NCBI GenBank assembly: GCA_016936175.1
Contig: JAFGPN010000003.1
Coordinates: 1-58,777 of the forward strand
DNA from: Patescibacteria group bacterium
Lineage (GTDB): Bacteria; Patescibacteriota; Kazan-3B-28; UBA10110
Length of the DNA stretch: 58,777 nt
Direction of reading: 5' to 3'
The notes beneath the pieces were generated by a model. That model saw only the letters and a program-made list of their open reading frames with translations. It ran no database searches and had not been told where the DNA came from. Numbering within the stretch: position 1 is the stretch's first letter; every line of letters begins with the position of its first letter. Below are positions 1 to 58,777 of the stretch, in pieces. The position numbers were made by a program, and so were the translations under genes.

Positions 1-258
1 CTGGTCATAGGCCTTGTAGGCCATGTTAAAGCTGGTCCCTTCTTTAATAGATAGAGTGGTGGGATCAGTGTAGAGGTAGGTTAGCTTAGGATCTGCATCT
101 GCTCCGTTAACTAAGTTAACCGGCGCAAAACCAGTGCTGGTCGCTACCAAAATACTGCCGAATATAATAACACCGAACTTGCGCCAATTTTTTAGCGCTT
201 TCTTCATTCTGCGGATCCGGTAATAAATACCAAGACCAATCTTACTAAACATACCCAT
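1..258 (-). CDS. 5' part of a secreted/membrane-anchored protein, probably Ig-like; runs off the window edge
   Basis: Own translation: MGMFSKIGLG...KFGVIIFGSILVATSTGFAPVNLVNGADADPKLTYLYTDPTTLSIKEGTSFNMAYKAYDQ. AGGAGGTG SD lies upstream; the frame is open to position 1. Confidence 0.7.
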   Translation of the reverse strand, partial: MGMFSKIGLGIYYRIRRMKKALKNWRKFGVIIFGSILVATSTGFAPVNLVNGADADPKLTYLYTDPTTLSIKEGTSFNMAYKAYDQ

Positions 259-480
259 TTTCACCTCCTAAGTGATAATTTCCTGTCCCCCTCTTCTGGC
301 CGCTTCCCATCTTAACAATAAGCTTGGGGGAAACCTATTGTAAAGAAGAATGAAGCAACCAGAAGAGGAGGCGGGAACGATAGTCAGGGATTACTGCTGT
401 GCAGTAATATGCTATCGCTCCCGCCGATTGGTGGCCTAAGCCACACATCACACATGTACATGTCTAAGCCGTTGATTGTG

Positions 481-2106
481 CTACAGATCCGGGTTGACGT
501 CAACCGCCAAAGTCAGGCTGATGCTGTAGTTGGTACCACCGTGAGTCACGGACAAGGTGACCGGCCAATTGGCCACGGTGATAAAGATGTTGCCTGGGTC
601 GTCGATGTTTGGATGCTCCGGGTTAGCCCAGAATACCGTCATCAGCTCTCCGGTTGTCGCATCCCATACCCAGTCTGGCAATTCGCCAAGAGTGGTCTGG
701 ACTTGCGAAAGCGAGATAGGAACCGTGGTTCCCTGGTCGCCTTGCAACTCCCAATGGTTGGCGATGGCTCTGCCCATGCCCTGCATCACGTGAACGACCT
801 GTCCGTCCGTGAGGGGGCCATCGATGCCAGAGACGAAGAGGGTAAAGGTCTCGTCTTCGGCGACCGGTTCGTTAACCGTAATATTCACCGAAGCTTCGTC
901 CTTGGCACCATCGTCATCGGTTACTCGAACTCGAGCGATGTAGTTGCCGGTGTTCTCGTAATCGTGGCTTACCGTAGAGTCGGTACCCGTCTTATCGAAG
1001 GTCCCATCGTCGTTGAAGTCCCAGGCGTATTCTACGATGCTCCCGTCCGAGTCCGCACTGCCGCTTGCATCGAAGTTAACGGTCAGCGGCACGGTCCCGG
1101 CCAGAGGCGTGCCAGTAAGCACCGCGGTGGGGGCCTCGTTCTGAGGAGGCGGCGGGACGACGATCTTAACGACCACAACCACCGAATCCCAGAGAGTGTA
1201 GCTACCCTCGGTTTCGGGGCACCGGACAACGATGGCCCACCGGTTATGGAACGCCTCCCACTCATGGGAAACGACGGTAAATCCAGCGAGGTCGATCTCA
1301 GGCGGAAAGTCTCCTGGTCCATTCAGCATGTAAACCAGAATCGTGATCTCCTGCCCGGGCTCGTACGGTCCAGCCGGATCCAGCGCCACTCGAACAATCG
1401 TAGGCGCAGGCACAGTAGAGTGCGTGAAGGTATACACTCGCGTCTCGCTAAGCGTCGCACTCACGTTCTTGTCGCCGTTGCCATCCTCAACGGAACAGAC
1501 AACAGCTCCAGCCGCCATTGCAATCGGAATGGGCAAAGGAATGATGACTAGATTGTCATCTCCCTCCCAGTGCACCAGTCCATCTTGCGTAGTGTACTGC
1601 ACGGCACCGCTGTCTATCTCATTGAGACTGAGCCAGATCTGAACTGGGTCGGCGGGCGGCGAGAAGGCGGTCACAGTGATGGACGAATCACGACTCGAAC
1701 CGACCGGGACATTGATTCCACTCACTGTACATTTGCCATCAGCGCCCAAAATCCCAACGCCGTCGTGCGTTATGCTACCGCCCGTATCCCGGACATCGAT
1801 TGGCTGCCACTTCTTGGTCTTCAGATTCCAGTAGGATACTGTCGCTGACGACACGCCCCAGATAATCTGGTCATCCTGAGTCTTCAGCTCCAGGCGGCTA
1901 GGTGGCGTCCACTCGACCGACACTCCGGTAAACAGAGCCGTCGGCTTCTGGGTGGCGAGCTGCTGCTGCCAGGAAGTATCCTGGTTGATGTTGACTTGCG
2001 GTGTGACGATTACGTCACCGGAACCGCCGCCACAAGACGAAACAAGCACTGCGACTGCGGCCAGGAGGGCCCCAGCGCAACGAATAGTATTAGAAAGGTT
2101 TTTCAT
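481..2106 (-). CDS. Lipoprotein with PKD domain
   Basis: Signal peptide with lipobox LVSS-C; PKD pattern (VNFDASGS.D.DG.IVEYAWDF..DG...HDYENTGNYIARVRVTDDDG); SD GGAGGG. Confidence 0.8.
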   Translation of the reverse strand: MKNLSNTIRCAGALLAAVAVLVSSCGGGSGDVIVTPQVNINQDTSWQQQLATQKPTALFTGVSVEWTPPSRLELKTQDDQIIWGVSSATVSYWNLKTKKWQPIDVRDTGGSITHDGVGILGADGKCTVSGINVPVGSSRDSSITVTAFSPPADPVQIWLSLNEIDSGAVQYTTQDGLVHWEGDDNLVIIPLPIPIAMAAGAVVCSVEDGNGDKNVSATLSETRVYTFTHSTVPAPTIVRVALDPAGPYEPGQEITILVYMLNGPGDFPPEIDLAGFTVVSHEWEAFHNRWAIVVRCPETEGSYTLWDSVVVVVKIVVPPPPQNEAPTAVLTGTPLAGTVPLTVNFDASGSADSDGSIVEYAWDFNDDGTFDKTGTDSTVSHDYENTGNYIARVRVTDDDGAKDEASVNITVNEPVAEDETFTLFVSGIDGPLTDGQVVHVMQGMGRAIANHWELQGDQGTTVPISLSQVQTTLGELPDWVWDATTGELMTVFWANPEHPNIDDPGNIFITVANWPVTLSVTHGGTNYSISLTLAVDVNPDL

Positions 2107-2203
2107 AACCTTCCCTCCTTTGTTTTGCTAGGGACCTCCTAGCCGGTTCTCCCTTGCGCTAAGGGAGCCTCGCCTTCGACCTTTTGATTTGGAAGCGAGG
2201 TCT

Positions 2204-2321
2204 GGTTTGCACCCAGCGCTCCGGCGAAGAGCAAGTCACTTCCCAAAAACCCTTGATCCTAAAACCAAAAGAAAAAAATCAGGAGAGCAACCTCTACTCC
2301 ACCAGAGCGCTGGCTACAAAC
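2204..2321 (-). ncRNA. Candidate structured RNA: long hairpin in the leader of the PKD lipoprotein gene
   Basis: 2213-2226 pairs with 2300-2313 and further helices stack on it; the mismatches are G-U wobbles on the minus strand. Confidence 0.45.
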
Positions 2322-2440
2322 TGGCTAGATCCAAAACAAATTCAACGAAACAACCGGACCGCATAACTTGCAGTCTGTTAGTCCCCTCCTTGTTGAATTT
2401 ATTTTTGATTTTTGCCGCCTCGTGTCCAAAACCCCGTCTC

Positions 2441-2841
2441 GTCATTCCCGCGAAGGCGGGAATCTTGAAATTAGGCTTAGACACTCAAGGTGCAAATAAC
2501 ACTCGCAGTCTATACCCTAGGTCGTCTTTCGTCAAGGGTTTTTATTAGTCCCAGAGCCACTTTTGGCAATCTACAGGTATACAGGGGTGCTGTCTGCCCC
2601 GTGTAATCTGACCGCCGAAATTGCGGCTAAGCAATTTCCGGCCAGATCTGTGCGGGGTCAAGCCCTTTTTCCGCCACCAGAGCAGATTTCGCCCTATTCT
2701 GCTTCTTTCTGTCATTCTGAGGTAACACCCAAAGAATCTAGCCCCAATGGGACCCCGTTGGGGCGAAGCGGCCTTATGGCCTAGATCCTGAATAAGTTAT
2801 TTGTAGTAAAGCCTGCGGCAGTAAGGTGTTTTCAGGATGAC
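2441..2841. repeat. Cluster of GTCAT...ATCT REP-like palindromes
   Basis: Units at 2441-2465, 2711-2739 and 2783-2841; the last is closely similar to 46921-46978. Confidence 0.8.
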
Positions 2842-2877
2842 GAGGGAAGGAAGTAGTCGGTCGACACCTAAAAACTA

Positions 2878-2906
2878 TTGACTAATTAATCAATATATGG
2901 TATAAT
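2878..2906 (+). promoter_or_regulatory. Sigma70-type promoter facing the 3' end of the NUDIX gene
   Basis: TTGACT-17 bp-TATAAT. Confidence 0.55.
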
Positions 2907-2921
2907 GGTAAACAAATCAGA

Positions 2922-3401
2922 TTAGGCGGACACGACCTCGCGAACTTCGGCTTCTATTATGTGGTCACTGTTATCGAAGGTGAACTCCCCCTCAAACTCC
3001 TTCCCAGCCAGGAAATAGGGCATCCAATAGCGATCGCTCTCCCACATCTCGTCAAACGGCATCTCGGAGATCTTAAACCTTTGTGGCCGCATCTCTTCGC
3101 TCTCCATCAGTGCCTCGGGAAAATCGGTAGTTTTAAACAGATGCATCTCCACCAACTCGGGCATGTCTCCGTTTTGAAACAATAGTACGCCTAATTTTTC
3201 TAACTGGTTTACCCGACAGCCCGACTCCTCTTCCATCTCACGAACAGCCGCTTGTTCAATAGTCTCCCCAGTTTTTACCTTTCCACCAAACCCGTTCCAT
3301 CTCCCCGCGCCGAACCCTTTTTTCTTCATTCCTAACCACACCTCGTCATTTCGATGCGGAATGCATAGCGTCATAATTTTTCTCGGCCTATCCTTATCCA
3401 C
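2922..3401 (-). CDS. NUDIX hydrolase, MTH1/NUDT1-like 8-oxo-dGTPase
   Basis: WNGFGGKV..GE..EQAAVREMEEESG Nudix box; MWESDRYW as in the NUDT1 family. Confidence 0.85.
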   Translation of the reverse strand: MDKDRPRKIMTLCIPHRNDEVWLGMKKKGFGAGRWNGFGGKVKTGETIEQAAVREMEEESGCRVNQLEKLGVLLFQNGDMPELVEMHLFKTTDFPEALMESEEMRPQRFKISEMPFDEMWESDRYWMPYFLAGKEFEGEFTFDNSDHIIEAEVREVVSA

Positions 3402-3405
3402 AAGA

Positions 3406-3669
3406 TTACTTTTTAATCCGAAATACTTTTATCCAGATGTTTTTAAATAACGGCAGGCTTAATGTGGAGATCACAAATGCTACCGCCGGCACAATGGCGT
3501 TCAGCCACGGCCGAGGCAGTTCGATAGCCCACATGTATATACCGATGGCTAAATAAGTTAAGACCACTAGCACTATCCGGCGAGCCCAGCTAATCTCCCA
3601 GGCTTTATCAATCTCAACACCGCGATTTCTATCTTCAATTGTTTTAACTCGCTGCTCTAAACCATCCAT
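3406..3669 (-). CDS. Small membrane protein (hypothetical)
   Basis: Two hydrophobic segments; ATG 2 nt after the secA stop. Confidence 0.7.
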   Translation of the reverse strand: MDGLEQRVKTIEDRNRGVEIDKAWEISWARRIVLVVLTYLAIGIYMWAIELPRPWLNAIVPAVAFVISTLSLPLFKNIWIKVFRIKK

Positions 3670-3671
3670 AA

Positions 3672-6461
3672 TTATGCTCCATGACATTTCTTATACTTTT
3701 TTCCGCTGCCGCATGGACAGGGATCATTGCGGCCAATCTTGGCTTTTTTATCATTAGGATCTCGCACCGCGCTCCCTCTGCTGTCACCCTGAACTGACGA
3801 CGGTTTCCTTGCGTCGTCATCCTGGCTTGCCTGCCCGCCCGTAGCCTTGGCGTAGGAGGGTCCAGGATCGTAAGATTCTGGAGTCTTCTGCTGTCCAACA
3901 GAATCCCCAGAATGACGGGGTTGGGGATCAGAATGACGCTCGGGGGGCATTTCTTTTTTCTCGTCTTCAAAATCTCCCGCCGGTTCCGCGCCACCTTGTA
4001 AACTATAATCCGCGTCCGGCGTAGTTCTGCCATCCGGCAGAACGGAGCCTGGGCTATCGGCTCCCTTCATTGCTAGGTTTTTCTTCTCCGCCATCTCTCG
4101 ACTCTCCGGTGTCTGCCTTTGCGCCTCAACTCGTACCTTAAATATCATGTGGGTAACATCCGAGGCGATGGTTCTGAGCAACCGCTGGAACATGGTATAT
4201 GATTCTTGTTTGTATTCTGCTAACGGGTCCTTTTGGGCATAACCCTGCAGATTAATGCACTCGCGCATTCGCACCATTGCATCGAGATGTTCTACCCACA
4301 AAACATCTACCACCCGCAAGTAAACGGCCTTTTCCACCTGCCGCCAAGTTTCTACCCCAGATGATTGTTCGCGCTCTTCGTATAGTTTTTGGGCGCGCTT
4401 GAGCAGCAGATCGATAATCACCTGTGTGTTCTTGGCATCCTCGATCTCTAACTTAGTTGATTCGCCCAAGTCGAAGATGGTGTTGATTCCTTCGATAACT
4501 TCTTTAATATTCCACTGCTTTTTATCGTCAGTGCAGTGAAAGTTAACTAAACCCTCTATCTCGGACTTGATATCTTCCCAAATTTCATCTTTAAGACTTT
4601 CTTTTAATAAACTATCGCGCCGCTTGGCGTAGATGACGGTGCGTTGGCGGTTCATTACATCGTCGTACTGAACTACGTGTTTGCGGATATCAAAGTTATG
4701 GCCCTCGACCTTTTTCTGCGCCGCCTCGATACTATTGCTGATCATTTTATGCTCTAACGGCTGATCTTCGGGGATGCGCATCGTCTTCATCATGTTTTTT
4801 ATCCGCTCGCTCCCAAACAACCGCATCAGCTCATCTTCCATCGAGACAAAGAACTGCGAAGAGCCCGGATCGCCCTGTCGCCCAGACCGGCCGCGTAACT
4901 GATTGTCGATTCGGCGAGATTCGTGCCGCTCGGTGCCTAAAATATGCAAACCGCCCACCTCGATTACACCTTCGCCCAATTTAATATCGGTACCACGACC
5001 AGCCATGTTGGTGGCGATAGTAACCGCATTTTTTTGGCCTGCATCTTTAATAATCTCGGCTTCCCGTTCGTGGTTCTTGGCGTTTAACACATTGTGTTTA
5101 ACACCCTCTGTCATCAACATGTCCGAAAGTAACTCGGATTTTTCGATAGCGATAGTGCCAACCAAGATTGGCTGACCCTTGGCGTGCCGCTCTTTGATCT
5201 CCCGAACCACCGCTCCAAATTTAGCCGCCTCGCTAATAAACACCAGATCGTTTAAATCTTTGCGAACCATCGGCCGATTGGTCGGGACTACCACCACTTC
5301 GAGGCCATAGATCTTGTAGAATTCTTCCTCTTCGGTCTTGGCGGTACCCGTCATTCCAGCTAATTTGTTATAGAGGCGAAAATAGTTCTGGAAGGTAATG
5401 GTAGCCATCGTTCGGCTCTCTTGTTTTACCTCAACTGCTTCTTTGGCTTCGATTGCTTGATGCAGACCTTCGGAGTAACGCCTACCCACCATTAATCGGC
5501 CGGTAAATTCATCAACAATAATTACTTCACCATCTTTGACCACATAATCGACATCCTTTTTATATAGCGAGTGGGCTCTTAAGGCCTGTTCAATATGATG
5601 CGCCATCGTTACATCCCCGCCTTCGTAAAAACCTTTGATACCCATTAGCTGTTCTACCTTGGTGATGCCCTCGTCCGTCAGAATGGCTGTCCGCATTTTT
5701 TCGTCGATGTTGTAATCGACATTCGGAGTTAACGACGGCACAATTCGAGAAAACTTTCTGTACCATTCGGTCGAATCCTCGTCCGGCGCCGAGATAATTA
5801 ATGGAGTTCTGGCTTCATCGATTAAAATCGAGTCGACCTCATCTACAATGGCAAAATTAAGTTCGCGCTGAACCAGATCTTCTGGCCGAGTGGCCATGTT
5901 ATCTCTAAGATAGTCGAAACCAAATTCGTTATTAGTGCCGTAAATCACATCCGAGGCATACACCGCTCGGCGCTCGTGTTGTGGAGTATCGTGAGTAATG
6001 GCACCGACAGTTAGACCCAAAAATTGATAGATTTGGCCCATCCATTCTGCATCTCGTTTGGCCAGGTAGTCGTTAACCGTAACTACATGCACCCCTTTGC
6101 CGGTTAGCGCATTAAGATAAACCGGCAGAGTAGCGGCCAAGGTTTTACCCTCACCAGTGCGCATCTCGGAGATCTTACCTTGGTGCAGAACGATGCCCCC
6201 CATTAACTGAGTATCAAAAGCTCGCTCACCTAATACACGGTGAGCCGCCTCTCTGGTTACTGCAAACGCTTCTGGCAGTAGCTCGTCTAATGTTTCCCCC
6301 TTAGCCAATCTCTCCTTAAATTCCGTGGTTTTAGACTTTAGCTCATCATCGGATAACGATTTAATCTTATCCTCAAATGAATTAATTAGGGTCACGATTG
6401 GACCCAGTTGGTTTACCGCCTTTTTGTTTGGATCCCCCAGTAGCTTGTCTAACCAGCTCAT
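3672..6461 (-). CDS. secA: Preprotein translocase SecA
   Basis: MRTGEGKT, DEVDSILIDEARTPLIIS, C-terminal CPCGSGKKYKKCH; start taken at MSWLDK. Confidence 0.98.
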   Translation of the reverse strand: MSWLDKLLGDPNKKAVNQLGPIVTLINSFEDKIKSLSDDELKSKTTEFKERLAKGETLDELLPEAFAVTREAAHRVLGERAFDTQLMGGIVLHQGKISEMRTGEGKTLAATLPVYLNALTGKGVHVVTVNDYLAKRDAEWMGQIYQFLGLTVGAITHDTPQHERRAVYASDVIYGTNNEFGFDYLRDNMATRPEDLVQRELNFAIVDEVDSILIDEARTPLIISAPDEDSTEWYRKFSRIVPSLTPNVDYNIDEKMRTAILTDEGITKVEQLMGIKGFYEGGDVTMAHHIEQALRAHSLYKKDVDYVVKDGEVIIVDEFTGRLMVGRRYSEGLHQAIEAKEAVEVKQESRTMATITFQNYFRLYNKLAGMTGTAKTEEEEFYKIYGLEVVVVPTNRPMVRKDLNDLVFISEAAKFGAVVREIKERHAKGQPILVGTIAIEKSELLSDMLMTEGVKHNVLNAKNHEREAEIIKDAGQKNAVTIATNMAGRGTDIKLGEGVIEVGGLHILGTERHESRRIDNQLRGRSGRQGDPGSSQFFVSMEDELMRLFGSERIKNMMKTMRIPEDQPLEHKMISNSIEAAQKKVEGHNFDIRKHVVQYDDVMNRQRTVIYAKRRDSLLKESLKDEIWEDIKSEIEGLVNFHCTDDKKQWNIKEVIEGINTIFDLGESTKLEIEDAKNTQVIIDLLLKRAQKLYEEREQSSGVETWRQVEKAVYLRVVDVLWVEHLDAMVRMRECINLQGYAQKDPLAEYKQESYTMFQRLLRTIASDVTHMIFKVRVEAQRQTPESREMAEKKNLAMKGADSPGSVLPDGRTTPDADYSLQGGAEPAGDFEDEKKEMPPERHSDPQPRHSGDSVGQQKTPESYDPGPSYAKATGGQASQDDDARKPSSVQGDSRGSAVRDPNDKKAKIGRNDPCPCGSGKKYKKCHGA
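3816..3937. repeat. REP doublet translated in frame within the SecA C-terminal linker
   Basis: GTCATCCTGG...CCAGGATC plus GATTCTGG...CCAGAATGAC; the first unit is near-identical to 40225-40275. Confidence 0.8.
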
Positions 6462-6475
6462 ATCTTTTTTTATTG

Positions 6476-6580
6476 TCATCCCGAGCTCCAACCCGTGTCA
6501 TCCTGGCTTGCCATGTCTCGAGCTTGTCGAGAGGTCCAGGATCATACGATTCTGGAATCGCTACGCTCCCCAGAATGACG
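6476..6580. repeat. REP doublet between serS and secA
   Basis: GTCATCCTGG...CCAGGATC / GATTCTGG...CCAGAATGAC with an internal TCTCGAGCTTGTCGAGA palindrome, also present at about 9740-9760. Confidence 0.8.
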
Positions 6581-6608
6581 AGAGAGAAGCGTTCAGCATG
6601 GCATTATA

Positions 6609-7823
6609 CTATTTAGCCTTGATTTCTTTAAAACCGCAGTAGGGCTGTAATGCCCTGGGAATCCTTATACTACCATCTTTTTGCTGATGATTCTCGAGGA
6701 GAGCCACCAGTATCCGCCCGATAGCTATGGCCGTGCCATTAAGGGTATGAACATATTCATTTTTATCCCTCAGGTTCTTGAATCGGATATGCGCCCGATC
6801 GGCCTGCCAATCGGTACAGTTAGAACAGGAATGCGTTTCTCGATAACGACGTTGAGATGGGATCCAGCTTTCTAAATCGATGGTTTTGGCAGATGCCATG
6901 CTTAGATCGCCTGCCGCTAACAACATCTTGCGATATGGGATCTCTAGCTTTTTTAAGATCTCTTCTTCGATCGCTACCATCAGCCGGTGCTCTCCTTCTG
7001 ATTCTTCCGGCGCTACAAAAGAAAACATCTCTATCTTATCGAACTGATGCGTCCTAATAATTCCTTTAACGTCTTTGCCGTAACTGCCGGCCTCTCTCCT
7101 AAAACAAGTCGAGAAGCTGGCATATCGCTGGGGCACCTCGATGATCTCGTCTAAGTGATACGCCAACATGCTCTGCTCCGAGGTACCAATTAGATATAAC
7201 CCGTCTTGAGTCTTATATACCTCGTCCCTGGCCTTACCTAAGTATCCCCCCGCCATCATCGCTTTTTCGGAAAGTAACTGCGGTCCTAGTAAAAACCGAA
7301 AGCCCTTATCGTGCAGGATCTTTCCAACAAAGTTGATCAAAGCAAACTCTAATTCGACCGCCTGATTTTTAAGATAGTAAAAGCGCGATCCCGCCACTTT
7401 TGCCCCGCGCTCTACATCCAGAATATCTAAAGCGGTGCCCAGTTCGATATGGTCTTTAGGTTCTTTTATCTTTGGTAGTTTACCCACCGGCTTACCGAGT
7501 GGCTTGGCATCGTCCTCTCCGCCAGCATGTACTTCTGATAACGGCACATTCGGTACCTCCCCTTCCAGGTCAAACTGTCTTTGTTGGAGAGGCCGCAGTT
7601 TGGCGATCAATTTTTCGCTTTCCTTTTTAAGCTTGGCGCCGGTTTTGATATCGCGATTTTTTGCCGCAATGTTTTTCTGCTCGTTCAGCTTACCCAGCTC
7701 TTGCAATAGGATGCTCACCTGCTTATCTAATCGGATCAATTCATCGATATCTACCTTTGCTCCGCGCTTTTTCATCGCGGCACGCAACTTTTCTGGCTCT
7801 AATCTTAAATAGTGTAATAGCAT
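6609..7823 (-). CDS. serS: Seryl-tRNA synthetase
   Basis: LIGTSE, FRREAGSYGKD..GIIRTHQFDKIEMF, HTLNGTAIA. Confidence 0.97.
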   Translation of the reverse strand: MLLHYLRLEPEKLRAAMKKRGAKVDIDELIRLDKQVSILLQELGKLNEQKNIAAKNRDIKTGAKLKKESEKLIAKLRPLQQRQFDLEGEVPNVPLSEVHAGGEDDAKPLGKPVGKLPKIKEPKDHIELGTALDILDVERGAKVAGSRFYYLKNQAVELEFALINFVGKILHDKGFRFLLGPQLLSEKAMMAGGYLGKARDEVYKTQDGLYLIGTSEQSMLAYHLDEIIEVPQRYASFSTCFRREAGSYGKDVKGIIRTHQFDKIEMFSFVAPEESEGEHRLMVAIEEEILKKLEIPYRKMLLAAGDLSMASAKTIDLESWIPSQRRYRETHSCSNCTDWQADRAHIRFKNLRDKNEYVHTLNGTAIAIGRILVALLENHQQKDGSIRIPRALQPYCGFKEIKAK

Positions 7824-7835
7824 TTATTTATCTTT

Positions 7836-7957
7836 ATCCCGTTAGAGATAGGCAACCTAGCGTTACCCTTGGGCTGTTAGTGATATAAACATGCGGTTTA
7901 TCATTTAAATTGATTGATGTTCGAATGTGGTTGCCGTTAGGTGATCTCTAACGGGAT
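7836..7957. mobile_element. 122-bp cassette with 14-bp perfect terminal inverted repeats ATCCCGTTAGAGAT
   Basis: Arms at 7836-7849 and 7944-7957; the lysS TAG stop lies inside the right arm. Confidence 0.65.
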
Positions 7958-9417
7958 TTTACAAATGGGAATAAAACTGCTTCGCGGATTGAATCGGCAT
8001 TGGTTAAGAGCGCTACCAATCTATCAATACCCATCCCCCACCCTGCTGTCGGTGGCATACCGTATTCCAATGCTTTTACAAAATCACTATCCATTGAGTG
8101 GGCCTCTTTGTCACCGGCTTTTTTCTGCCGAGCTTGCTCGCGGAATCTTTCCGCTTGATCAATAGGATCGTTTAACTCGGAAAAGGCGTTGACCAACTCC
8201 ATCCCCATCACCACTAACTGGAACCGTTGCACTTTAGTCTGATCACCCTCTTTTTGCTTAGCTAAGGGTGAAAGATCTAACGGATGATCGACCAAAAACA
8301 TCGGATTTACAAGTTTGGGACGAACTTTTTCTTTATACAGCTCGTCGATTAGCTTGCCCCTACCAGCACAGCCTGCAAAGGTTAAGTGAATCTTTTTGGC
8401 TCTTATAGCCGCCTGTAATTTTTCGGCCGTTAAATGTTTATCAATATCGATACCGGTTTCTTTTAAGATTAACTCGCGAAAACTTTTAACTGGCCACGGC
8501 GTTTTAAAATCTATGGTCTTATCGCCAAACTTTACTTTAGTCGTGCCCAAAACCTTTTTAATTACTCCACTCAACATCTTTTCGGTTAACTTCATCAGCT
8601 CACGATAGTCCGCGTATGCCTGATAAAACTCCAACATTGTAAAATCTTGCAGATGCTGAGTAGAGACGCCTTCGTTTCTAAATACGCGCGCAAATTCGAA
8701 TACGCGCTCAAATCCACCCACAATTAAGCGTTTTAGATAAAGCTCGGGCGCTATCCTAAGATAAACATCAGCCCCTACCGCCTCGTAGCGAGTCTTAAAG
8801 GGGGTGGCCAGAGCCCCACCCGGCATCGGTTGCAACGCCGGCGTGTCTACCTCAATATAGCCCTGCTCCAACAAGAATTCGCGGATGGCCTGAACTAAGT
8901 GATGGCGGATCAAAAACCGCTCTTTAACCGCGGGATTAAAGATTAAATCTAAATAACGCTGGCGGAATCTGGTCTCCTGATCGGTTAAGCCGTGCCATTT
9001 CTCCGGCAGTGGCCTTAATGATTTAGCCAGCAATACCAGTTTTCTAACCAATAGGGTTTTCTCGCCTTTTTTGGTAAGCGTTGCTATCCCCGTTACCTGA
9101 ACGATATCCCCCACATCAATCAGCTCTAAATCGGCATAGGCCTTGGCGCCGATATCATCTTTTTTAAACATGATTTGAACATCGCCGTGTCCATCTTTGA
9201 TCAAGCCAAAAGTCAGCCCGCCAAACTCTCGTTTGGCCATCAATCGACCAGCCAAGATAACGGATTTATGGCTTCGTTTTAAAGCATTAAACCGTTCGAC
9301 AAAGCCCAACACCGGCAACGTGCGATCGGTAGTCGAAGGATACGGGTTAACCCCTTTATCCCTCAATCTTCGTAGCTTATCCTTTCGGACAGCGATAATC
9401 TGATCTAAGCTCTCCAT
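7948..9417 (-). CDS. lysS: Lysyl-tRNA synthetase, class II
   Basis: YLRIAPELYLKRL, FRNEG, YGMPPTAGWGMGIDRL. Confidence 0.98.
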   Translation of the reverse strand: MESLDQIIAVRKDKLRRLRDKGVNPYPSTTDRTLPVLGFVERFNALKRSHKSVILAGRLMAKREFGGLTFGLIKDGHGDVQIMFKKDDIGAKAYADLELIDVGDIVQVTGIATLTKKGEKTLLVRKLVLLAKSLRPLPEKWHGLTDQETRFRQRYLDLIFNPAVKERFLIRHHLVQAIREFLLEQGYIEVDTPALQPMPGGALATPFKTRYEAVGADVYLRIAPELYLKRLIVGGFERVFEFARVFRNEGVSTQHLQDFTMLEFYQAYADYRELMKLTEKMLSGVIKKVLGTTKVKFGDKTIDFKTPWPVKSFRELILKETGIDIDKHLTAEKLQAAIRAKKIHLTFAGCAGRGKLIDELYKEKVRPKLVNPMFLVDHPLDLSPLAKQKEGDQTKVQRFQLVVMGMELVNAFSELNDPIDQAERFREQARQKKAGDKEAHSMDSDFVKALEYGMPPTAGWGMGIDRLVALLTNADSIREAVLFPFVKSR

Positions 9418-9454
9418 AACCCCTCAATTATATCAGAGGTATGTAGATTTCATG

Positions 9455-9710
9455 CCCTTGCCGAGCCAAGCGTGAGCCGGCTTCTTCTCCCCCGCCATCG
9501 GAGGAGCCAAGCCCCATCCCCATTGAGCCAATTATGTCAGCCAATGGTAAAACTACCGCTAGGGCGCGATCGTTGTTTGAGGCCAGCTCCACAGGGAGAT
9601 GGCCGAGTTCGATCAATATAAGCCCAGTAAGGTAGTTTTGCCTTTTGGGTAATAATTGGCGATTGGGAAGCGACTTTGGTTACTTTCCTCAAGCGGAAAG
9701 TAACAATTAA
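9455..9710 (-). repeat. ~250-bp structured repeat, copy A
   Basis: Shares CCCCGCCATCGGAGGAG, GTTGTTTGA-hairpin-GAGTTC and TTTGGTTACTTT..AAAGTAAC blocks with copies at 17728, 19393 and 58617. Confidence 0.75.
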
Positions 9711-9729
9711 ATTAAGAAGGGATGTTGTA

Positions 9730-9933
9730 CGATTCTGGACCTCTCGATAAGCTCGAGACATGGCAAGCCAGAATGACGGCGAAACTAGATTCCTGCCTGC
9801 GCAGGAATAACGGGGAAAGGGCCTGGATTCCGGATCAGGTCGGGAATGACAATTCAACAAAAAGAAAAAGACCCCGAAGGTTCAGGGTCAATTCCAAATG
9901 ATATTGTAGGATCCTGGACGAAGCCAGGATGAC
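9730..9933. repeat. Cluster of four GTCAT-family REP palindromes
   Basis: GATTCTGG..CCAGAATGAC, GATTCC..GGAATGAC, GATCCTGG..CCAGGATGAC. Confidence 0.8.
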
Positions 9934-9955
9934 GCCGCACGGTAAATGGCGTCAA

Positions 9956-10420
9956 TTAGTGGACTTCTAGGATAGTGTACTGTCTTGCCCCGTCGGGTGT
10001 AGCAATATCAACCTTGTCGCCCTTTTTCTGCCCCATCAGAGCCCGACCAATCGGTGACTCATTACTAATCTTGCCTTCCGCCGGATTAGACTCATTCGAG
10101 CCGGTAACGATAAATTCTTTGGTCTGGCCATCTATCTCCACTTTTACGGTGGACCCTAAGGCTACCCGACCATTGACCCGATTATTGTCATCAATCACTT
10201 TAGCTACCTTCAACATCGACTCGATTTCGACAATGCGACCCTCGATAAAAGATTGCTTGGTCTTAGCCTCTTGATACTCAGCGTTTTCGGAAAGATCGCC
10301 AAACTCCCGCGCTTCTTTGATTTTAGCGGTAATCTCTTTTCGCTCCTCTAATAATTCGGAGAGCTCAGTCTTTAATTCCTCTAAACCGGCTCGCGATATG
10401 TACAAATCCTGTTGTGTCAT
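9956..10420 (-). CDS. greA: Transcription elongation factor GreA
   Basis: GDLSENAEY, ISNESPIGRALMG. Confidence 0.97.
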   Translation of the reverse strand: MTQQDLYISRAGLEELKTELSELLEERKEITAKIKEAREFGDLSENAEYQEAKTKQSFIEGRIVEIESMLKVAKVIDDNNRVNGRVALGSTVKVEIDGQTKEFIVTGSNESNPAEGKISNESPIGRALMGQKKGDKVDIATPDGARQYTILEVH

Positions 10421-10510
10421 AGGTGATATTTAACAATAAACAAACCCGCCCCCTTATAGATAATGTATATATTTAAGCGAAGAGGAGCATATCTGTCAAT
10501 AGGATAAAAA

Positions 10511-11359
10511 TTAGCTCCTAGAGCTTAAAATCTTGGCCGCCTGGACGACATTATTAATCAAGGCACTCACGGTCAGCGGACCAACACCACCCGGCACTGG
10601 CGTAATGTGGCTGGCCCGCTTAGCAGCATCAGCAAAATTAACATCCCCCACCCAGTGTTTACCCAGCTTATTGATGCCAGCATCAATCACTACCGCACCC
10701 TTTTTTATCATCTTCCCCTTAATCAAATGAGGTACTCCGGCAGCAGTAATTAAAATATCCGCCAATACAGTTTTGTTCTTAAGGTTTTTGGTCGATTCGT
10801 TTAGAATGGTAACACTCGACTTTAAATTAGCTAGCAAGATACTTATCGGCATACCCGCCACTTTACCAAAGCCCACCACCGTTACATCTTTGCCTTTTAA
10901 GGTAATGTGATATTTTTCGATTAACTGCCAGATGCCTAAAGCCGTAGCCGGAATAAATCGAGGCTGACCTAGCTCCAATAAACCAAGGTTTTCTGCCGTT
11001 AAACCATCTACATCCTTAAGCGGGTGGATTGCGTTAATTAACTTTACTGCATCAAATTTTTTGGGTACCGGTAACTGAACGATAATTCCGTGAACTTTTT
11101 TATTACGATTAAAGGCGGCCACAGCCCGTAATATCTCTGCCTCGCTTACTCTGCCCGGGAAATCCTTTAGCCAAAAATTAATTCCTAACTTGTGGCATAG
11201 TTGGCGTTTTTTCTCGACGTAGATACGCGAATCCGGCGTAGCTCCTACCATAATTATTGCTAAACCCGGCGTAATTTTTTTACGCCGCAACTTAGCTACT
11301 TCAAGCTTTAGTTCGGCATGTTGTTCGGTAGCTAATTTTTTTCCATCCAGTAAAATCAT
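10511..11359 (-). CDS. folD: Methylenetetrahydrofolate dehydrogenase/cyclohydrolase
   Basis: GIIVQLP, KDVDG, TPVPGGVGPLTV. Confidence 0.96.
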   Translation of the reverse strand: MILLDGKKLATEQHAELKLEVAKLRRKKITPGLAIIMVGATPDSRIYVEKKRQLCHKLGINFWLKDFPGRVSEAEILRAVAAFNRNKKVHGIIVQLPVPKKFDAVKLINAIHPLKDVDGLTAENLGLLELGQPRFIPATALGIWQLIEKYHITLKGKDVTVVGFGKVAGMPISILLANLKSSVTILNESTKNLKNKTVLADILITAAGVPHLIKGKMIKKGAVVIDAGINKLGKHWVGDVNFADAAKRASHITPVPGGVGPLTVSALINNVVQAAKILSSRS

Positions 11360-11366
11360 GGGGGAA

Positions 11367-11470
11367 TTTCTAATATCTAGTTTCTAATGCCTAAATAATG
11401 TCCAATCCCCAGTGTCTAAATTCTCGGGATTTAATTAAAAATTAGCAATTAGACATTAGGCATTATTGGG
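11367..11470. repeat. Inverted arrays of 7-mer repeats (TTTCTAA/TATCTAA ... TTAGACA/TTAGGCA)
   Basis: Same architecture at 14890-14927, 23808-23905 and 24655-24762. Confidence 0.75.
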
Positions 11471-11473
11471 AGG

Positions 11474-12553
11474 TCAGATCCATTTGAGAATATCCTTGTA
11501 GGTAACAGCCAAAATGAGCAACATTAGTAACGCAAATCCGATAGTATGTACAACCCCTTCGACTCGTTGTGAGATTTTTTTGCCACCCCTAACCACTTCT
11601 AAACCAATAAACAGTAGCCGACCACCGTCTAAGCCAGGGAAGGGAACTAAATTAAGAATGCCCAGGTTAATCGACAGAAAGATAACAAACTGCAACATTC
11701 GTAAAGCGCCTAACTGTACCAAATCTGCAGTAATGCGAGCGATTCCTACCGGACCCGCCAACTCGGGAGGGATGCTGGCAGTGGTAAACAACTTATAGAT
11801 TAGGCCGACTACCGCCATCACCACTACCAAAATTATCCGCCAGGTCTCTTGCAGGGCAATCCAGGGTACCTGCCACCAGACATACCTCACCTGTTGAATC
11901 GCCCGATCGATCCAAGCCCCTATCACTACCCCGTCGGGTGTAACCGTAGGTTCGACCGATACTGCAATCTGTTCGTTCGCCCGTTCTATCTGTAGTTCAA
12001 CGGTGTTACCAGATTTGTCGGCCAGTAAAGATTTAAACTCAGCTGGGCTGTTGGCCGTCACCCCATCAACCGACAAGATGTAATCTCCTGGTTGAAGTTG
12101 GGCGGCTTGAGCCGGAGATTTGTCCGCCACCTGTAGCACCATTACCTTGCCCTGCACCTGAGTATCGGGAGCATAATCCTCCACAGGACCAATCATCGGT
12201 GGCATCGATAACCAAAACCCAACCATTAAAAGTACCCAAGCTAGCGCGAAGTTCATTAGTATTCCACCGCCCATCACCCAAAACCGCGCTCCAGGGCTTT
12301 TACTAATTAAAGAATGTTTGCCAGCTTTTTCATTTGCGCTCTCACCATAAAGTCGAACAAATCCGCCAAACGGAATCCAGTTAATCGAATAAATGGTGCC
12401 GTTTTTCTTAATCCCCCAAATTCGAGGCGGCATACCAAATCCGAATTCTTCCACCCTAACACCACTGCGTTTAGCAAAATAAAAGTGACCCAGTTCGTGT
12501 ACTAAGATAACTAAAGTAAAAACAACAATAAACGCAATAATGGCTACAAACAT
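11474..12553 (-). CDS. rseP: RIP metalloprotease RseP with PDZ domain
   Basis: HELGH, NLVPFPGLDGG. Confidence 0.95.
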   Translation of the reverse strand: MFVAIIAFIVVFTLVILVHELGHFYFAKRSGVRVEEFGFGMPPRIWGIKKNGTIYSINWIPFGGFVRLYGESANEKAGKHSLISKSPGARFWVMGGGILMNFALAWVLLMVGFWLSMPPMIGPVEDYAPDTQVQGKVMVLQVADKSPAQAAQLQPGDYILSVDGVTANSPAEFKSLLADKSGNTVELQIERANEQIAVSVEPTVTPDGVVIGAWIDRAIQQVRYVWWQVPWIALQETWRIILVVVMAVVGLIYKLFTTASIPPELAGPVGIARITADLVQLGALRMLQFVIFLSINLGILNLVPFPGLDGGRLLFIGLEVVRGGKKISQRVEGVVHTIGFALLMLLILAVTYKDILKWI

Positions 12554-13624
12554 TTAGCTAACCCGGTTAACAATAAAATCTATCCATTGGCCAAACAGTT
12601 GTTTAGCTCGCGAATCAGATAGGCACTCAAGCGCCGCCCGAGCTTTGTCAGCATATTTATTTGCCAGCGCCTCGGCGTAATCGATTGAACCTAACTCTTT
12701 TAGTATAGTATGAATCTTCATCACCTCTGTTTCTGATGCCTGTTCATTGCCCAATACGGATAATAACTGCTTTTTCTGGTCTGCGTTAGCGGTGCGATAA
12801 GCATGCGCGATTATCACGGTCTTTTTACCCTCGCAAACATCCGACCCGATTGGCTTTCCTAATTCTTTTTCATCTCCCACTACCCCCAAAATGTCATCTC
12901 TAAGCTGAAACGCTAAACCAGCGTCTAAACATATCTGTTGAATAGTTTTAACGGTGGGGTGCTCTTTATCTAGCTTATTGATCCCGATCATTGCTCCTGC
13001 CTGTCCGGCAAAACCAAAAGTAGAAGCAGTTTTTCTGGCTAACATCTCCAAGATCATCTCCTCTGTTACCATCTCAAACGACATCTTGGAATAATCTAAG
13101 TCCAAAGCCTGACCAGACATCACCCGCGGCACCCAGTAGTTGGTCATCTCGTGAATGATATAACGAAAAACCGCGGTATCAACCTTGTCGCTGAGTTCAT
13201 TTATCATACTTATCGCCCAGGCTTGCTGTAGGTCCCCCACTAACATCGCCATGCTTCTGGCATATTGTTCTAATTCGGCGCGATCTTTGATTTTGGGTTT
13301 ATTAAATTCGCGGTAGTAGGCATGCACACTCGGGCCGCCTCGACGCAAATCGTCATTATCGATCAAATCATCGTGCACCAATGTCCACGTATGCGACATC
13401 TCGATTGCTGCTGCTGCTGGAAGCGCTAACTTGGAATCGCCACCAGCCGCTTCACACGCCAACATCAAAATGGCCGGCCTAAGCATCTTACCGCCCCGAG
13501 CAGTATACAGGCTGGCTCCATCTGCTACATATTTGGGCATCAACTGTAGCCGAAACGGACTACTCAAGATGTAATCGGCAATCAACCGCGCCTTGTCTTG
13601 TAGTTCCGACTTAAGATCAACCAT
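12554..13624 (-). CDS. Trans-polyprenyl diphosphate synthase, GGPP synthase-like
   Basis: HDDLID.DDLRRG (FARM), FQLRDD (SARM), EGKKT. Confidence 0.9.
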   Translation of the reverse strand: MVDLKSELQDKARLIADYILSSPFRLQLMPKYVADGASLYTARGGKMLRPAILMLACEAAGGDSKLALPAAAAIEMSHTWTLVHDDLIDNDDLRRGGPSVHAYYREFNKPKIKDRAELEQYARSMAMLVGDLQQAWAISMINELSDKVDTAVFRYIIHEMTNYWVPRVMSGQALDLDYSKMSFEMVTEEMILEMLARKTASTFGFAGQAGAMIGINKLDKEHPTVKTIQQICLDAGLAFQLRDDILGVVGDEKELGKPIGSDVCEGKKTVIIAHAYRTANADQKKQLLSVLGNEQASETEVMKIHTILKELGSIDYAEALANKYADKARAALECLSDSRAKQLFGQWIDFIVNRVS

Positions 13625-13629
13625 AAAAA

Positions 13630-14310
13630 CTATTTACCAAAATTTCGTTTTCGTTTAGCGTACTCACGAACAGCCTTGGATAGTTCCCGTCCCCCAAAGT
13701 CCGGCCACAAGGTATCGGTAAAATAAAGTTCGCTATATACGCTCTGCCACGGCAAAAAATTACTCAGTCGCATCTGACCACCGGTACGAATAATCATATC
13801 CAAATCTGGTAGCCCGGCTGTATCGAGATGAGCGGCTAAGCTTTTCTCGTCAATGCGACCATTAGCTCTGCTAGCTTTTTGCGCCGCGCGCGCTAGCTCG
13901 TCTCGACCACCATAACTTAAGGCAATCGTTAATACATCTCGCCGATGATGTTTAAGCCGATTAACTGATTTGTCTATAATGCTCTGTAAATTTTTAGGGA
14001 AATCTTTAACCCGACCGATTACTTTCAGCTGAACTTGCTCACGATCCATCTTGTCGGCGTATTCACGGATGGTTTTGCCCAAAAGCGTTAGCATGGCATT
14101 GACCTCGGTTTTATTACGCTTCCAATTTTCGGTCGAAAAAGCGAACACTGTTACGTGATGAATCCCCAGCTTTTTACAGGCCTGGGCAGTTCGGTCCAGC
14201 GCCTTAACTCCCTCTGCATGACCCAAGCCAACCGGTAGCCCTCTCTTTTTGGCCCACCGGCGATTGCCATCCATGATAATTGCCAGATGCTTAATCTGAC
14301 TCTTAGCCAT
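13630..14310 (-). CDS. uppS: Undecaprenyl diphosphate synthase
   Basis: IMDGNRRWA, FSTENWKR, IRTGGQMRLSNFL. Confidence 0.96.
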   Translation of the reverse strand: MAKSQIKHLAIIMDGNRRWAKKRGLPVGLGHAEGVKALDRTAQACKKLGIHHVTVFAFSTENWKRNKTEVNAMLTLLGKTIREYADKMDREQVQLKVIGRVKDFPKNLQSIIDKSVNRLKHHRRDVLTIALSYGGRDELARAAQKASRANGRIDEKSLAAHLDTAGLPDLDMIIRTGGQMRLSNFLPWQSVYSELYFTDTLWPDFGGRELSKAVREYAKRKRNFGK

Positions 14311-14318
14311 AGTATTAA

Positions 14319-14873
14319 TTAAATCGATTTGAGATCGGTAGCCTTCCGCTCTAGCAATCCGTCAATCTCGGCGATGCCGTTATCGATCAGTTGCTGATAT
14401 TCTTTTTTAAATCGTTCCTGATCATCCTCGCCGACGTTACCGCTCTTGGCTTCCTGCTCCATACGGTCGATTGCATCACGGCGAGCACTTCTAATACTTA
14501 CTCGGGCCTCTTCGGCTAATTTATGGGCTATCTTAACTAGCTCGTTGCGCCGCTCGTCAGAGAGCGGTGGCACGCTAACTCGCACTCGATCGCCCTCGTT
14601 GGTTACCCCTAAACCTAGACCGGATTCGCTGATGGCCTTCTCGATCGCTGCCACATTGGCTTTATCCCACGGTTGAATTAGCAACTGTCTGGGATCCGGA
14701 ACCGTTACTCCAGCTACCTGATTAAGCGGCATCCGTTGGCCATAAACATCGACCACAACCTTATCCAGTAAAGAAACTGATGCGCCGCCGCTCCTTATGC
14801 AAACGAACTCCCCAGTTAGATGAGTAAGAACTCCTGCGATTTTACTATTTAACTCTCGCTTAACATCCTCCAT
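14319..14873 (-). CDS. frr: Ribosome recycling factor
   Basis: PDPRQLLIQPWD, PPLSDERR. Confidence 0.96.
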   Translation of the reverse strand: MEDVKRELNSKIAGVLTHLTGEFVCIRSGGASVSLLDKVVVDVYGQRMPLNQVAGVTVPDPRQLLIQPWDKANVAAIEKAISESGLGLGVTNEGDRVRVSVPPLSDERRNELVKIAHKLAEEARVSIRSARRDAIDRMEQEAKSGNVGEDDQERFKKEYQQLIDNGIAEIDGLLERKATDLKSI

Positions 14874-14930
14874 TATTTACTCCCGTGGTTTACTAATTTC
14901 TTATTAGAAATTCGTCATTAGACATTTTGT

Positions 14931-15521
14931 TTATCTATCCCCCACTTCAAAGCGCGCGAAGCGCGCCACTTTAATATTTTCTTTTACCACTCCTACCACA
15001 TCGTTGATTAAATCTTCTACTTTTTTATCCTGATCTAAAACAAACGGTTGGCGCAACAAACAAACCGATTCGTAGAAGCCCTCTAATTTCCCTTCGATGG
15101 CTTTGCTGGCCACATCTTTGGCTTTACCAGATACTTGTGATTTATATAGCTCTTTCTCGGCCGCAATCACATCTGCTGGGACATCTTCTGGCGCAACATA
15201 CAGAGGCTGCATCCCAGCAACGTGAGTGGCAATCTGTTTAACTAACTTTTTAAAATCATCGCCCCTGGCAACAAAATCTGTTTCGCAATTGACCTCTACC
15301 ATCGCGCCAATCTTATCACCGGGATGAATGTAGGTGGCGATTAACCCCTGTGAGGTAGCCCGCTCTGATTTACTGGCAGCAATCGCGGCCCCTTTCTCTT
15401 TTAGAATAGCCAGGGCCTTGTCCGCATCACCCTTGGCTTCGGCTAATGCTTTTTTAACATCCATCATTCCTGCCCCGGTCAGATCACGTAACTTTTTGAC
15501 ATCGCTTGCTTGTATCTCCAT
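14931..15521 (-). CDS. tsf: Elongation factor Ts, short form
   Basis: LRDLTGAGMMDVKKAL, EVNCETDFVA. Confidence 0.96.
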   Translation of the reverse strand: MEIQASDVKKLRDLTGAGMMDVKKALAEAKGDADKALAILKEKGAAIAASKSERATSQGLIATYIHPGDKIGAMVEVNCETDFVARGDDFKKLVKQIATHVAGMQPLYVAPEDVPADVIAAEKELYKSQVSGKAKDVASKAIEGKLEGFYESVCLLRQPFVLDQDKKVEDLINDVVGVVKENIKVARFARFEVGDR

Positions 15522-15525
15522 GGCT

Positions 15526-16383
15526 TTATACCTTCCGTTTAGTAGTAGCTCTTTTTTCTCGTTTATCGGCCTCTAACTTGTCCTCCTCTTGCTTGGCCTC
15601 GGCTAACTGCACCTCTTTTTGCTCCAACACTTCGGCAATAGCCTCGCTATCTAGCACCTGCTCCTCTGGTTCTGCAGTTGCCGGTTTAGATTTAACTGCT
15701 CCTCCTGGACGCTTGCCTCCCAAGGTATCCGCCACGGCCTGAGTTATCATCCGAATGCCCTGTTTAGCATCATCGTTAGCTGGAATCACAAATTCAATTC
15801 CCTTAGGGTTAGCGTTAGTATCAACCATAGCGATTACCGGGATGCCCAGACACAACGCCTCTTTTAGAGCAATCTTTTCTCTTAATACATCAACAATAAA
15901 CAAGGCATCTGGCAGAGCGGTAAGATTGTCTACCCCTCCAAACGACTCCTCAAGCTTGGCCAACTCTTTTTCCAGCAACCCGATCTCTTTTTTGGTCATA
16001 TCGCCAAAATCTTGGGTGGCAAATTTTTCTCGTAATTGTTTGAGGTAGTTAATTCTATTTTTCATGGTAGAAAAATTCGTCAACAGACCACCCGGCCACC
16101 GAGTAGCTACGTGGGGCAATCCAGCTGTTTTGGCCACCTCAGCAACAATATCGCTTGCTTGACGCTTGGTCCCAACAAACAAAATTGTTCCATCTTGTTT
16201 AGCCAATTTGGCCACAAAATCCAGTGCTACCTTCAGCCGCTGTTCGGTCTGCACCAGATCAATAATATGGATGCCGTCTCTGGCATCAAAAATATAGGGC
16301 TTCATATCGGGGTGCCAACGAAAAGTCTGGTGCCCAAAGTGTAGCCCCGCCTCTAACATCTCTTCTACCGATAGTTTTCCCAT
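15526..16383 (-). CDS. rpsB: 30S ribosomal protein S2
   Basis: AGLHFGH, FVGTKRQA, RWPGGLLTN, DTNANP, PANDD. Confidence 0.98.
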   Translation of the reverse strand: MGKLSVEEMLEAGLHFGHQTFRWHPDMKPYIFDARDGIHIIDLVQTEQRLKVALDFVAKLAKQDGTILFVGTKRQASDIVAEVAKTAGLPHVATRWPGGLLTNFSTMKNRINYLKQLREKFATQDFGDMTKKEIGLLEKELAKLEESFGGVDNLTALPDALFIVDVLREKIALKEALCLGIPVIAMVDTNANPKGIEFVIPANDDAKQGIRMITQAVADTLGGKRPGGAVKSKPATAEPEEQVLDSEAIAEVLEQKEVQLAEAKQEEDKLEADKREKRATTKRKV

Positions 16384-16488
16384 GCCTAATTCTCCTTAAT
16401 TACTTCCGGCCGGATCCCCTCGGATACAGATCCCGGTAAACCGGGACAGGATGCATCCGATCCCCGAACCGTGCTTATTACTCCTAAA

Positions 16489-16517
16489 AGATTAACCGAA
16501 CTTTAGCCATCAGTCAA
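16489..16517 (-). promoter_or_regulatory. rpsB promoter
   Basis: TTGACT-17-TAATCT on the minus strand. Confidence 0.6.
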
Positions 16518-16653
16518 GTTTAGTGTGGTGGGCGATACCCTCCTACATTCAATCTCATCGCAAATAGGTCATCAGCCTCTTGCGATATAGATTTCACTAC
16601 GAGCGGGCAGGCTGGATTCGACTCTGCTGTCCAGCAGAAGACTTTCGGACTTG

Positions 16654-16777
16654 CCCCGTTAGATTTCACTGGTGGTCGCAACAGGACTCGAACCTGTGAC
16701 CTTTCGGATGTGAACCGAACGCTCTAACCAACTGAGCTATGCGACCCCTTTGTCGCGACCTCGGAAATTTAACGGGG
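16654..16777. mobile_element. 124-bp inverted-repeat cassette containing tRNA-Val
   Basis: CCCCGTTAGATTTC (16654-16667) versus GAAATTTAACGGGG (16764-16777), 13/14 match. Confidence 0.55.
16670..16746 (-). tRNA. tRNA-Val(CAC)
   Basis: Full cloverleaf GGTCGCA...TGCGACC-ACCA; anticodon loop TTCACAT; GGTTCGAGTCC. Confidence 0.95.
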
Positions 16778-16893
16778 TGAATGAACCAAACGCTCTAACC
16801 AATCCCGAAGGGACCCCGTTGGGGCTGAGGTAATCGCCCTCGGCTAAATTATACACGAATACTTCCACCCAGCTCACTGATCAGGGCGGCTTG

Positions 16894-16955
16894 CCCCGTA
16901 GTGAAACCGCCGTTGATTTTTTAACCAAAAAAATCCGGCGTTTCTACTACCGGGG
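16894..16955. repeat. Long imperfect palindrome with CCCCGTAG...CTACCGGGG ends
   Basis: Nested inverted segments. Confidence 0.6.
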
Positions 16956-16975
16956 TTTTAATTTATAATGAGTTC

Positions 16976-17593
16976 ATGCACGCTCAACCAGATTCTGCCA
17001 CTCGTTCCCGAAAACCACGCAATATAGTCTTAGTGGTTTTTGTCAGTATCGTCATCTTTATCTATGACGTGTTTAAAACCGTCACGACCGTATTGGGCGT
17101 GGCGTTTTTAATTCGTTTTTTCTTAATTCAGCCGTTCTATGTCAGCGGTCAGTCTATGGATCCCACCTTTGAAGACAATCAGTATATCATCGTTGATCAG
17201 GTATCATACCGCTTCCATCAGCCTAATCGGGGAGATGTAGTAGTGTTCCGCTACCCCAAAAACCCGGCTTTTACCTTTATCAAGCGAATAGTCGGATTAC
17301 CGGGTGAAACCGTGCTGGTTCACAACGGAGAGGTAAGTGTCTTTAATAAGCAGTACCCAGACGGTACTAAGCTAACCGAACCTTACATCCCCTATCAGAC
17401 CAGCGGCGAGGTCCGAATCCAGCTTAAAAAAGACGAGTTCTTTGTGTTGGGTGATAATCGGCCTAACAGCTCTGATTCACGAAGCTGGGGAGTCTTAGAT
17501 CGCAGTTTTGTTATCGGCAAGGTTTGGGTAGTGCTATATCCGTTCGACCAGTTTAAAACCGTTCAAACACCGTCTTACGGCAAAGGCCTCTAG
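16976..17593 (+). CDS. lepB: Signal peptidase I
   Basis: GQSMDPT, FIKRIVGLPGE, GDNRPNSSDSR. Confidence 0.96.
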   Translation: MHAQPDSATRSRKPRNIVLVVFVSIVIFIYDVFKTVTTVLGVAFLIRFFLIQPFYVSGQSMDPTFEDNQYIIVDQVSYRFHQPNRGDVVVFRYPKNPAFTFIKRIVGLPGETVLVHNGEVSVFNKQYPDGTKLTEPYIPYQTSGEVRIQLKKDEFFVLGDNRPNSSDSRSWGVLDRSFVIGKVWVVLYPFDQFKTVQTPSYGKGL

Positions 17594-17727
17594 AGGACAC
17601 TGCCCTGAGCGAGCGTGGCATTCCCATCACCCTGTCATCCTGGAGACACTTTACTGCCGTAGGCTCTATAGATAGCTCATTCAGGATCCAGGCCGTGAGG
17701 CCGTTTTGTTTTTACCAATATCCTTTC

Positions 17728-18020
17728 GCTACCATTTTGCTCGCCCAAAACGGTAGCACCAAAAGGGCGGCCCGACTACACCAAGCTATCCGTAATGTAA
17801 AATATGGCTTACCGCTAATGGGTCGAACTCCCCAGCACTTAACTTAAGTGCTGGGTCAAACAACGATCCCGCGACGCCGATTTTACAAACGGCTCACGCT
17901 TGGCTCCGTAAGGGCATAAAAGTACGTTCCTCCTCCGATGGCGTAAATAAAAAACAGGCCGCTCGAGCCAATGGCGGAAAAACCACACGGCACAGGGGAT
18001 GCTTCTCCTCCAATGGTGAG
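17728..18020 (+). repeat. ~250-bp structured repeat, copy D (opposite strand)
   Basis: Reverse complement contains GCCATCGGAGGAG, GAGCCAAGCGTGAGCC and GATCGTTGTTTGA-hairpin-GAGTTCGA, as in copy A. Confidence 0.65.
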
Positions 18021-18235
18021 AAAAACAATAATCACCCTTTACAAGCCAAGGAAACCAGAGGTACAATTACCACTCGGATCAGACCTTGAAAAAATATTAG
18101 CGGTTCTGATATAGACCGGTTCTGGACTACCAGAACACGAATAAGCCCAGGGTAATGTAACCTGCGCTCCTGCTGCTCGTCCCAGTTAGAGACGAAAAAT
18201 TCTTGCGGCCAATCTGAGCCAAAGGAGACTGCATT

Positions 18236-18937
18236 GTGGGTCAAAATGTAATAAATGAGGTCACTGTGGGCGAGCTTAATGCCTTAGTCCGCGCTGTTGG
18301 TGGCGTCGACAACCTGGAGGGCATTCTCAACGGTTCTAAGCAAGTAACCGTGAATGATATCCCACTTTTCACGAAAATAGGAACTGCCACCATTACCCCA
18401 ACCAATTCTGGTGATGCAGTGAGACTGTTATCGGGGAAGCTCTTTGTGCAGTTTGCAAATAGCTGTATCACGCAGATGAACATGCACGAATTCCTCCTGG
18501 AGGAGTTTAAGCATCGAAAGTCTGCGCCGATTCCCAAGATGATACTGAGTTACACCAATCTCCAACGTAAGCCTGTGCGCAAAGAGTTCAGTTACAGATC
18601 CTTCAGAGGTTCCGAGTCTCTCCCCGACAGCTTTGTCTTTGAGAGTGGAACGCTCTTTTCTCTCCTCTTCGATATGCTGTCTCTCCAGATAAACGGCGAG
18701 AAGGGTCATCTGATTACTAATGGTGGGGGAAATGTCTTCTATGCCGGGCATCGGGAAAACGTAACTGACGCACTGTATCCTCTGAGCGTATGTTTGGTCT
18801 GGCATGCAGAACCACATATCCCCTGGTACATGTGGATAGATCCCCACTTCAATAACCCTGGTGAGAGGTACCTGCAACCAGGAAATCGCATCTTCATCCC
18901 TGGTGACCATTCCGTCTTCACAGGAACCAAGCGGTAG
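18236..18937 (+). CDS. Hypothetical protein
   Basis: 233-aa ORF with AAGGAG SD, an upstream promoter-like TTGAAA-18-TATAGA and a downstream terminator. Confidence 0.7.
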   Translation: MGQNVINEVTVGELNALVRAVGGVDNLEGILNGSKQVTVNDIPLFTKIGTATITPTNSGDAVRLLSGKLFVQFANSCITQMNMHEFLLEEFKHRKSAPIPKMILSYTNLQRKPVRKEFSYRSFRGSESLPDSFVFESGTLFSLLFDMLSLQINGEKGHLITNGGGNVFYAGHRENVTDALYPLSVCLVWHAEPHIPWYMWIDPHFNNPGERYLQPGNRIFIPGDHSVFTGTKR

Positions 18938-18963
18938 CTCTCCACATTCCCATCGAACCAGAG

Positions 18964-18994
18964 CCCCCGGCTATACCACCGGGGGATTTTTATT
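18964..18994 (+). terminator. Intrinsic terminator
   Basis: CCCCCGG-8 nt-CCGGGGG followed by ATTTTTATT. Confidence 0.7.
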
Positions 18995-19313
18995 AGGCGG
19001 AGATTTTGGCTATCTTGACGCGAAGTACTTGCTGACGATGGCCAGTCTTTTTTCGATAGTTCTTACGGCGACGCATTTTAAATACCACCACCTTATCAGT
19101 TTTATGCTCATCGATTACATCCGCTTCCACCTTAGCCCCCTTTAATAGCGGATCACCAACTTTAATGCCCTTGCCGTCATCCTCGGTTAGCAGCAATACT
19201 TCGTCGAATACAACTTTATTGGATTTGGTAGGAGTCTTTTCGATATCCAAAACGTCTCCCTCGGCAACCAGATACTGTTTTCCCCCGGTTTTTATCACTG
19301 CTCTCATCGTCAT
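18993..19313 (-). CDS. rplU: 50S ribosomal protein L21
   Basis: AVIKTGGKQYLV, KKTGHRQ. Confidence 0.97.
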   Translation of the reverse strand: MTMRAVIKTGGKQYLVAEGDVLDIEKTPTKSNKVVFDEVLLLTEDDGKGIKVGDPLLKGAKVEADVIDEHKTDKVVVFKMRRRKNYRKKTGHRQQVLRVKIAKISA

Positions 19314-19392
19314 CTGATTATCTATTACAAAGGCGAGTATATATGGAAACGCCCCGACTGGTCAACCCCACGTCATCCAAACCAGAGCGATT

Positions 19393-19630
19393 CCCCCGCC
19401 ATCGAAGAAGAGCCCTTGTCTTTCTTATCCCATTGAGCAAATTGCGCTTACTCCCGCCATTGGAGCCCGAGTGTCCCGAATCGATAAAATTAGCGCTGCC
19501 GAAGCTGTTGTCTGAGCCCCGGTATACCGGGACGAGTTCAGCGAGAGGCGGAAAGCTATATTTTATCTGATGAGGAGCGAGGGCGACTGGCGGAAGATTT
19601 TGGTTACTTTTCTCGGAAAAGTAACAATTA
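19393..19630 (-). repeat. ~250-bp structured repeat, copy B
   Basis: About 110 bp nearly identical to copy C (58650-58777). Confidence 0.8.
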
Positions 19631-19745
19631 AGTTAAAGGTTAGAAGGGAAACGGCGCTTCGCTGGATTCTTCGCTACGCTCAGAATGACAGCATATTCAT
19701 TTTTCTGTCTGGACTCCCGCCTGCGCGGGAATGACGACATTGTTA

Positions 19746-20222
19746 TCAGGACGAAATCAATTCAATCTTGCTTCCTACCTCTAATTTATGGGCTGAGGCG
19801 ACACCTGCTGTCAGCTCCAGGACGTACCGAGCTGGGGATTGGTTAATATACTGTTCAAGTTGAGCCAAGGGCACCCCTGGCTCCGGTTGAACATCACTCG
19901 CTATCTCGACTATTCGAAAGTCACTGCCTACCCAGATGATATCAATGGCAAAATTCATATCTGGCATCCAACACGGGTATCTACCATCTTGATCAAAGAT
20001 AAACCACATCCCATCATCAGCCGATAAACTGGCTCGGTTAGATAAGCCCTGCGCCCGTTCTGCCTCCGTATCAGCTACCTCTGCTTTTATCAGATACCCA
20101 TCGGGTAACCGCAGGCCAACTTGGTTGTTTCCCAAGTCAATTACTGTTTTGCCACAACCAGATAAACTTAAAACTGTTATCAATACCACTAGTAAGCGAT
20201 AATTAGACAACCACGAGGTCAT
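19746..20222 (-). CDS. DUF192 family lipoprotein
   Basis: Lipobox LSG-C; EVADT..ERAQGLS, GMWFIF, WMPDMNFAIDIIW, YVLEL. Confidence 0.85.
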   Translation of the reverse strand: MTSWLSNYRLLVVLITVLSLSGCGKTVIDLGNNQVGLRLPDGYLIKAEVADTEAERAQGLSNRASLSADDGMWFIFDQDGRYPCWMPDMNFAIDIIWVGSDFRIVEIASDVQPEPGVPLAQLEQYINQSPARYVLELTAGVASAHKLEVGSKIELISS

Positions 20223-23222
20223 TTACTTTTTCTTTAAGCCCAAACTAACCGGGTGATTATTCAGCTTAATCTCTGACTTTGCCAATTTAGCATCCGCTTT
20301 AATCTCAGTTGCCAAGATTTCGCCCTGAATGTATTCAGCAAATTTGGTCAGAGTTTTTTTAATTAATTCATCCGAAGAAGAATAAAACAACTCTATTCTA
20401 TCCGACAACGCCAACCCAGACTCTTTACGCATAGTTTGCACCGCCCGAACTATCTCACGAGCTAATCCTTCGGCTTCTAACGCTGGGGTTAACTTGGTAT
20501 CCAACTGGTTAGCGGCCGCTTCGAACTGAATCTTTTTTACGTTTAATTCGTCTGCTATCAAGGCGGCCAATTCGTCGCCTAACTTTTTTTCTTTTGTCTG
20601 CATTAAAGCCAGCGGTTGCCGCACTTTTATCTTAGCCTCCTCCCTTAACGCGTGCCCAGCCTCTACCACCCTGCGGGCAGCTGCCATCTGGACTAACAGC
20701 TTACTGTCTGGCTCCGTCGCTTTTGGCCAATCTGTTAAATGAACCGATGGGGGATTAGCATCAGTTTTGATTGCTCCATACACCATCTCGGCGAACATTG
20801 GCATAAAGGGCGCCAGGATTAGCGAAGTTGAACGCAAAACCTGGTAGAGAGTTTGATAAGCCTGTTGTTTGTCTGCTGTATCCTCGTTTTTCCAAAACCG
20901 CTTACGACTTCGACGAACATACCAGTTAGAGGTGTCGTCAACTAATTTTTCAATCGCCAAACCAGCGTTCATCATATCGTAAACTTCCAGGCGCGCGGTT
21001 ACATCAGTAATCACTTCGTTTACTCGAGCCAACATCCACCGATCAAGCAGGTTTTTGGGCTTAGCGATTTTGGCGTTGGGTTGCCAGCCATCTAAATTAG
21101 CATAAGTGGTAAAGAAAAATAAAGTATTCCATAACGTTAAAACTAATCGGCGGGTAACTTGCTTTAACTCATTTTCGTCAAAACTTTTGGGTAACGCTGG
21201 TTGATTGATGGTACACAAATGCCAACGCAGCACGTCCGAGCCATATTTATTAAAGATATCCCACGGATCCACCATATTACCCTTCGACTTGCTCATCTTC
21301 TTACCGTGCTTATCCATAATGTGGCCGTTCACCAGCACATTTTTATAAGGAGCCCCCTTGTCCAACAAGGTGGAGATGGCCATTAGCGTATAAAACCAGC
21401 CTCGAGTCTGATCGATGCCCTCGGCAATAAAATCGGCTGGGAAAGCGGTCGCAGACCGTCCCGGTTTACCGGGAATACCGTCTATCCGCTCCTTATTTTC
21501 GAAGGGATAGTGCCACTGGGCAAACGGCATCGAGCCACTGTCGAACCAGACATCAATCACCTCCGGCACCCGGGTATATTCCTTGCCATCTTTAACCAGA
21601 ACAATCTCATCGACAAATGGTTTGTGCGGATTAAATTGTTTCTTGTCATCCCAAACTCGTTTCGGGATCTTTTTATTAGATTCTGAACCAAGTTCAGAAT
21701 GACCGGTAACGAGTTTGGGATCTTTGGCTAACGATTTGAGCTCTTCAAAACTACCGATACAGATATAGTCATCGCCATTTCGCCATAGTGGCAACGGCGT
21801 GCCCCAATATCGATCTCGCGAGATAGCCCAATCCTTAACTTCTTTTAGCCATTCGCCGAAGCGACCTTCTTTAATATGTTCTGGAATCCAATTAACGGTT
21901 TGATTATTAGCAATTAATTTATCTCTTAACTGCGACATCTTGATAAACCATGAGTGCATAGCATAGTACAACAGTGCCGTATCGCATCGCCAACAAAACG
22001 GATACTCGTGTTTGTATGGCAAGGCTTTAAACAACAATCCCCGTTTTTCTAAATCAGCGACAATCCCCTGCTCTACCTCGGGATCTTTAACGTACTTGCC
22101 GGCCCACTTTTCTACCCCGGGTAAGAACTTCCCTTCAAGAGAAACGGTGTGTACCTTCGGTAAATTAACCTGCTCTCCGAGCTGATAATCATCTTCTCCG
22201 TACATCACAGCGGTATGGACTACACCGGTCCCATCCTCGGTGGTAACAAAGTCGGCCGGATAGATTTTAAACGCATTGCCAAAATTTTCCACCGTGTCAG
22301 AGATCGAGCCCGGAAACAACGGCTCGTATTCTTTGCCAACTAAATTCTTGCCGGTAAACGTTTGAATTATCTTAGGCGCTTTATCAAAGACTTTCTCTAA
22401 TAAGTCTTTGGCTAAGATTACCTCGTCCGTGCCATCTTTTACTTTTACATATTTAATCTTGGCATCAACCGCCAAGGCCACATTGCCCGGCAGAGTCCAT
22501 GGCGTAGTTGTCCAAGCCAAAATATATACATTATTCTGACCCGCTGACCCGCTATCCCGCTGACCCGCTGTTTTAAGTTTAAACTTTACATAAATCGAGG
22601 TGTCTTCTACTTCTTTATAACCTTGCGCTACTTCATGGCTGGATAGAGCCGTGCCACAGCGCGGACAGTAGTGCACTACTTTGTGCCCCCGGTAGAGCAA
22701 CCCTTTATCCCAAACCTGTTTTATAATCCACCAGACTGATTCGATATAGTTAGGGTCATAGGTAATGTAGGGGTGCTCCAAGTCCAACCAAAAGCCGCTC
22801 CGGCGGGTAAACTCCTCCCAATCTTTTTTGTACTCCCAGACACTATTTTTAGCCTGCTCGTTGAACTCTGCTACCCCGTATTTTTCGATAGCCTGCTTGT
22901 TCTTGAGCCCCAGTTTTTTCTCGATGGCTATCTCCACCGGCAATCCATGGGTGTCCCAGCCTGCTTTCCGTTCTACCAAAAAACCCTGCATCGTCTTAAA
23001 CCGCGGGAAGATATCTTTAAAATAGCGGGCTATCAAGTGATGCAGACCCGGCTTAGCATTGGCAGTTGGTGGCCCCTCAAAAAAAACATACCGTTTGCCC
23101 TGAGCTTGTCGAAGGGCTAAACTTTTTTCGAAGATCTTAGTTTTATCCCAAAGTTCCAGAACTGCTTCTTCTTGTTCTGGCAGATTTAAATTGGAACTAA
23201 TTTTTTTGAACTGAGCCATCAC
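20223..23222 (-). CDS. ileS: Isoleucyl-tRNA synthetase, type 2
   Basis: EGPPTAN, GWDTHGLP, WTTTPWTLP, KMSKS; long type-2 C-terminus. Confidence 0.97.
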   Translation of the reverse strand: MMAQFKKISSNLNLPEQEEAVLELWDKTKIFEKSLALRQAQGKRYVFFEGPPTANAKPGLHHLIARYFKDIFPRFKTMQGFLVERKAGWDTHGLPVEIAIEKKLGLKNKQAIEKYGVAEFNEQAKNSVWEYKKDWEEFTRRSGFWLDLEHPYITYDPNYIESVWWIIKQVWDKGLLYRGHKVVHYCPRCGTALSSHEVAQGYKEVEDTSIYVKFKLKTAGQRDSGSAGQNNVYILAWTTTPWTLPGNVALAVDAKIKYVKVKDGTDEVILAKDLLEKVFDKAPKIIQTFTGKNLVGKEYEPLFPGSISDTVENFGNAFKIYPADFVTTEDGTGVVHTAVMYGEDDYQLGEQVNLPKVHTVSLEGKFLPGVEKWAGKYVKDPEVEQGIVADLEKRGLLFKALPYKHEYPFCWRCDTALLYYAMHSWFIKMSQLRDKLIANNQTVNWIPEHIKEGRFGEWLKEVKDWAISRDRYWGTPLPLWRNGDDYICIGSFEELKSLAKDPKLVTGHSELGSESNKKIPKRVWDDKKQFNPHKPFVDEIVLVKDGKEYTRVPEVIDVWFDSGSMPFAQWHYPFENKERIDGIPGKPGRSATAFPADFIAEGIDQTRGWFYTLMAISTLLDKGAPYKNVLVNGHIMDKHGKKMSKSKGNMVDPWDIFNKYGSDVLRWHLCTINQPALPKSFDENELKQVTRRLVLTLWNTLFFFTTYANLDGWQPNAKIAKPKNLLDRWMLARVNEVITDVTARLEVYDMMNAGLAIEKLVDDTSNWYVRRSRKRFWKNEDTADKQQAYQTLYQVLRSTSLILAPFMPMFAEMVYGAIKTDANPPSVHLTDWPKATEPDSKLLVQMAAARRVVEAGHALREEAKIKVRQPLALMQTKEKKLGDELAALIADELNVKKIQFEAAANQLDTKLTPALEAEGLAREIVRAVQTMRKESGLALSDRIELFYSSSDELIKKTLTKFAEYIQGEILATEIKADAKLAKSEIKLNNHPVSLGLKKK
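21645..21703. repeat. REP doublet in frame inside ileS
   Basis: GTCATCCC..GGGATCT / AGATTCTGAA..TTCAGAATGAC; compare intergenic 53228-53279. Confidence 0.8.
22536..22570. repeat. 8-bp tandem repeat (CTGACCCG)x4 inside ileS
   Basis: Direct reading; related arrays at 50120-50151 and 54025-54056. Confidence 0.8.
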
Positions 23223-23727
23223 CTCTCCCGGAAATTAAGAACTTGCGGATGCTGCTATCCAGATCTACAAAGTTATCCGCCAGCTCTCTTAATCTACCGG
23301 AAGCGCTCCGGCCAAAAGCCATTACCTCTACGCGCTGTCCTAAACTCCTAAGATGTTCTAACAACGGGATAAAATCTCCGTCGCCTGAGACTATTACCAC
23401 TACATCGATCTTGGGAGCTAAGCGGATGGCGTCCATCGAGATGCCTACATCCCAATCCCCCTTTTTATGGCCACCATAAAACACCTGCAGTTCCTTACTT
23501 TTAACCTCAAAACCAATCTGATCTAACGCATCAAAAAACTTTTGCTCTTCCGGATTTTCTGCCGTAATTACATAAGCAATCGCCCGCACTAGCTTGCGAT
23601 CCCCAACGGCCTCCTTTAAGACTGCCTTAAAGTTAACCTTCTTGTTGTACATCACTCTAGCCGAATGGTAGAGGTTAGACACATCTACCAGAACCCCGAC
23701 ACGTTGATCACTATGTTGAGTAGACAT
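23197..23727 (-). CDS. NYN (LabA/DUF88) domain protein
   Basis: VDVSN, KKGDWDV, SGDGDF. Confidence 0.9.
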   Translation of the reverse strand: MSTQHSDQRVGVLVDVSNLYHSARVMYNKKVNFKAVLKEAVGDRKLVRAIAYVITAENPEEQKFFDALDQIGFEVKSKELQVFYGGHKKGDWDVGISMDAIRLAPKIDVVVIVSGDGDFIPLLEHLRSLGQRVEVMAFGRSASGRLRELADNFVDLDSSIRKFLISGRGDGSVQKN

Positions 23728-23907
23728 CTTGTAATATTAAAAAATACTCTCCCATTATAGCCAAATCCCCCCAGATAGCAACTTTCCGCCCCTGAGGGGG
23801 CGGAGAATGTCTAATGTCGAATTTCTAATTAATAACTAAGGAATTAGGTGATTGGGATTTGGGGCTTAGTTAGACATTAGATATTAGAAATTAGTCATTC
23901 TTGGGAT

Positions 23908-24126
23908 TCAGGTTAATTCGATCAGCTTGTCGCGACTAGTCGCCCCCTTAACCACTCGCAATTTGCTTTTAGCTACCCCTAAATGCTTAGCCAGCAGTTT
24001 AATAACCGCTTCATTGGCCTTTCCGTCCTCTGGAGCCACCGTAACCCGTATTCGATACCCCTCTGGCGTGGCCTCCACCTTATTCTGCTTAGCCTTTGGT
24101 ATAACCCTTGCCTTTATCTTCATCAA
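23908..24126 (-). CDS. DUF167 (YggU-like) protein
   Basis: PEDGKANEAVIKLLAKHLGV, GATSRDK. Confidence 0.9.
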   Translation of the reverse strand: MMKIKARVIPKAKQNKVEATPEGYRIRVTVAPEDGKANEAVIKLLAKHLGVAKSKLRVVKGATSRDKLIELT

Positions 24127-24653
24127 TATTCGATTCCCACACGGGCAAGCTGACCTTTATCAAAATAGTGTTTTACCTTTTTCATCTCGGTTACCAGATC
24201 AGCAATTTTAACAAATTCTTTTAGCGCAGTGTGCCCGGTAACGATTACCTCACCCTTTTTGACTGCCTTTTTAATTAGATTAATGGTTTTAGACAATGGA
24301 ATAAATTTCATCTCTACCGCATCAATAATCTCATCCAGCACTAACACATCATAGTTTTTCTTAGTTATTACATCTTCCAAAAACTTTAAGCCAACCTGGG
24401 CTAATTTTTTATGCTCGCTTGGGCCCGGCTTATCCCAGGTAAAATGAGTTGGCCCAAACTGATGTATCAAAAACAGTGGGGACAATAACTTAGCCGCCTT
24501 CATCTCACCAATATTACTTCTTCCCTTCATCCACTGTAAAAAGATCACCTTTTGCCCCTGTCCGACAGCCCTTAAAGCCAAACCCAAGGCGGCCGTAGTC
24601 TTTCCCTTTCCCATCCCGTAATACAAATGTATATAATGCTCTTTACGCTTCAT
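24123..24653 (-). CDS. cobO: Corrinoid adenosyltransferase, CobA/CobO/BtuR type
   Basis: G.GKGKTTAALGLALRAVGQG, VLDEI, TG, DLVTEM..VKH. Confidence 0.92.
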   Translation of the reverse strand: MKRKEHYIHLYYGMGKGKTTAALGLALRAVGQGQKVIFLQWMKGRSNIGEMKAAKLLSPLFLIHQFGPTHFTWDKPGPSEHKKLAQVGLKFLEDVITKKNYDVLVLDEIIDAVEMKFIPLSKTINLIKKAVKKGEVIVTGHTALKEFVKIADLVTEMKKVKHYFDKGQLARVGIEY

Positions 24654-24764
24654 TAATTTCTAATATCTAATGCCTAATTTCTAGATAAACCCCAATGACC
24701 AAAATCCCAAATAATTAGGACTTGGACATTATTTAGTCATTAGAAATTTGACATTAGAAATTGC

Positions 24765-27551
24765 TTAGCTACATCCGGTGGTAGTGCCGCATTCTCTGCA
24801 AGAGAAACAAGTGCCATTGCGCACCATTAGCGCCCCACAAGTTGGACACGGTGGCGCATATTTTATTCCCAGTTTGCTGTTTGACTCTTCTTGATTAATC
24901 GATAGCACCGGTTGCTCTACTTCTGGTTCGTGATGATAGTTAGTATCCTCGTGTAATAGCTTAGCCGAGACATCAATTAACCCCATCGCTACCTGACGAT
25001 CTAGCGGCAAAAACTCTTTGCCTAGCCATCGCGCAATATAATCTGGCATGGATTTAGCCATCGGGATATCCGGATTATCGGTAATCCCCCAGGGGTCAAA
25101 CCGTAGATTTAACAGCGAATCGATAATTGTATCAGCTCCAACACCTTCTTGGAGCATTTTGGACGATAACCGAGCAATCGTGCCCAACAACCCGTTAACA
25201 ACTGAGCCCTCCTTGCCAGCAGTAACAAAGATCTCGCCCAAATCCCCGCCCTCAAACCGATTGGCGGTTATATAAACCTTATGTCCACCAATCGAAAACT
25301 TGTGGGTTAGCCCAGCTCTGGTCCGAGGCATCTCCCGAGTTCGTGTTGGAATCTGTAGGGGACTCGTGGTGCCATCTTTTCTAGTTGTAAGCGGCTGCGA
25401 AGACTTACTGCCATCTCGATAGACCGCCAGAGCTTTTAGGCCCTTACGCCAAGACTCCAGGTAGATCTCTTCGATTTCTTCTATCGTCGCTTCGTTGGGC
25501 ATGTTGACGGTTTTACTAATTGCCCCAGACAAGAACGGTTGAACTGCTGCCATCATCTCTACATGAGCTAAGGCCCTGATAAATCTTTCTCCATCACCGC
25601 ATTTATTGGCGCAATCAAAGATTGCCAAATGCTCTTCATGGAGATGGGGCGCGCCCTCGATCTTACCGTTATCCAGCACGTACTGTTTGATTAGTGCAAT
25701 CTCATCAGCACCATAGCCCAAATACTTTAACGCTGGCTCTACCGATTGATTGACAATTGAGTAACCGCCACCACCAGCCAACTTTTTATATTTTACTAAT
25801 GCAAAGTCTGGTTCTATCCCAGTAGTATCGACATCCATTAACGGCCCAATCGTGCCCGTGGGGGCCAATAGGCTTACCTGAGCATTACGATAGCCATGTT
25901 TTTGCCCTAACTCTAAGGCTCTGTCCCAATCCTCCGTTACAGCGGTTTTTAAATAGTCAGGTAGCTGGCTTAATTCCTTGGCCGCCTGGTGATGTAATCG
26001 AATTACATCCAACATACTATCGCGATTAAGCGTGAACTCAGAGAATGCGCCAACCCTGCTAGCGATCTCCGCCGAAAAAGCATAGGCATGACCGGTCATA
26101 ATAGCGGAGATAGCCGCCGCTAAACTTCTGCCCTCTGCGCTATCGTAGGGCAGACCCATCTGCATTAAATAGGCACCAAGATCGGCATAACCCAATCCTA
26201 AAGTACGGAACTTGTGCGAATTAAGCGCCATGTCCGGGTACGGGTAAGAGGCAAAATCAATGATTATCTCTTGCGCTAAGATAAATATCTCGACAGCATG
26301 ACGAAACGCTTCAACATCAAATTCGCCACCCGCTTTTACAAATTGGGTTAATCTAATCGATGCCAAGTTACAAGCAGTATCATCTAAGAACATATACTCA
26401 CTGCAGGGATTGCTGGCGTTAATCCGACCGGACATCTTGCAAGTATGCCACTTATTGATGGTGGTATCGTATTGCATTCCCGGATCTGCGCACCGCCACG
26501 CCGATTCCGCTACCATTTTCATCAGATCTCTGGCTTGATAGGTACGATGCACCTCTCCGGTTGTCCTAAATTTAGTTTGCCAAGTGCCGCCCGAGAGGTA
26601 GGCTTGCATAAATTCATCGGTTACTCGAACAGAGTTATTGGCGTTCTGTCCGGTTATGGTATGGTAAGCCTCGCCGTTAAAATCCGAATCATAACCGGCC
26701 TGAATTAAGGCAAAGGCCTTGTCTTCTTCTCGGGCTTTTAATTTGATAAAGTCTTCAATCTCGGGGTGGTCAGCATCTAAAATCACCATCTTGGCCGCCC
26801 GTCTAGTAGTTCCACCGGACTTAGTTGCACCAGCGCCCGCATCAAACACCCTCAAAAATGATAACAATCCAGATGAGGTACCCCCGTTAGACAGTTGCTC
26901 ATATTTAGATCTAAGATTAGAAAAATTAGTTCCGGTACCGGAGCCGTATTTAAATAACCTGGATTCTCGTTTTACCAATTCAAAGATATCTTCTAATGAG
27001 TCGTCAATCGCCTGAATAAAACAAGCGCTACACTGAGGATGTTGATACGCGCCCGAGCTTAGCTCTACTTGATTAGTTTCGACATTGTAATAAAAGTTTT
27101 CGGTCGGCTTGTTAAGACCATAGCTCTGCCATAGCCCCACGTTAAACCACACCGGAGAATTAAAGGCGCCCTTTTGGTGGAGCAAGATATAGCTTAGCTC
27201 ATCTCTAAATATCTTGGATTCTTCTAAGGTCTCAAAATATCCCAACTCTTCACCCGCTTGAGTCAGTGCATTAGCTACCCGATCGATTAACTGTTTAACA
27301 CTAGTTTCACGGCCTTCGGGTGTGGGAATCCCCCGCTTTCTTAAATATTTATAAGCGGCGATGTTAACCGCAGTGTCCGACCAAAAATCTGGCGCCTCCA
27401 CCTCGACATCGATCAGCGCTTTTTCTTCTTTGGCGTCATAGATATAGGCCCGCCGTTTATTCCATTTTACCCCAGCAAAGATATCATCGCCGTCGTTAGT
27501 AAAATATCTCTTCACCAGGTCGCGACCAGTGCGGGTTTTAGTCAGTGCCAT
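24765..27551 (-). CDS. nrdJ: Class II (B12-dependent) ribonucleotide reductase
   Basis: FNSPVWFN, CSACFI, NPCSE, CNLAS, APTGTI; TSCPD-like C-terminal domain and zinc ribbon; no N-terminal ATP cone. Confidence 0.95.
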   Translation of the reverse strand: MALTKTRTGRDLVKRYFTNDGDDIFAGVKWNKRRAYIYDAKEEKALIDVEVEAPDFWSDTAVNIAAYKYLRKRGIPTPEGRETSVKQLIDRVANALTQAGEELGYFETLEESKIFRDELSYILLHQKGAFNSPVWFNVGLWQSYGLNKPTENFYYNVETNQVELSSGAYQHPQCSACFIQAIDDSLEDIFELVKRESRLFKYGSGTGTNFSNLRSKYEQLSNGGTSSGLLSFLRVFDAGAGATKSGGTTRRAAKMVILDADHPEIEDFIKLKAREEDKAFALIQAGYDSDFNGEAYHTITGQNANNSVRVTDEFMQAYLSGGTWQTKFRTTGEVHRTYQARDLMKMVAESAWRCADPGMQYDTTINKWHTCKMSGRINASNPCSEYMFLDDTACNLASIRLTQFVKAGGEFDVEAFRHAVEIFILAQEIIIDFASYPYPDMALNSHKFRTLGLGYADLGAYLMQMGLPYDSAEGRSLAAAISAIMTGHAYAFSAEIASRVGAFSEFTLNRDSMLDVIRLHHQAAKELSQLPDYLKTAVTEDWDRALELGQKHGYRNAQVSLLAPTGTIGPLMDVDTTGIEPDFALVKYKKLAGGGGYSIVNQSVEPALKYLGYGADEIALIKQYVLDNGKIEGAPHLHEEHLAIFDCANKCGDGERFIRALAHVEMMAAVQPFLSGAISKTVNMPNEATIEEIEEIYLESWRKGLKALAVYRDGSKSSQPLTTRKDGTTSPLQIPTRTREMPRTRAGLTHKFSIGGHKVYITANRFEGGDLGEIFVTAGKEGSVVNGLLGTIARLSSKMLQEGVGADTIIDSLLNLRFDPWGITDNPDIPMAKSMPDYIARWLGKEFLPLDRQVAMGLIDVSAKLLHEDTNYHHEPEVEQPVLSINQEESNSKLGIKYAPPCPTCGALMVRNGTCFSCRECGTTTGCS

Positions 27552-27574
27552 CGTACTGCTCCTTTCTTCTTGGT

Positions 27575-27800
27575 GTCATTCTGAACTCGTTTCAGAATCT
27601 TTCTGATTCGAGATCCTGAAATAAATTCAGGATGACATTAAATTATTTAATAAATTGTTTAATTATCCTTATTGTCATTCCGACCTCTCCTCTTTGTCAT
27701 TCTGACCTCTCCTCTTTGTCATTCTGAGTGAAACGAAGAATCTATAAATATTCTTATATCCTTCGTCCCGACTCGTCTGGGCTCGAGGACGACAAGTCGA
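27575..27800. repeat. Cluster of GTCAT-family REP palindromes, with a direct duplication
   Basis: GTCATTCTGAA..CAGAATCT, GATCCTGAA..CAGGATGAC, and (GTCATTCYGACCTCTCCTCTTT)x2. Confidence 0.8.
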
Positions 27801-28253
27801 TCATTGATTGACTAACTTTTTAATCTCGGCTTGAAAATCGGTCACATCTACAAACTCGCGATAAACCGAAGCAAACCGAATATAAGCTACTTTATCTACT
27901 TTTTTGATGCCGGCTAAAACAATCTCTCCAATCTGACAGCTGGTGACCTCGGAATCATACTGCTCCATAATGTCGCGCACGATCCGATTAACTAAATTTT
28001 CGATAACGTTTTGGCTAATGCTAAGTTTTTCAAATGCTTTGTAAACTCCGCGCGCCAACTTATCTCGATCAAAATTTTCGCGGGATCCATTTTTCTTAAC
28101 TACCAACAAATTAGGCGATTCGATTCGTTCGTACGTAGTAAATCGATGGTGGCATCTATCGCATTCGCGCCGCCGCCTTATGCTTAACACATCTTCGATT
28201 TCACGCGAATCAATTACACTCGTTTCCCCTTTTTTACAGGCCGGACACTTCAC
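27801..28253 (-). CDS. nrdR: Transcriptional repressor NrdR
   Basis: CPAC..VIDSR..IRRRREC..C..RFTTYE; ATP cone; AYIRFASVYR. Confidence 0.97.
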   Translation of the reverse strand: MKCPACKKGETSVIDSREIEDVLSIRRRRECDRCHHRFTTYERIESPNLLVVKKNGSRENFDRDKLARGVYKAFEKLSISQNVIENLVNRIVRDIMEQYDSEVTSCQIGEIVLAGIKKVDKVAYIRFASVYREFVDVTDFQAEIKKLVNQ

Positions 28254-28382
28254 CCCGTTAGAAACTTAAAAAATAACTTCTGAAACTTTTGTGATAAAAA
28301 ATTTTGCATATCTTTATTGGTTGATTAGCGAGTAGTAAAAATAATTTACCAATTATTTTTACTACGAGGTTCTAATGGGGTG
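28251..28382. mobile_element. 132-bp inverted-repeat cassette at the nrdR start
   Basis: CACCCCGTTAGAA versus TTCTAATGGGGTG, 12/13 match; the nrdR GTG start is in the left arm; internal 15-bp perfect inverted repeat. Confidence 0.6.
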
Positions 28383-28392
28383 AATAACAAAA

Positions 28393-28440
28393 ACGCAAGA
28401 TGTTGTGTTGCAATTAACAACGTAACACAAAATATGGTGT
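28393..28440. promoter_or_regulatory. Tandem NrdR boxes
   Basis: ACGCAAGATGTTGTGT (28393-28408) and ACACAAAATATGGTGT (28425-28440), 32 bp apart, upstream of nrdR-nrdJ. Confidence 0.8.
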
Positions 28441-28506
28441 CTACCAAACCACTGCTAAAACCCGCTTCCCGACTACTCAAAGCCAAAAATTATCCACTTT
28501 TTCATT

Positions 28507-28535
28507 CAAAAACACCCCCGGCGGGGGTGTTTTTG
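28507..28535 (-). terminator. ftsZ terminator, bidirectional
   Basis: CAAAAACACCCCC-GGC-GGGGGTGTTTTTG. Confidence 0.8.
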
Positions 28536-28552
28536 GCTAAATTAGACCTTAA

Positions 28553-29644
28553 CTAGCTCTTAATCTTTTTGCGGATAAAGGCCGGCACATCCAACTCGGT
28601 CTTACCTTCCTCTTCGGCGGCTTGTTTCCGTTGCTCTGGCCGCTTGCGGCTTGTTCCAACACCGTAGGTGGCATCATCAAAGCCGGTCGCCACCACAGTA
28701 ATCTTAACCTCACCCTGCATCGCCTCATCGATCACCGCACCAAAAATAATGTTGGCATCTGGATCGGCCGCTTCGGTAATTATCCGGGCTGCCTCATCGA
28801 TCTCGTACATCCCCAAATCTGGTCCACCAGTAATATTAAACAGAATGCCCTTTGCCCCATCGATAGAAAGCTCTAACAGCGGACTGTCGATAGCCTGCTT
28901 GGCGGCCTCTAAGGTGCGACTATCGCCGGTACCGCGACCGATACCCATTAGGGCCGAACCAGAGTTGGCCATAATCGCCTTTACATCGGCAAAGTCCACA
29001 TTAATCATCCCGTGTTGAGTAATCAGATCAGAGATGCCCTGAACACCCTGACGAAGCACATCATCTACAACCGAGAAGGCATCGTACAAAGAGGTCTTTT
29101 TGTCGATTACCTGCAACAACCGATCGTTTGGGATAACGATTAGGGTATCCACCCGCGAGCGGAGCTCTTCGATTCCCTCATCTGATATCTTCTTTCGCCG
29201 TAGACCTTCAAACGAGAACGGCTTGGTAACCACAGCCACCGTCAAAGCACCTAACTCACGCGCAATCTCTGCCACGATCGGGCCCGCTCCAGTACCAGTG
29301 CCACCACCGGCGCCGTAGGTGACAAACACCATATCCGCATCTTTCAATGCATTATAAATATCTTCTTTGTTTTCCTCGGCGGCTTTTTTGCCCAAATCGG
29401 GATCGGCACCGGCACCCAATCCTCTTGTGGTCGTCTGACCAATATGCACCTTGGTGGGAGCATCGCAAAAATGCAAATCCTGCGCATCGGTATTGACCGC
29501 TACAAACTCCACTCCCTTAATCTTTGATTCGACCATGCGATTAACCGCATGCGAACCAGACCCTCCAACGCCCACAACTTTAATGCGAGCAAATACATCT
29601 TCCCCCATAAAGTCACGAACTGCTGTTCTTCTTTGTGCCGGCAT
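28553..29644 (-). CDS. ftsZ: Cell division protein FtsZ
   Basis: [16 protein letters not shown]-terminal [10 protein letters not shown]. Confidence 0.98.
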
Positions 29645-29680
29645 CTTCTGTACCTCCTAAGTACTTATGGACTTTAATAA

Positions 29681-29751
29681 TCCCCAATTACTCCACACTT
29701 TATCCACCCAAATTGACTTCTCATTATAACTGGGGGTTATCGGGAAGTCAA
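29681..29751 (-). promoter_or_regulatory. ftsZ promoter with downstream GTGGA direct-repeat operator
   Basis: TTGACT-17-TATAAT (29751-29723), then GTGGAT, GTGGAG and GGGGAT at an 11-bp period. Confidence 0.6.
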
Positions 29752-29998
29752 AAATCTTTTTTCTAATCAAATTGTCTGCTCCCACAAAACAAAACCGGCC
29801 AATCCCTCCCAAGTTATCCACCACAACCGGATTGTGGATAAGCCCCATTAGAGATTGCTCCCTACCCCGTCATCCTGAATTTATTTCAGGATCTATAGAT
29901 GCTGAAACGAGCCTGTCCGCGGACGCGGGATGCGGCCAGGGTTCAGCATGACAATTAACTTTTTATTGTTTATTGCCGGATCGGAAGCGGGGTAAGGC

Positions 29999-31213
29999 CT
30001 ATTTGAACCAGCCTCTGATGCGTGACAACACTACACCGATGTTTGGATCCTGGGCGTAGGCTGGTACGTTTTGTTTCTCATCCATCGCCCACATCATTAA
30101 TCCAATACCAGTGGCAAACCGCGGGTCATCCAATCGGTCTACTACCCCACGAAGTTCGATTGGAAAACCAATGCTGGCAGGCAAACTTAAGTGGTCTTTG
30201 GCCGCTTCGGCGATACCGGGGAGTTTACTGCCCCCTCCAACCAACACGGCACCGCAAGGCAACATCCCGTCTCGTCCAACCTTTCGTAGTTCGGTTTTAA
30301 CCAACAAAAATATCTCTGCTAATCTATCCTGGATAATCTCCGCCACATAACGTCGTGATACCATCTGGTCTTCCGATTTATCAAACTTAGATAGATCAAT
30401 CTGGTCTCGATCCGATAAGGTTACTGGATTGGCCATCCCGTATTCTAACTTAACTGCTTCTGCCACCTCCAACGAGGCCCTCAGACCGATGGCGATATCA
30501 GAGGTAATATGGTTGGAGCCGATTGGCAATACTGCCGAATGATACACATCGCCATCTTCAAACACCACCATCCCAGTAGTGCCAGCTCCGATATCTATTA
30601 CTACCACCCCTAACTGCTTCTGCTTTTTGCCCAAAACAGCCGTGCTGGCCGCCAGGGGGGCTAACACAAAACTATTTATTCTGACCCCGGCCTGTTCGAC
30701 CGTCTTCTGGAGATTTTTAATAAACGGGGTCGAGCCAGTAATAACATGGGCATCCACCTCCAATCGCACCCCCGTCATCCCCACCGGGTCCTTGATGTTA
30801 TCCTGCCCATCCACCATAAACATCCTGGGGATGACATGGATAATCTCTCGGTTGGGAGGCATCGCCACTGCTTGGGCGCTCTCAATTGCCCGCATCACAT
30901 CGTCGTGATTTACCTCACCCCGGGCAATCGAAACCACACCCCTGGTGTTGGAGGCCTGAATATGCTCACCGTTAATACTAATATAGACATTGTCTATGGG
31001 TACACCGGCCATTCGTTCCGCCTCCCGAAGCGAAGCCGAGATCGCCGCCACCGTCTCTTCCACATCGGTAACCACACCCTTTCTAAGGCCACTGCCTTCA
31101 CGAACACCCACACCAATAATATTGGGATGAACTTCACCCTCTTGGCGATGACCGATTACGGTCACCACTTCCGAGCTCCCTACATCGATACCGACGGTAA
31201 TTTTTTCTTTCAT
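29999..31213 (-). CDS. ftsA: Cell division protein FtsA
   Basis: GIDVGSS, VIDIGAGTT, VLVGGGSKL. Confidence 0.96.
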   Translation of the reverse strand: MKEKITVGIDVGSSEVVTVIGHRQEGEVHPNIIGVGVREGSGLRKGVVTDVEETVAAISASLREAERMAGVPIDNVYISINGEHIQASNTRGVVSIARGEVNHDDVMRAIESAQAVAMPPNREIIHVIPRMFMVDGQDNIKDPVGMTGVRLEVDAHVITGSTPFIKNLQKTVEQAGVRINSFVLAPLAASTAVLGKKQKQLGVVVIDIGAGTTGMVVFEDGDVYHSAVLPIGSNHITSDIAIGLRASLEVAEAVKLEYGMANPVTLSDRDQIDLSKFDKSEDQMVSRRYVAEIIQDRLAEIFLLVKTELRKVGRDGMLPCGAVLVGGGSKLPGIAEAAKDHLSLPASIGFPIELRGVVDRLDDPRFATGIGLMMWAMDEKQNVPAYAQDPNIGVVLSRIRGWFK

Positions 31214-31271
31214 CCCGTTAAATCCTGCACTCATTATAGGTAAGAAGCCCCACTAAGACAAATCCGATATT

Positions 31272-31727
31272 TTAGATGATGGTAGCCAGAATCTTGTCCT
31301 CTAACTGCTCCATCACCTCGGCATCGGCTTTATCTTCGTGATCAAACCCCAGTAGATGTAATACCCCGTGAATAAATAGTTGCGCAAATCTCTCGCGCGA
31401 TGTTTCGTGGAGATCGTGCGCCTCACGCATTAGGGTCGGATATGAAATATAAACATCACCCAGGTAATTTTTATCTAGCGAATTCTCCGTCGAGACAAAA
31501 TCTTTTATCTCATCATTGGCAAACGATAATACATTAGTGGATCTATCTTTGTCTCGATAGCGATGATTTAAACTTCGCATCTGTTCGTCCGAAGTAACCA
31601 CTAATCCAACTTCCGAATTTTGATCGCCAGCCACTTGAGCCAACGTCATATCAAAAATAAAATGGATGAAACTCTCATCCACTCCTTCGATTCCATAGGT
31701 ATCGTACCCGATAAACACCTGAGACAT
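31272..31727 (-). CDS. ybeY: rRNA maturation RNase YbeY
   Basis: LNHRYRDKD..TNVLSF, HGVLHLLGFDH. Confidence 0.95.
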   Translation of the reverse strand: MSQVFIGYDTYGIEGVDESFIHFIFDMTLAQVAGDQNSEVGLVVTSDEQMRSLNHRYRDKDRSTNVLSFANDEIKDFVSTENSLDKNYLGDVYISYPTLMREAHDLHETSRERFAQLFIHGVLHLLGFDHEDKADAEVMEQLEDKILATII

Positions 31728-31737
31728 GTCGATACGC

Positions 31738-32175
31738 TTACCCTTTGAATTTTTGATTAACCAACTTAGAAACCACCGCACCATCAGCGTTCCCGGCTGT
31801 GCGTTTGATTACCGCACCAATAATCTGCCCCATCTGGGCATCCGGATTAGCCGCGACCTCTTCTTCTACGATCTTAGCCACCGCCGCTTCATCCATCATC
31901 TGTGGCAGGTACACCTCCAAAATTTTACCCTCGGCTTCTTCTTTATCACTCTGTTCAGTCCTCCCGCCCAATCTAAAACTTTCGGCGGCCTCTTTACGCT
32001 TCTTTACTTCGCGCCTAATCACTGCATGGATGGTGGACTCGTCTAACTCGTCGCCCTTAGCAATCTCCTCGTTGTGCAAAGCGGCAGATAACATCCTTAG
32101 GGTTTGTAGCTTTAAATCCTCCTTAGCCTTCATGGCTGCGGTTAGATCAGACTGAATTTGATCTTTTAAGTTCAT
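31738..32175 (-). CDS. GatB/YqeY domain protein
   Basis: AMKAK...LRML, E.K.R.EAAESF..GGR, YLPQ, ADG..VS. Confidence 0.92.
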   Translation of the reverse strand: MNLKDQIQSDLTAAMKAKEDLKLQTLRMLSAALHNEEIAKGDELDESTIHAVIRREVKKRKEAAESFRLGGRTEQSDKEEAEGKILEVYLPQMMDEAAVAKIVEEEVAANPDAQMGQIIGAVIKRTAGNADGAVVSKLVNQKFKG

Positions 32176-32200
32176 CCCGTTAAAGATTGCCCACCACCTC

Positions 32201-32283
32201 GTCATTCTGGGGAGTCAGTCGGCTGACGGACGACTCCAGAATCGTAGAATAATTCATACGATCCTGGACAAGCCAGGATGACG
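32201..32283. repeat. GTCAT-family REP doublet
   Basis: GTCATTCTGG..CCAGAATCGTA..TACGATCCTGG..CCAGGATGAC. Confidence 0.8.
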
Positions 32284-32294
32284 GCTGGAATCAA

Positions 32295-32498
32295 TTAGTA
32301 GAGTTCTTTTTTCTTCTGCACTTTAATTCGCTCCTTGCGCACGGCTGAGGCCCGACGCTTGGTTTTAGTAATAGGCTTAGTTTTAAACCGCCGTTCCTTG
32401 GCTTCGGTCAACACCTTGCTCATCACTACCAACCGGTTAAACCGGCGCATCATCGCCTCAAAACTCTCTTTTTCTTTCCTTTTGACGTTACTAGACAT
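32295..32498 (-). CDS. rpsU: 30S ribosomal protein S21
   Basis: ESFEAMMRRF, ERRFKTKP..KR. Confidence 0.88.
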   Translation of the reverse strand: MSSNVKRKEKESFEAMMRRFNRLVVMSKVLTEAKERRFKTKPITKTKRRASAVRKERIKVQKKKELY

Positions 32499-32504
32499 AA
32501 CCAG

Positions 32505-32533
32505 ATGATAACCTTAAGTTCTCCTTAAGTCAA
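32505..32533 (-). promoter_or_regulatory. rpsU promoter, leaderless geometry
   Basis: TTGACT-17-TATCAT, 6 nt before ATG. Confidence 0.6.
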
Positions 32534-32538
32534 ACCCC

Positions 32539-32943
32539 TTACTCCTTAGCCAGCAGCACGGCGGCCTCGGTGTAGAGGCTCAGCCGTTCAGTTAGGGGTG
32601 CTCCGCCCAACAGGTGGAAGTGGAGGTGAGGCACTACCTGGCCACCCCACTTACCCACGTTCACCGTTACCCGATACCCACTATCAGCGATGTTCAGCTG
32701 GCGGGCCAGCTCCTTACATCGATAAAGCATCTTACCCATCAACTCCTTATCTTTAGGAGTAACATCAGCCAGACTCGTGATGTGTTTTTTAGGGATGACT
32801 AGCACATGGATAGGCGCATGAGGATGGATATCATCAAAGGCAACCATGTCGCGATCTTCAAACCGCTTGCTCGCCGGCAATTTTCCGGTAGCAATCTGAC
32901 AAAAGATGCAGTCTTTAGCCGGTTGTTTTTTGGGGCGACTCAT
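32539..32943 (-). CDS. HIT family nucleotide-binding protein
   Basis: CIFCQI, HLHFHLLGG. Confidence 0.93.
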   Translation of the reverse strand: MSRPKKQPAKDCIFCQIATGKLPASKRFEDRDMVAFDDIHPHAPIHVLVIPKKHITSLADVTPKDKELMGKMLYRCKELARQLNIADSGYRVTVNVGKWGGQVVPHLHFHLLGGAPLTERLSLYTEAAVLLAKE

Positions 32944-33887
32944 CTCGATTAATTATTTGACTGATAATATTTTTTACCTCGATCGCAATCAACCGCTTAC
33001 TTTTATTATCTCTCTTTTCTTGGGTCAGATCATATAAGATACCAACCAACGATAGCACAAAAGTGGCATCCATCTCTTTACCTAACCCGTACTTACTCCT
33101 GACCTCATTGGTCCAGGTCTCTAAGCTTACACGTTCATCGTCTAATTTAAGCAGAGACCAAGCTAAAAAACGCATCGGCATATAGTGCCGCGGCCGGGTG
33201 GCAACGTCTATATCTACCACCCCAGTTCGCTGTTCCAGGCCATCGTAAGGAACAATTAAATGGTCTCCGTTCGGGTGGGTCCCGCCAGATTCTTACTATA
33301 TCGTCCAACTCCGGCTGATGCCGCTGGGCATAAGCTCGAACTTGGTCAATAAATTTTGCATCAATTAAATGGCCAGCGACAAGCTTTTCGTCTTCTAAGA
33401 TGGGTTTTACCCAACCGTCGGCGTCACCGGATAATCTCTTGCTAATCCATGTTCGCCCTTCATCAATCTCGGTTTGAGTTAGAGAGGGTCGATTTAATAA
33501 ACTGTCCACCTCGTTTAGTGTATTAAAAACTCTTTTCATTAAATGAGGCTGTTTCCAAAAAATTTCTCGCGACACCGGCAGACCTTTAATATGTTCAAAT
33601 AAGATATAACGCCCATCCTCGCGACTAACAACCGCTGGCACTCGAATGAGCTTGCTGCCCTCGGCCAACTCCCCTAACCGCCGCGTTTTAGCCACCTCTC
33701 CTTCGTTAAAATTGCCAACCTTGAGATTGTAGTAAACTCGATTATCCGACTCGACTAGATACATCGTGGCGACCTCTCCGTCGAGAGCCAATTTTTCTCC
33801 TCCCCTAAATCGACCAACTGGAGTAACCTCTAATTCGGCACAGATTTGGTCCAGGGGGCTAGCTTGTGGTCCGTTCTCAATCATCAA
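32915..33887 (-). pseudogene. APH/choline kinase-like protein, frameshifted
   Basis: Two overlapping ORFs; removing one copy of the ACCC duplication (33273-33280) restores WRDPNGDHLIVP...GVVDID. Confidence 0.65.
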
Positions 33888-34205
33888 CTATTTAATTAAA
33901 CTATCTGCATCAATCGGCTCCCACTCGCCATCCACTTCGCGATAGACCGTAAGATGGCTAACTTTTTCGTCCGGCGAATAGACATATTCATACTGCGCCG
34001 AGCTTTTACCACGGCGATGTGCCCCGGTTACCTTTTTATCTAAAATCGCTGGCCGCACCGTGCGCACCAGCTTAACTCTCCCGATCGGCGCCTCAAAGAT
34101 TATCGTTTCGATCTCGGACACATCTTCTTGCGTTTTCTCTCGCGAGAGCACCTTAAAATTCGTCAAAATCCGATCTAATACTTCTCCCCATTTATCATCT
34201 CTCAT
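33888..34205 (-). CDS. Hypothetical protein
   Basis: 105-aa ORF MRDDKW...; the ATG directly follows CTAACGGG. Confidence 0.75.
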   Translation of the reverse strand: MRDDKWGEVLDRILTNFKVLSREKTQEDVSEIETIIFEAPIGRVKLVRTVRPAILDKKVTGAHRRGKSSAQYEYVYSPDEKVSHLTVYREVDGEWEPIDADSLIK

Positions 34206-34491
34206 CCCGTTAGAAGCCCTTAGCAAAAAATAATTTTAACCGGTTTCGAATATATCGTTTACCCATAGCGGATTTGAGATATCGTTCTCGCGCCCTCGCA
34301 TCATCCCGCTCAAGAGACACTTCATAATAAATCAACTTCCACGGTGTTCCACAGATTTAGTTGATGTATTTTTATCGCCATTGTGGGTTAAAATTCTTTT
34401 TTACAGATCGTTGGTGAATCCAGTATACAGCTTCCCGTTGCGTTGACTAACCAGAACATAAATGTACCACTTAGATTGGATTCTAATGGGA
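34205..34491. mobile_element. 287-bp inverted-repeat cassette carrying a GIY-YIG gene
   Basis: TCCCGTTAGAA versus TTCTAATGGGA, 10/11 match; hisS TAG stop in the right arm, nuclease TAA stop in the left arm. Confidence 0.6.
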
Positions 34492-34496
34492 CTCAT
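34210..34496 (-). pseudogene. Small GIY-YIG nuclease, inactivated
   Basis: Own translation: WYIYVLVSQRNGKLYTGFTNDL*KRILTHN, then a frameshift to PWKLIYYE...ARARERYLKSAMGKRYIRNRL. Confidence 0.85.
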
Positions 34497-35796
34497 ATAC
34501 GTTCGGCACCCTTAAACCTTTTTCCTCTAATTTTTTTAAAGTAATTTTTACTACATCCCGATCAATCACTGTCTCCTGCGCTCGATCTACCATATCTCTA
34601 ATAATCACGTTTTTATCGTGGACCTCTTGATCTCCAATAATAACGGTTAGAGGGGTGTGCAATTTAGAGGCCAGGCGAAGCTGGGCCTGAATACTACCGC
34701 GACCTAAAGCACTCGATACTCGCAGATTGGCTAGTTCTAGTTTTTCGATAACTTCAATTGCTTTAGGCTTTGCCCGGTCGCCCAACTGAACAATAAATAT
34801 ATCGCTCTGGACCAAATCCGGCACTGCTATCGCCTGTTGCTTTAGAGTATCGATTACCCGCTCTACCCCGCCAGCATAACCAAAAGCTGATGTGTCCGGG
34901 CCGCCCAATTGTTTTATCAAAGTGTCGTAACGGCCACCACCGCCCAAAGACAGCTCTTCGCTGCCCCGCACCACTACCTCAAACACAGTGTGAGTATAGT
35001 AATCTAACCCACGCACCAACTTAGGGTCCAGTTCGTACTCCACACGCATCTCGTCTAAATATTCCAACACTTTAGTAAACCGCTTTTTGGACTCGTCGTC
35101 CAAGCTATCAATTAACGAAGATGAGATACCATCCAAGATCTCGCGACACTTGCCAACCTTGCAATCCAACACCCTTAACGGGTTCTTCTTTAATCGCAAT
35201 TTACAATCGGCACAAAGATCTTTTTTATTCTTCTCCAGTAGTTTACCCAGGGCAGTCATCATCTTGCCCTTAGATCTTTCGGTGCCCAAACTATTAATCT
35301 TAATCACCACCTCTTGCATGCCCAGCCTCTCGTGGAATTTGGCTATAGTTTGAATTAACATCGCGTCTACGATCGGGTCACTATCCCCTAACAACTCTAA
35401 TCCGCACTGATAGAACTCTCTAAACCGCCCGGCTTGCGGCCGATCGTATCTAAACATTGGCCCCCAATAATATAGCTGAATCGGCTGGGGCAAAGCCTGC
35501 ATCCCGTGTTCGATATATGCTCGTGCCACTCCCGCCGTGCCCTCTGGCCTTAAAGTTAAACTGTTAGCGCTTTTGTCCTTAAAGGTATACATCTCCTTGC
35601 TGACAATATCGGTAAACTCACCCACGCTCCGTTTAAATAGTTCCGTGGATTCAAACGTAGGGATAATAATCCGCTCAAAACCGGCGGCTTGAGCCGCTTC
35701 TCTAAAATTGTTTTCTACCCAAAACCAATATTTCTGTTCGTCGGGTAAAATATCGTGGACGCCCCTGGGCGCCTGGATCTTTTTTTTATCTGTCAT
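34483..35796 (-). CDS. hisS: Histidyl-tRNA synthetase
   Basis: LRPEGTAGV, FRYDRPQAGRFREFYQ, LVRGLDYY, GGGRYD. Confidence 0.98.
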   Translation of the reverse strand: MTDKKKIQAPRGVHDILPDEQKYWFWVENNFREAAQAAGFERIIIPTFESTELFKRSVGEFTDIVSKEMYTFKDKSANSLTLRPEGTAGVARAYIEHGMQALPQPIQLYYWGPMFRYDRPQAGRFREFYQCGLELLGDSDPIVDAMLIQTIAKFHERLGMQEVVIKINSLGTERSKGKMMTALGKLLEKNKKDLCADCKLRLKKNPLRVLDCKVGKCREILDGISSSLIDSLDDESKKRFTKVLEYLDEMRVEYELDPKLVRGLDYYTHTVFEVVVRGSEELSLGGGGRYDTLIKQLGGPDTSAFGYAGGVERVIDTLKQQAIAVPDLVQSDIFIVQLGDRAKPKAIEVIEKLELANLRVSSALGRGSIQAQLRLASKLHTPLTVIIGDQEVHDKNVIIRDMVDRAQETVIDRDVVKITLKKLEEKGLRVPNVYESH

Positions 35797-35810
35797 TGGA
35801 TTATCAATTA

Positions 35811-36707
35811 CTATCTCTCTCTCCGCCTACCCATCCATAACAAGATAGGAGCCGCAATAAAGATCGAAGAATAAGTTCCAATTACTATGCCAATTAGCAG
35901 TGCTAAAGTGAAAAACTTGAGGGTCGCACCGCCAAACAATGTCATCGCCAGCAATACTAACACCACCGTAAAAGAAGTATTAATAGAACGAACTACCGTT
36001 TCGGAGATACTATCATTACAGATGGTAATCAGGTCTTCGCCAGCCCGGCGACGGAGATTTTCCCGAATCCGATCAAAAGTAACAATGGTGTCGTGAACCG
36101 AGAAACCAAGCAGGGTTAACAAGGCGGCGATAAACATCCCATCCACTTCGGCCCCAAAATAATGGCTCATCACTGAGTAAGCTCCCAACAAAATAATCAC
36201 ATCATGAACCAAGGCAACCAATGCCCCAAAACCAAAATCCCACGAGGTCAGCGGTTTGGGCACTCGGCGAAAAGCATAAGCTAGATAAAGCATAATCCCC
36301 AACGCGGCGATGATTACGGCCAAAATCGCTTTTCTAACTATGTCGGCGCTAATCGTTGGGTCTACGCTCTCAAACCGCAACTCGGAAGCCTCGTCAAATT
36401 TAGTCTGGAGAAAGGCCAAGATGTCGTTCTTGTTTTGATTATCAATCTGAGCACTCCGGATAAAGTAGCGATCTCCCTCGGTTGATTGCGGAGCCACATC
36501 CAATCCAACCACTTGCTTATAAGCTTCGATAATCGCTGGTTTAACCTCTGCCCCATCTTTAGGACCAGCTAACTGCACCTCTAAATTAGTGCCACCAGCA
36601 AAATCAATTCCGGTGCGATAACCAAACACACTAATAGATGTGATACTAGACAGAATCAAGACCAACGAGACAATCAGCCAAATTTTACGAGCACCTAAAA
36701 TATTCAT
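35811..36707 (-). CDS. secF: Protein translocase subunit SecF
   Basis: GIDFAGGT, GFSVHDTIVTFDRIRE, RSINTS, GTYSSIFIA. Confidence 0.96.
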   Translation of the reverse strand: MNILGARKIWLIVSLVLILSSITSISVFGYRTGIDFAGGTNLEVQLAGPKDGAEVKPAIIEAYKQVVGLDVAPQSTEGDRYFIRSAQIDNQNKNDILAFLQTKFDEASELRFESVDPTISADIVRKAILAVIIAALGIMLYLAYAFRRVPKPLTSWDFGFGALVALVHDVIILLGAYSVMSHYFGAEVDGMFIAALLTLLGFSVHDTIVTFDRIRENLRRRAGEDLITICNDSISETVVRSINTSFTVVLVLLAMTLFGGATLKFFTLALLIGIVIGTYSSIFIAAPILLWMGRRRER

Positions 36708-36837
36708 CCCGTTAGAAATTCTTGGCGCAAAAATACTTTAGTTTTTTTACGCGCGCTAATTATTATGGAGTGAAGTGAGCAGTTATTCATCTTTAGTTAA
36801 TGGTTTAGGGTTATCTTCGACAAATTTCTAATGGGAT
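36706..36837. mobile_element. 132-bp inverted-repeat cassette between secD and secF
   Basis: ATCCCGTTAGAAATT versus AATTTCTAATGGGAT, 14/15 match; the secF ATG overlaps the left arm. Confidence 0.65.
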
Positions 36838-36843
36838 TCATTA

Positions 36844-38160
36844 TTATTTTATTTCCTTAGCCCCCCATAAGCGGAAGTTGCGAGATAAGCCAGTTAGCGA
36901 GATTAGTTGCAACAAGGTATGCGAAACGGTAATAGCACTAAATAAGCTAATTACCACCCCGATGCCCAGAGTAACGGCAAAGCCACGAATCAAACCCGAG
37001 CCAAAGTAATACAAAATAATACACGTAATAATAGTAGATATGTTCGAATCGCGGATAGAGCTCCAGGCTCGCGAGAAGCCGGCATCGATAGCTGCCACGA
37101 TGGTTTTACCCTCGCGAATTTCTTCTTTCATCCTCTCGAATATCAAAATATTGGCATCGATAGCCATCCCAATCGAGATAATAAAGCCAGCGATACCGGC
37201 CAGGGTTAATGTAACCGGCACTGCAATGTACACCGCTAAAGCAATTAGCGCATACATCATCAGAGCCACAGCCGCCACAAATCCCGGCAACCGATAGTAG
37301 ATTAGCATAAATAACAGCACCATCAGCAAACCCAGCAAACCAGCCGCCACACTTTTATTAACTGCTTCCTGACCTAAGGTAGCGCCGATATTATTTTGCG
37401 AAATCAGCTTAATCGGTATTGGCAATGCACCAGCTTTAAGCTGAATAGCCAAGGACTTGGCTTCGGCCAAATTAAATCCACCGCTAATTACTGCTTTACC
37501 ATCACTAATCTCGGTCTGAACCGTGGGAGCAGATAGCAATTTCTGATCCAAGAAGATAGCCAACGGTTTCTGGAGGTTCTTTTTGGTAGCCTCGGCAAAT
37601 ATCTTGGCGCCCCTACTATTAAATTCGATGGCTACCTGGGGTTGGCGAATAATCGAGTTGTTGGCTTGCGCCACCTGCGCTTCGGCGGCCACAAAATCTG
37701 CCCCGGTCAGCCCAATATCATGCCAATCGTCATAGTTTTCAGAGATGATACTGCTATTCTCATCTAAACTTTTGTCCGCAACTCCTTCTCTAAATTCCAA
37801 CTGAGCGGTAGTGCCAATAATCCCAATGGCTTGGTTAACATCTTCAATCCCCGGCAAATCCACAATCACCCTGGAGTTATCTCGGGTCTTTTGAATCACC
37901 GGTTCAGCCACCCCCAACGAGTCCACTCGACGACGGATAACGTTAACTACGCCGGTTACCGCATCATCAGCACTACCAACGTTTTTGCTTAGATCGGTTT
38001 GGTATACCAAATGGGTACCGCCCTGCAAATCCAATCCCTTATGAATTTTTAGGCCGTCTTTAAATCCGATAAACTTGGCCACTGCCGGAATATCCACCAC
38101 CAGCGCGACCAGTAGCACTACCACAATTATTCCCGTAATGAGACCTGTTTTTTTCAGCAT
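36844..38160 (-). CDS. secD: Protein translocase subunit SecD
   Basis: GLDLQGG, LKAGALP, GMAIDANILIFER, IRGFAVTL. Confidence 0.96.
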   Translation of the reverse strand: MLKKTGLITGIIVVVLLVALVVDIPAVAKFIGFKDGLKIHKGLDLQGGTHLVYQTDLSKNVGSADDAVTGVVNVIRRRVDSLGVAEPVIQKTRDNSRVIVDLPGIEDVNQAIGIIGTTAQLEFREGVADKSLDENSSIISENYDDWHDIGLTGADFVAAEAQVAQANNSIIRQPQVAIEFNSRGAKIFAEATKKNLQKPLAIFLDQKLLSAPTVQTEISDGKAVISGGFNLAEAKSLAIQLKAGALPIPIKLISQNNIGATLGQEAVNKSVAAGLLGLLMVLLFMLIYYRLPGFVAAVALMMYALIALAVYIAVPVTLTLAGIAGFIISIGMAIDANILIFERMKEEIREGKTIVAAIDAGFSRAWSSIRDSNISTIITCIILYYFGSGLIRGFAVTLGIGVVISLFSAITVSHTLLQLISLTGLSRNFRLWGAKEIK

Positions 38161-38204
38161 TGATATCTGTTGTCCCCCGTTAGTAACTACCTATTATTAA
38201 CACA

Positions 38205-39293
38205 TTAGAGGTACTGGCGCAATTTTTCTTCTTTCTCCATCTTCTCTACCAGCTTCTTAACATCCTGATCGCGGCTTTTTTTGATCACCAAGACTGCATC
38301 TGAGGTATTGATCACTGCCACATTCTCGAGACCAACCACTGTTACTAACTTACGGTCGTCCTCGTTAAACACTAGCACATCCTTGGCTTCGATAGTTACC
38401 GCTTTACCCTTAGTCGCAACCCCCTCGCCGTCACTTTGTAACACATCATGGACCGCCTGCCAGTTTCCGATATCTCTCCAGCCCAACCTGGCCGGCAATA
38501 GCAACATCGAAGGGCCTTTTTCTAACACAGCGTATTCTAAGGCGATTTTGGTTAATCCAGGGTAAATTTTTCTTAGAACGGTATCCTGTTCGGCTGTATC
38601 CCAAGCCGCGATTATCTCTGCCAAGCCCTGATATGTCTCTGGCACATGCTGACGATATAGCTCCAGCATATGCCCCGCTCGCCACATAAATAGTGCCGGA
38701 TTCCAAAAATAGTTGCCGGCCCGCATAAATTCGCCTGCCCGCGCCACATCCGGCTTCTCTACAAATCGTTTTACCTTTAAGGCTCCGTCTTCGTCTGCCG
38801 GGCTCATCTCCACCTCTAAATAACCTAACGCTGTGGAAGGGTATTCTATATGTAGCCCTACGCTCATTATCTGCTCGGGATGCTTCTGAATAATAGTGTA
38901 AGACTTACGGATGGTCTCAACATAAGCATCTTCCAACCCGTAATGATGATCTGCCCACACATTCATCACGATTGCCCCCGGGTGGCGCTTGTGGATAATC
39001 CCGGTCGCCAAACCAATAGCCGGACAGGTATTCCGTAGCTCCGGTTCTATAATCAGATTGGTTTTAGATAACTCAGGCAACTGAGCGGCAATTGCCTCAG
39101 CATAATCCGCGGTGGTGCTTAGATAGATGTTCTCCGCTGGTAATACCCGTCGCACCCTTCTCCAGGTCCGTTGGATTAGCGTATCACTGCTACCCAAAAA
39201 GGGCTTCACCTGCTTGGGGCTGCTCACTCGACTAACCGGCCACAGCCGGCTACCAACCCCCCCTGCAAATATTACTGCGTATAGGTCGTTCAT
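38205..39293 (-). CDS. manC: Mannose-1-phosphate guanylyltransferase, N-terminal domain type
   Basis: AGGVGSRLWPVSR...PKQ, EPELRNT, ADH, FVEKP, WRDIGNW. Confidence 0.88.
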   Translation of the reverse strand: MNDLYAVIFAGGVGSRLWPVSRVSSPKQVKPFLGSSDTLIQRTWRRVRRVLPAENIYLSTTADYAEAIAAQLPELSKTNLIIEPELRNTCPAIGLATGIIHKRHPGAIVMNVWADHHYGLEDAYVETIRKSYTIIQKHPEQIMSVGLHIEYPSTALGYLEVEMSPADEDGALKVKRFVEKPDVARAGEFMRAGNYFWNPALFMWRAGHMLELYRQHVPETYQGLAEIIAAWDTAEQDTVLRKIYPGLTKIALEYAVLEKGPSMLLLPARLGWRDIGNWQAVHDVLQSDGEGVATKGKAVTIEAKDVLVFNEDDRKLVTVVGLENVAVINTSDAVLVIKKSRDQDVKKLVEKMEKEEKLRQYL

Positions 39294-39544
39294 AAGTTCC
39301 CACTCCCCTCGTCATTCCGGACCGGCTCGCCAGAGGCGAAGTCAGGATCCGGAATCCAGGCAAAAACATTATTTTTATTTTCTGGATCCCCGATGTCGAA
39401 GCGCTGATGCTTTCGACTCGAGGACAATACCCGATACACTTTACATATATAGTATGCCGATACGCAGACCTTGTCCAATCGCAATTTTCAGCCACCACAG
39501 CTGAATTTATCAAAATACGCCACACATTTGTTGCCCATTGCTTG

Positions 39545-39669
39545 CCCCATTAGAGATTCTTGGCAAAAATACAAGGTATTTTTGCGGCTCACCCTCTCGC
39601 CAACAGGGTATAATCTTGGTGGATGCTGATATCAACCCTTGCAAACATAATGGTAAATCTCTAATTGGG
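39545..39669. mobile_element. 125-bp inverted-repeat cassette at the thpR start
   Basis: CCCCATTAGAGATT versus AATCTCTAATTGGG, 13/14 match; the GTG start begins on the last base; internal TATAAT at 39609-39614. Confidence 0.55.
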
Positions 39670-40253
39670 TGAAAAAACGGCTGTTTATCGCCATCAACTT
39701 CGACTCTGCCACCAGGCTGGCTATTGCTCGCCTGATGTCGCAACTCCCCAACCAGCCGGGGCTAAACAAGGTCAAGGTTGATAATCTCCATCTTACCTTA
39801 TTATTTTTAGGCGATACCGAAGAGGAGCTAATCCCCCAAATCTCTCAGCAACTGGATGAGGTGTGCAAAGATTTTAGCTCCCTGAGCTTAAAATTTGGCC
39901 GTTTGGGCGGCTTCCCCGATCTCAAACACCCCCAAGTCATTTGGATTGGGCTGGAGGGTAACCACCTTAGCCAGCTCCACCAGGTCATCGCTGAGCGGCT
40001 ATCCCCCCTAGTGCCAACAGCCGACACCAAGCCCTTCCGCCCTCATCTAACCGTCGCCAGATCTAATTCTCACCTCCACCCAGAATCTACCGTTAAATTT
40101 CTTCTCCAACTCAGCCAACAACCCGTCAATCTGCCCCCGGTAGCAGTCTCTCAAATAGACTTAATGGAAAGCGCCCTCGCGGCGGGTGGCTCTATCTATA
40201 AAAGAATATCCACTCACCCCTTCCGTCGTCCTGGCTTGTCTGCCCGCCCGTAG
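39669..40253 (+). CDS. thpR: RNA 2',3'-cyclic phosphodiesterase, 2H family
   Basis: RLFIA, HLTLLFLG, PHLTVAR. Confidence 0.92.
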   Translation: MKKRLFIAINFDSATRLAIARLMSQLPNQPGLNKVKVDNLHLTLLFLGDTEEELIPQISQQLDEVCKDFSSLSLKFGRLGGFPDLKHPQVIWIGLEGNHLSQLHQVIAERLSPLVPTADTKPFRPHLTVARSNSHLHPESTVKFLLQLSQQPVNLPPVAVSQIDLMESALAAGGSIYKRISTHPFRRPGLSARP

Positions 40254-40388
40254 CCTTGGCGCAGGAGGGTCCAGTACCGTATAATTCTACGATTCTGGAG
40301 TCAGCCGATGATCATCGGCTCGACATTGGGAATCCAGGCCTGGATCCTGAATCCGAACTTGGCCCTTGGCCAGTCAGTCCAGGATGAC
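40225..40388. repeat. Cluster of GTCAT-family REP palindromes
   Basis: The first unit matches secA-internal 3816-3865; the thpR stop lies within it. Confidence 0.75.
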
Positions 40389-40414
40389 AAGGGTAGAAGG
40401 GTCCAAAAAAACCT

Positions 40415-40443
40415 TTGACAAGGGTGTTTTTTTATGATATAAT
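40415..40443 (+). promoter_or_regulatory. Consensus sigma70 promoter
   Basis: TTGACA-17-TATAAT. Confidence 0.75.
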
Positions 40444-40493
40444 AGGATAATTGGGTCAAGACTGCTATCAAAGATAGTAACCAAAAAATAAAA

Positions 40494-41933
40494 ATGAAAA
40501 ACTGCAAGCCCCGTTGGGCAAAATCCATGATTGATTGGGTCGAGCGAGAACTGACCGCTGTATTGGCGGTCGCGATTGTTCTCGCTTTTATCTTTAGCCA
40601 ATCTCTGGCCACTGATGAAACTACTGTTGATGGCCTGGTATCTACCACTACCGGTAGCGCCACTATCCAACAAGTTAGCGCCACTACCCTATCAGAAAGT
40701 GGAAACAAGTTGGTGTTTGGCATCAATATCGATGGCACCACTAATGAGACTACTGCATGGACTGGCACAGAACCGGTTAACTTGGGCAACGGGCTTTATA
40801 TGCTTGGCAGTGCTACAGTTACTACTCTGGTTAATCCTGGCACCTATAACCTAAAGGTAACTGCCAAAGGCGGTGCGGTTACAATCAACTCCATTACCTA
40901 TACCTTTGGTGGTAGCTACGGTAGCCAAACTAAGCAAGTTGTTCTGGCAAGCAACCAGATGGTAGTTGCCTTCTCTGCCGGAACGACCATTTATTCAATC
41001 GAAGCGGTTACCTCCGCTGGCGATACTTCGTCTGGCTCCGGTTCTACTGGGACAGGTAGCTCCACTGGCTCATCTGCTACCACGATAATTCCGATTACCA
41101 GTATCAGTGCCCTACCTTCTCAAAAGACCATCGTTATTAATAAAATAAATCAGGCCAAATTCACTCCCATAGCGCTGGTCCGCAACTCGCTCAACGATCT
41201 GGTCAACGATGTCCCCGTAATTTGGAAATCCAGCGATTCTTCAATCGCTTCCGTAAATAGTGAGGGCGTTGTTACCCCGATTAAGCCAGGCACGGTAACT
41301 CTTACGGCTACAGTGGCCGGCACTACCTTAGAAGCGGCCATATCATTAAATATATTACAAGAGGTTAGCATCCCGACAGTTGATATCACCCCTAAAGAAC
41401 CAGCTGATACCGGGTCAAGCCTGCTGGACAAATTAGCTGATAGCTTAACTGGTAATAAAACCGTAGCCCCCACCACTGGTGGAACTACTCCTGGCAAAAC
41501 CCAGGCCGATTTAGATAAATTAGCCGAGGAATCGAGCAAGGTGGCCGAACAACCCGCCACTTATCCAGGCGCTCCAGAGATAGGTGAAGGGGATGCTTTA
41601 GATGCCTACGCCGCCGCTCAAGCCCAACGCTACACCGAAACCGGCAAAACCCAGGTAACTCAGAAGCAAATCAACGCTATCGTTCAACAGCAGACAACAG
41701 TGACCGCCAAAGTAACCGCTCGATTAAGAATAGGCGCGGCTGAGATTGGTCAGACCTTCCGCGAGATGTTTACCGGTAAGACCATCGTTGATGGCGAGGT
41801 TGTCCAGAAGAAAAGCGTAGCCAAGATAATCGGAGACTGGTTCAAAAACATCTTTGTTTCAGGCACCAGTGCCGATGACGGCGGCGACACCAATCCTCTA
41901 AGTACCGTGGTAGGCGGTCAAGACGAGGAATAA
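40494..41933 (+). CDS. Membrane-anchored/secreted Ser/Thr-rich protein with a Big_2-like Ig domain
   Basis: N-terminal TM; VIWKSSDSSIASVNSEGVVTPIKPGTVTLTAT. Confidence 0.8.
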   Translation: MKNCKPRWAKSMIDWVERELTAVLAVAIVLAFIFSQSLATDETTVDGLVSTTTGSATIQQVSATTLSESGNKLVFGINIDGTTNETTAWTGTEPVNLGNGLYMLGSATVTTLVNPGTYNLKVTAKGGAVTINSITYTFGGSYGSQTKQVVLASNQMVVAFSAGTTIYSIEAVTSAGDTSSGSGSTGTGSSTGSSATTIIPITSISALPSQKTIVINKINQAKFTPIALVRNSLNDLVNDVPVIWKSSDSSIASVNSEGVVTPIKPGTVTLTATVAGTTLEAAISLNILQEVSIPTVDITPKEPADTGSSLLDKLADSLTGNKTVAPTTGGTTPGKTQADLDKLAEESSKVAEQPATYPGAPEIGEGDALDAYAAAQAQRYTETGKTQVTQKQINAIVQQQTTVTAKVTARLRIGAAEIGQTFREMFTGKTIVDGEVVQKKSVAKIIGDWFKNIFVSGTSADDGGDTNPLSTVVGGQDEE

Positions 41934-41952
41934 GCCTGTTTTCGAAATCAAA

Positions 41953-42162
41953 ATGAAAGTAAATAGCAGGACTAACAAGAAAGTAAAAAGCACCTTTCTT
42001 TGGATAACTGAAGAGTGGCTTATTATTCTGATAGCCGTACTGATTCTCCTTGCTATTGCTATAAGCGCCGCCGGAGCAAGAACATTGCTTAATCCTACTA
42101 TTATCATTGGTCCTGGCCAAACGATGAGCGCGAGCGTGGCTGGCACCGAGGATCAGGAATAA
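41953..42162 (+). CDS. Small single-pass membrane protein
   Basis: 69 aa with a strong TM segment; follows the previous gene by 19 nt. Confidence 0.65.
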   Translation: MKVNSRTNKKVKSTFLWITEEWLIILIAVLILLAIAISAAGARTLLNPTIIIGPGQTMSASVAGTEDQE

Positions 42163-42178
42163 ACAAAAAACAACTGAT

Positions 42179-45100
42179 TTACTGTTGAGGAGGGAGTGAT
42201 TCTAGGGAAGCTAGAATCATTTTTTTATCTACACCAGCATGGCAATCCTCGCTCAAACTTAGCGCTCTTGTTAGGAACTCGCGAGCCTGAACGGAATCTT
42301 GTTTAGCTATAACTTCGCCCAAGAATCTATAGGCATCCATGGCCGATTGATCCATCCCTGCGCCAATAAATGCCTCGGCTTGTTTCGCGGTTGGGATAAT
42401 GAAATCCTCCAGATCAATATACCCATCAATATAATCCGCATACGCAGTTATATAAGTACCAATCATGCCGATCCGCTTGTCGTCTGACTTAATACTAGCC
42501 AACTTTGCTCTTGCAGATAAGGTATTGGGTTGCTTAGCACGCAGATAGCAATGTGCTAAATCAACACTAATGGCAGAAAATGTAACAATGTCTGTATTCA
42601 CAAAGAACTCATTTGCTTTATCTAGATAACCCTCTGCTGTAATAAAATCACCCAATGCTATATAAAGTGATCCCAGGCCAAGATTGCTCCAAGCTCGAGT
42701 CTTTGGACGAAACACCCGAGTGGTAATATCCAGAGAGCGGTCTAGTACAGCTTTGGCCCCGTTTTCATCACCCAACCCACGCATCACCTCTGCCTGATTA
42801 TTTAAATACAAGGCCTGGGCAGGTAGATCCCCATCTTGCTCGGCCAATGTTAAACATTCGCTATAGTAATTGTTAGCTAATTCTAACTCTCCAAGCCTCT
42901 GATGGATTATGCCCAAACCATTAAGAGAAGACCTAACGGCATCACGATCGCCAGTCATGCGAGCATAGTAAACCGCCTTCTCAACTAAGCCCTTAGCTCG
43001 GACCAAGTTATCGACCCCCTCTGATCTGCGATAATAAGCACCGATGCGTTTATAAGTATTGCTGAGATTAACAGCTATTAGTCTTCTAAAATTATCGGGT
43101 AATCTATCTAATTCACCCTCTTGTTCAAAGGGTTTTAGGATATCCAGCGCCACCTCGTAGTATTCTCGCGCCGCTCGTTCTGGCTCCTTATCCCCCACTC
43201 GCAGACCCAAATCAGATAGAATCCAAGCGTGATAAGCCGCCCACTCAACCGGGCGGGCTTCTCTCCCATCCTCCCCACCATAGTAACGATGAAATAGCTC
43301 GTGAGCCGATTCCAGTGTCGCCACTTCATCTGTTTGCCGGGCTAGACTGTTCCAGATAAACCGGATAAACAACAATCTTTCGAGTTGCTCTTTCACAGCC
43401 TCAAGTTTCTGCTGTTCACTCATCCCTGGGAAGCCCTGTCGCTCCAATTCATCAAAGGCTTGTACCCCACGCTCCAACACCGAGATAGCGCCAGACTCCT
43501 CACCATAGTTCCGTAATTGCCGGCCATACAGATCAGCGTATTCCAATATCTTAAATAGGTTGCCGCTGTTCTTAGCATGGAAAAACTTAGAAGATAGCTT
43601 ATCCTGCTTACCCGGATAGTCAGTTTCTAAAATAGTTAGGATAGCTTCGTGGGCGGAGTGTTTTTCTTCTATCTTGGCAATGTTGTTATAGATGGTTTCT
43701 TGAGTTATCCGGTGGACAAACCCAAAGTAGCCACCGTCCAAATCATCAATTACACTGTGGTCTAACATCTCCTCCAAACACATGTCTAAGCGCCGTTCCG
43801 GCATGCGGGTAATTTTAAGCAACATCGCCCGGCTTGATTCCAAACCTAAAATAGACATCGCTCGCGCCACCACCTGCGAGTTAGAACTTAGGGCGGCTAT
43901 CTTCTTTTCTTCGATATCTACAATGGTGCCAACCTTCTCCCATAACTCCTGCTGTTTTTCATCGGTTAGATAATAGTTGCGAGTAGCCTTAACCATCTCA
44001 GCGGTTTCGCCCGGCAACGGATAATCGCCAAAGTGCCACTTGCCGGTTTCGGGATGCTGGACAAACACGCTCACTCCCAAATCGGAGCTCATCGCCAAAT
44101 GAGATAAAATCTCTTGCACGTAAAAGATGTTGCCGTGCGAGGCATCTTTAGAAAACACCCGCGAAATAACCTTGGCGGCCGCTAATTTGTTGCGCGAGAG
44201 TTCCCCCTCGTCCATCGAAAAGACCGAGCAGACCAGCGGCCATACCCACTCCTTGTTATTTTCAAACCAGGTGATCTGCGCGTTGCGTAGTTTAAGATAG
44301 TAATCGCGCTTGGCCGCATCGGTCGCCCCTTCTCCCGGATACTCCGGCGGCTCAAACGCTGGGAACGGCTCGATATCCAGCTGATAGGTCTGCTCCGGCA
44401 GATTATGTTTAAGCCCATCAATAATCACTTTTTCGACATCATTAGCCGAAGGCCGGGTGGGAACAGCCCAAACCAGCCCATCGTCAGCGGTCTCGGTCAT
44501 AAATCCAACCAGCAGATCGGCGGATTGTTTATCGATAAATTGCCAATCATCCACAAAGATTACTGGAACCTCCTTGCCAACTGATTGACGATTGAGCCGA
44601 AGTATATCTTGCATTAACTTAAGCGTCTCGGCGCGCTGTTCGGTTCTATCCAACCACTTAACCCGATCGGTTGGCATAAAGGCTGTATCTAACACCGCAT
44701 TTAATAGCGCCATCCGCTCTGTAATATCTGCCGGCAATTCTCGGCTTAAAATGCGCGCCTCTAAATCTTTCGGGTCTTCGATATCTTCCGGAATGTCTAA
44801 TAATTGATGAACAAACTGTTTGGCCGTGCTCAATGGCAATTTGCGATTGGCTTCATCAGACCGGACATCAATCTTGTATATCCGGCCAGCTTCTAAGTTG
44901 TTGGCGATAGATTTAGAAACCACCGCGGTTTTACCTACACCAGCCTCACCCTCAACCACCAAAATCTGACTTTTACCGGTAGCTATAGCCAAATCAATAA
45001 CCTCGTCAATCTTACCCTCTTCTTTCTCGCGACCGACTATCTTCTCGACTTCGGCGTAACGCCCGGCTCGATAATCTATTTTGTCTACTATAAAAGTCTC

Positions 45101-46618
45101 GACCGCGCCCACGCCACGTAGCTCCAGCTCTCCTCCCTCACTACACCGCAAGCGATGGCTGGCTCTTCGGTGGGTTGTACCGCTAATTACTACTCCGTTT
45201 TCCGGCGCCGACTGCATTAATCTCGCCGATTCGTTTACTCGTTTACCCACTCGGGTAAAGGTTTGATTCCCATCAACTCCGGCTACCCCAGAAAAGGCAT
45301 AATCGGTAGAAATACCCGCTCTAAATGGAAGGTTATGCTTGACTAAAACCTGGCCAGATTCGTAGGTGGCTCGAGTAGCATGATATTCGTTGCTCGGCCC
45401 GGAAAATGTAGAATAAACAACGCCCTCACCAGTGATTCGCTCCACCGAACCGTTGTTCTGCTCGACAATGTGCAATATCCTACTAATTGGTTGGTTCAAT
45501 TGCTGGTACAACTCTGCCTCGCTCTGTCCGTTGCTCAACTTCTCTGTCATTTGGTATAGACCAATTACCTTAGTAAAGGCGGTAGAGACCCGCGGGTACT
45601 CCCACGACGGCTTAAATTCAACTGGTCTCCCCTCTTCGAAAGCAGAGACTACCGCTGATTTCATTTCATCACGCCGATCCCGGGGAATGTGCGCCTCGTA
45701 AAATCGATTCAACTCCTCGAGGGGCACGTCTGTTTCTACCTCGCGGAGCTCGATTGCGGTAAGGTTTGGTTTGTCCTCGCCGTGCAGAGTAGATAGCACA
45801 TAGTTACCGGCTTCGATACCCTTAAAATATGATTTGGGTAGAAGTTGACGCACCGATGAACTAACAGCTACCTGATGTTTCTCCGGATCGGCAAACCGCT
45901 GAAGGGCATCCGCTCTTGGGATTACCTCGCCAAATACGGCAAAACATCTGAGATAGTCATCACCTAAACTGGTAACCACTAAATCGTCATCTCCCTTATT
46001 AGTACAATCTACGCCTACCCGAAAAGTTAGATCGATCGACTCGTCCTTAAATTTGACGGGAGGCAAAGTTTTGGCGGATTCCTGAAACTGGCTAGCTACA
46101 AACACTGCCCGACGAACTGCCTCGGCTGAGTTTTCGTCTGGCAGGCTGGGAAAAAATATCCGCCTGCCGTCACCTTCGGCGGTAACCATCGTACCACCGT
46201 ACTGTTCGGCAATACCCAGTAGCCTGGCATCGGCCTCTTCCATCAGCAACCCCAACTGTTCGCCAGCCAATTTTTCGCCCACCTCATCAGCTAATCGAGT
46301 GGTGTGTTTAGAAAAATCTTTGGCATCGGCAGATATTAAAGCTCCGTGTAGATGACGAAATCCTTCGTGTAAATCATACGACAATAACTCCGGGGTATGC
46401 CCGTGGAGTAGCTTAAGAAATTCACGAGTCTGGTAAGGATTAACTTCCGTAGATTTTTCTACCTCCACCAACTCCAAACCGGCCGGTTCGACCTCTGTCG
46501 ATGCCGACCTACCATCGTTCGGCGGTTCCCCATTATGGGACGGTTCCGCTAAAACAATTCCATCCGGATTAGTGGGAACCTGGTCTGGTTCTTGCTTGAT
46601 ATCGCCCTCGTTGGTCAT
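42179..46618 (-). CDS. Tandem class III nucleotidyl cyclase + STAND ATPase + TPR protein (soluble adenylyl cyclase-like)
   Basis: C1: ISADAKDFS, AEGDG. C2: VGKRVNESARLM. Walker A GEAGVGKT, Walker B IFVDD. TPR-like C-terminus. Confidence 0.85.
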   Translation of the reverse strand: MTNEGDIKQEPDQVPTNPDGIVLAEPSHNGEPPNDGRSASTEVEPAGLELVEVEKSTEVNPYQTREFLKLLHGHTPELLSYDLHEGFRHLHGALISADAKDFSKHTTRLADEVGEKLAGEQLGLLMEEADARLLGIAEQYGGTMVTAEGDGRRIFFPSLPDENSAEAVRRAVFVASQFQESAKTLPPVKFKDESIDLTFRVGVDCTNKGDDDLVVTSLGDDYLRCFAVFGEVIPRADALQRFADPEKHQVAVSSSVRQLLPKSYFKGIEAGNYVLSTLHGEDKPNLTAIELREVETDVPLEELNRFYEAHIPRDRRDEMKSAVVSAFEEGRPVEFKPSWEYPRVSTAFTKVIGLYQMTEKLSNGQSEAELYQQLNQPISRILHIVEQNNGSVERITGEGVVYSTFSGPSNEYHATRATYESGQVLVKHNLPFRAGISTDYAFSGVAGVDGNQTFTRVGKRVNESARLMQSAPENGVVISGTTHRRASHRLRCSEGGELELRGVGAVETFIVDKIDYRAGRYAEVEKIVGREKEEGKIDEVIDLAIATGKSQILVVEGEAGVGKTAVVSKSIANNLEAGRIYKIDVRSDEANRKLPLSTAKQFVHQLLDIPEDIEDPKDLEARILSRELPADITERMALLNAVLDTAFMPTDRVKWLDRTEQRAETLKLMQDILRLNRQSVGKEVPVIFVDDWQFIDKQSADLLVGFMTETADDGLVWAVPTRPSANDVEKVIIDGLKHNLPEQTYQLDIEPFPAFEPPEYPGEGATDAAKRDYYLKLRNAQITWFENNKEWVWPLVCSVFSMDEGELSRNKLAAAKVISRVFSKDASHGNIFYVQEILSHLAMSSDLGVSVFVQHPETGKWHFGDYPLPGETAEMVKATRNYYLTDEKQQELWEKVGTIVDIEEKKIAALSSNSQVVARAMSILGLESSRAMLLKITRMPERRLDMCLEEMLDHSVIDDLDGGYFGFVHRITQETIYNNIAKIEEKHSAHEAILTILETDYPGKQDKLSSKFFHAKNSGNLFKILEYADLYGRQLRNYGEESGAISVLERGVQAFDELERQGFPGMSEQQKLEAVKEQLERLLFIRFIWNSLARQTDEVATLESAHELFHRYYGGEDGREARPVEWAAYHAWILSDLGLRVGDKEPERAAREYYEVALDILKPFEQEGELDRLPDNFRRLIAVNLSNTYKRIGAYYRRSEGVDNLVRAKGLVEKAVYYARMTGDRDAVRSSLNGLGIIHQRLGELELANNYYSECLTLAEQDGDLPAQALYLNNQAEVMRGLGDENGAKAVLDRSLDITTRVFRPKTRAWSNLGLGSLYIALGDFITAEGYLDKANEFFVNTDIVTFSAISVDLAHCYLRAKQPNTLSARAKLASIKSDDKRIGMIGTYITAYADYIDGYIDLEDFIIPTAKQAEAFIGAGMDQSAMDAYRFLGEVIAKQDSVQAREFLTRALSLSEDCHAGVDKKMILASLESLPPQQ

Positions 46619-46666
46619 AACACCTGATTATACCTGATATAGAATTATCCGCTCCCAGAGCTAACT

Positions 46667-46695
46667 ATCCTACCACTTCTCCCCTCTTTTGTCAA
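46667..46695 (-). promoter_or_regulatory. Promoter for the cyclase gene
   Basis: TTGACA-17-TAGGAT; a second TATAAT at 46627-46632. Confidence 0.55.
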
Positions 46696-46815
46696 CCCCG
46701 TTAGAAGTCCGGAGAAGCCCTGGGAATAATGCAGAGCCACAGCGCATTAGTTGTCGTTTCACTATCCGCCAACCCCATTACATTAGCCAATCTCATCAGC
46801 GACTTCTAACGGGGT
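46695..46815. mobile_element. 121-bp cassette with 15-bp perfect inverted repeats ACCCCGTTAGAAGTC
   Basis: Arms at 46695-46709 and 46801-46815. Confidence 0.65.
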
Positions 46816-47139
46816 CAACTGGCGCCGTTTACCTTGCGGCGTCATCCCCGCCCCCGATCGTAGTCGAGGGTAAACTCCGGCGGGGACCCAGACAGAAAAA
46901 GAAAGTTTTTGTTTCCACCTGGATCCTGAATAAGCTATTTATAATGAGCCTACGGCAGTTAGGTGTTTTCAGGATGACAGGGGGTAAGGTTAACAAATGG
47001 GGTCAACCCAATAAAAAACTCCCAAAAGTTCGAGACCACATTAAAGCGATCTCAATCCTGAGGGAGTTGTTGTTCGAGGCGATCTTGGTCACTTCTGAAG
47101 AGTGACCACATTAATCTAACCCGGCGCTACTGCCGGTAA

Positions 47140-47586
47140 TCATTTCACAAATCGCCCGATGTGGACATGGTCGGATAGGATATATTCCCCAGGTCCATCG
47201 ACACGGAACTCCAACCACATATAGCCGGCATCGTAGTTCGATCGATCATTTGGGGTAATTAGCCGCTCTGGGCTTTCTTGCCCAAAGACTATGTACACCG
47301 CCGCAGCGATAAAGCCAATCTGTTGCTTCTCGGTTTCCGTGAAGCGCCAGCCATAGCTGACAGTGTCCCCATGGATACCAATATCCTGCTCACCGCCGGT
47401 AAATGTCTTCCAGCCGTTGCCGGCGTCATAGTAGTACCCGGGTGTGCTGGGGGGTCCGCCACCACCGAACAGGCCACTGCCAACCGACGAGCCACCGAAG
47501 CTCTTGTGCCCCTTCGGGCACGCTGCTACCCCTATGCAAACGATTGCCAGGAGTAAGAAAATTATCAACGAACGCACTTTCTTCAC
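47140..47586 (-). CDS. Hypothetical lipoprotein
   Basis: GTG start; KKVRSLIIFLLLAIVCIGVAA-C lipobox; Gly/Ser linker. Confidence 0.65.
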   Translation of the reverse strand: MKKVRSLIIFLLLAIVCIGVAACPKGHKSFGGSSVGSGLFGGGGPPSTPGYYYDAGNGWKTFTGGEQDIGIHGDTVSYGWRFTETEKQQIGFIAAAVYIVFGQESPERLITPNDRSNYDAGYMWLEFRVDGPGEYILSDHVHIGRFVK

Positions 47587-47732
47587 CTGCCCTGCTCGGG
47601 CCTTAAATAGTCGCTGGTCCTTCTTATAGTCTGCTCTGGGAGCTAAAAACCAAGCGCCACCCAAAGAATAGCACCTCTTTTACTTTTGTCCACCCCGCCA
47701 GCCATCCTGAAAAAATCTAACCCAAATCCAAT

Positions 47733-47760
47733 AGTATACACAGTAGCTACTGTGTATACT
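47733..47760. promoter_or_regulatory. 28-bp perfect palindrome, candidate operator
   Basis: AGTATACACAGTAG|CTACTGTGTATACT. Confidence 0.4.
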
Positions 47761-47763
47761 GCC

Positions 47764-48846
47764 CTACCGATTGCGCAGATAGTCAGAGATGTAGTAATCA
47801 AGTTGGCCGGAAAGGATGGCAGCACGGGCGCCCTTGATTAACGAATAGTTGTGATGCCAATTGTGTACCATCAACCTTCGGATGGTCTCATGATCTTTTT
47901 GTTTAAACCCTGCCCGCAACTTTGCTCTTGAGATGTTAGAACGGCAAGTTGGGCAATCGCACAACGGATCTAACACTTGCTCATCTTTTTCAAATTCGGC
48001 GTTTCGGATATCAAAATATTTACCGCCAGATACCCAGACTCGGCCATGCCTGCCCTCTCTGGTGGCCGCGATACCATCAAAGGTGTCTATCCCCCGCTTA
48101 ATACACTCCAAAATATCAACCGGCTTGCATATGCCTAACAGATGCCTCGGCTTATCGTCTGGAAGTCGCTTTACGCAAAAATCCACTGTGTTGTACATCG
48201 CCGGCCTGGGTTCGTTCCACGCTAATCCACCAATTGCTATTGCCGGGATGCCGCGGTTTAACTGCCTGCGCGCGTCCCACAAGCTAATTAATCGTGCTAA
48301 TTTATTTAATCCGCCCTGCGAGATGTAATAAAGCCTATCATCCGCTATCCCCCGAGAACGTCGGTGCCAAACGGCAGTCATAAAAGCTGACCAAATAAAC
48401 TTGAGCGGATTTTTATCCATCGTATAGACCGTGTTATCCAACGGCATAATTAAATCCACGCCCGCAGCTTTTCCCCACTCCACCACTTCATGCGGAGTGA
48501 TAAAAGCTCTCTTGCCGTTTAGATTAAATCCGATACCAGAAAAATTCTGATGCAGATGTTTACCCAAACTCACCATCTGAAATCCACCGGAATCCGCCAT
48601 CGTTGGCCCCGCCCAGCTTATTCCCTCTCGAATGTCTTCTGCCCCTCGTTCTCTTAGCCAAAAGGTATTCCGCAACAAAATCACATCCCGAGCATCCGAG
48701 ATATCCGAAGGCACAAATCCCCAGCTCTCCAGCGCCTTGGTGTAGTTTAGAGTAATAGACGGTGTAGCTATATCCCCATGGGCGGTTCTGAGTACCCCAG
48801 CCCTCGCCTGGCCGTCTCTGCCCTGAATATCGAATTTAATACTCAT
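47764..48846 (-). CDS. tgt: tRNA-guanine transglycosylase, divergent
   Basis: DSGGFQ, GGL, D.FD, zinc site CDCPTC...HN. Confidence 0.88.
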   Translation of the reverse strand: MSIKFDIQGRDGQARAGVLRTAHGDIATPSITLNYTKALESWGFVPSDISDARDVILLRNTFWLRERGAEDIREGISWAGPTMADSGGFQMVSLGKHLHQNFSGIGFNLNGKRAFITPHEVVEWGKAAGVDLIMPLDNTVYTMDKNPLKFIWSAFMTAVWHRRSRGIADDRLYYISQGGLNKLARLISLWDARRQLNRGIPAIAIGGLAWNEPRPAMYNTVDFCVKRLPDDKPRHLLGICKPVDILECIKRGIDTFDGIAATREGRHGRVWVSGGKYFDIRNAEFEKDEQVLDPLCDCPTCRSNISRAKLRAGFKQKDHETIRRLMVHNWHHNYSLIKGARAAILSGQLDYYISDYLRNR

Positions 48847-48858
48847 AGCTCTATTTAA

Positions 48859-48889
48859 CAGCAAATCCCGGTTTATCCGGGATTTGCTG
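48859..48889. terminator. Hairpin downstream of rplL
   Basis: CAGCAAATCCCGG-TTTAT-CCGGGATTTGCTG. Confidence 0.5.
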
Positions 48890-48991
48890 CTGTTGCCTGC
48901 CCGTCCGTAGTCCCGGCCTATCGGGACGAAGGGGGGCTTATTCCTAAAGAAGGATCAATGTCATACGATTCTGGACAAGCCAGAATGACGG

Positions 48992-49447
48992 TTACTGAAG
49001 CTCGACAGTAGCGCCCGCCTCTTCGAGTTTTTTCTTGATCTCTTCGGCCTCCGCTTTCTTGACGCCTTCCTTGATCACTTTCGGCAAAGCATCGGTCATA
49101 TCCTTAGCTTCCTTAAGACCCAAGGTGGTTACCTCGCGGATGGCCTTGATTACACCAATCTTATTGCTACCGGCCGAGGTAACATTAATGTTAAACTCGG
49201 ACTTTTCCTCCGCAGCTGGGGCATTAGCGGCACCAGCTCCGCCAGCAGCCATCATGGCAACCGGAGCGGCGGCACTTACGCCAAACTTATCTTCCATAAC
49301 TTTGACTAGTTCGGCCAACTCTAACACCGACATCTCGCCGACCATATCGACAACTTTTTTGGCGTTGCCGGATAACTTACTTGCATCTGCCTTTTTCTCG
49401 ACAGTTGCAGTCTCGGTTTGGACTTCTTGCTTCTCTTCGTCTGCCAT
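48992..49447 (-). CDS. rplL: 50S ribosomal protein L7/L12
   Basis: [39 protein letters not shown]. Confidence 0.97.
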
Positions 49448-49517
49448 ATCTACCTCTAAATTAATTAATATTAATTTACCCTGAGCGTAGCCGAAGGGCT
49501 ACATCTCAATTTTTAAA

Positions 49518-50039
49518 TTATTTTGATTGTAAAGCTTTAACGGTGTTATAAAAGCCCTGCAACGGACCATTCAACACCCGAACAAATCCACTAATCGGAG
49601 CAGACATACTGCCAACCACTTTAGCTAATAATTCTTCGCGGCTTGGCAACTGCGCTAACTGCAAAATAGTGGCCAGCGCCACAACCTGTTTGTCGATTAC
49701 GCCGGAAAAAACTTTAACCTTATCGCCACTGCCCTGAGCAAACTCATAAACCAATTTGGCCACCGCTACTTCATCCTGGCCACCAGTAGCAATTGCGAGC
49801 TGACGATTAACCTTGCGCACATCCCAATCCTTAATACCAGCTTCCTCGGCGGCTTTAGATAACAAAGTGTTTTTAACAATTTGAAATTTTACTCCCTGCT
49901 TTCCCGCCTTCTGTCGAAAACTAGTCAGATCAGACATAAGTAGACCACTAAATTCAGCGGCCACTGTCGCTTTGCTCTCGGATAAGCTCTGAGAGAGCTT
50001 AGTTAGTTCAATCTCTTTTTGGGCTCTAGTTTTTGGCAT
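49518..50039 (-). CDS. rplJ: 50S ribosomal protein L10
   Basis: VKNTLL, LAQLPSREELLAKVVG. Confidence 0.95.
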   Translation of the reverse strand: MPKTRAQKEIELTKLSQSLSESKATVAAEFSGLLMSDLTSFRQKAGKQGVKFQIVKNTLLSKAAEEAGIKDWDVRKVNRQLAIATGGQDEVAVAKLVYEFAQGSGDKVKVFSGVIDKQVVALATILQLAQLPSREELLAKVVGSMSAPISGFVRVLNGPLQGFYNTVKALQSK

Positions 50040-50090
50040 ATGTTAGTCTGTTAGCAAATTAGCATATTGGCAGGTCAGTATTTGGTCAGT

Positions 50091-50197
50091 AAAAAAATTC
50101 GTCTCCTCCGAGACGAACGCTAACCAGCTAACCTGCTTATGGGCTAACCTGCCAACATTCCTTCTCGGTAGGATTTAGTTTAGTACCTACGGTCTTA
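50091..50197 (-). promoter_or_regulatory. L10 leader with attenuator
   Basis: TAAGACCGTAGG..TAAA..CCTACCGAG motif; terminator TTCGTCTC-GGAG-GAGACGAA-T7; promoter TTGACA-17-TAGACT at 50215-50243. Confidence 0.8.
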
Positions 50198-50304
50198 AAA
50201 GGTGTAACAAAGGAAGTCTACTATAGGCCCGAAGGGGTGTCAACCCCACTGACCGATATGGTATAGTTGGGAGTGAAGTTATTCCAAATTTAGGAGGTGG
50301 AGTG

Positions 50305-51960
50305 ATGAGCAATTTGACACGACGTTTTACTGAAGAGGAGCTAACCCCCGAGGAGCTCCACATCCTGAGCCGGTTCGTTAGCAATCCGAACGGCGAGGTG
50401 TTTGTGGTGAACGATCGAGAACTACCCGGATTAGTCGGGGCAATATATGCCCGCTATTCCCGGGCAGCCGGCGGATTTCAGCGAACTTTGTTAAAAGAGT
50501 TTGTCAATGAAAACGGCGAGCCCAAAACGAACAAGGCTGATGAACTGATTCGCCGAGTACTAATCGCTTTCGGTGATGATTCGGTCGGAGAGCTGGAAGG
50601 TGCCCATCTATCGATCGAAAATATCTCCAATCTGGCGACCAAAGAGATCGAAGACCGTCGAATCGGCTTATCCCCGATCGAGCAGTCTTCGCGCTACGTT
50701 ACCTACGACCAAAAAGACATTCATGGTCGGTGGCGCTACCTGAGAGATAACGCCATCCTGAACTCACCGGTAGGAGGTCAGTACGTCGCTACCATGGACG
50801 AGATCTTCGCCACTTACACAGATCTGGCAACTAAGTTGGAGGAGTATTTCCGTATCCAGCATCCGATCGAGGAGGTCGAATACCAGATCCGAGATGGTCG
50901 ACCCAAGCAGCACTTAAACGAACTGACTGATGAGAGCGAGATCAAAGACTTTAAGCGAACCTATAAGACAGACGTCCACACCCGCGCCTGCGACACCGCC
51001 CGCATTCTATTGCCAGCGGCGACACTGACCAACGTTGGATTGTTCGGCAACGGCCGCGGTTTTCACAATATGTTAAACTCGCTCTACAGCCATCCACTAC
51101 CCGAGATGGTGCGCATCGCCGAAGAAGCGCACCAAGAGCTCAACCAATCGATTCCGCGTTACGTCGAGCGGGCGGCGGCTAGCGCCTATCTGATGGATAC
51201 CCGATCCCGAATGCGCCAGCTAGGCACTGAGCTCTGCTCTATCGAACAACTCCCTATTCTACCGGGGCATCGGGTGGAACTCCTGCCAGCAACCGATCTA
51301 ATAACCTCAACCATGGCTCAGATGCTCTTCCCTTACACCGAGCTATCCAGCGCCCAGTTACGGGAATTAGCCGAAGGGTTAGCACCAGAGCAACGCCGTC
51401 AGTTGATTGCTACTTATCATGGGCAGCGAGAAAACCGGCGCCAACGACCCGGCCGCGCATTGGAAGATGGTTACCCGATCAAGTTCGAATTCCAGGCAGA
51501 TTTCGGCATCTACCGCGATCTGCATCGGCATCGGATGCTCACCCAAGAACGCCAACTACTTTCTACTCGCTTAGGTTTCGTTGAAATTCCGCAAGCCTTC
51601 CACGATATCGGCGAAACTGCAGCAGTAGAGCGCTGCATCCAGCTTTCTCGCGACCTGTACGAGGCGATGCGCCAAGCGTTGGGAGTAGACTACGCCCAGT
51701 ACGCCGTCTTATTTGGATTCAATCTCCGCTGGACAATGGGAATGAACATTCGCGAAGCGATGCACCTACTGGAACTGCGCACAATCGCTCAGGGTCATCC
51801 CAGCTATCGTCGGGTTGCCCAAGAGATGCATCGGCAACTACTGACTCGTTATCCGGAACTGGCCGCCGAGATGAAGTTTGTCGATTACAACGACTACGTT
51901 TCCGCCCGCGGAGCATCCGAGGCATATCAACGCCAAAGAGAGGCTAAGCTCTCTCAGTGA
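50305..51960 (+). CDS. thyX: FAD-dependent thymidylate synthase, long two-domain form
   Basis: IEQSSRY, ARILLPAATLT, DLHRHRMLTQ, ELRTIAQGH. Confidence 0.9.
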   Translation: MSNLTRRFTEEELTPEELHILSRFVSNPNGEVFVVNDRELPGLVGAIYARYSRAAGGFQRTLLKEFVNENGEPKTNKADELIRRVLIAFGDDSVGELEGAHLSIENISNLATKEIEDRRIGLSPIEQSSRYVTYDQKDIHGRWRYLRDNAILNSPVGGQYVATMDEIFATYTDLATKLEEYFRIQHPIEEVEYQIRDGRPKQHLNELTDESEIKDFKRTYKTDVHTRACDTARILLPAATLTNVGLFGNGRGFHNMLNSLYSHPLPEMVRIAEEAHQELNQSIPRYVERAAASAYLMDTRSRMRQLGTELCSIEQLPILPGHRVELLPATDLITSTMAQMLFPYTELSSAQLRELAEGLAPEQRRQLIATYHGQRENRRQRPGRALEDGYPIKFEFQADFGIYRDLHRHRMLTQERQLLSTRLGFVEIPQAFHDIGETAAVERCIQLSRDLYEAMRQALGVDYAQYAVLFGFNLRWTMGMNIREAMHLLELRTIAQGHPSYRRVAQEMHRQLLTRYPELAAEMKFVDYNDYVSARGASEAYQRQREAKLSQ

Positions 51961-51980
51961 AGCATTAACCGATTACCAAC

Positions 51981-52006
51981 CCCCGCCGAAAGGCGGGGTG
52001 TTTTTT
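51981..52006 (+). terminator. thyX terminator
   Basis: CCCCGCC-GAAA-GGCGGGG-TGTTTTTT. Confidence 0.8.
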
Positions 52007-52601
52007 AAATTCCTAGGAGAGCCCGAGCCTGCGTGGCGATATCCTCTATCCCCTGTTCGCCATTGATGGATTGCATATGGGGATAGTTTTCCATTAGCCG
52101 AAGATAGTTCTGCCGAATGGCCGATAGTTTTTCTTCGTATTCAAAAAATTCCCGCGTCTCTCCCCGACCCTTTACCCGCTCCACCGCCACCGCCGGGCTA
52201 ACATCTAAAAAGAATGTGGTATCGGGCAATGGGAATTGTTGGTTTAGTTCTAATAATGTCTGATAATTGGCACCACTACCAGTACCGTAAGCCACTGTGC
52301 TCGGCACATACCGATCGCAGATTACCCACTCACCATTAGCTAAGTGTTGTTTGATCTCCTCCACATGAACTCGCCGATCATCAACATAAAGCTTTTGAAA
52401 TTCTAACGGATCATTAGGCATCGGCAACTCTCCCCGCAAAGTTGCTTTAATGGTTCGCCCAGCCTCGGTGAATAGGGTAGGTTCGTTAGTCAGCCACACC
52501 GGCACACCATGTTCGGCGATATAATCGGCTAATAATTTGGCCTGGGTAGTATGGCCAGAACCATCAATCCCTTCAAATACAATAAATCGATTATTCTTCA
52601 T
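52005..52601 (-). CDS. tmk: Thymidylate kinase
   Basis: FIVFEGIDGSGHTT, CDRY..S..AY, PDTTFFLDV. Confidence 0.95.
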   Translation of the reverse strand: MKNNRFIVFEGIDGSGHTTQAKLLADYIAEHGVPVWLTNEPTLFTEAGRTIKATLRGELPMPNDPLEFQKLYVDDRRVHVEEIKQHLANGEWVICDRYVPSTVAYGTGSGANYQTLLELNQQFPLPDTTFFLDVSPAVAVERVKGRGETREFFEYEEKLSAIRQNYLRLMENYPHMQSINGEQGIEDIATQARALLGI

Positions 52602-52763
52602 TTACCCCGTTAGAGTTAGGAAGCGTTGGCGCTTCCGTTAGCTAATTAATATGACCAACCAGACCGTTCCGGCAAACCGGAACTAGATTCTTCGGCTAAC
52701 GCCTCAGAATGACACAATCGAGAAATTTTTGTAATTTATATTTTTTAATTAACTTGCCACTTA

Positions 52764-53216
52764 TCACTCATCACTTTTCACTATCTCGTCTGTACTCCCA
52801 AATCCCCCACGGCTTACTCCAGCTAATTCGGTCAACTCTTCGAACTCAGCCTGCTCAACCTTAACAAAAATACCTTGGCCAATCTGCTCACCTCGTTCAA
52901 CAATAATCGGAACATTACTTACGTTTTGAACCTGAAATCTAATCTCATCATCAGGACCACAGTAATCTTGATCTACCACGCCGATGGCATGAGGCTTGAT
53001 TAGGCCAGGTTTTTTAACTGGCGTACTGCTTCTCATGGTCAGCAACAACATGTAACCAACCGGCGTCTGTACCACCACATTGCTGGGAATCCGCGCAATC
53101 TCGCCCGGATTAATTACAGTGGTTTCGCGAGTAACCAGATCAAAACCAACCGAACCAGTAGTCTTATATACCGGCAGGGACAGCGTAGTGTCGATACGTT
53201 TAATCTTAACTTGCAT
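52764..53216 (-). CDS. dut: dUTP diphosphatase
   Basis: GSVGFDL, RSS, GVVDQDY.G, RIGQ-like (QIGQ), SRGGFGST. Confidence 0.93.
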   Translation of the reverse strand: MQVKIKRIDTTLSLPVYKTTGSVGFDLVTRETTVINPGEIARIPSNVVVQTPVGYMLLLTMRSSTPVKKPGLIKPHAIGVVDQDYCGPDDEIRFQVQNVSNVPIIVERGEQIGQGIFVKVEQAEFEELTELAGVSRGGFGSTDEIVKSDE

Positions 53217-53227
53217 ATCTTCCTTCT

Positions 53228-53279
53228 GTCATCCTGAATTTATTTCAGAATCTAGATTCTGAAATTAGTTCAGAATGAC
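53228..53279. repeat. GTCAT-family REP doublet
   Basis: GTCATCCTGAATTTATTTCAGAATCT / AGATTCTGAAATTAGTTCAGAATGAC; similar at 29869-29951 and 54198-54249. Confidence 0.85.
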
Positions 53280-53285
53280 ATCGTA

Positions 53286-54074
53286 TTAAAGCGAGCTGAG
53301 ATCCACCTTAATTCCAGGGCCCATAGTCGAGGCCAACACTATCTTTTGGAGATATGTGCCTTTGGCCGAAGCCGGACGAGCACTAGATAATGCCTTAAAT
53401 AAAGTAGCAAAATTGCTCGTTAATCCATCTTTACCGAGCGAAATTTTGCCAAAACCAACATGAATAATGGCATCCTTGTCTAGTCGAAATTCGACCTTAC
53501 CCTTTTTGAATTCGGTCACTGCTTTGGTTACATCCTTGGTTACCGTACCGGTCTTGGGGTTAGGCATCAAACCCTTGGTACCCAAAATCTTACCGATCTT
53601 GCCAATTTTAACCATCATCTCAGGGGTAGCGATAGCCACGTTAAATCCCAGCCAACCATTTTTGATCTTTTCGACCAGGTCCTCACTACCAACAAAATCA
53701 GCACCCGCCTTTTTGGCTTCTGTAGCCTCGGCACCTTCAGCAAACACTAAAACCGTGGTGTCCTTACCCAATCCTGCTGGCATCGCCACCGTTCCCCGAA
53801 TATTTTGGTCAGCCTGCTTAGGGTCCAACCCAGTTTGAATATGCGCTTCGACCGTAGCATCAAACTTAACCGGTGATGTCTGCACCAATAAGTCCAGCGC
53901 TTCTTGAATCGGGTATAACTTAACCCGGTCAACTAGCTTGACCACGTCTAAATACTTCTTGCCTCGACCCCCCTTTGCTCTGCGGGCTACGGAGGGCTGC
54001 ACCTCGCTTACCGTCGTCTTCTTACTGACCCGCTTACCCGCTGATCTGCTAACCTGCTTTTTCGTATCTACCAT
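53286..54074 (-). CDS. rplA: 50S ribosomal protein L1 with N-terminal extension
   Basis: KFDATVE, GLMPNPKTGT, STMGPG; SD AGGAGG. Confidence 0.97.
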   Translation of the reverse strand: MVDTKKQVSRSAGKRVSKKTTVSEVQPSVARRAKGGRGKKYLDVVKLVDRVKLYPIQEALDLLVQTSPVKFDATVEAHIQTGLDPKQADQNIRGTVAMPAGLGKDTTVLVFAEGAEATEAKKAGADFVGSEDLVEKIKNGWLGFNVAIATPEMMVKIGKIGKILGTKGLMPNPKTGTVTKDVTKAVTEFKKGKVEFRLDKDAIIHVGFGKISLGKDGLTSNFATLFKALSSARPASAKGTYLQKIVLASTMGPGIKVDLSSL

Positions 54075-54085
54075 CACACCTCCTC

Positions 54086-54178
54086 GTGGTTTTACCCCGT
54101 AGCGACATACCGCTGAAATTGCGGCTAAGCAATTTCCGGTTTGTCCGGTATGGGGACTAGCGCCGTTAGGCTCCCACA
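54086..54178 (-). promoter_or_regulatory. L1-binding leader with an inserted palindrome
   Basis: GTGGGAGCC...TAAAACCAC frame; insert 54110-54139 matches 2612-2641 at 29/30. Confidence 0.65.
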
Positions 54179-54254
54179 ATTATGGATATAACCTTTCGTC
54201 ATCCTGAATTTATTTCAGGATCCATGTGCTGAGACTAGTTCAGCATGACATTTT

Positions 54255-54692
54255 TTAATTGCCGTTCCCGTTACCAATTTCAACGCCCATATTTCGGGCT
54301 GTACCTTCGATAATCTTCATCGCGGCCTCTACATCTTCGGTATTTAAATCGGGCATCTTGCGTTCCGCAATCTCCCTAAGCTGTGCTTTCGACAGCTTGC
54401 CTACCTTGACCTTGTGGGATTCACCGGAGCCCTTGTCTAACCCCGCTGCCTTCTTAATCAGTACCGAGGCTGGGGGTTGCTTGAGAATAAACTTAAAACT
54501 TCTGTCTTCGTAGATAGTTACCACAGCCGGGATAACCATCCCCGATAGGGCCGACGTCTTCTCGTTGAACTCCTTACAAAACTCCATGATCTGAATACCA
54601 TGGGGACCTAGAGCAGTACCAACTGGAGGGGCCGGGTTTGCCTTTCCTGCCTCTACCTGTAGCTTAACTATCGCGATAACCTTCTTAGCCAT
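54255..54692 (-). CDS. rplK: 50S ribosomal protein L11
   Basis: [27 protein letters not shown]. Confidence 0.98.
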
Positions 54693-54719
54693 ATTTATCT
54701 TATGGAGTAGTACTTCGAT

Positions 54720-54748
54720 ACTATAAAGCCACCCCCCAGGGGTGTCAA
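54720..54748 (-). promoter_or_regulatory. rplK promoter
   Basis: TTGACA-17-TATAGT. Confidence 0.7.
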
Positions 54749-54763
54749 GCGCCCAGGCCCATC

Positions 54764-55294
54764 TTAAGCAACGACCCGCGAGCCAAATAGCTGGATAGTT
54801 TTGGCCACCTCCTCGGGGATACCGTCAATACAAGGATAGTTCTTAACCTCTGTAGCGTTGACCCAAGCATATGCGGTAAACCCACCCTTTTCTGGGATCA
54901 CCTCTCCGCCCAAGTACTTGGCCGCAACTTTTACCATCATCACCGGTATCTCGTCTGGACGGACAAACGCCACACTGTTGATATATACCAAATCCGTGGT
55001 ATCAATCTCTACGTTGGCCTCCTCTTTGGCCTCACGTCTTAGTAAATCCTCCAACATATCGTTATAATCCAACACCGTGCCGCCATTGATGTTGGTGGGG
55101 TGATTTAGATCGATATCCCCCCACTCTAACTTCCCACCTGGCATCGACCAGCGACCCGGATGAACCTTTTCTCTTTCATCTCTTTTTAGGATTAAACACC
55201 GGCCATCAGATTCCCGGTAGACCACTACATTGCCTACAAAATAAAACAGTTTATTTTGTTTGGCGTTATCCAAACTGATTCTAGTCGCTACCAT
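54764..55294 (-). CDS. NUDIX hydrolase
   Basis: PGGKLE...[10 protein letters not shown] with an insertion in the Nudix box. Confidence 0.85.
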
Positions 55295-55380
55295 AGCTTA
55301 AACCTATCATCCAACCTCGCATAAGACAACGCGACCAGCCGTTAGGGCTAGTCGCGGTTTGCTCAACAATGCGAACAAAA

Positions 55381-55551
55381 TTACGCCGCTGCTTCGTCCG
55401 TACCACCGGCAGGCTGGTCGCCTTCGGCAGGCTTCTCTTCGGACGCAGGCACTTCTTCTGCGGTGTCAGGAGACTGAACAGGTGCCTCTTCAGGCTTCTG
55501 GGAGTCATCCTGAGGGGTAGGGGTAATGGGAGTCATGTTCTGATCATCCAT
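55381..55551 (-). CDS. Small acidic low-complexity protein (56 aa)
   Basis: Not in the supplied ORF track; AGGAGG SD; MDDQNMTPITPTPQDDSQKPEEAPVQ...DEAAA*. Confidence 0.65.
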   Translation of the reverse strand: MDDQNMTPITPTPQDDSQKPEEAPVQSPDTAEEVPASEEKPAEGDQPAGGTDEAAA

Positions 55552-55647
55552 CACAAACCTCCTATGAGTTAACCAATATAGTGCTCGTCTATACTAACAA
55601 ACGGGCTAATAAAAATCAAGGCTTTTATCAGTCCCAGACCATTTTTC

Positions 55648-55722
55648 TGGAGCCGGAGAGAGGAGTCGAACCCCCAACCTTTGCTTTACAAAAGCACTGC
55701 TCTGCCATTGAGCTACTCCGGC
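55648..55722 (-). tRNA. tRNA-Thr(TGT)
   Basis: GCCGGAG...CTCCGGC-TCCA; loop TTTGTAA. Confidence 0.92.
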
Positions 55723-55838
55723 TTAATCTTAGGGTTACGATTGGAAAGTTGCCCATGCTACGCTCCAAGGAGCTACGCAGGGCAGTCTTCGCTTTTTGTG
55801 GGCAAAGCCAGGCGTAGCTACCGTTAGGTAGCGAAGAC

Positions 55839-55914
55839 TGGAGCCCGCGAGCAGATTTGAACTGCTGACCTACCCCTTACCATGGGGTTGCTCTACCAAC
55901 TGAGCTACGCGGGC
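55839..55914 (-). tRNA. tRNA-Thr(GGT)
   Basis: GCCCGCG...CGCGGGC-TCCA; loop ATGGTAA. Confidence 0.93.
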
Positions 55915-56000
55915 TGGTGCCGAGGCTAGGATTCGAACCTAGGAAGGCATAAGCCAACGGTTTTACAGACCGCTCCGTTTGACCACTTCGGTACCTCGGC
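55915..56000 (-). tRNA. tRNA-Tyr(GTA)
   Basis: GCCGAGG...CCTCGGC-ACCA; loop CTGTAAA; long variable arm. Confidence 0.93.
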
Positions 56001-56023
56001 TTTATAAATTTTCAGGTGCTAAA

Positions 56024-56644
56024 TTATTTTAGCTTTTCTTCTGCTTCTGCCAAGAGCTTTTTGTATTCGTCGTTATGCGGCTCTAAGATTAAAGCTTTTT
56101 CGTAGGCATCGGCTGCCTTGCGATATTTTTTAGACATAAAGTAGGCCAACCCCAAATTCATAAACCGAGAAGCCACTTTATTGTTAATTGCAATGGATTT
56201 TTCGTAACTTTCTATCGCCTCGTCATACATCCCCTGCTGATAGAATAACAACCCAAAATTATTGTAAAAGGTATCGTTGTCTGGCTCGATCTGAAGCGCC
56301 TGCTCCAGAGCCGTAGCCGCATCTTTGTACCCTTTATTGCCCAAATACACCAACGCCAATTTATTATACAAACCGGCATCCTGTGGATCTTTTGTGATTA
56401 ATTTAAGATACAGTTTCTCAGCCTTGGCGTATTGCCCATCTTTGGCTAACTTATCGGCTCGGCTTAGCAGGTCCTCGTCTTCCTCGTCTTCCTCGCTTTT
56501 TTTATCGTCACCTTCGCGGTCCAAATCGCGAGCCTCCTTGGCTAACTTCTTAACCACCTCTTTTTCCAAGGGGAGCTTTCTTAGAACGATAATCAGCAAG
56601 ATTACCGTAGCCGCAAAAATTATCAGCTCTAACATAGTTACCAT
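56024..56644 (-). CDS. Membrane-anchored TPR protein
   Basis: N-terminal TM; about 4 TPR repeats. Confidence 0.88.
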   Translation of the reverse strand: MVTMLELIIFAATVILLIIVLRKLPLEKEVVKKLAKEARDLDREGDDKKSEEDEEDEDLLSRADKLAKDGQYAKAEKLYLKLITKDPQDAGLYNKLALVYLGNKGYKDAATALEQALQIEPDNDTFYNNFGLLFYQQGMYDEAIESYEKSIAINNKVASRFMNLGLAYFMSKKYRKAADAYEKALILEPHNDEYKKLLAEAEEKLK

Positions 56645-56687
56645 GTTACAGGCTTTGTAAACTGATTATATCCTGTTGGGGAGAGAA

Positions 56688-57632
56688 TTATAAGTCTTTG
56701 TTGGCCCCCAGCACTAATGCTTCTGCCACTACTCGGACGTTGGCCCCTCCAGCCAGGGCCCCATCGGCTTCTTGCAACCGTGCCAAAAAGGCGGCTAATC
56801 TCCGCTCGTCTGGCAAATTTTTTACCCCGGTCAACCAACTAATTGGCTTATCTCTAAGTTCAGCTACCATCAATCTTCTGGTCAGGTTTGTCCAGGTGGT
56901 TACTAAATCGCTAGCTACTGCCCTATCTTTAATGTTGGCTGTGACCATCCCTTTAATCAAATCTTTGCTCAGCAAGGCTTTAAAAGCCTCGACCTGAGCC
57001 ACTCCCTGTTCTAACCTCTCTTCATTTTTTGCTAGGTCATCTGCAATACCCAAAGCCCCATTGGCCAGCAAAATAATCTCCTCAATACGTTTCACTTTCT
57101 TGTTTTTAAAATAATCCCGGATTTCATCATCGGATAGGCTGTGCAATCGGATGATCTGTGCCCGAGATCGAACAGTCGGCAACACGGCATTAATATTTTG
57201 CGCGGTGATAACTATCCTGGCATGCTTCGGAGGCTCTTCTAAGGTTTTAAGTAGTGCATTGGCCGCCGAAACACTCAACCTATCAACATCGCCCACTATC
57301 AATACACGATAATCTCTATGCGGCGACAGATTGATTAGATGTACTGTATCATCTACTGTTTTTTTCCACTTGTTGTCTTCACCTTCGCCACTATTGGCGG
57401 AAAGTATCTCGTCAAAGACAATAGTATCCAAATTGGGTTTACCAATATCGATGGCATTATGCCAGCTGGCCGCCATTATCCGTGCCAATAACCCCTTGCC
57501 AACATGGGGCGGCCCCACCAACAGATACGTAGAACATCCCCCTGCTTCCAGGGACCTGCTCACTAACTCCTTGGCCATCTCCTGGCCAACCAGCAGCTTT
57601 AAGTTTGTATTTAAAATCTTTTTCTCCACCAC
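56688..57632 (-). CDS. holB: DNA polymerase III subunit delta'
   Basis: GPPHVGK, AANALLKTLEEPP, LPTVRSR. Confidence 0.88.
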   Translation of the reverse strand: MVEKKILNTNLKLLVGQEMAKELVSRSLEAGGCSTYLLVGPPHVGKGLLARIMAASWHNAIDIGKPNLDTIVFDEILSANSGEGEDNKWKKTVDDTVHLINLSPHRDYRVLIVGDVDRLSVSAANALLKTLEEPPKHARIVITAQNINAVLPTVRSRAQIIRLHSLSDDEIRDYFKNKKVKRIEEIILLANGALGIADDLAKNEERLEQGVAQVEAFKALLSKDLIKGMVTANIKDRAVASDLVTTWTNLTRRLMVAELRDKPISWLTGVKNLPDERRLAAFLARLQEADGALAGGANVRVVAEALVLGANKDL

Positions 57633-57805
57633 CCACCATCATATATCACCCCGCATCATCCAATCTACATCCCAAGCGGATAGATATCAGATTTGGGATG
57701 AGATTCGGATTGATATCGGGGACAAAATAAAACCCCGCTCTCTTCGCCAGCTTTCGCCGACAAATTGATTGGGGTTAAGAGGATTCTCTCCGCGCGACAA
57801 TATCG

Positions 57806-58495
57806 CTACTCATGCATCAGCATCTCGGCCGGGTACGGATCGATATCACCCTTGGCGATGCACTCGACGATCCGCCGCGCCTCACCACCACAGAGTCGCA
57901 ATGCCTTGGCAATATCGCCCTGAATCCAATCCACCAGCAGTAGCCGAATCCGCTTGTGCGGCATGTACTTAGTGAGCATCCGCCGTAGCCGCGGCCCATG
58001 GTAGTTACAGGAGATCACCACCAGGTCGGTGACCTCGCTGACACCGATCATCGGATGCTGAGCCATCGCCAAAAACTGGGTCTTGGTGTTGCCCACGCCG
58101 TCCGGCCCGCAGTCGATATCGATGATTTCGTCCTCAACCAGACCACAGTCGCGCGCCTTGGCGTGCATGTCGGGGAGCTGCTCGGCGGTGCCGTTTAACA
58201 CCAGCTGGAAAGGTGAATCGACTCCGAAGGGGAGACGCGCCCTCAATGAGATCAGCACGTTGACTCCCAGTGTAATGCGCACCGAGTTCTCCCGATTACC
58301 CCCGTCACCGGGGGCTAACATTACCACGACATACTCCCCCCGAATATCTTCTGGATGGATATATCTGGCAGAGACCAGACCCTCCAGCAGTGCATCAGGG
58401 AACTCGTGCTGGAACAGATGTTCGATAAACCGCTCCGACGAGGCCGCAGGATCTGGCAATATACTGCCATCACTAGATAAGAATTGGTCGGGCAT
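57806..58495 (-). CDS. Hypothetical protein, YdcF/DUF218-like fold
   Basis: GNTKTQF...LVVISCNYHGPRL resembles the DUF218 T.eN...vT..yH.pR pattern; SD AGGAG. Confidence 0.55.
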   Translation of the reverse strand: MPDQFLSSDGSILPDPAASSERFIEHLFQHEFPDALLEGLVSARYIHPEDIRGEYVVVMLAPGDGGNRENSVRITLGVNVLISLRARLPFGVDSPFQLVLNGTAEQLPDMHAKARDCGLVEDEIIDIDCGPDGVGNTKTQFLAMAQHPMIGVSEVTDLVVISCNYHGPRLRRMLTKYMPHKRIRLLLVDWIQGDIAKALRLCGGEARRIVECIAKGDIDPYPAEMLMHE

Positions 58496-58578
58496 ATAGC
58501 ACTCCTAATTTTCATCTCTCCCTTATTTACCGGTGTCTGATGTCTCCGGATCTATCTAAGGAAGGACAAGTTAGCCCT

Positions 58579-58607
58579 ACCCTATCAAAAAATCCGCCCC
58601 CAGTCAA
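58579..58607 (-). promoter_or_regulatory. Promoter directly after repeat copy C
   Basis: TTGACT-17-TAGGGT. Confidence 0.45.
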
Positions 58608-58616
58608 CCTTTTTCT

Positions 58617-58777
58617 CTCCCCGCCATCGGAGGAGAAAGCCCTTATCCCATCGGAGCCCGAGTGTGCTGAATCAACAAAACCACCGCTGACGAAGCTGTT
58701 GTCTGAGTCCCGGTATACCGGGACGAGTTCAGCGAGAGGCGGAAAGGTGGTTTTGTTAGATGAAGAACGAGGGCGAC
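58617..58777 (-). repeat. ~250-bp structured repeat, copy C (truncated by the window edge)
   Basis: Near-identical to 19460-19590. Confidence 0.8.

What the first reader, a model, noticed from the sequence alone, without database searches (positions are those of the whole stretch)
34205..34496. Decayed GIY-YIG nuclease framed exactly by the cassette ends: candidate mobiliser
SEEN: an ORF missing from the supplied track, WYIYVL...LYTGFTNDL*KRILTHN..., with an in-frame TAA (about 34401-34403), a frameshift before PWKLIYYE, and the AR.RERYLK tail. Its stop codon is the TAA of the TTCTAAC arm, and the hisS stop is the TAG of the other arm. The 287-bp unit is essentially one gene long. KNOWN: the motifs match the minimal standalone GIY-YIG (YhbQ/UPF0213-like) family. 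INFERENCE: this is the coding version of the ~125-bp empty cassettes, so a tiny nuclease rather than a transposase may spread them.
Basis: partly seen in the sequence, partly recalled or inferred. Interest (0 to 1): 0.75.

Follow-up and report, generated by a model that had tools for sequence, protein, structure and literature searches.

The report
Decayed tiny GIY-YIG mobile element
This is a broken copy of a 287-bp mobile DNA element that carries only a 94-residue GIY-YIG nuclease gene; it sits on the start codon of the gene after hisS, and one close relative has the copy intact while another has the site empty, so the family looks like an undescribed kind of miniature transposon.

Summary
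A minus-strand GIY-YIG pseudogene lies at 34496..34210 (Pfam PF01541, E 2e-17). It has one in-frame TAA and a 2-nt frameshift, and it fills a 287-bp unit bounded by inverted arms TCCCGTTAGAA / TTCTAATGGGA. The ORF's stop lies in one arm and the hisS stop in the other.

Three genomes of one genus (candidate division Kazan) show three states at this site: empty (G001), intact 94-aa gene (G002) and decayed (this window). The flanks carry a 4-bp TGAR duplication of the downstream gene's start.

The same arms frame about 40 short units (75-133 bp) in this 670-kb genome, and 21 of those 40 have perfect 4-bp, mostly TNNA, duplications. The secF start codon was hit independently in at least three lineages.

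Among the 79 best homologues in public genomes, 74 carry these arms (control 2 of 77). No Y1, rve or DDE_Tnp_1 transposase was found.

The closest published system is the Ssn nuclease/hairpin-repeat pairing (Chenal 2025), but the arms do not fit its repeat motif.

That the nuclease itself moves the elements is inferred, not shown. The short units share only their ends with the gene-bearing unit.

The parts
34205..34491 (-). Whole element, 287 bp: arm - GIY-YIG pseudogene - arm
   Evidence: Boundaries were set from the arms and flanking duplication. The unit aligns end to end, at 83.9% nt identity, with the intact element at the same site in G002.
34205..34215 (+). Left arm TCCCGTTAGAA. On the gene strand it reads TTCTAACGGGA and contains the ORF's TAA stop (34212-34210). 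Its last base, 34205, supplies the A of the downstream gene's ATG.
34481..34491 (+). Right arm TTCTAATGGGA. On the gene strand it reads TCCCATTAGAA and contains the hisS stop TAG (34485-34483). It is read as codons 2-5 (S-P-I-R) of the GIY ORF. It carries one G-to-A change relative to G002.
34201..34204 (+). Target-site duplication, copy 1 (CTCA on +, TGAG on the gene strand). It is part of the start ATGAG of the downstream gene.
34492..34495 (+). Target-site duplication, copy 2 (CTCA on +, TGAG on the gene strand). Together with base 34496 it gives the ATG used by the GIY ORF.
34404..34496 (-). GIY-YIG ORF, N-terminal 31 codons (MSPIRIQSKWYIYVLVSQRNGKLYTGFTNDL), containing the GIY and YIG strands
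   Evidence: this piece alone: PF01541 E 5.9e-5
34401..34403 (-). In-frame TAA. The intact orthologue in G002 has CAA (Gln) at this position.
34350..34353 (-). Frameshift: TGTG where the intact orthologue has TG, i.e. 2 extra nt
   Evidence: alignment
34213..34344 (-). GIY-YIG ORF, C-terminal 44 codons in the shifted frame (PWKLIYYE...KLFFAKGF), including the catalytic Glu of YYE
34483..35796 (-). hisS. Its last codons were rewritten by the insertion: ..VYESH* here, ..IYESR* in G002 and ..IYEG* at the empty site in G001.
33888..34205 (-). Downstream 105-aa gene (MRDDKWGEV..., no Pfam hit), whose start codon was the insertion target. It is conserved across the order.
36707..36836 (.). Gene-less 130-bp unit with the same arms, between the secD stop and the secF start. 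It is flanked by the duplication TTCA (TGAA on the gene strand), i.e. ATGAAT on both sides.
46696..46814 (.). Gene-less 119-bp unit with perfect arms CCCCGTTAGAAGT and duplication TCAA
7837..7956 (.). Gene-less 120-bp unit with arms TCCCGTTAGAGAT. The flanks match at 3 of 4 positions (TTTA / TTTT).
28253..28380 (.). Gene-less 128-bp unit between divergent genes. Both ends abut an outward GTGAA start, so the flanks are inverted rather than direct.
39545..39669 (.). Gene-less ~125-bp unit with degenerate arms (CCCCATTAGAGAT / ATCTCTAATTGGG). The same unit is present in G002.
   Evidence: (I22)
16654..16777 (.). Arm pair framing tRNA-Val(CAC) (16670-16746, minus strand), with no flanking duplication

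Best explanation
The locus is a decayed copy of a ~280-bp mobile element. The element consists of two 11-14-bp inverted arms (YCCCGTTAGAR...YTCTAACGGGR) and one gene, a single-domain ~94-aa GIY-YIG nuclease that runs from arm to arm.

Shown:
- The unit is an insertion relative to an empty allele in the same genus and in the sister genera examined.
- It duplicated 4 bp (TGAR) of the start region of the gene after hisS.
- The nuclease ORF therefore starts on the host ATG left behind upstream.
- The host gene keeps an ATG rebuilt from the element's terminal A plus the second copy of the duplication.
- The hisS C-terminus now ends inside the arm.
- The copy in this window is dead (nonsense codon plus frameshift), while the orthologous copy in a congener is intact.
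- The same arms bound about 40 gene-less units in this genome. These have the same 4-bp, mostly TNNA, duplications and the same liking for ATGAA/GTGAA start codons.

Inferred:
- The nuclease is the enzyme that mobilises both its own unit and, in trans, the gene-less ones.
- In single-stranded DNA the two arms pair into a stem whose base is the element/duplication boundary.
- A structure- and sequence-specific GIY-YIG nuclease, Slx1-like in fold and Ssn-like in being tied to a cognate repeat, cuts there and at TNNA targets with a 4-nt stagger.
- Host ligation and repair synthesis complete the move.

In this genome the intact paralogue at C1:14017-14292 is the only candidate source of activity for these arms.
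For: - Anatomy of the locus.
- Three allelic states at one site in one genus, with the TGAR duplication. Sister genera lack the element at this junction.
- Flank identity among the three genomes is 76-80% and the element is 84% identical between G000 and G002, which fits an old orthologous insertion.
- Independent insertions of three different arm-bounded units at the secF ATGAA start (G000/G002, G008, G007), with empty congeners.
- Duplication statistics: 21 of 40 perfect at offset 1, against a permutation mean of 1.9 (max 9); offsets 0, 2 and 3 give 0, 0 and 1.
- The closest paralogue and its orthologues in 6 other genomes all carry these arms, and more distant paralogues carry other inverted repeats.
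- 74 of 79 public homologues carry the arms, against 2 of 77 in the control. Units are 277-294 bp. 41 of 73 have perfect duplications, 30 of them TGAA.
- Arm-pair counts are higher in genomes with an intact cognate gene (Mann-Whitney p = 8e-4, not corrected for phylogeny).
- No Y1_Tnp, rve or DDE_Tnp_1 was found in four arm-rich genomes.
- The AF2 model of the intact orthologue has pLDDT 83.8 and a GIY-YIG fold. Its nearest solved folds are UPF0213 BH0048 and the Slx1 nuclease domains (TMq 0.61-0.64).
- Family-invariant residues are Y11, Y13, Y24, R34, H38 and E58.
- The arms pair as the terminal stem in ssDNA folds (MFE and centroid).
- Precedent: Ssn GIY-YIG nucleases bind a cognate repeat in ssDNA and cut beside it, and their genes are flanked by that repeat (PMC11893778).
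Against: - No assay shows that this protein cuts anything.
- GIY-YIG enzymes hydrolyse DNA and have no known strand-transfer chemistry, so the joining step has no identified enzyme.
- The gene-less units share only about 12 terminal nt with the gene-bearing unit. Several conserved cargo families exist, so something else may select or move them.
- 17 of 40 arm pairs have no duplication, including all 77-bp units and two pairs that frame tRNA genes.
- No two units in this genome exceed 86% identity, so there is no sign of recent activity.
- Only three transposase families were excluded.
- The count/gene association is not corrected for phylogeny.
Confidence: 0.6

Rival explanations
1. Passenger or domesticated nuclease. 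The arm-bounded units are mobile but are moved by an unidentified host or foreign enzyme. The GIY-YIG gene is cargo, or is a host-useful nuclease acting on the arms (for example limiting incoming ssDNA, as proposed for SsnA), rather than their transposase.
For: - Short units have unrelated interiors and conserved cargo families of their own.
- tRNA genes can sit between arms.
- GIY-YIG chemistry lacks strand transfer (established knowledge).
- SsnA's demonstrated role is modulation of transformation, not transposition (PMC11893778, abstract).
Against: - The gene fills the unit from arm to arm in 74 of 79 homologues across many phyla, and its start and stop are built from the insertion site.
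- That is the design of an element travelling with its own gene, not of a host gene.
- Decayed copies are frequent.
- No Y1, rve or DDE_Tnp_1 enzyme was found in arm-rich genomes.
Confidence: 0.22
2. Homing endonuclease that invades pre-existing empty cassettes. The arms belong to a resident palindromic landing pad, and the GIY-YIG gene is copied into its centre by cleavage and repair.
For: - GIY-YIG homing endonucleases (I-TevI, Seg proteins) are well known.
- Arm pairs without the gene are about 20-fold more common than with it.
Against: - At the hisS site the alternative allele is fully empty, with no arms at all.
- No uninterrupted arm palindrome exists in the genome.
- The gene-bearing unit keeps no interior sequence of any short unit.
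- The protein has no DNA-binding extension (94 aa, single domain).
Confidence: 0.08
3. Host punctuation. The arms are expression or RNA-processing signals (a portable leader or processing stem next to start codons and tRNAs), and the GIY-YIG gene merely lies between two of them.
For: - 16 of 80 unit ends abut the start codon of an ORF of at least 60 aa, against 1% background.
- Two tRNA genes are framed by arms.
- The arms pair in folds.
Against: - Presence/absence with 4-bp duplications between congeners, and repeated independent hits at one start codon.
- Orthologous genes and tRNA-Val in relatives work without arms.
- No Rfam family matches.
Confidence: 0.06
4. The gene is not dead: the TAA and the frame change are bypassed by recoding (stop read-through plus programmed frameshift).
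For: The family's catalytic residues are still recognisable in the two ORF pieces on either side of the lesions.
Against: - The orthologue in G002 has an ordinary sense codon and an uninterrupted frame at both places.
- TAA is used as a normal stop by neighbouring genes such as secD.
- Decayed paralogues with single stops are common in relatives.
Confidence: 0.02

Closest known systems
Ssn nucleases with NTS/SRM hairpin repeats (SsnA of Neisseria meningitidis; Chenal et al. 2025, Nat Commun, PMC11893778)
   Same: - Both are single-domain ~94-aa GIY-YIG proteins.
- In both, the gene is flanked on both sides by a cognate short repeat that is also scattered in many copies through the genome.
- Different nuclease subfamilies go with different repeats.
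- The paper's authors themselves note that the repeat-gene-repeat layout looks like an insertion sequence.
- Classical Ssn-like paralogues with SRM-type repeats also occur in this genome (C1:21422).
   Different: - The arms here are two halves of a long-range inverted repeat, not self-contained hairpins, and they do not fit the published SRM search pattern (0 of 48).
- The units show 4-bp target duplications, empty alleles and start-codon insertion. None of this is reported for Ssn.
- The ORF uses the arms and the target for its own start and stop.
- This subfamily lacks the ..KKWNREWK.. type C-terminal tail seen in this genome's Ssn-like paralogues.
- Assignment to cd10448 could not be tested.
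Bacterial insertion sequences and their MITEs (e.g. Correia/NEMIS of Neisseria, RUP, ERIC)
   Same: Both have terminal inverted repeats, fixed-length target duplications, many gene-less short copies beside a few gene-bearing ones, and insertion polymorphism between relatives.
   Different: - The only encoded protein is a GIY-YIG nuclease, which is not a DDE, DEDD, HUH, serine, tyrosine or Cas1-type transposase.
- The gene-bearing unit is about 280 bp, several-fold smaller than a typical IS.
- The short units are not deletion derivatives of it.
REP/REPIN sequences with RAYT (Y1, IS200/IS605-like) transposases
   Same: In both, a single-copy nuclease-type gene is bracketed by the very repeat that is dispersed through the genome as inverted doublets. 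A single-strand hairpin substrate is plausible in both.
   Different: - No Y1 transposase is present.
- REPINs and IS200/IS605 elements make no target duplication, whereas these units make 4 bp.
Slx1 / UPF0213 (YhbQ, BH0048, EF2693) branch of the GIY-YIG superfamily
   Same: These are the nearest solved sequences and folds. Slx1 cuts branched and stem-loop DNA at junctions, which is the activity the model needs.
   Different: - Slx1 carries a zinc-finger domain and needs Slx4.
- UPF0213 proteins have no assigned substrate and no reported flanking repeats.
- Sequence similarity is weak (E 8.5e-5).
GIY-YIG homing endonucleases (I-TevI, T4 Seg proteins)
   Same: Both are selfish GIY-YIG genes that spread through populations.
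   Different: Homing enzymes have a separate DNA-binding domain, no inverted arms and no target duplication. They move only into the cognate allele by homologous repair. Structural similarity here is weaker than to Slx1.

Membership tests
GIY-YIG superfamily (Pfam PF01541) | Profile match above the curated cut-off | tested here: met
   63.5 bits against a cut-off of 22.6, E 2.2e-17, for the read-through product
GIY-YIG superfamily (Pfam PF01541) | Conserved catalytic Tyr, Tyr, Arg, His and Glu | tested here: met
   Y11, Y13, Y24, R34, H38 and E58 are invariant in 29 family members. The same residues are readable in the window's two ORF pieces.
GIY-YIG superfamily (Pfam PF01541) | Three-stranded sheet with flanking helices (beta-beta-alpha-beta-alpha-alpha) | tested here: met
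   AF2 model of the intact orthologue, pLDDT 83.8. Foldseek top hits are GIY-YIG domains.
Ssn nucleases (Chenal 2025) | Single-domain GIY-YIG protein of about 94 aa | tested here: met
   94 aa in G002 and 86-97 aa in the family
Ssn nucleases (Chenal 2025) | Gene flanked on both sides by a cognate repeat that is dispersed in the genome | tested here: met
Ssn nucleases (Chenal 2025) | Repeat fits the SRM hairpin pattern HGTCWY..RNCYNB | tested here: not met
   0 of 48 arms match, and there is no SRM match within 300 nt of the window copy or the C1 copy. The pattern does hit both flanks of the Ssn-like paralogue at C1:21422.
Ssn nucleases (Chenal 2025) | Assignment to CDD cd10448 (GIY-YIG_unchar_3) | not testable with these tools
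   No CDD library is available. NCBIfam gave only a sub-threshold TIGR01453 hit.
Ssn nucleases (Chenal 2025) | ssDNA-only, site-specific cleavage next to the repeat | not testable with these tools
   Needs a biochemical assay
Transposable element of IS/MITE type | Terminal inverted repeats | tested here: met
   11-14 bp in this genome and up to 20 bp elsewhere
Transposable element of IS/MITE type | Fixed-length target-site duplication | tested here: met
   4 bp: 21 of 40 perfect in G000 against a permutation mean of 1.9, and 41 of 73 in public gene-bearing units
Transposable element of IS/MITE type | Occupied versus empty alleles in close relatives | tested here: met
   hisS junction and secD/secF junction
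Transposable element of IS/MITE type | Encodes a transposase of a recognised catalytic class | tested here: not met
   The only ORF is GIY-YIG. No Y1_Tnp, rve or DDE_Tnp_1 was found in arm-rich genomes.
Transposable element of IS/MITE type | Observed transposition event | not testable with these tools
UPF0213 / YhbQ-like minimal GIY-YIG | Significant sequence similarity to solved UPF0213 proteins | tested here: inconclusive
   BH0048 (1ZG2) E 8.5e-5, 26 bits; EF2693 (1YWL) E 0.085. BH0048 is the top Foldseek hit, but with TM 0.51.
REP/RAYT system | Y1 (HUH) transposase gene flanked by the repeat | tested here: not met
   PF01797 is absent from G000, G002, G009 and G010
Integron gene cassette / attC | Order inverse core RYYYAAC ... 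core GTTRRRY within 57-141 bp | tested here: not met
   The order here is the reverse (GTTAGAA first, TTCTAAC second): 22 pairs against 1
GIY-YIG homing endonuclease | Separate DNA-binding domain, and insertion only into a cognate allele without duplication | tested here: not met
   The protein is single-domain. The units sit at many unrelated sites with 4-bp duplications.

The most novel reading that the evidence does not exclude
The arm-GIY-arm unit is an autonomous DNA transposon whose only protein is a ~90-aa GIY-YIG nuclease. If so:
- GIY-YIG would be a further catalytic class of prokaryotic transposase.
- At 277-287 bp this would be the smallest self-mobilising element known.
- It would be built to live on host start codons. 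It borrows the host's ribosome-binding site and ATG for its own ORF, and hands ribosomes back through an ATGA (or TAA-N4-ATG) stop/start junction, so insertion is nearly harmless.
- It would also drive a large, old population of gene-less units, some carrying tRNA genes, across Patescibacteria and beyond.
Probability: 0.45. Interest if true: 0.9.

Novelty: new variant of a known kind. Interest (0 to 1): 0.72.

Why it matters
If the nuclease does move these units, transposition would gain a new enzyme class and a new lower size limit for an autonomous element. It would also give the very common, function-less small GIY-YIG genes of uncultivated bacteria a role.

The start-codon design shows how a parasite can insert into tiny, gene-dense genomes without killing genes. 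A family of short, sequence-specific, possibly single-strand nucleases with a conserved 10-nt site could also be a useful tool, as the Ssn authors argue for their enzymes.

This locus adds a clean natural series (empty, intact, decayed) at one site in one genus. That series supplies ready-made substrates and controls for the assay.

Tried and rejected
- **Integron attC reading.** The arm order is the reverse of an attC site.
- **Resident palindromic landing pad.** No uninterrupted arm palindrome exists: arm-to-arm distances are one outlier at 39 nt, 29 at 65-123, two at 266 and 275, and the rest above 700.
- **Short units as internal-deletion derivatives of the gene.** With the arms trimmed, no unit resembles any GIY unit (z <= 2.9). 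The 37-nt match between 34202-34238 and 36704-36740 (D18) is arm plus start codon plus a short A/T-rich stretch.
- **Hammerhead ribozyme in the 112/117-bp family.** The words CTGATGAG...GAAAC suggested it, but there is no Rfam hit at the gathering threshold or at E <= 1, and I could not draw the stems by hand.
- **Other Rfam families for any unit.** None matched.
- **RAYT/IS200, rve or DDE_Tnp_1 as mobiliser.** All absent.
- **Published SRM motif.** It does not match the arms.
- **PHROGs.** No hit.
- **Literature.** No paper in the held library links GIY-YIG to REP, MITE or transposons in Patescibacteria, apart from the Ssn paper.
- **tRNA-Val locus.** The orthologous tRNA in G001 and G002 has no arms, but I could not resolve how the armed version arose.
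Full report
**1. The observation**

On the minus strand, an ORF starts at ATG 34496-34494 and reads MSPIRIQSKWYIYVLVSQRNGKLYTGFTNDL. It then meets TAA at 34403-34401. It continues KRILTHNGDKNTSTKS, changes frame near 34350-34353, and ends PWKLIYYEVSLERDDARARERYLKSAMGKRYIRNRLKLFFAKGF with TAA at 34212-34210.

Read through, the product matches Pfam GIY-YIG PF01541 at 63.5 bits, E 2.2e-17, against a cut-off of 22.6 bits.

The ORF's stop is the TAA inside TTCTAACGGGA. The stop of the upstream hisS gene (34483-35796) is the TAG inside TCCCATTAGAA. These two 11-mers are an inverted repeat, with one G-to-A difference, and they bound a 287-bp unit at 34205-34491.

**2. The arms are not chance**

The window belongs to a 670-kb, 18-contig genome.

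- Strict arm pairs in the order CC[GA]TTAGA ... TCTAA[CT]GG occur 22 times at 102-126 bp and twice at 274 and 283 bp. The opposite order occurs once.
- With up to three mismatches there are about 40 pairs of 75-133 bp.
- In 41 related genomes the pattern is frequent in this order of bacteria and rare elsewhere. The reversed-pattern control gives 0-1 per genome.

Both long pairs contain a GIY-YIG gene. One is the window's pseudogene. The other is an intact paralogue at C1:14017-14292, 46% identical.

**3. It is an insertion**

The 105-aa gene downstream of hisS is conserved across the order. Three genomes of the same genus show three states at this junction.

| Genome | State | Junction sequence |
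|---|---|---|
| G001 | empty | ...CCAACTATCTATGAAGGATGAGAAATGG |
| G002 (candidate division Kazan bacterium RIFCSPLOWO2_01_FULL_48_13) | intact 94-aa gene | ...ATATGAG\|TCCCGTTAGAAGCC...GGCTTCTAACGGGA\|TGAAGGATGAAAAATGG |
| G000 (this window) | pseudogene | ...ATATGAG\|TCCCATTAGAATCC...GGCTTCTAACGGGA\|TGAGAGATGATAAATGG |

- At the empty site, hisS ends ..IYEG* and overlaps the downstream ATGAAGGATGAG.
- So 4 bp (TGAR) of the host start region are duplicated.
- The GIY ORF begins on the host ATG left upstream.
- The host gene's ATG is rebuilt from the element's terminal A plus the second copy of the duplication.
- The hisS C-terminus is rewritten to ..YESR* in G002 and ..YESH* here.

The sister genera examined have no such element at this junction, so empty is the ancestral state. 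The three genomes are about equally distant in the flanks (76-80% nt identity). The element is 84% identical between G000 and G002. This fits an old, orthologous insertion.

Relative to G002, the window copy has CAA changed to TAA and two extra bases (TG). It is therefore a pseudogene. Decayed paralogues with single stops are common in relatives.

**4. The short units behave the same way**

The 130-bp unit between secD and secF (36707-36836) is flanked by ATGAAT on both sides.

- The same unit is present in G002.
- G001 is empty, with the secD stop overlapping the secF ATG.
- Two other genera (G008, G007) carry different arm-bounded units at the very same ATGAAT, while their relatives (G003, G010, G004-G006, G011) are empty.
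- That makes at least three independent hits on one start codon.

In this genome, 21 of 40 pairs have a perfect 4-bp direct repeat just outside Y-CCCGTTAGAA...TTCTAACGGG-R.

- Permuted pairings give a mean of 1.9 and a maximum of 9 in 5000 trials.
- Other offsets give 0-1.
- The outermost bases are complementary in 37 of 40 pairs.
- The duplicated words are mostly TNNA.
- 16 of 80 unit ends abut the start codon of an ORF of at least 60 aa, against 1% background.

**5. The nuclease and the arms travel together**

- Orthologues of the intact paralogue in six other genomes (60-74% identity) all have these arms. More distant paralogues are bracketed by other inverted repeats.
- A scan of one genome per species found at least 566 loci encoding relatives.
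- Of the best 79 loci, 74 have flanking inverted repeats of at least 11 matches, nearly all YCCCGTTAGAR / YTCTAACGGGR, with units of 277-294 bp. The displaced-window control gives 2 of 77.
- Hosts span many Patescibacteria lineages, plus MAGs labelled Omnitrophota, Planctomycetota, Thermodesulfobacteriota and others.
- 41 of 73 gene-bearing units have perfect 4-bp duplications, 30 of them TGAA.

The typical member reads ATG AA|T CCC GTT AGA G.. (MNPVRD...) and ends ..TCT CTA ACG GGA|TGA A (..SLTG*). Its start is the host ATG, and its stop lies in the duplication and overlaps the rebuilt host ATGAA. The Kazan/Levy/Uhr subtype, to which the window copy belongs, instead stops at the TAA inside the arm, four bases before the host ATG.

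Arm-pair counts are higher in genomes that hold an intact cognate gene (p = 8e-4, uncorrected for phylogeny). No Y1_Tnp, rve or DDE_Tnp_1 transposase is present in four arm-rich genomes.

**6. What the protein looks like**

- Twenty-nine family members share invariant Y11, Y13, Y24, G26, R34, H38 and E58, plus a YLK-GMGK motif.
- An AlphaFold2 model of the intact orthologue (pLDDT 83.8) has the beta-beta-alpha-beta-alpha-alpha GIY-YIG fold.
- The nearest solved folds are UPF0213 BH0048 and the nuclease domains of Slx1 (TMq 0.61-0.64, rmsd 2-3 A). I-TevI and UvrC come well behind.
- By sequence, only the UPF0213 proteins are found in the PDB, and weakly.
- As ssDNA, the 287-bp unit and the secD/secF unit fold with the two arms paired as the closing stem, in both MFE and centroid.

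**7. Mechanism**

Shown: a TIR-bounded unit that inserts with a 4-bp duplication, prefers TGAA at start codons, and is tightly linked to one nuclease subfamily.

Inferred: the nuclease recognises the paired arms, or one arm in single-stranded DNA. It cuts at the stem base and at TNNA targets with a 4-nt stagger, and host ligation and fill-in finish the job.

Two precedents support this. Ssn GIY-YIG nucleases bind a cognate repeat only as ssDNA and cut a few nucleotides beside it, and their genes are bracketed by that repeat (PMC11893778). Slx1 cuts branched DNA.

The weak points are these:
- GIY-YIG enzymes have no known joining chemistry.
- The interiors of the short units are unrelated to the gene.
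- 17 of 40 pairs lack duplications.
- No two units in this genome exceed 86% identity.

I put about 0.9 on 'decayed copy of a mobile arm-bounded element' and about 0.6 on the whole statement, including the nuclease as mobiliser.

**8. Comparison with what is known**

The closest published system is Ssn/NTS-SRM. Its authors remark that NTS-ssnA-NTS resembles an insertion sequence and compare it with RAYT/REP, but they report no target duplications or empty sites.

The arms here do not fit the published SRM pattern (0 of 48). That pattern does hit both flanks of a classical Ssn-like paralogue elsewhere in this genome.

The system works like an IS with MITEs but fails the 'known transposase class' criterion. 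It is not an attC cassette (reversed arm order), not REP/RAYT (no Y1 transposase), and not a homing endonuclease (no DNA-binding domain, and many unrelated target sites). Full-text searches found no description of such elements.

**9. Earlier notes of this scan**

Notes on another piece of this genome, and on other genomes, already call this family a tiny GIY-YIG transposon with TNNA duplications, start-codon insertion and tRNA cargo. I had reached the duplication and start-codon reading before consulting them. I then tested the claims independently here, and they hold.

The pointer to the Ssn paper came from those notes. I read the paper and tested its repeat motif myself.

What this locus adds is the three-state allelic series within one genus and a dated, decayed copy.

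**10. Limits**

- All genomes are MAGs.
- CDD assignment was not possible.
- Only three transposase families were searched.

Noticed in passing
window 16654-16777 (tRNA-Val(CAC) at 16670-16746, minus strand): A whole tRNA gene is framed by the same arms (CCCCGTTAGATTTC / GGAAATTTAACGGGG) with no flanking duplication. The best-matching tRNA-Val(CAC) in G001 and G002 has no arms (in G002 the sequence beyond one flank is shared with this window) and a different acceptor/T stem. A tRNA-Met is framed likewise at C18:50211-50322 and in G002 (C4:123981-124092).
   Followed up: partly
genome contigs, e.g. C15:22-98, C14:55958-56034, C3:135-211, C7:3577-3654: A 77-bp sub-family (8 copies) has ~18-bp arms, conserved sub-terminal parts and a variable centre. 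One end sits on a start codon, and the other is followed by a recurrent RCRRGY word (ACAGGC, GCAAGT, GCGAGT) instead of a duplication. The same family occurs in other genera and families (G014, G015).
   Followed up: partly
window 46696-46814 and C4:36305-36416, C7:1414-1525, C1:12091-12202: The 112-117-bp sub-family contains GTCGCTGATGAG...GTGAAACGAC, words reminiscent of a hammerhead core. No Rfam family matches, and I could not draw hammerhead stems.
   Followed up: partly
window 28253-28380: This unit lies between two divergent genes. Each end abuts an outward GTGAA start, so the flanks are inverted rather than direct. This may mean two insertions at two start codons were merged by recombination.
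   Followed up: no
window 21644-21703, 27574-27637, 29868-29896, 53222-53281, 54192-54251: A second repeat family of short hairpins (GTCATCCTGAAnnnnTTCAGGATGAC type) is present in the window. Similar hairpins (GTCATTCCCGCG..CGCGGGAATGAC) flank longer GIY-YIG paralogues on other contigs (C1:21422, C2:10225). These fit the published Ssn/SRM pattern, so this genome holds both kinds of nuclease-repeat pairing.
   Followed up: partly
window 19457-19555 and 58648-58746: A 99-nt direct repeat, 90% identical and 39 kb apart. Its nature was not examined.
   Followed up: no
window 3815-3879 and 40224-40288; also 6497-6547 / 9727-9777: More dispersed repeats of 50-65 nt (89-92% identical) that begin with GTCATCCTGGCTTGC. 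They probably belong to the structured repeat families noted on other pieces of this genome.
   Followed up: no
window 22536-22581, 50120-50152, 54025-54070: Short tandem arrays of an 8-nt unit (CTGACCCG / CTAACCTG) at three sites.
   Followed up: no
L037 (G008) and L040 (G010), hisS / downstream-gene spacer: In these two genomes the same junction is widened to about 360 and 650 bp by other repeats (GTCATCCTGA hairpins and repeated ..CTCCAAGGGCTGGAGCTAA.. blocks). This hisS 3' junction therefore seems to be a recurrent landing place for several element types.
   Followed up: no
G009:C40:2268-2518: The cognate arm-type GIY-YIG gene of G009, a genome with 21 arm pairs, appears split into two overlapping pieces (residues 1-49 and 45-86). 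It is another decayed copy.
   Followed up: no

Follow-up and report, generated by a model that had tools for sequence, protein, structure and literature searches.

Human soluble adenylyl cyclase (sAC/ADCY10; catalytic core structures PDB 4clf, 4clk and 4oya) is, in its full-length form, arranged in the order C1, C2, P-loop NTPase and TPR-like region, and the same order is found in P0001, a protein encoded by a host-dependent episymbiont of Kazan, a candidate division within the CPR. The NTPase/TPR region of full-length sAC is poorly understood, and compact prokaryotic homologues such as P0001 are tractable models of it. The P-loop of the human enzyme lies at residues 516-523, directly after C2 (PMC3475452), and that of P0001 at residues 557-564.

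The bacterial tandem-cyclase/AAA_16/TPR proteins ("class 3 adenylate cyclase/predicted ATPase") share the architecture of P0001, which is not unusual as a type, as proteins of this build are very frequent in public data: with a tandem-cyclase profile, E<=1e-10 is reached by 7,166 cluster representatives, the top matches being mostly 1200-1550 aa long with C1 and C2 collinear and the same layout, and seven sampled representatives carried two PF00211 domains (6/7), AAA_16 (7/7) and TPR (6/7). P0007, P0010 and P0031 have the same architecture as well. What sets the Kazan proteins apart from the outside bacterial members is that they form a clade of their own at 22-27% identity, have no LuxR HTH, are too divergent for the Pfam cyclase model and occupy a fixed, fast-turnover slot in, here, a 0.67-Mb genome.

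Of the other described systems, single-cyclase AAA-TPR-LuxR proteins of the Rv0386 type are known from Mycobacterium, and PH0952 (6mfv) and MalT (8bob) share the NTPase, helical arm, winged helix and TPR with P0001, but carry no cyclase, the output of MalT being via its LuxR HTH. The anti-phage Avs proteins share the STAND and TPR sensor logic, although P0001 has no significant match to Avs models, and Pycsar shares a class III-like cyclase and a cNMP signal, although the PycC match to P0001 reaches at most 21.6 bits and covers part of C2; unlike both of these systems, P0001 is accompanied by neither an effector gene nor a defence neighbourhood.

Gene layout and conservation

The source genome (670 kb, 18 contigs, approximately 90% complete) carries the gene on the minus strand of the analyzed window, i.e., the whole stretch of 58,777 nt. 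An earlier note, made from the sequence alone, had described a 1479-aa cyclase-cyclase-STAND-TPR ORF at 42179-46618, and the ORF, its motifs, Pfam (for the NTPase and TPR parts) and the structural models agree with that description. The features are as follows:

42179..46618, minus strand: whole gene P0001, 1479 aa, tandem class III cyclase, STAND NTPase and TPR (ORF list and translation)
46448..46618, minus strand: N-terminal acidic, Pro-rich leader, aa 1-57, of unconserved sequence (identity and composition ranking)
45794..46447, minus strand: C1 cyclase-homology domain, aa 58-275 (profile match to sAC C1; motif residues)
46325-46327, minus strand: codon of D98, C1 metal-binding Asp (read directly)
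46169-46171, minus strand: codon of D150, C1 metal-binding Asp (read directly)
45605..45793, minus strand: C1-C2 linker, aa 276-338, approximately 50% identical among type A homologues (AF2 model, residues 55-528)
45074..45604, minus strand: C2 cyclase-homology domain, aa 339-515 (phmmer to CyaB/CyaC; alignment to sAC)
45221-45256, minus strand: T455, N462 and R466 of C2 (read directly)
44444..45073, minus strand: STAND NTPase, AAA_16 (Pfam AAA_16, Walker motifs, Foldseek matches to 6mfv, MalT and Apaf-1)
44927-44950, minus strand: Walker A GEAGVGKT, aa 557-564 (read directly)
44537-44563, minus strand: Walker B VIFVDDWQF (read directly)
43019..44443, minus strand: helical arm, winged-helix and helical-repeat region of the STAND module, aa 726-1200 (AF2 model; Foldseek)
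42182..43018, minus strand: C-terminal TPR sensor array, aa 1201-1479 (Pfam TPR_12 and TPR_MalT; Foldseek)

Five homologues, full-length or partial, are 53-68% identical to P0001, and each folded domain is 50-66% identical across the type A orthologues, so the entire protein seems to be under purifying constraint. The leader, on the other hand, has a mean pairwise identity of 18%, and ranks third among 487 ORFs for acidic/Pro-rich N-termini.

Cyclase core

Pfam Guanylate_cyc (PF00211) does not match P0001 at E<=1. By phmmer, C2 matches CyaB (3r5g, 1.5e-5) and CyaC (1wc0, 4.6e-4), and the family profile finds CyaB (1.2e-18) and human sAC (1.3e-16), the latter with its C1 and C2 in collinear alignment; sAC is the best tandem match in the PDB, but the single-domain CyaB scores higher. 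The match to sAC C1 (residues 39-202) has an i-Evalue of 7.7e-12. The AF2 model of residues 55-528 (pLDDT 86.5, pTM 0.86) has the human sAC catalytic core as all of its 24 best Foldseek PDB matches (best E 2.7e-22; TM 0.71-0.73 with both domains of the model included), and next come the C1/C2 domains of AC9; it superposes on the two-domain cores of sAC and AC9 with a TM of 0.66-0.73 as two cyclase folds in a head-to-tail pair. The HMM and structure prediction that the earlier note had proposed as a check thus yielded a model superposing on the sAC core, and its claim of a C1/C2 pseudo-heterodimer split of the sAC/ADCY10 type is supported by both sequence profile and structure.

The complementary distribution of catalytic residues, likewise pointed out beforehand, is what is found. 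C1 has its first metal-binding Asp, D98, in ALISADAKDFS and the second, D150, in VTAEGDGRRIF, and both are invariant across nine homologues, whereas its NxxxR positions are P234 and A238 (GEVIPRADALQ), i.e., not an Asn/Arg pair. C2 lacks the Asp pair, K350 standing at the first position (VSTAFTKVIGL) and Glu398 at the second (ITGEG), and carries T455, N462 and R466 in TRVGKRVNESAR, which the family profile alignment places against TVIGQKVNLAAR of sAC. As in sAC, then, C1 retains its metal Asp pair but not the Asn/Arg, and C2 bears a Thr-x6-Asn-x3-Arg arrangement; T455, which is invariant, aligns with the Thr of sAC TVIGQKVN, and a Thr where other cyclases have the substrate Asp is a class IIIb signature. 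The two proteins differ in that they are only approximately 14% identical, in the extra acidic leader of P0001, in its apparent lack of a counterpart to the human haem-binding segment and in its Arg394 at the substrate-Lys position, which is Arg in the clade of P0001 and Lys in type B, and K or R across homologues 18-25% identical. In the A3 alignment, of homologues approximately 20% identical, the invariant columns number only 24 and include D98, G149-D150-G151, T455, G458 and R466, and N462 is replaced by Val/Ile in three divergent Kazan homologues. Active-site residues and their arrangement are, in sum, seen in the sequence, in the profile and in the predicted structure.

Human Lys95 and Arg176, the bicarbonate-site residues of sAC, correspond to T146 and D237 of P0001 in the sAC profile alignment; they are not kept, every Kazan homologue having Asp/Glu where the human enzyme has Arg176, and bicarbonate control is thus not expected. 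No signal for the cyclase gene was found in the one metatranscriptome of the same study.

STAND NTPase and TPR part

The proposed STAND NTPase and TPR sensor is borne out by Pfam (AAA_16, 5e-12 at aa 527-712; TPR_12, 1e-13, with TPR_MalT also matching), by an AF2 model of the C-terminal STAND-TPR part (pLDDT 85.3) and by the Foldseek matches of that model, the best of which is 6mfv (4.9e-12), with MalT 8bob (1.9e-6) and Apaf-1 1z6t also found, as well as TPR structures of the LGN/Pins type (approximately 1e-8, TM up to 0.79 of the target) and Rap TPRs. G557, G560, G562 and K563 of Walker A are invariant, and the Walker B Asp is conserved.

The Kazan family and its genomic slot

In a comparison with 17 outside cyclase-AAA_16 proteins, those of the Kazan order group together as a single clade (support 100/100), and in a sample of 401 Patescibacteria genomes the family is confined to the Kazan order, where the first protein search found it in 9/26 genomes. 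The slot is always the same, L10-L12-TGT-[X]-Big2-LigT-GMP-SecD, its neighbours being housekeeping genes (ribosomal, tRNA-modification and Sec) and the genes flanking it encoding exported proteins. It holds a cyclase-STAND-TPR protein, a 1433-1544-aa HD-GYP giant or nothing, and both types of slot protein bear an unconserved acidic, Pro-rich N-terminal leader. Within one genus, the slot alleles are only approximately 20% identical and SecD is 89% identical; the slot protein evolves and is exchanged at a far higher rate than the housekeeping genes around it.

Possible function and rival explanations

P0001 is probably an active, ligand-gated, cytoplasmic cAMP-type cyclase of the sAC/ADCY10 design. 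C1 and C2, diverged class III domains of one chain, would pair head-to-tail into one composite active site, in which C1 would supply the metal Asp D98 and D150, and C2 the base and phosphate contacts, i.e., R394 (the Lys position), T455 (the Asp/Thr position), N462 and R466. The TPR array may bind a peptide or protein cue, upon which the AAA_16 STAND NTPase would exchange its nucleotide and oligomerise, which would switch on or concentrate the cyclase core. Since the Lys/Arg and Thr pair is the class IIIb/sAC signature, the 3',5'-cyclic nucleotide made would most likely be cAMP. Points against this reading are the missing Guanylate_cyc match, the Arg at 394, the loss of N462 in three divergent homologues, the lack of a metatranscriptome signal and the scarcity of candidate receptors among the carriers. 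Of the earlier claim of an intact ligand-gated cyclic-nucleotide producer, the intact site is plausible given catalytic residues invariant at approximately 20% identity, and the gated production is part of the probable reading just given.

Might C1/C2 instead bind ATP or another nucleotide as a sensor without cyclising it, making P0001 a nucleotide-sensing STAND scaffold? There is a precedent in a class III AC-like ATP-binding protein of P. aeruginosa (PDB 6yii), itself tandem, which matches the core in Foldseek (E 3.5e-14, TM 0.57) and by profile (1.2e-9), and the divergence of the domains beyond the reach of PF00211, the Arg rather than Lys at 394, the loss of N462 in the three divergent homologues and the failure to find a conserved product receptor all fit such a pseudo-cyclase. 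We nevertheless regard it as unlikely: the invariance of the metal Asp pair, the Thr and the transition-state Arg at approximately 20% identity exceeds what ATP binding alone would need, and P0001, unlike its LuxR-tailed relatives, has no HTH, the cyclase being the only plausible output as there is no other output domain.

The turnover of the slot and the lack of both cNMP_binding and GGDEF domains in the genome would also suit a protein that is delivered, or whose product is delivered, to the bacterial host and perturbs second-messenger signalling there, with STAND-TPR gated by a host factor and the HD-GYP giants in the slot of sister genomes as alternative effectors. The alternation of cyclase-STAND-TPR, HD-GYP giant and nothing, the approximately 20% identity of alleles in a genus with SecD at 89%, the leaders on both protein types and the exported proteins encoded by the flanking genes speak for this quite doubtful idea, yet P0001 has neither a signal peptide nor any secretion signal that can be recognised, its gene has no linked secretion system, the leader is a compositional feature only and the STAND-TPR cyclases of free-living bacteria are cytoplasmic sensors. 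Equally doubtful is its extension, in which the TGT-Big2 slot would be a contingency locus for large second-messenger enzymes (sAC-like or tandem HD-GYP, with acidic leaders) acting on the host; if true, the cyclase would serve bacteria as a device for "cAMP intoxication" of other bacteria, gated by a host factor, its target being the host and not the symbiont's own absent cNMP/c-di-GMP circuitry.

An anti-phage NLR-like role of the Avs/Pycsar style, with the TPR reading a phage protein and the cyclase signal leading to abortive infection, is the most improbable of these explanations. It would draw on the combination of STAND NTPase, TPR sensor and N-terminal enzymatic domain in one protein, on the patchy occurrence of a family whose alleles turn over in one slot and on weak matches of PycC models (3e-5). 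Against it, Avs4 models cover only approximately 35 residues around the P-loop (NCBIfam, 540-574, E 0.027; PADLOC, E 0.02), no cNMP-binding effector lies beside the gene or elsewhere in the genome, the neighbourhood of ribosomal, tRNA-modification and Sec genes is not a defence island, the family is anchored vertically within the order, where it is monophyletic, and the same architecture is that of a very common housekeeping-style signalling protein. The suggestion of Avs-type defence in the earlier note is hence without support, with Avs4 matching only the P-loop, PycC showing weak generic homology and no effector being adjacent.

If the preferred reading of an active cyclase is correct, who reads the signal in such a minimal cell? 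The genome-wide search for cNMP-binding effectors that had been suggested earlier found no cNMP_binding domain in this approximately 90% complete assembly, nor any GGDEF, and cNMP_binding is also absent from 8/9 carriers of the first protein search of the order. The earlier statement that no CRP or effector is visible in the window therefore holds genome-wide as far as cNMP_binding is concerned, but has to be qualified by one GAF-HD-GYP protein on another contig, which has a GAF of the PDE/CyaB2 (cNMP) type. The protein matches PmGH (4mcw, 5.7e-51), and its GAF matches the cAMP-binding CyaB2 GAFs (1ykd, 7.8e-35) as well as PDE10A/PDE2A GAF-B; judging by these matches, this putative phosphodiesterase is the only receptor candidate in this genome, and such a candidate is present in only 2/10 carriers.

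A host-dependent bacterium of 0.67 Mb spends its fourth-largest gene on an sAC-like sensor-cyclase in a genome without a canonical cyclic-nucleotide receptor or a c-di-GMP synthase, and does so in a fixed slot with a turnover far above that of the flanking genes. If the cyclase is active, the answer to the above question may point to a receptor of a non-canonical kind or to cAMP being directed at the host.

Upstream region

Two further features lie 5' of the gene:

46667..46695, minus strand: promoter-like TTGACA-17-TAGGAT with a TG-extended -10 (consensus scan, 10/12 positions; a consensus match only)
46695..46815, no strand assigned: small hairpin-ended element (repeat search and sequence)

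The promoter-like site is 48 nt 5' of the ATG. The arms of the element are two perfect inverted 15-nt repeats (46695-46709 and 46801-46815) 91 nt apart, and the proximal one abuts the -35 hexamer, just as had been noted for a cassette arm adjoining the -35 box.

Domain architecture of the cyclase protein

The 1479-aa open reading frame on the minus strand (42179..46618), which an earlier note had described as a soluble-adenylyl-cyclase-like protein of the NLR type, is real, as seen from the ORF list and its translation, in which the catalytic residues can be read directly. C1 has both of the metal-binding aspartates (D98 in ALISADAKDFS and D150 in VTAEGDGRRIF) and lacks the NxxxR motif, with the canonical G-x-x-V-N-x-x-x-R position reading GEVIPRADALQ, where P234 stands for the Asn and A238 for the Arg. 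C2 lacks the Asp pair (there is no first Asp in VSTAFTKVIGL, and VERITGEGV puts E398 at the second Asp position and R394 at that of the substrate Lys) and retains N..AR, as TRVGKRVNESAR provides T455, N462 and R466. Both Walker motifs are present (A, GEAGVGKT; B, VIFVDDWQF), and Pfam recognises AAA_16 at residues 527-712 (5e-12) as well as TPR_12 and TPR_MalT, so that the description made from the sequence was correct. Guanylate_cyc gave no Pfam match to this protein at E<=1, and the homology of the cyclase region was therefore shown via a PDB search, a family profile and structure prediction.

When searched against the PDB with phmmer, C2 matched CyaB of P. aeruginosa (1.5e-5) and CyaC of Spirulina (4.6e-4), and a tandem-cyclase profile of nine family members covering residues 55-528 (alignment A3) matched CyaB at 1.2e-18 and human soluble adenylyl cyclase (sAC, ADCY10) at 1.3e-16, profile C1 aligning with sAC residues 39-202 and profile C2 with 380-437, the Thr/Asn/Arg motif being in register. 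For an AlphaFold2 model of the same residues based on that alignment (pLDDT 86.5, pTM 0.86), the best 24 Foldseek matches in the PDB were all to the catalytic core of human sAC (E 2.7e-22), with a TM of 0.71-0.73 measured across the whole two-domain model, followed by the C1/C2 soluble domains of AC9 and the AC-like ATP-binding protein 6yii of P. aeruginosa. The HMM and structure-prediction check proposed in the note thus returned the two-domain core of sAC and, because structure prediction and motifs agree, an intramolecular, single-chain C1/C2 pseudo-heterodimer with a predicted composite site is supported.

Residues 512-1479, likewise modelled with AlphaFold2 (pLDDT 85.3), are structurally closest to the archaeal STAND-with-TPR protein 6mfv (4.9e-12), and next to LGN/Pins-type peptide-binding TPRs (~1e-8), MalT (1.9e-6), Apaf-1 (1.7e-5) and then Rap proteins; the label "NLR-type" is right in the broad STAND sense.

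Homologues, ancestry and comparison with sAC

The window corresponds to contig 12 in a genome of 670 kb (18 contigs, ~90% complete), the closest named relatives of which are candidate division Kazan MAGs. A protein search found full-length homologues in nine of the 26 genomes of the GTDB order, and a tenth carrier, G011, was recognised by inspecting the chromosomal slot of the gene. Two divergent sets can be told apart: type A (the window's genome, G000, along with G014, G019 and metagenomic proteins) has a mutual identity of 49-68%, and type B (G001, G005, G010, G011, G012, G013 and G015) is 18-25% identical to the window protein and collinear with it across about 1300-1450 aa. Invariant across the homologues are D98, G149-D150-G151, R200, G202, T455, G458 and R466, as are the glycines and the Lys of Walker A, and position 394 is always K or R in both types; three proteins of type B have Val or Ile in place of N462. 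The cyclase region has 24 invariant columns in total, seven of them within the canonical catalytic motifs, and within type A every folded domain is 50-66% identical, as against 18% for the 57-residue acidic leader. Such conservation points to a working active site and switch that are probably under constraint.

Among 401 sampled genomes of the phylum, only those of the Kazan order have the tandem form, and 22 further genomes match one cyclase domain alone, in reading frames some 310-715 aa long. In a maximum-likelihood tree with 17 cyclase-AAA_16 proteins from elsewhere, all the Kazan proteins fall into one clade (100/100), which rules out repeated acquisition from outside CPR.

Searched exhaustively with HMMER, the tandem-cyclase profile has 7,166 matches at E<=1e-10 among 1.84 billion cluster representatives; most of the best 150 are 1200-1550 aa long, and in these C1 and C2 align as a single collinear block close to the N-terminus. 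Among the sampled representatives, AAA_16 was seen in 7/7, two Guanylate_cyc stretches in 6/7 and TPR in 6/7, and three proteins of the first search (P0007, P0010 and P0031) have the same domain layout as the window protein. PMC3085406 cites sAC-like cyclases from bacteria, and in full-length human sAC a P-loop follows directly on C2 and TPR-like motifs are present (PMC3475452). The protein type is not new: the window protein adds one more to a kind already known and abundant.

As predicted from its residues, the catalytic design would work like that of sAC, whose substrate Lys is, however, an Arg in type A proteins; the acidic, Pro-rich leader is a feature of the window protein, unlike sAC. 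The bicarbonate-binding positions of sAC, Lys95 and Arg176 of the human enzyme, correspond in the profile alignment to T146 and D237 of the window protein, and every Kazan homologue has Asp or Glu at the Arg176 position; because the residues of this site differ, control by bicarbonate should not be assumed.

A chromosomal slot with rapid turnover

The points of interest are the fast turnover of the gene's slot and the lack of a receptor in so minimal a genome. The slot is kept across both families of the order and runs L10, L7/L12, TGT, the variable occupant (X), an exported Big_2 protein, LigT, a GMP-like nucleotidyltransferase, SecD and SecF, with the cyclase gene, where present, always found between TGT and Big_2. 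X evolves much faster than the neighbouring genes: G000 and G014, of the same genus, share 67% identity in the cyclase versus 91% in SecD and 92% in HisS, and for G000 and G019, which is of another genus, the cyclase is at 65% and SecD at 74%. The identical slot of G015, a genome of the window's genus, holds a type B cyclase-STAND-TPR allele (L015:6679-10473) that is ~20% identical to the window protein, with identities to the window's genome of 89% in SecD, 84% in the GMP-like nucleotidyltransferase and 93% in HisS; in the tree this allele is placed together with a protein of the order's other family, which suggests allelic replacement through recombination.

The slot of two further genomes, G004 (L025:4707-9329) and G007 (C4:14547-16124), carries an HD_5/HD-GYP-like giant in place of the cyclase, and the same giant type is encoded in G008 (C2:36064-36699). 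These giants, of 1433-1544 aa, begin with an acidic leader and have HD_5 (HD-GYP-like) domains in tandem as well as a long helical tail. The idea of the same chassis with a swapped effector was discarded for the G004 giant, which has no P-loop motif on sequence reading and no AAA or TPR domain by Pfam, and whose C-terminal part is not homologous to the STAND-TPR profile by hhalign (probability 0.6%). Four genomes (G016, G018, G021 and G022) have small ORFs alone in the slot. With contents as varied as these, the locus is a constant site at which alleles turn over rapidly, are replaced and are lost.

The earlier note had gone on to read the protein as one of host sensing or defence, and here the interpretation divides: an sAC-like, STAND-gated cyclase, as predicted, stands, whereas an anti-phage protein in the style of Avs or Pycsar is very improbable. 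Conflict would be compatible with the allele turnover and the patchiness, neither of which points to phage in particular, and the matches to defence models are slight, those to Avs4 (PADLOC, NCBIfam) being P-loop noise over ~35 residues only (E 0.02-0.03) and those to PycC a generic cyclase similarity of at most 21.6 bits in part of C2; moreover, no effector gene adjoins the cyclase, the neighbours of which are housekeeping genes. The reading supported by the evidence is that of the predicted sAC-like, STAND-gated cyclase.

The convergent neighbour in the window (40494-41933, plus strand) encodes an exported protein of 479 aa that has a membrane anchor at its N-terminus, linkers rich in Ser/Thr and a single weak Big_2 domain. 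It remains in the slot even without the cyclase and evolves at a higher rate than the housekeeping genes that flank it, with identities of 57% within the genus and 38-40% between genera.

On a simple composition score, the cyclase leader (46448-46618, minus strand) ranks third of the 487 ORFs of the genome, and the HD-GYP giant of G004 starts with a similar acidic leader; the common acidic leaders are a compositional likeness only. An acidic, Pro-rich and unconserved N-terminus of ~55 aa is also shared by a few other large soluble proteins, on contigs C15 (33362-35497 and 35494-37473) and C13 (46668-49109).

Candidate receptors

The statement that no CRP or effector is visible can, for cNMP_binding domains, be widened from the window to the genome, anywhere in which none was found, and within the order this domain is limited to G005 and G006, as is GGDEF, of which none was found in the window's genome. 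The genome-wide search for a cNMP effector did, nevertheless, give one candidate: the only GAF and the only HD-GYP domain of the genome share one 397-aa protein (C17:7029-8222), which carries HDYGK and GGGYP motifs and aligns along its whole length with 4mcw, the HD-GYP phosphodiesterase of Persephonella (5.7e-51). Its GAF resembles those of Anabaena CyaB2 (7.8e-35), which bind cAMP, and also the GAF-B domains of PDE10A and PDE2A. This protein is a plausible candidate for a cNMP-regulated phosphodiesterase, and is the sole visible candidate receptor in the genome.

Within the order, GAF-HD-GYP proteins occur in two of the ten cyclase carriers (G000 and G015) versus none of the other 16 genomes, which is not significant (p=0.14). 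In the phylum sample, genomes with a cyclase and those with HD-GYP overlap in five cases observed versus 1.5 expected (p=0.011; 0.04 when collapsed by genus), a modest co-occurrence to be taken as no more than suggestive, since genes for signalling often travel together. Two other proteins were dismissed as receptors: the HD-GYP of G001 is a contig-end fragment and the GAF protein of G010 a sigma-54 activator. The latter (L033:487-1815), with a GAF-AAA-HTH layout unusual in CPR, lies on a short contig that may be contamination.

Upstream region and expression

Two features lie upstream of the cyclase gene:

46695-46667, minus strand: promoter-like TTGACA-17-TAGGAT, by consensus match
46695-46709, with its partner at 46801-46815: perfect 15-nt inverted-repeat arm, by repeat search and sequence

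As the promoter-like site adjoins the arm, with TTGACA directly next to it, the remark that a cassette arm abuts the -35 box was correct, and the earlier observation as a whole (ORF, motifs, domains and promoter-adjoining arm) is confirmed. One metatranscriptome of the source study yielded nothing on the cyclase gene, and the 56% of the DNA run that was read did not include it either.

The element at 46695-46815 looks like hairpin-ended cassettes elsewhere in the genome. Distinct from it is the intergenic stretch at 46840-46986, upstream of the promoter, which recurs on several other contigs of the source metagenome run in pieces 90-99% identical and is therefore a multi-copy repeat. Farther upstream, a small ORF (47140-47664, minus strand) has a lipoprotein-like start, LLLAIVCIGVAAC, a Gly-rich linker and no Pfam match; with the ORF at the matching position in G014, BLAST aligns a 33-aa stretch alone, at 85% identity.
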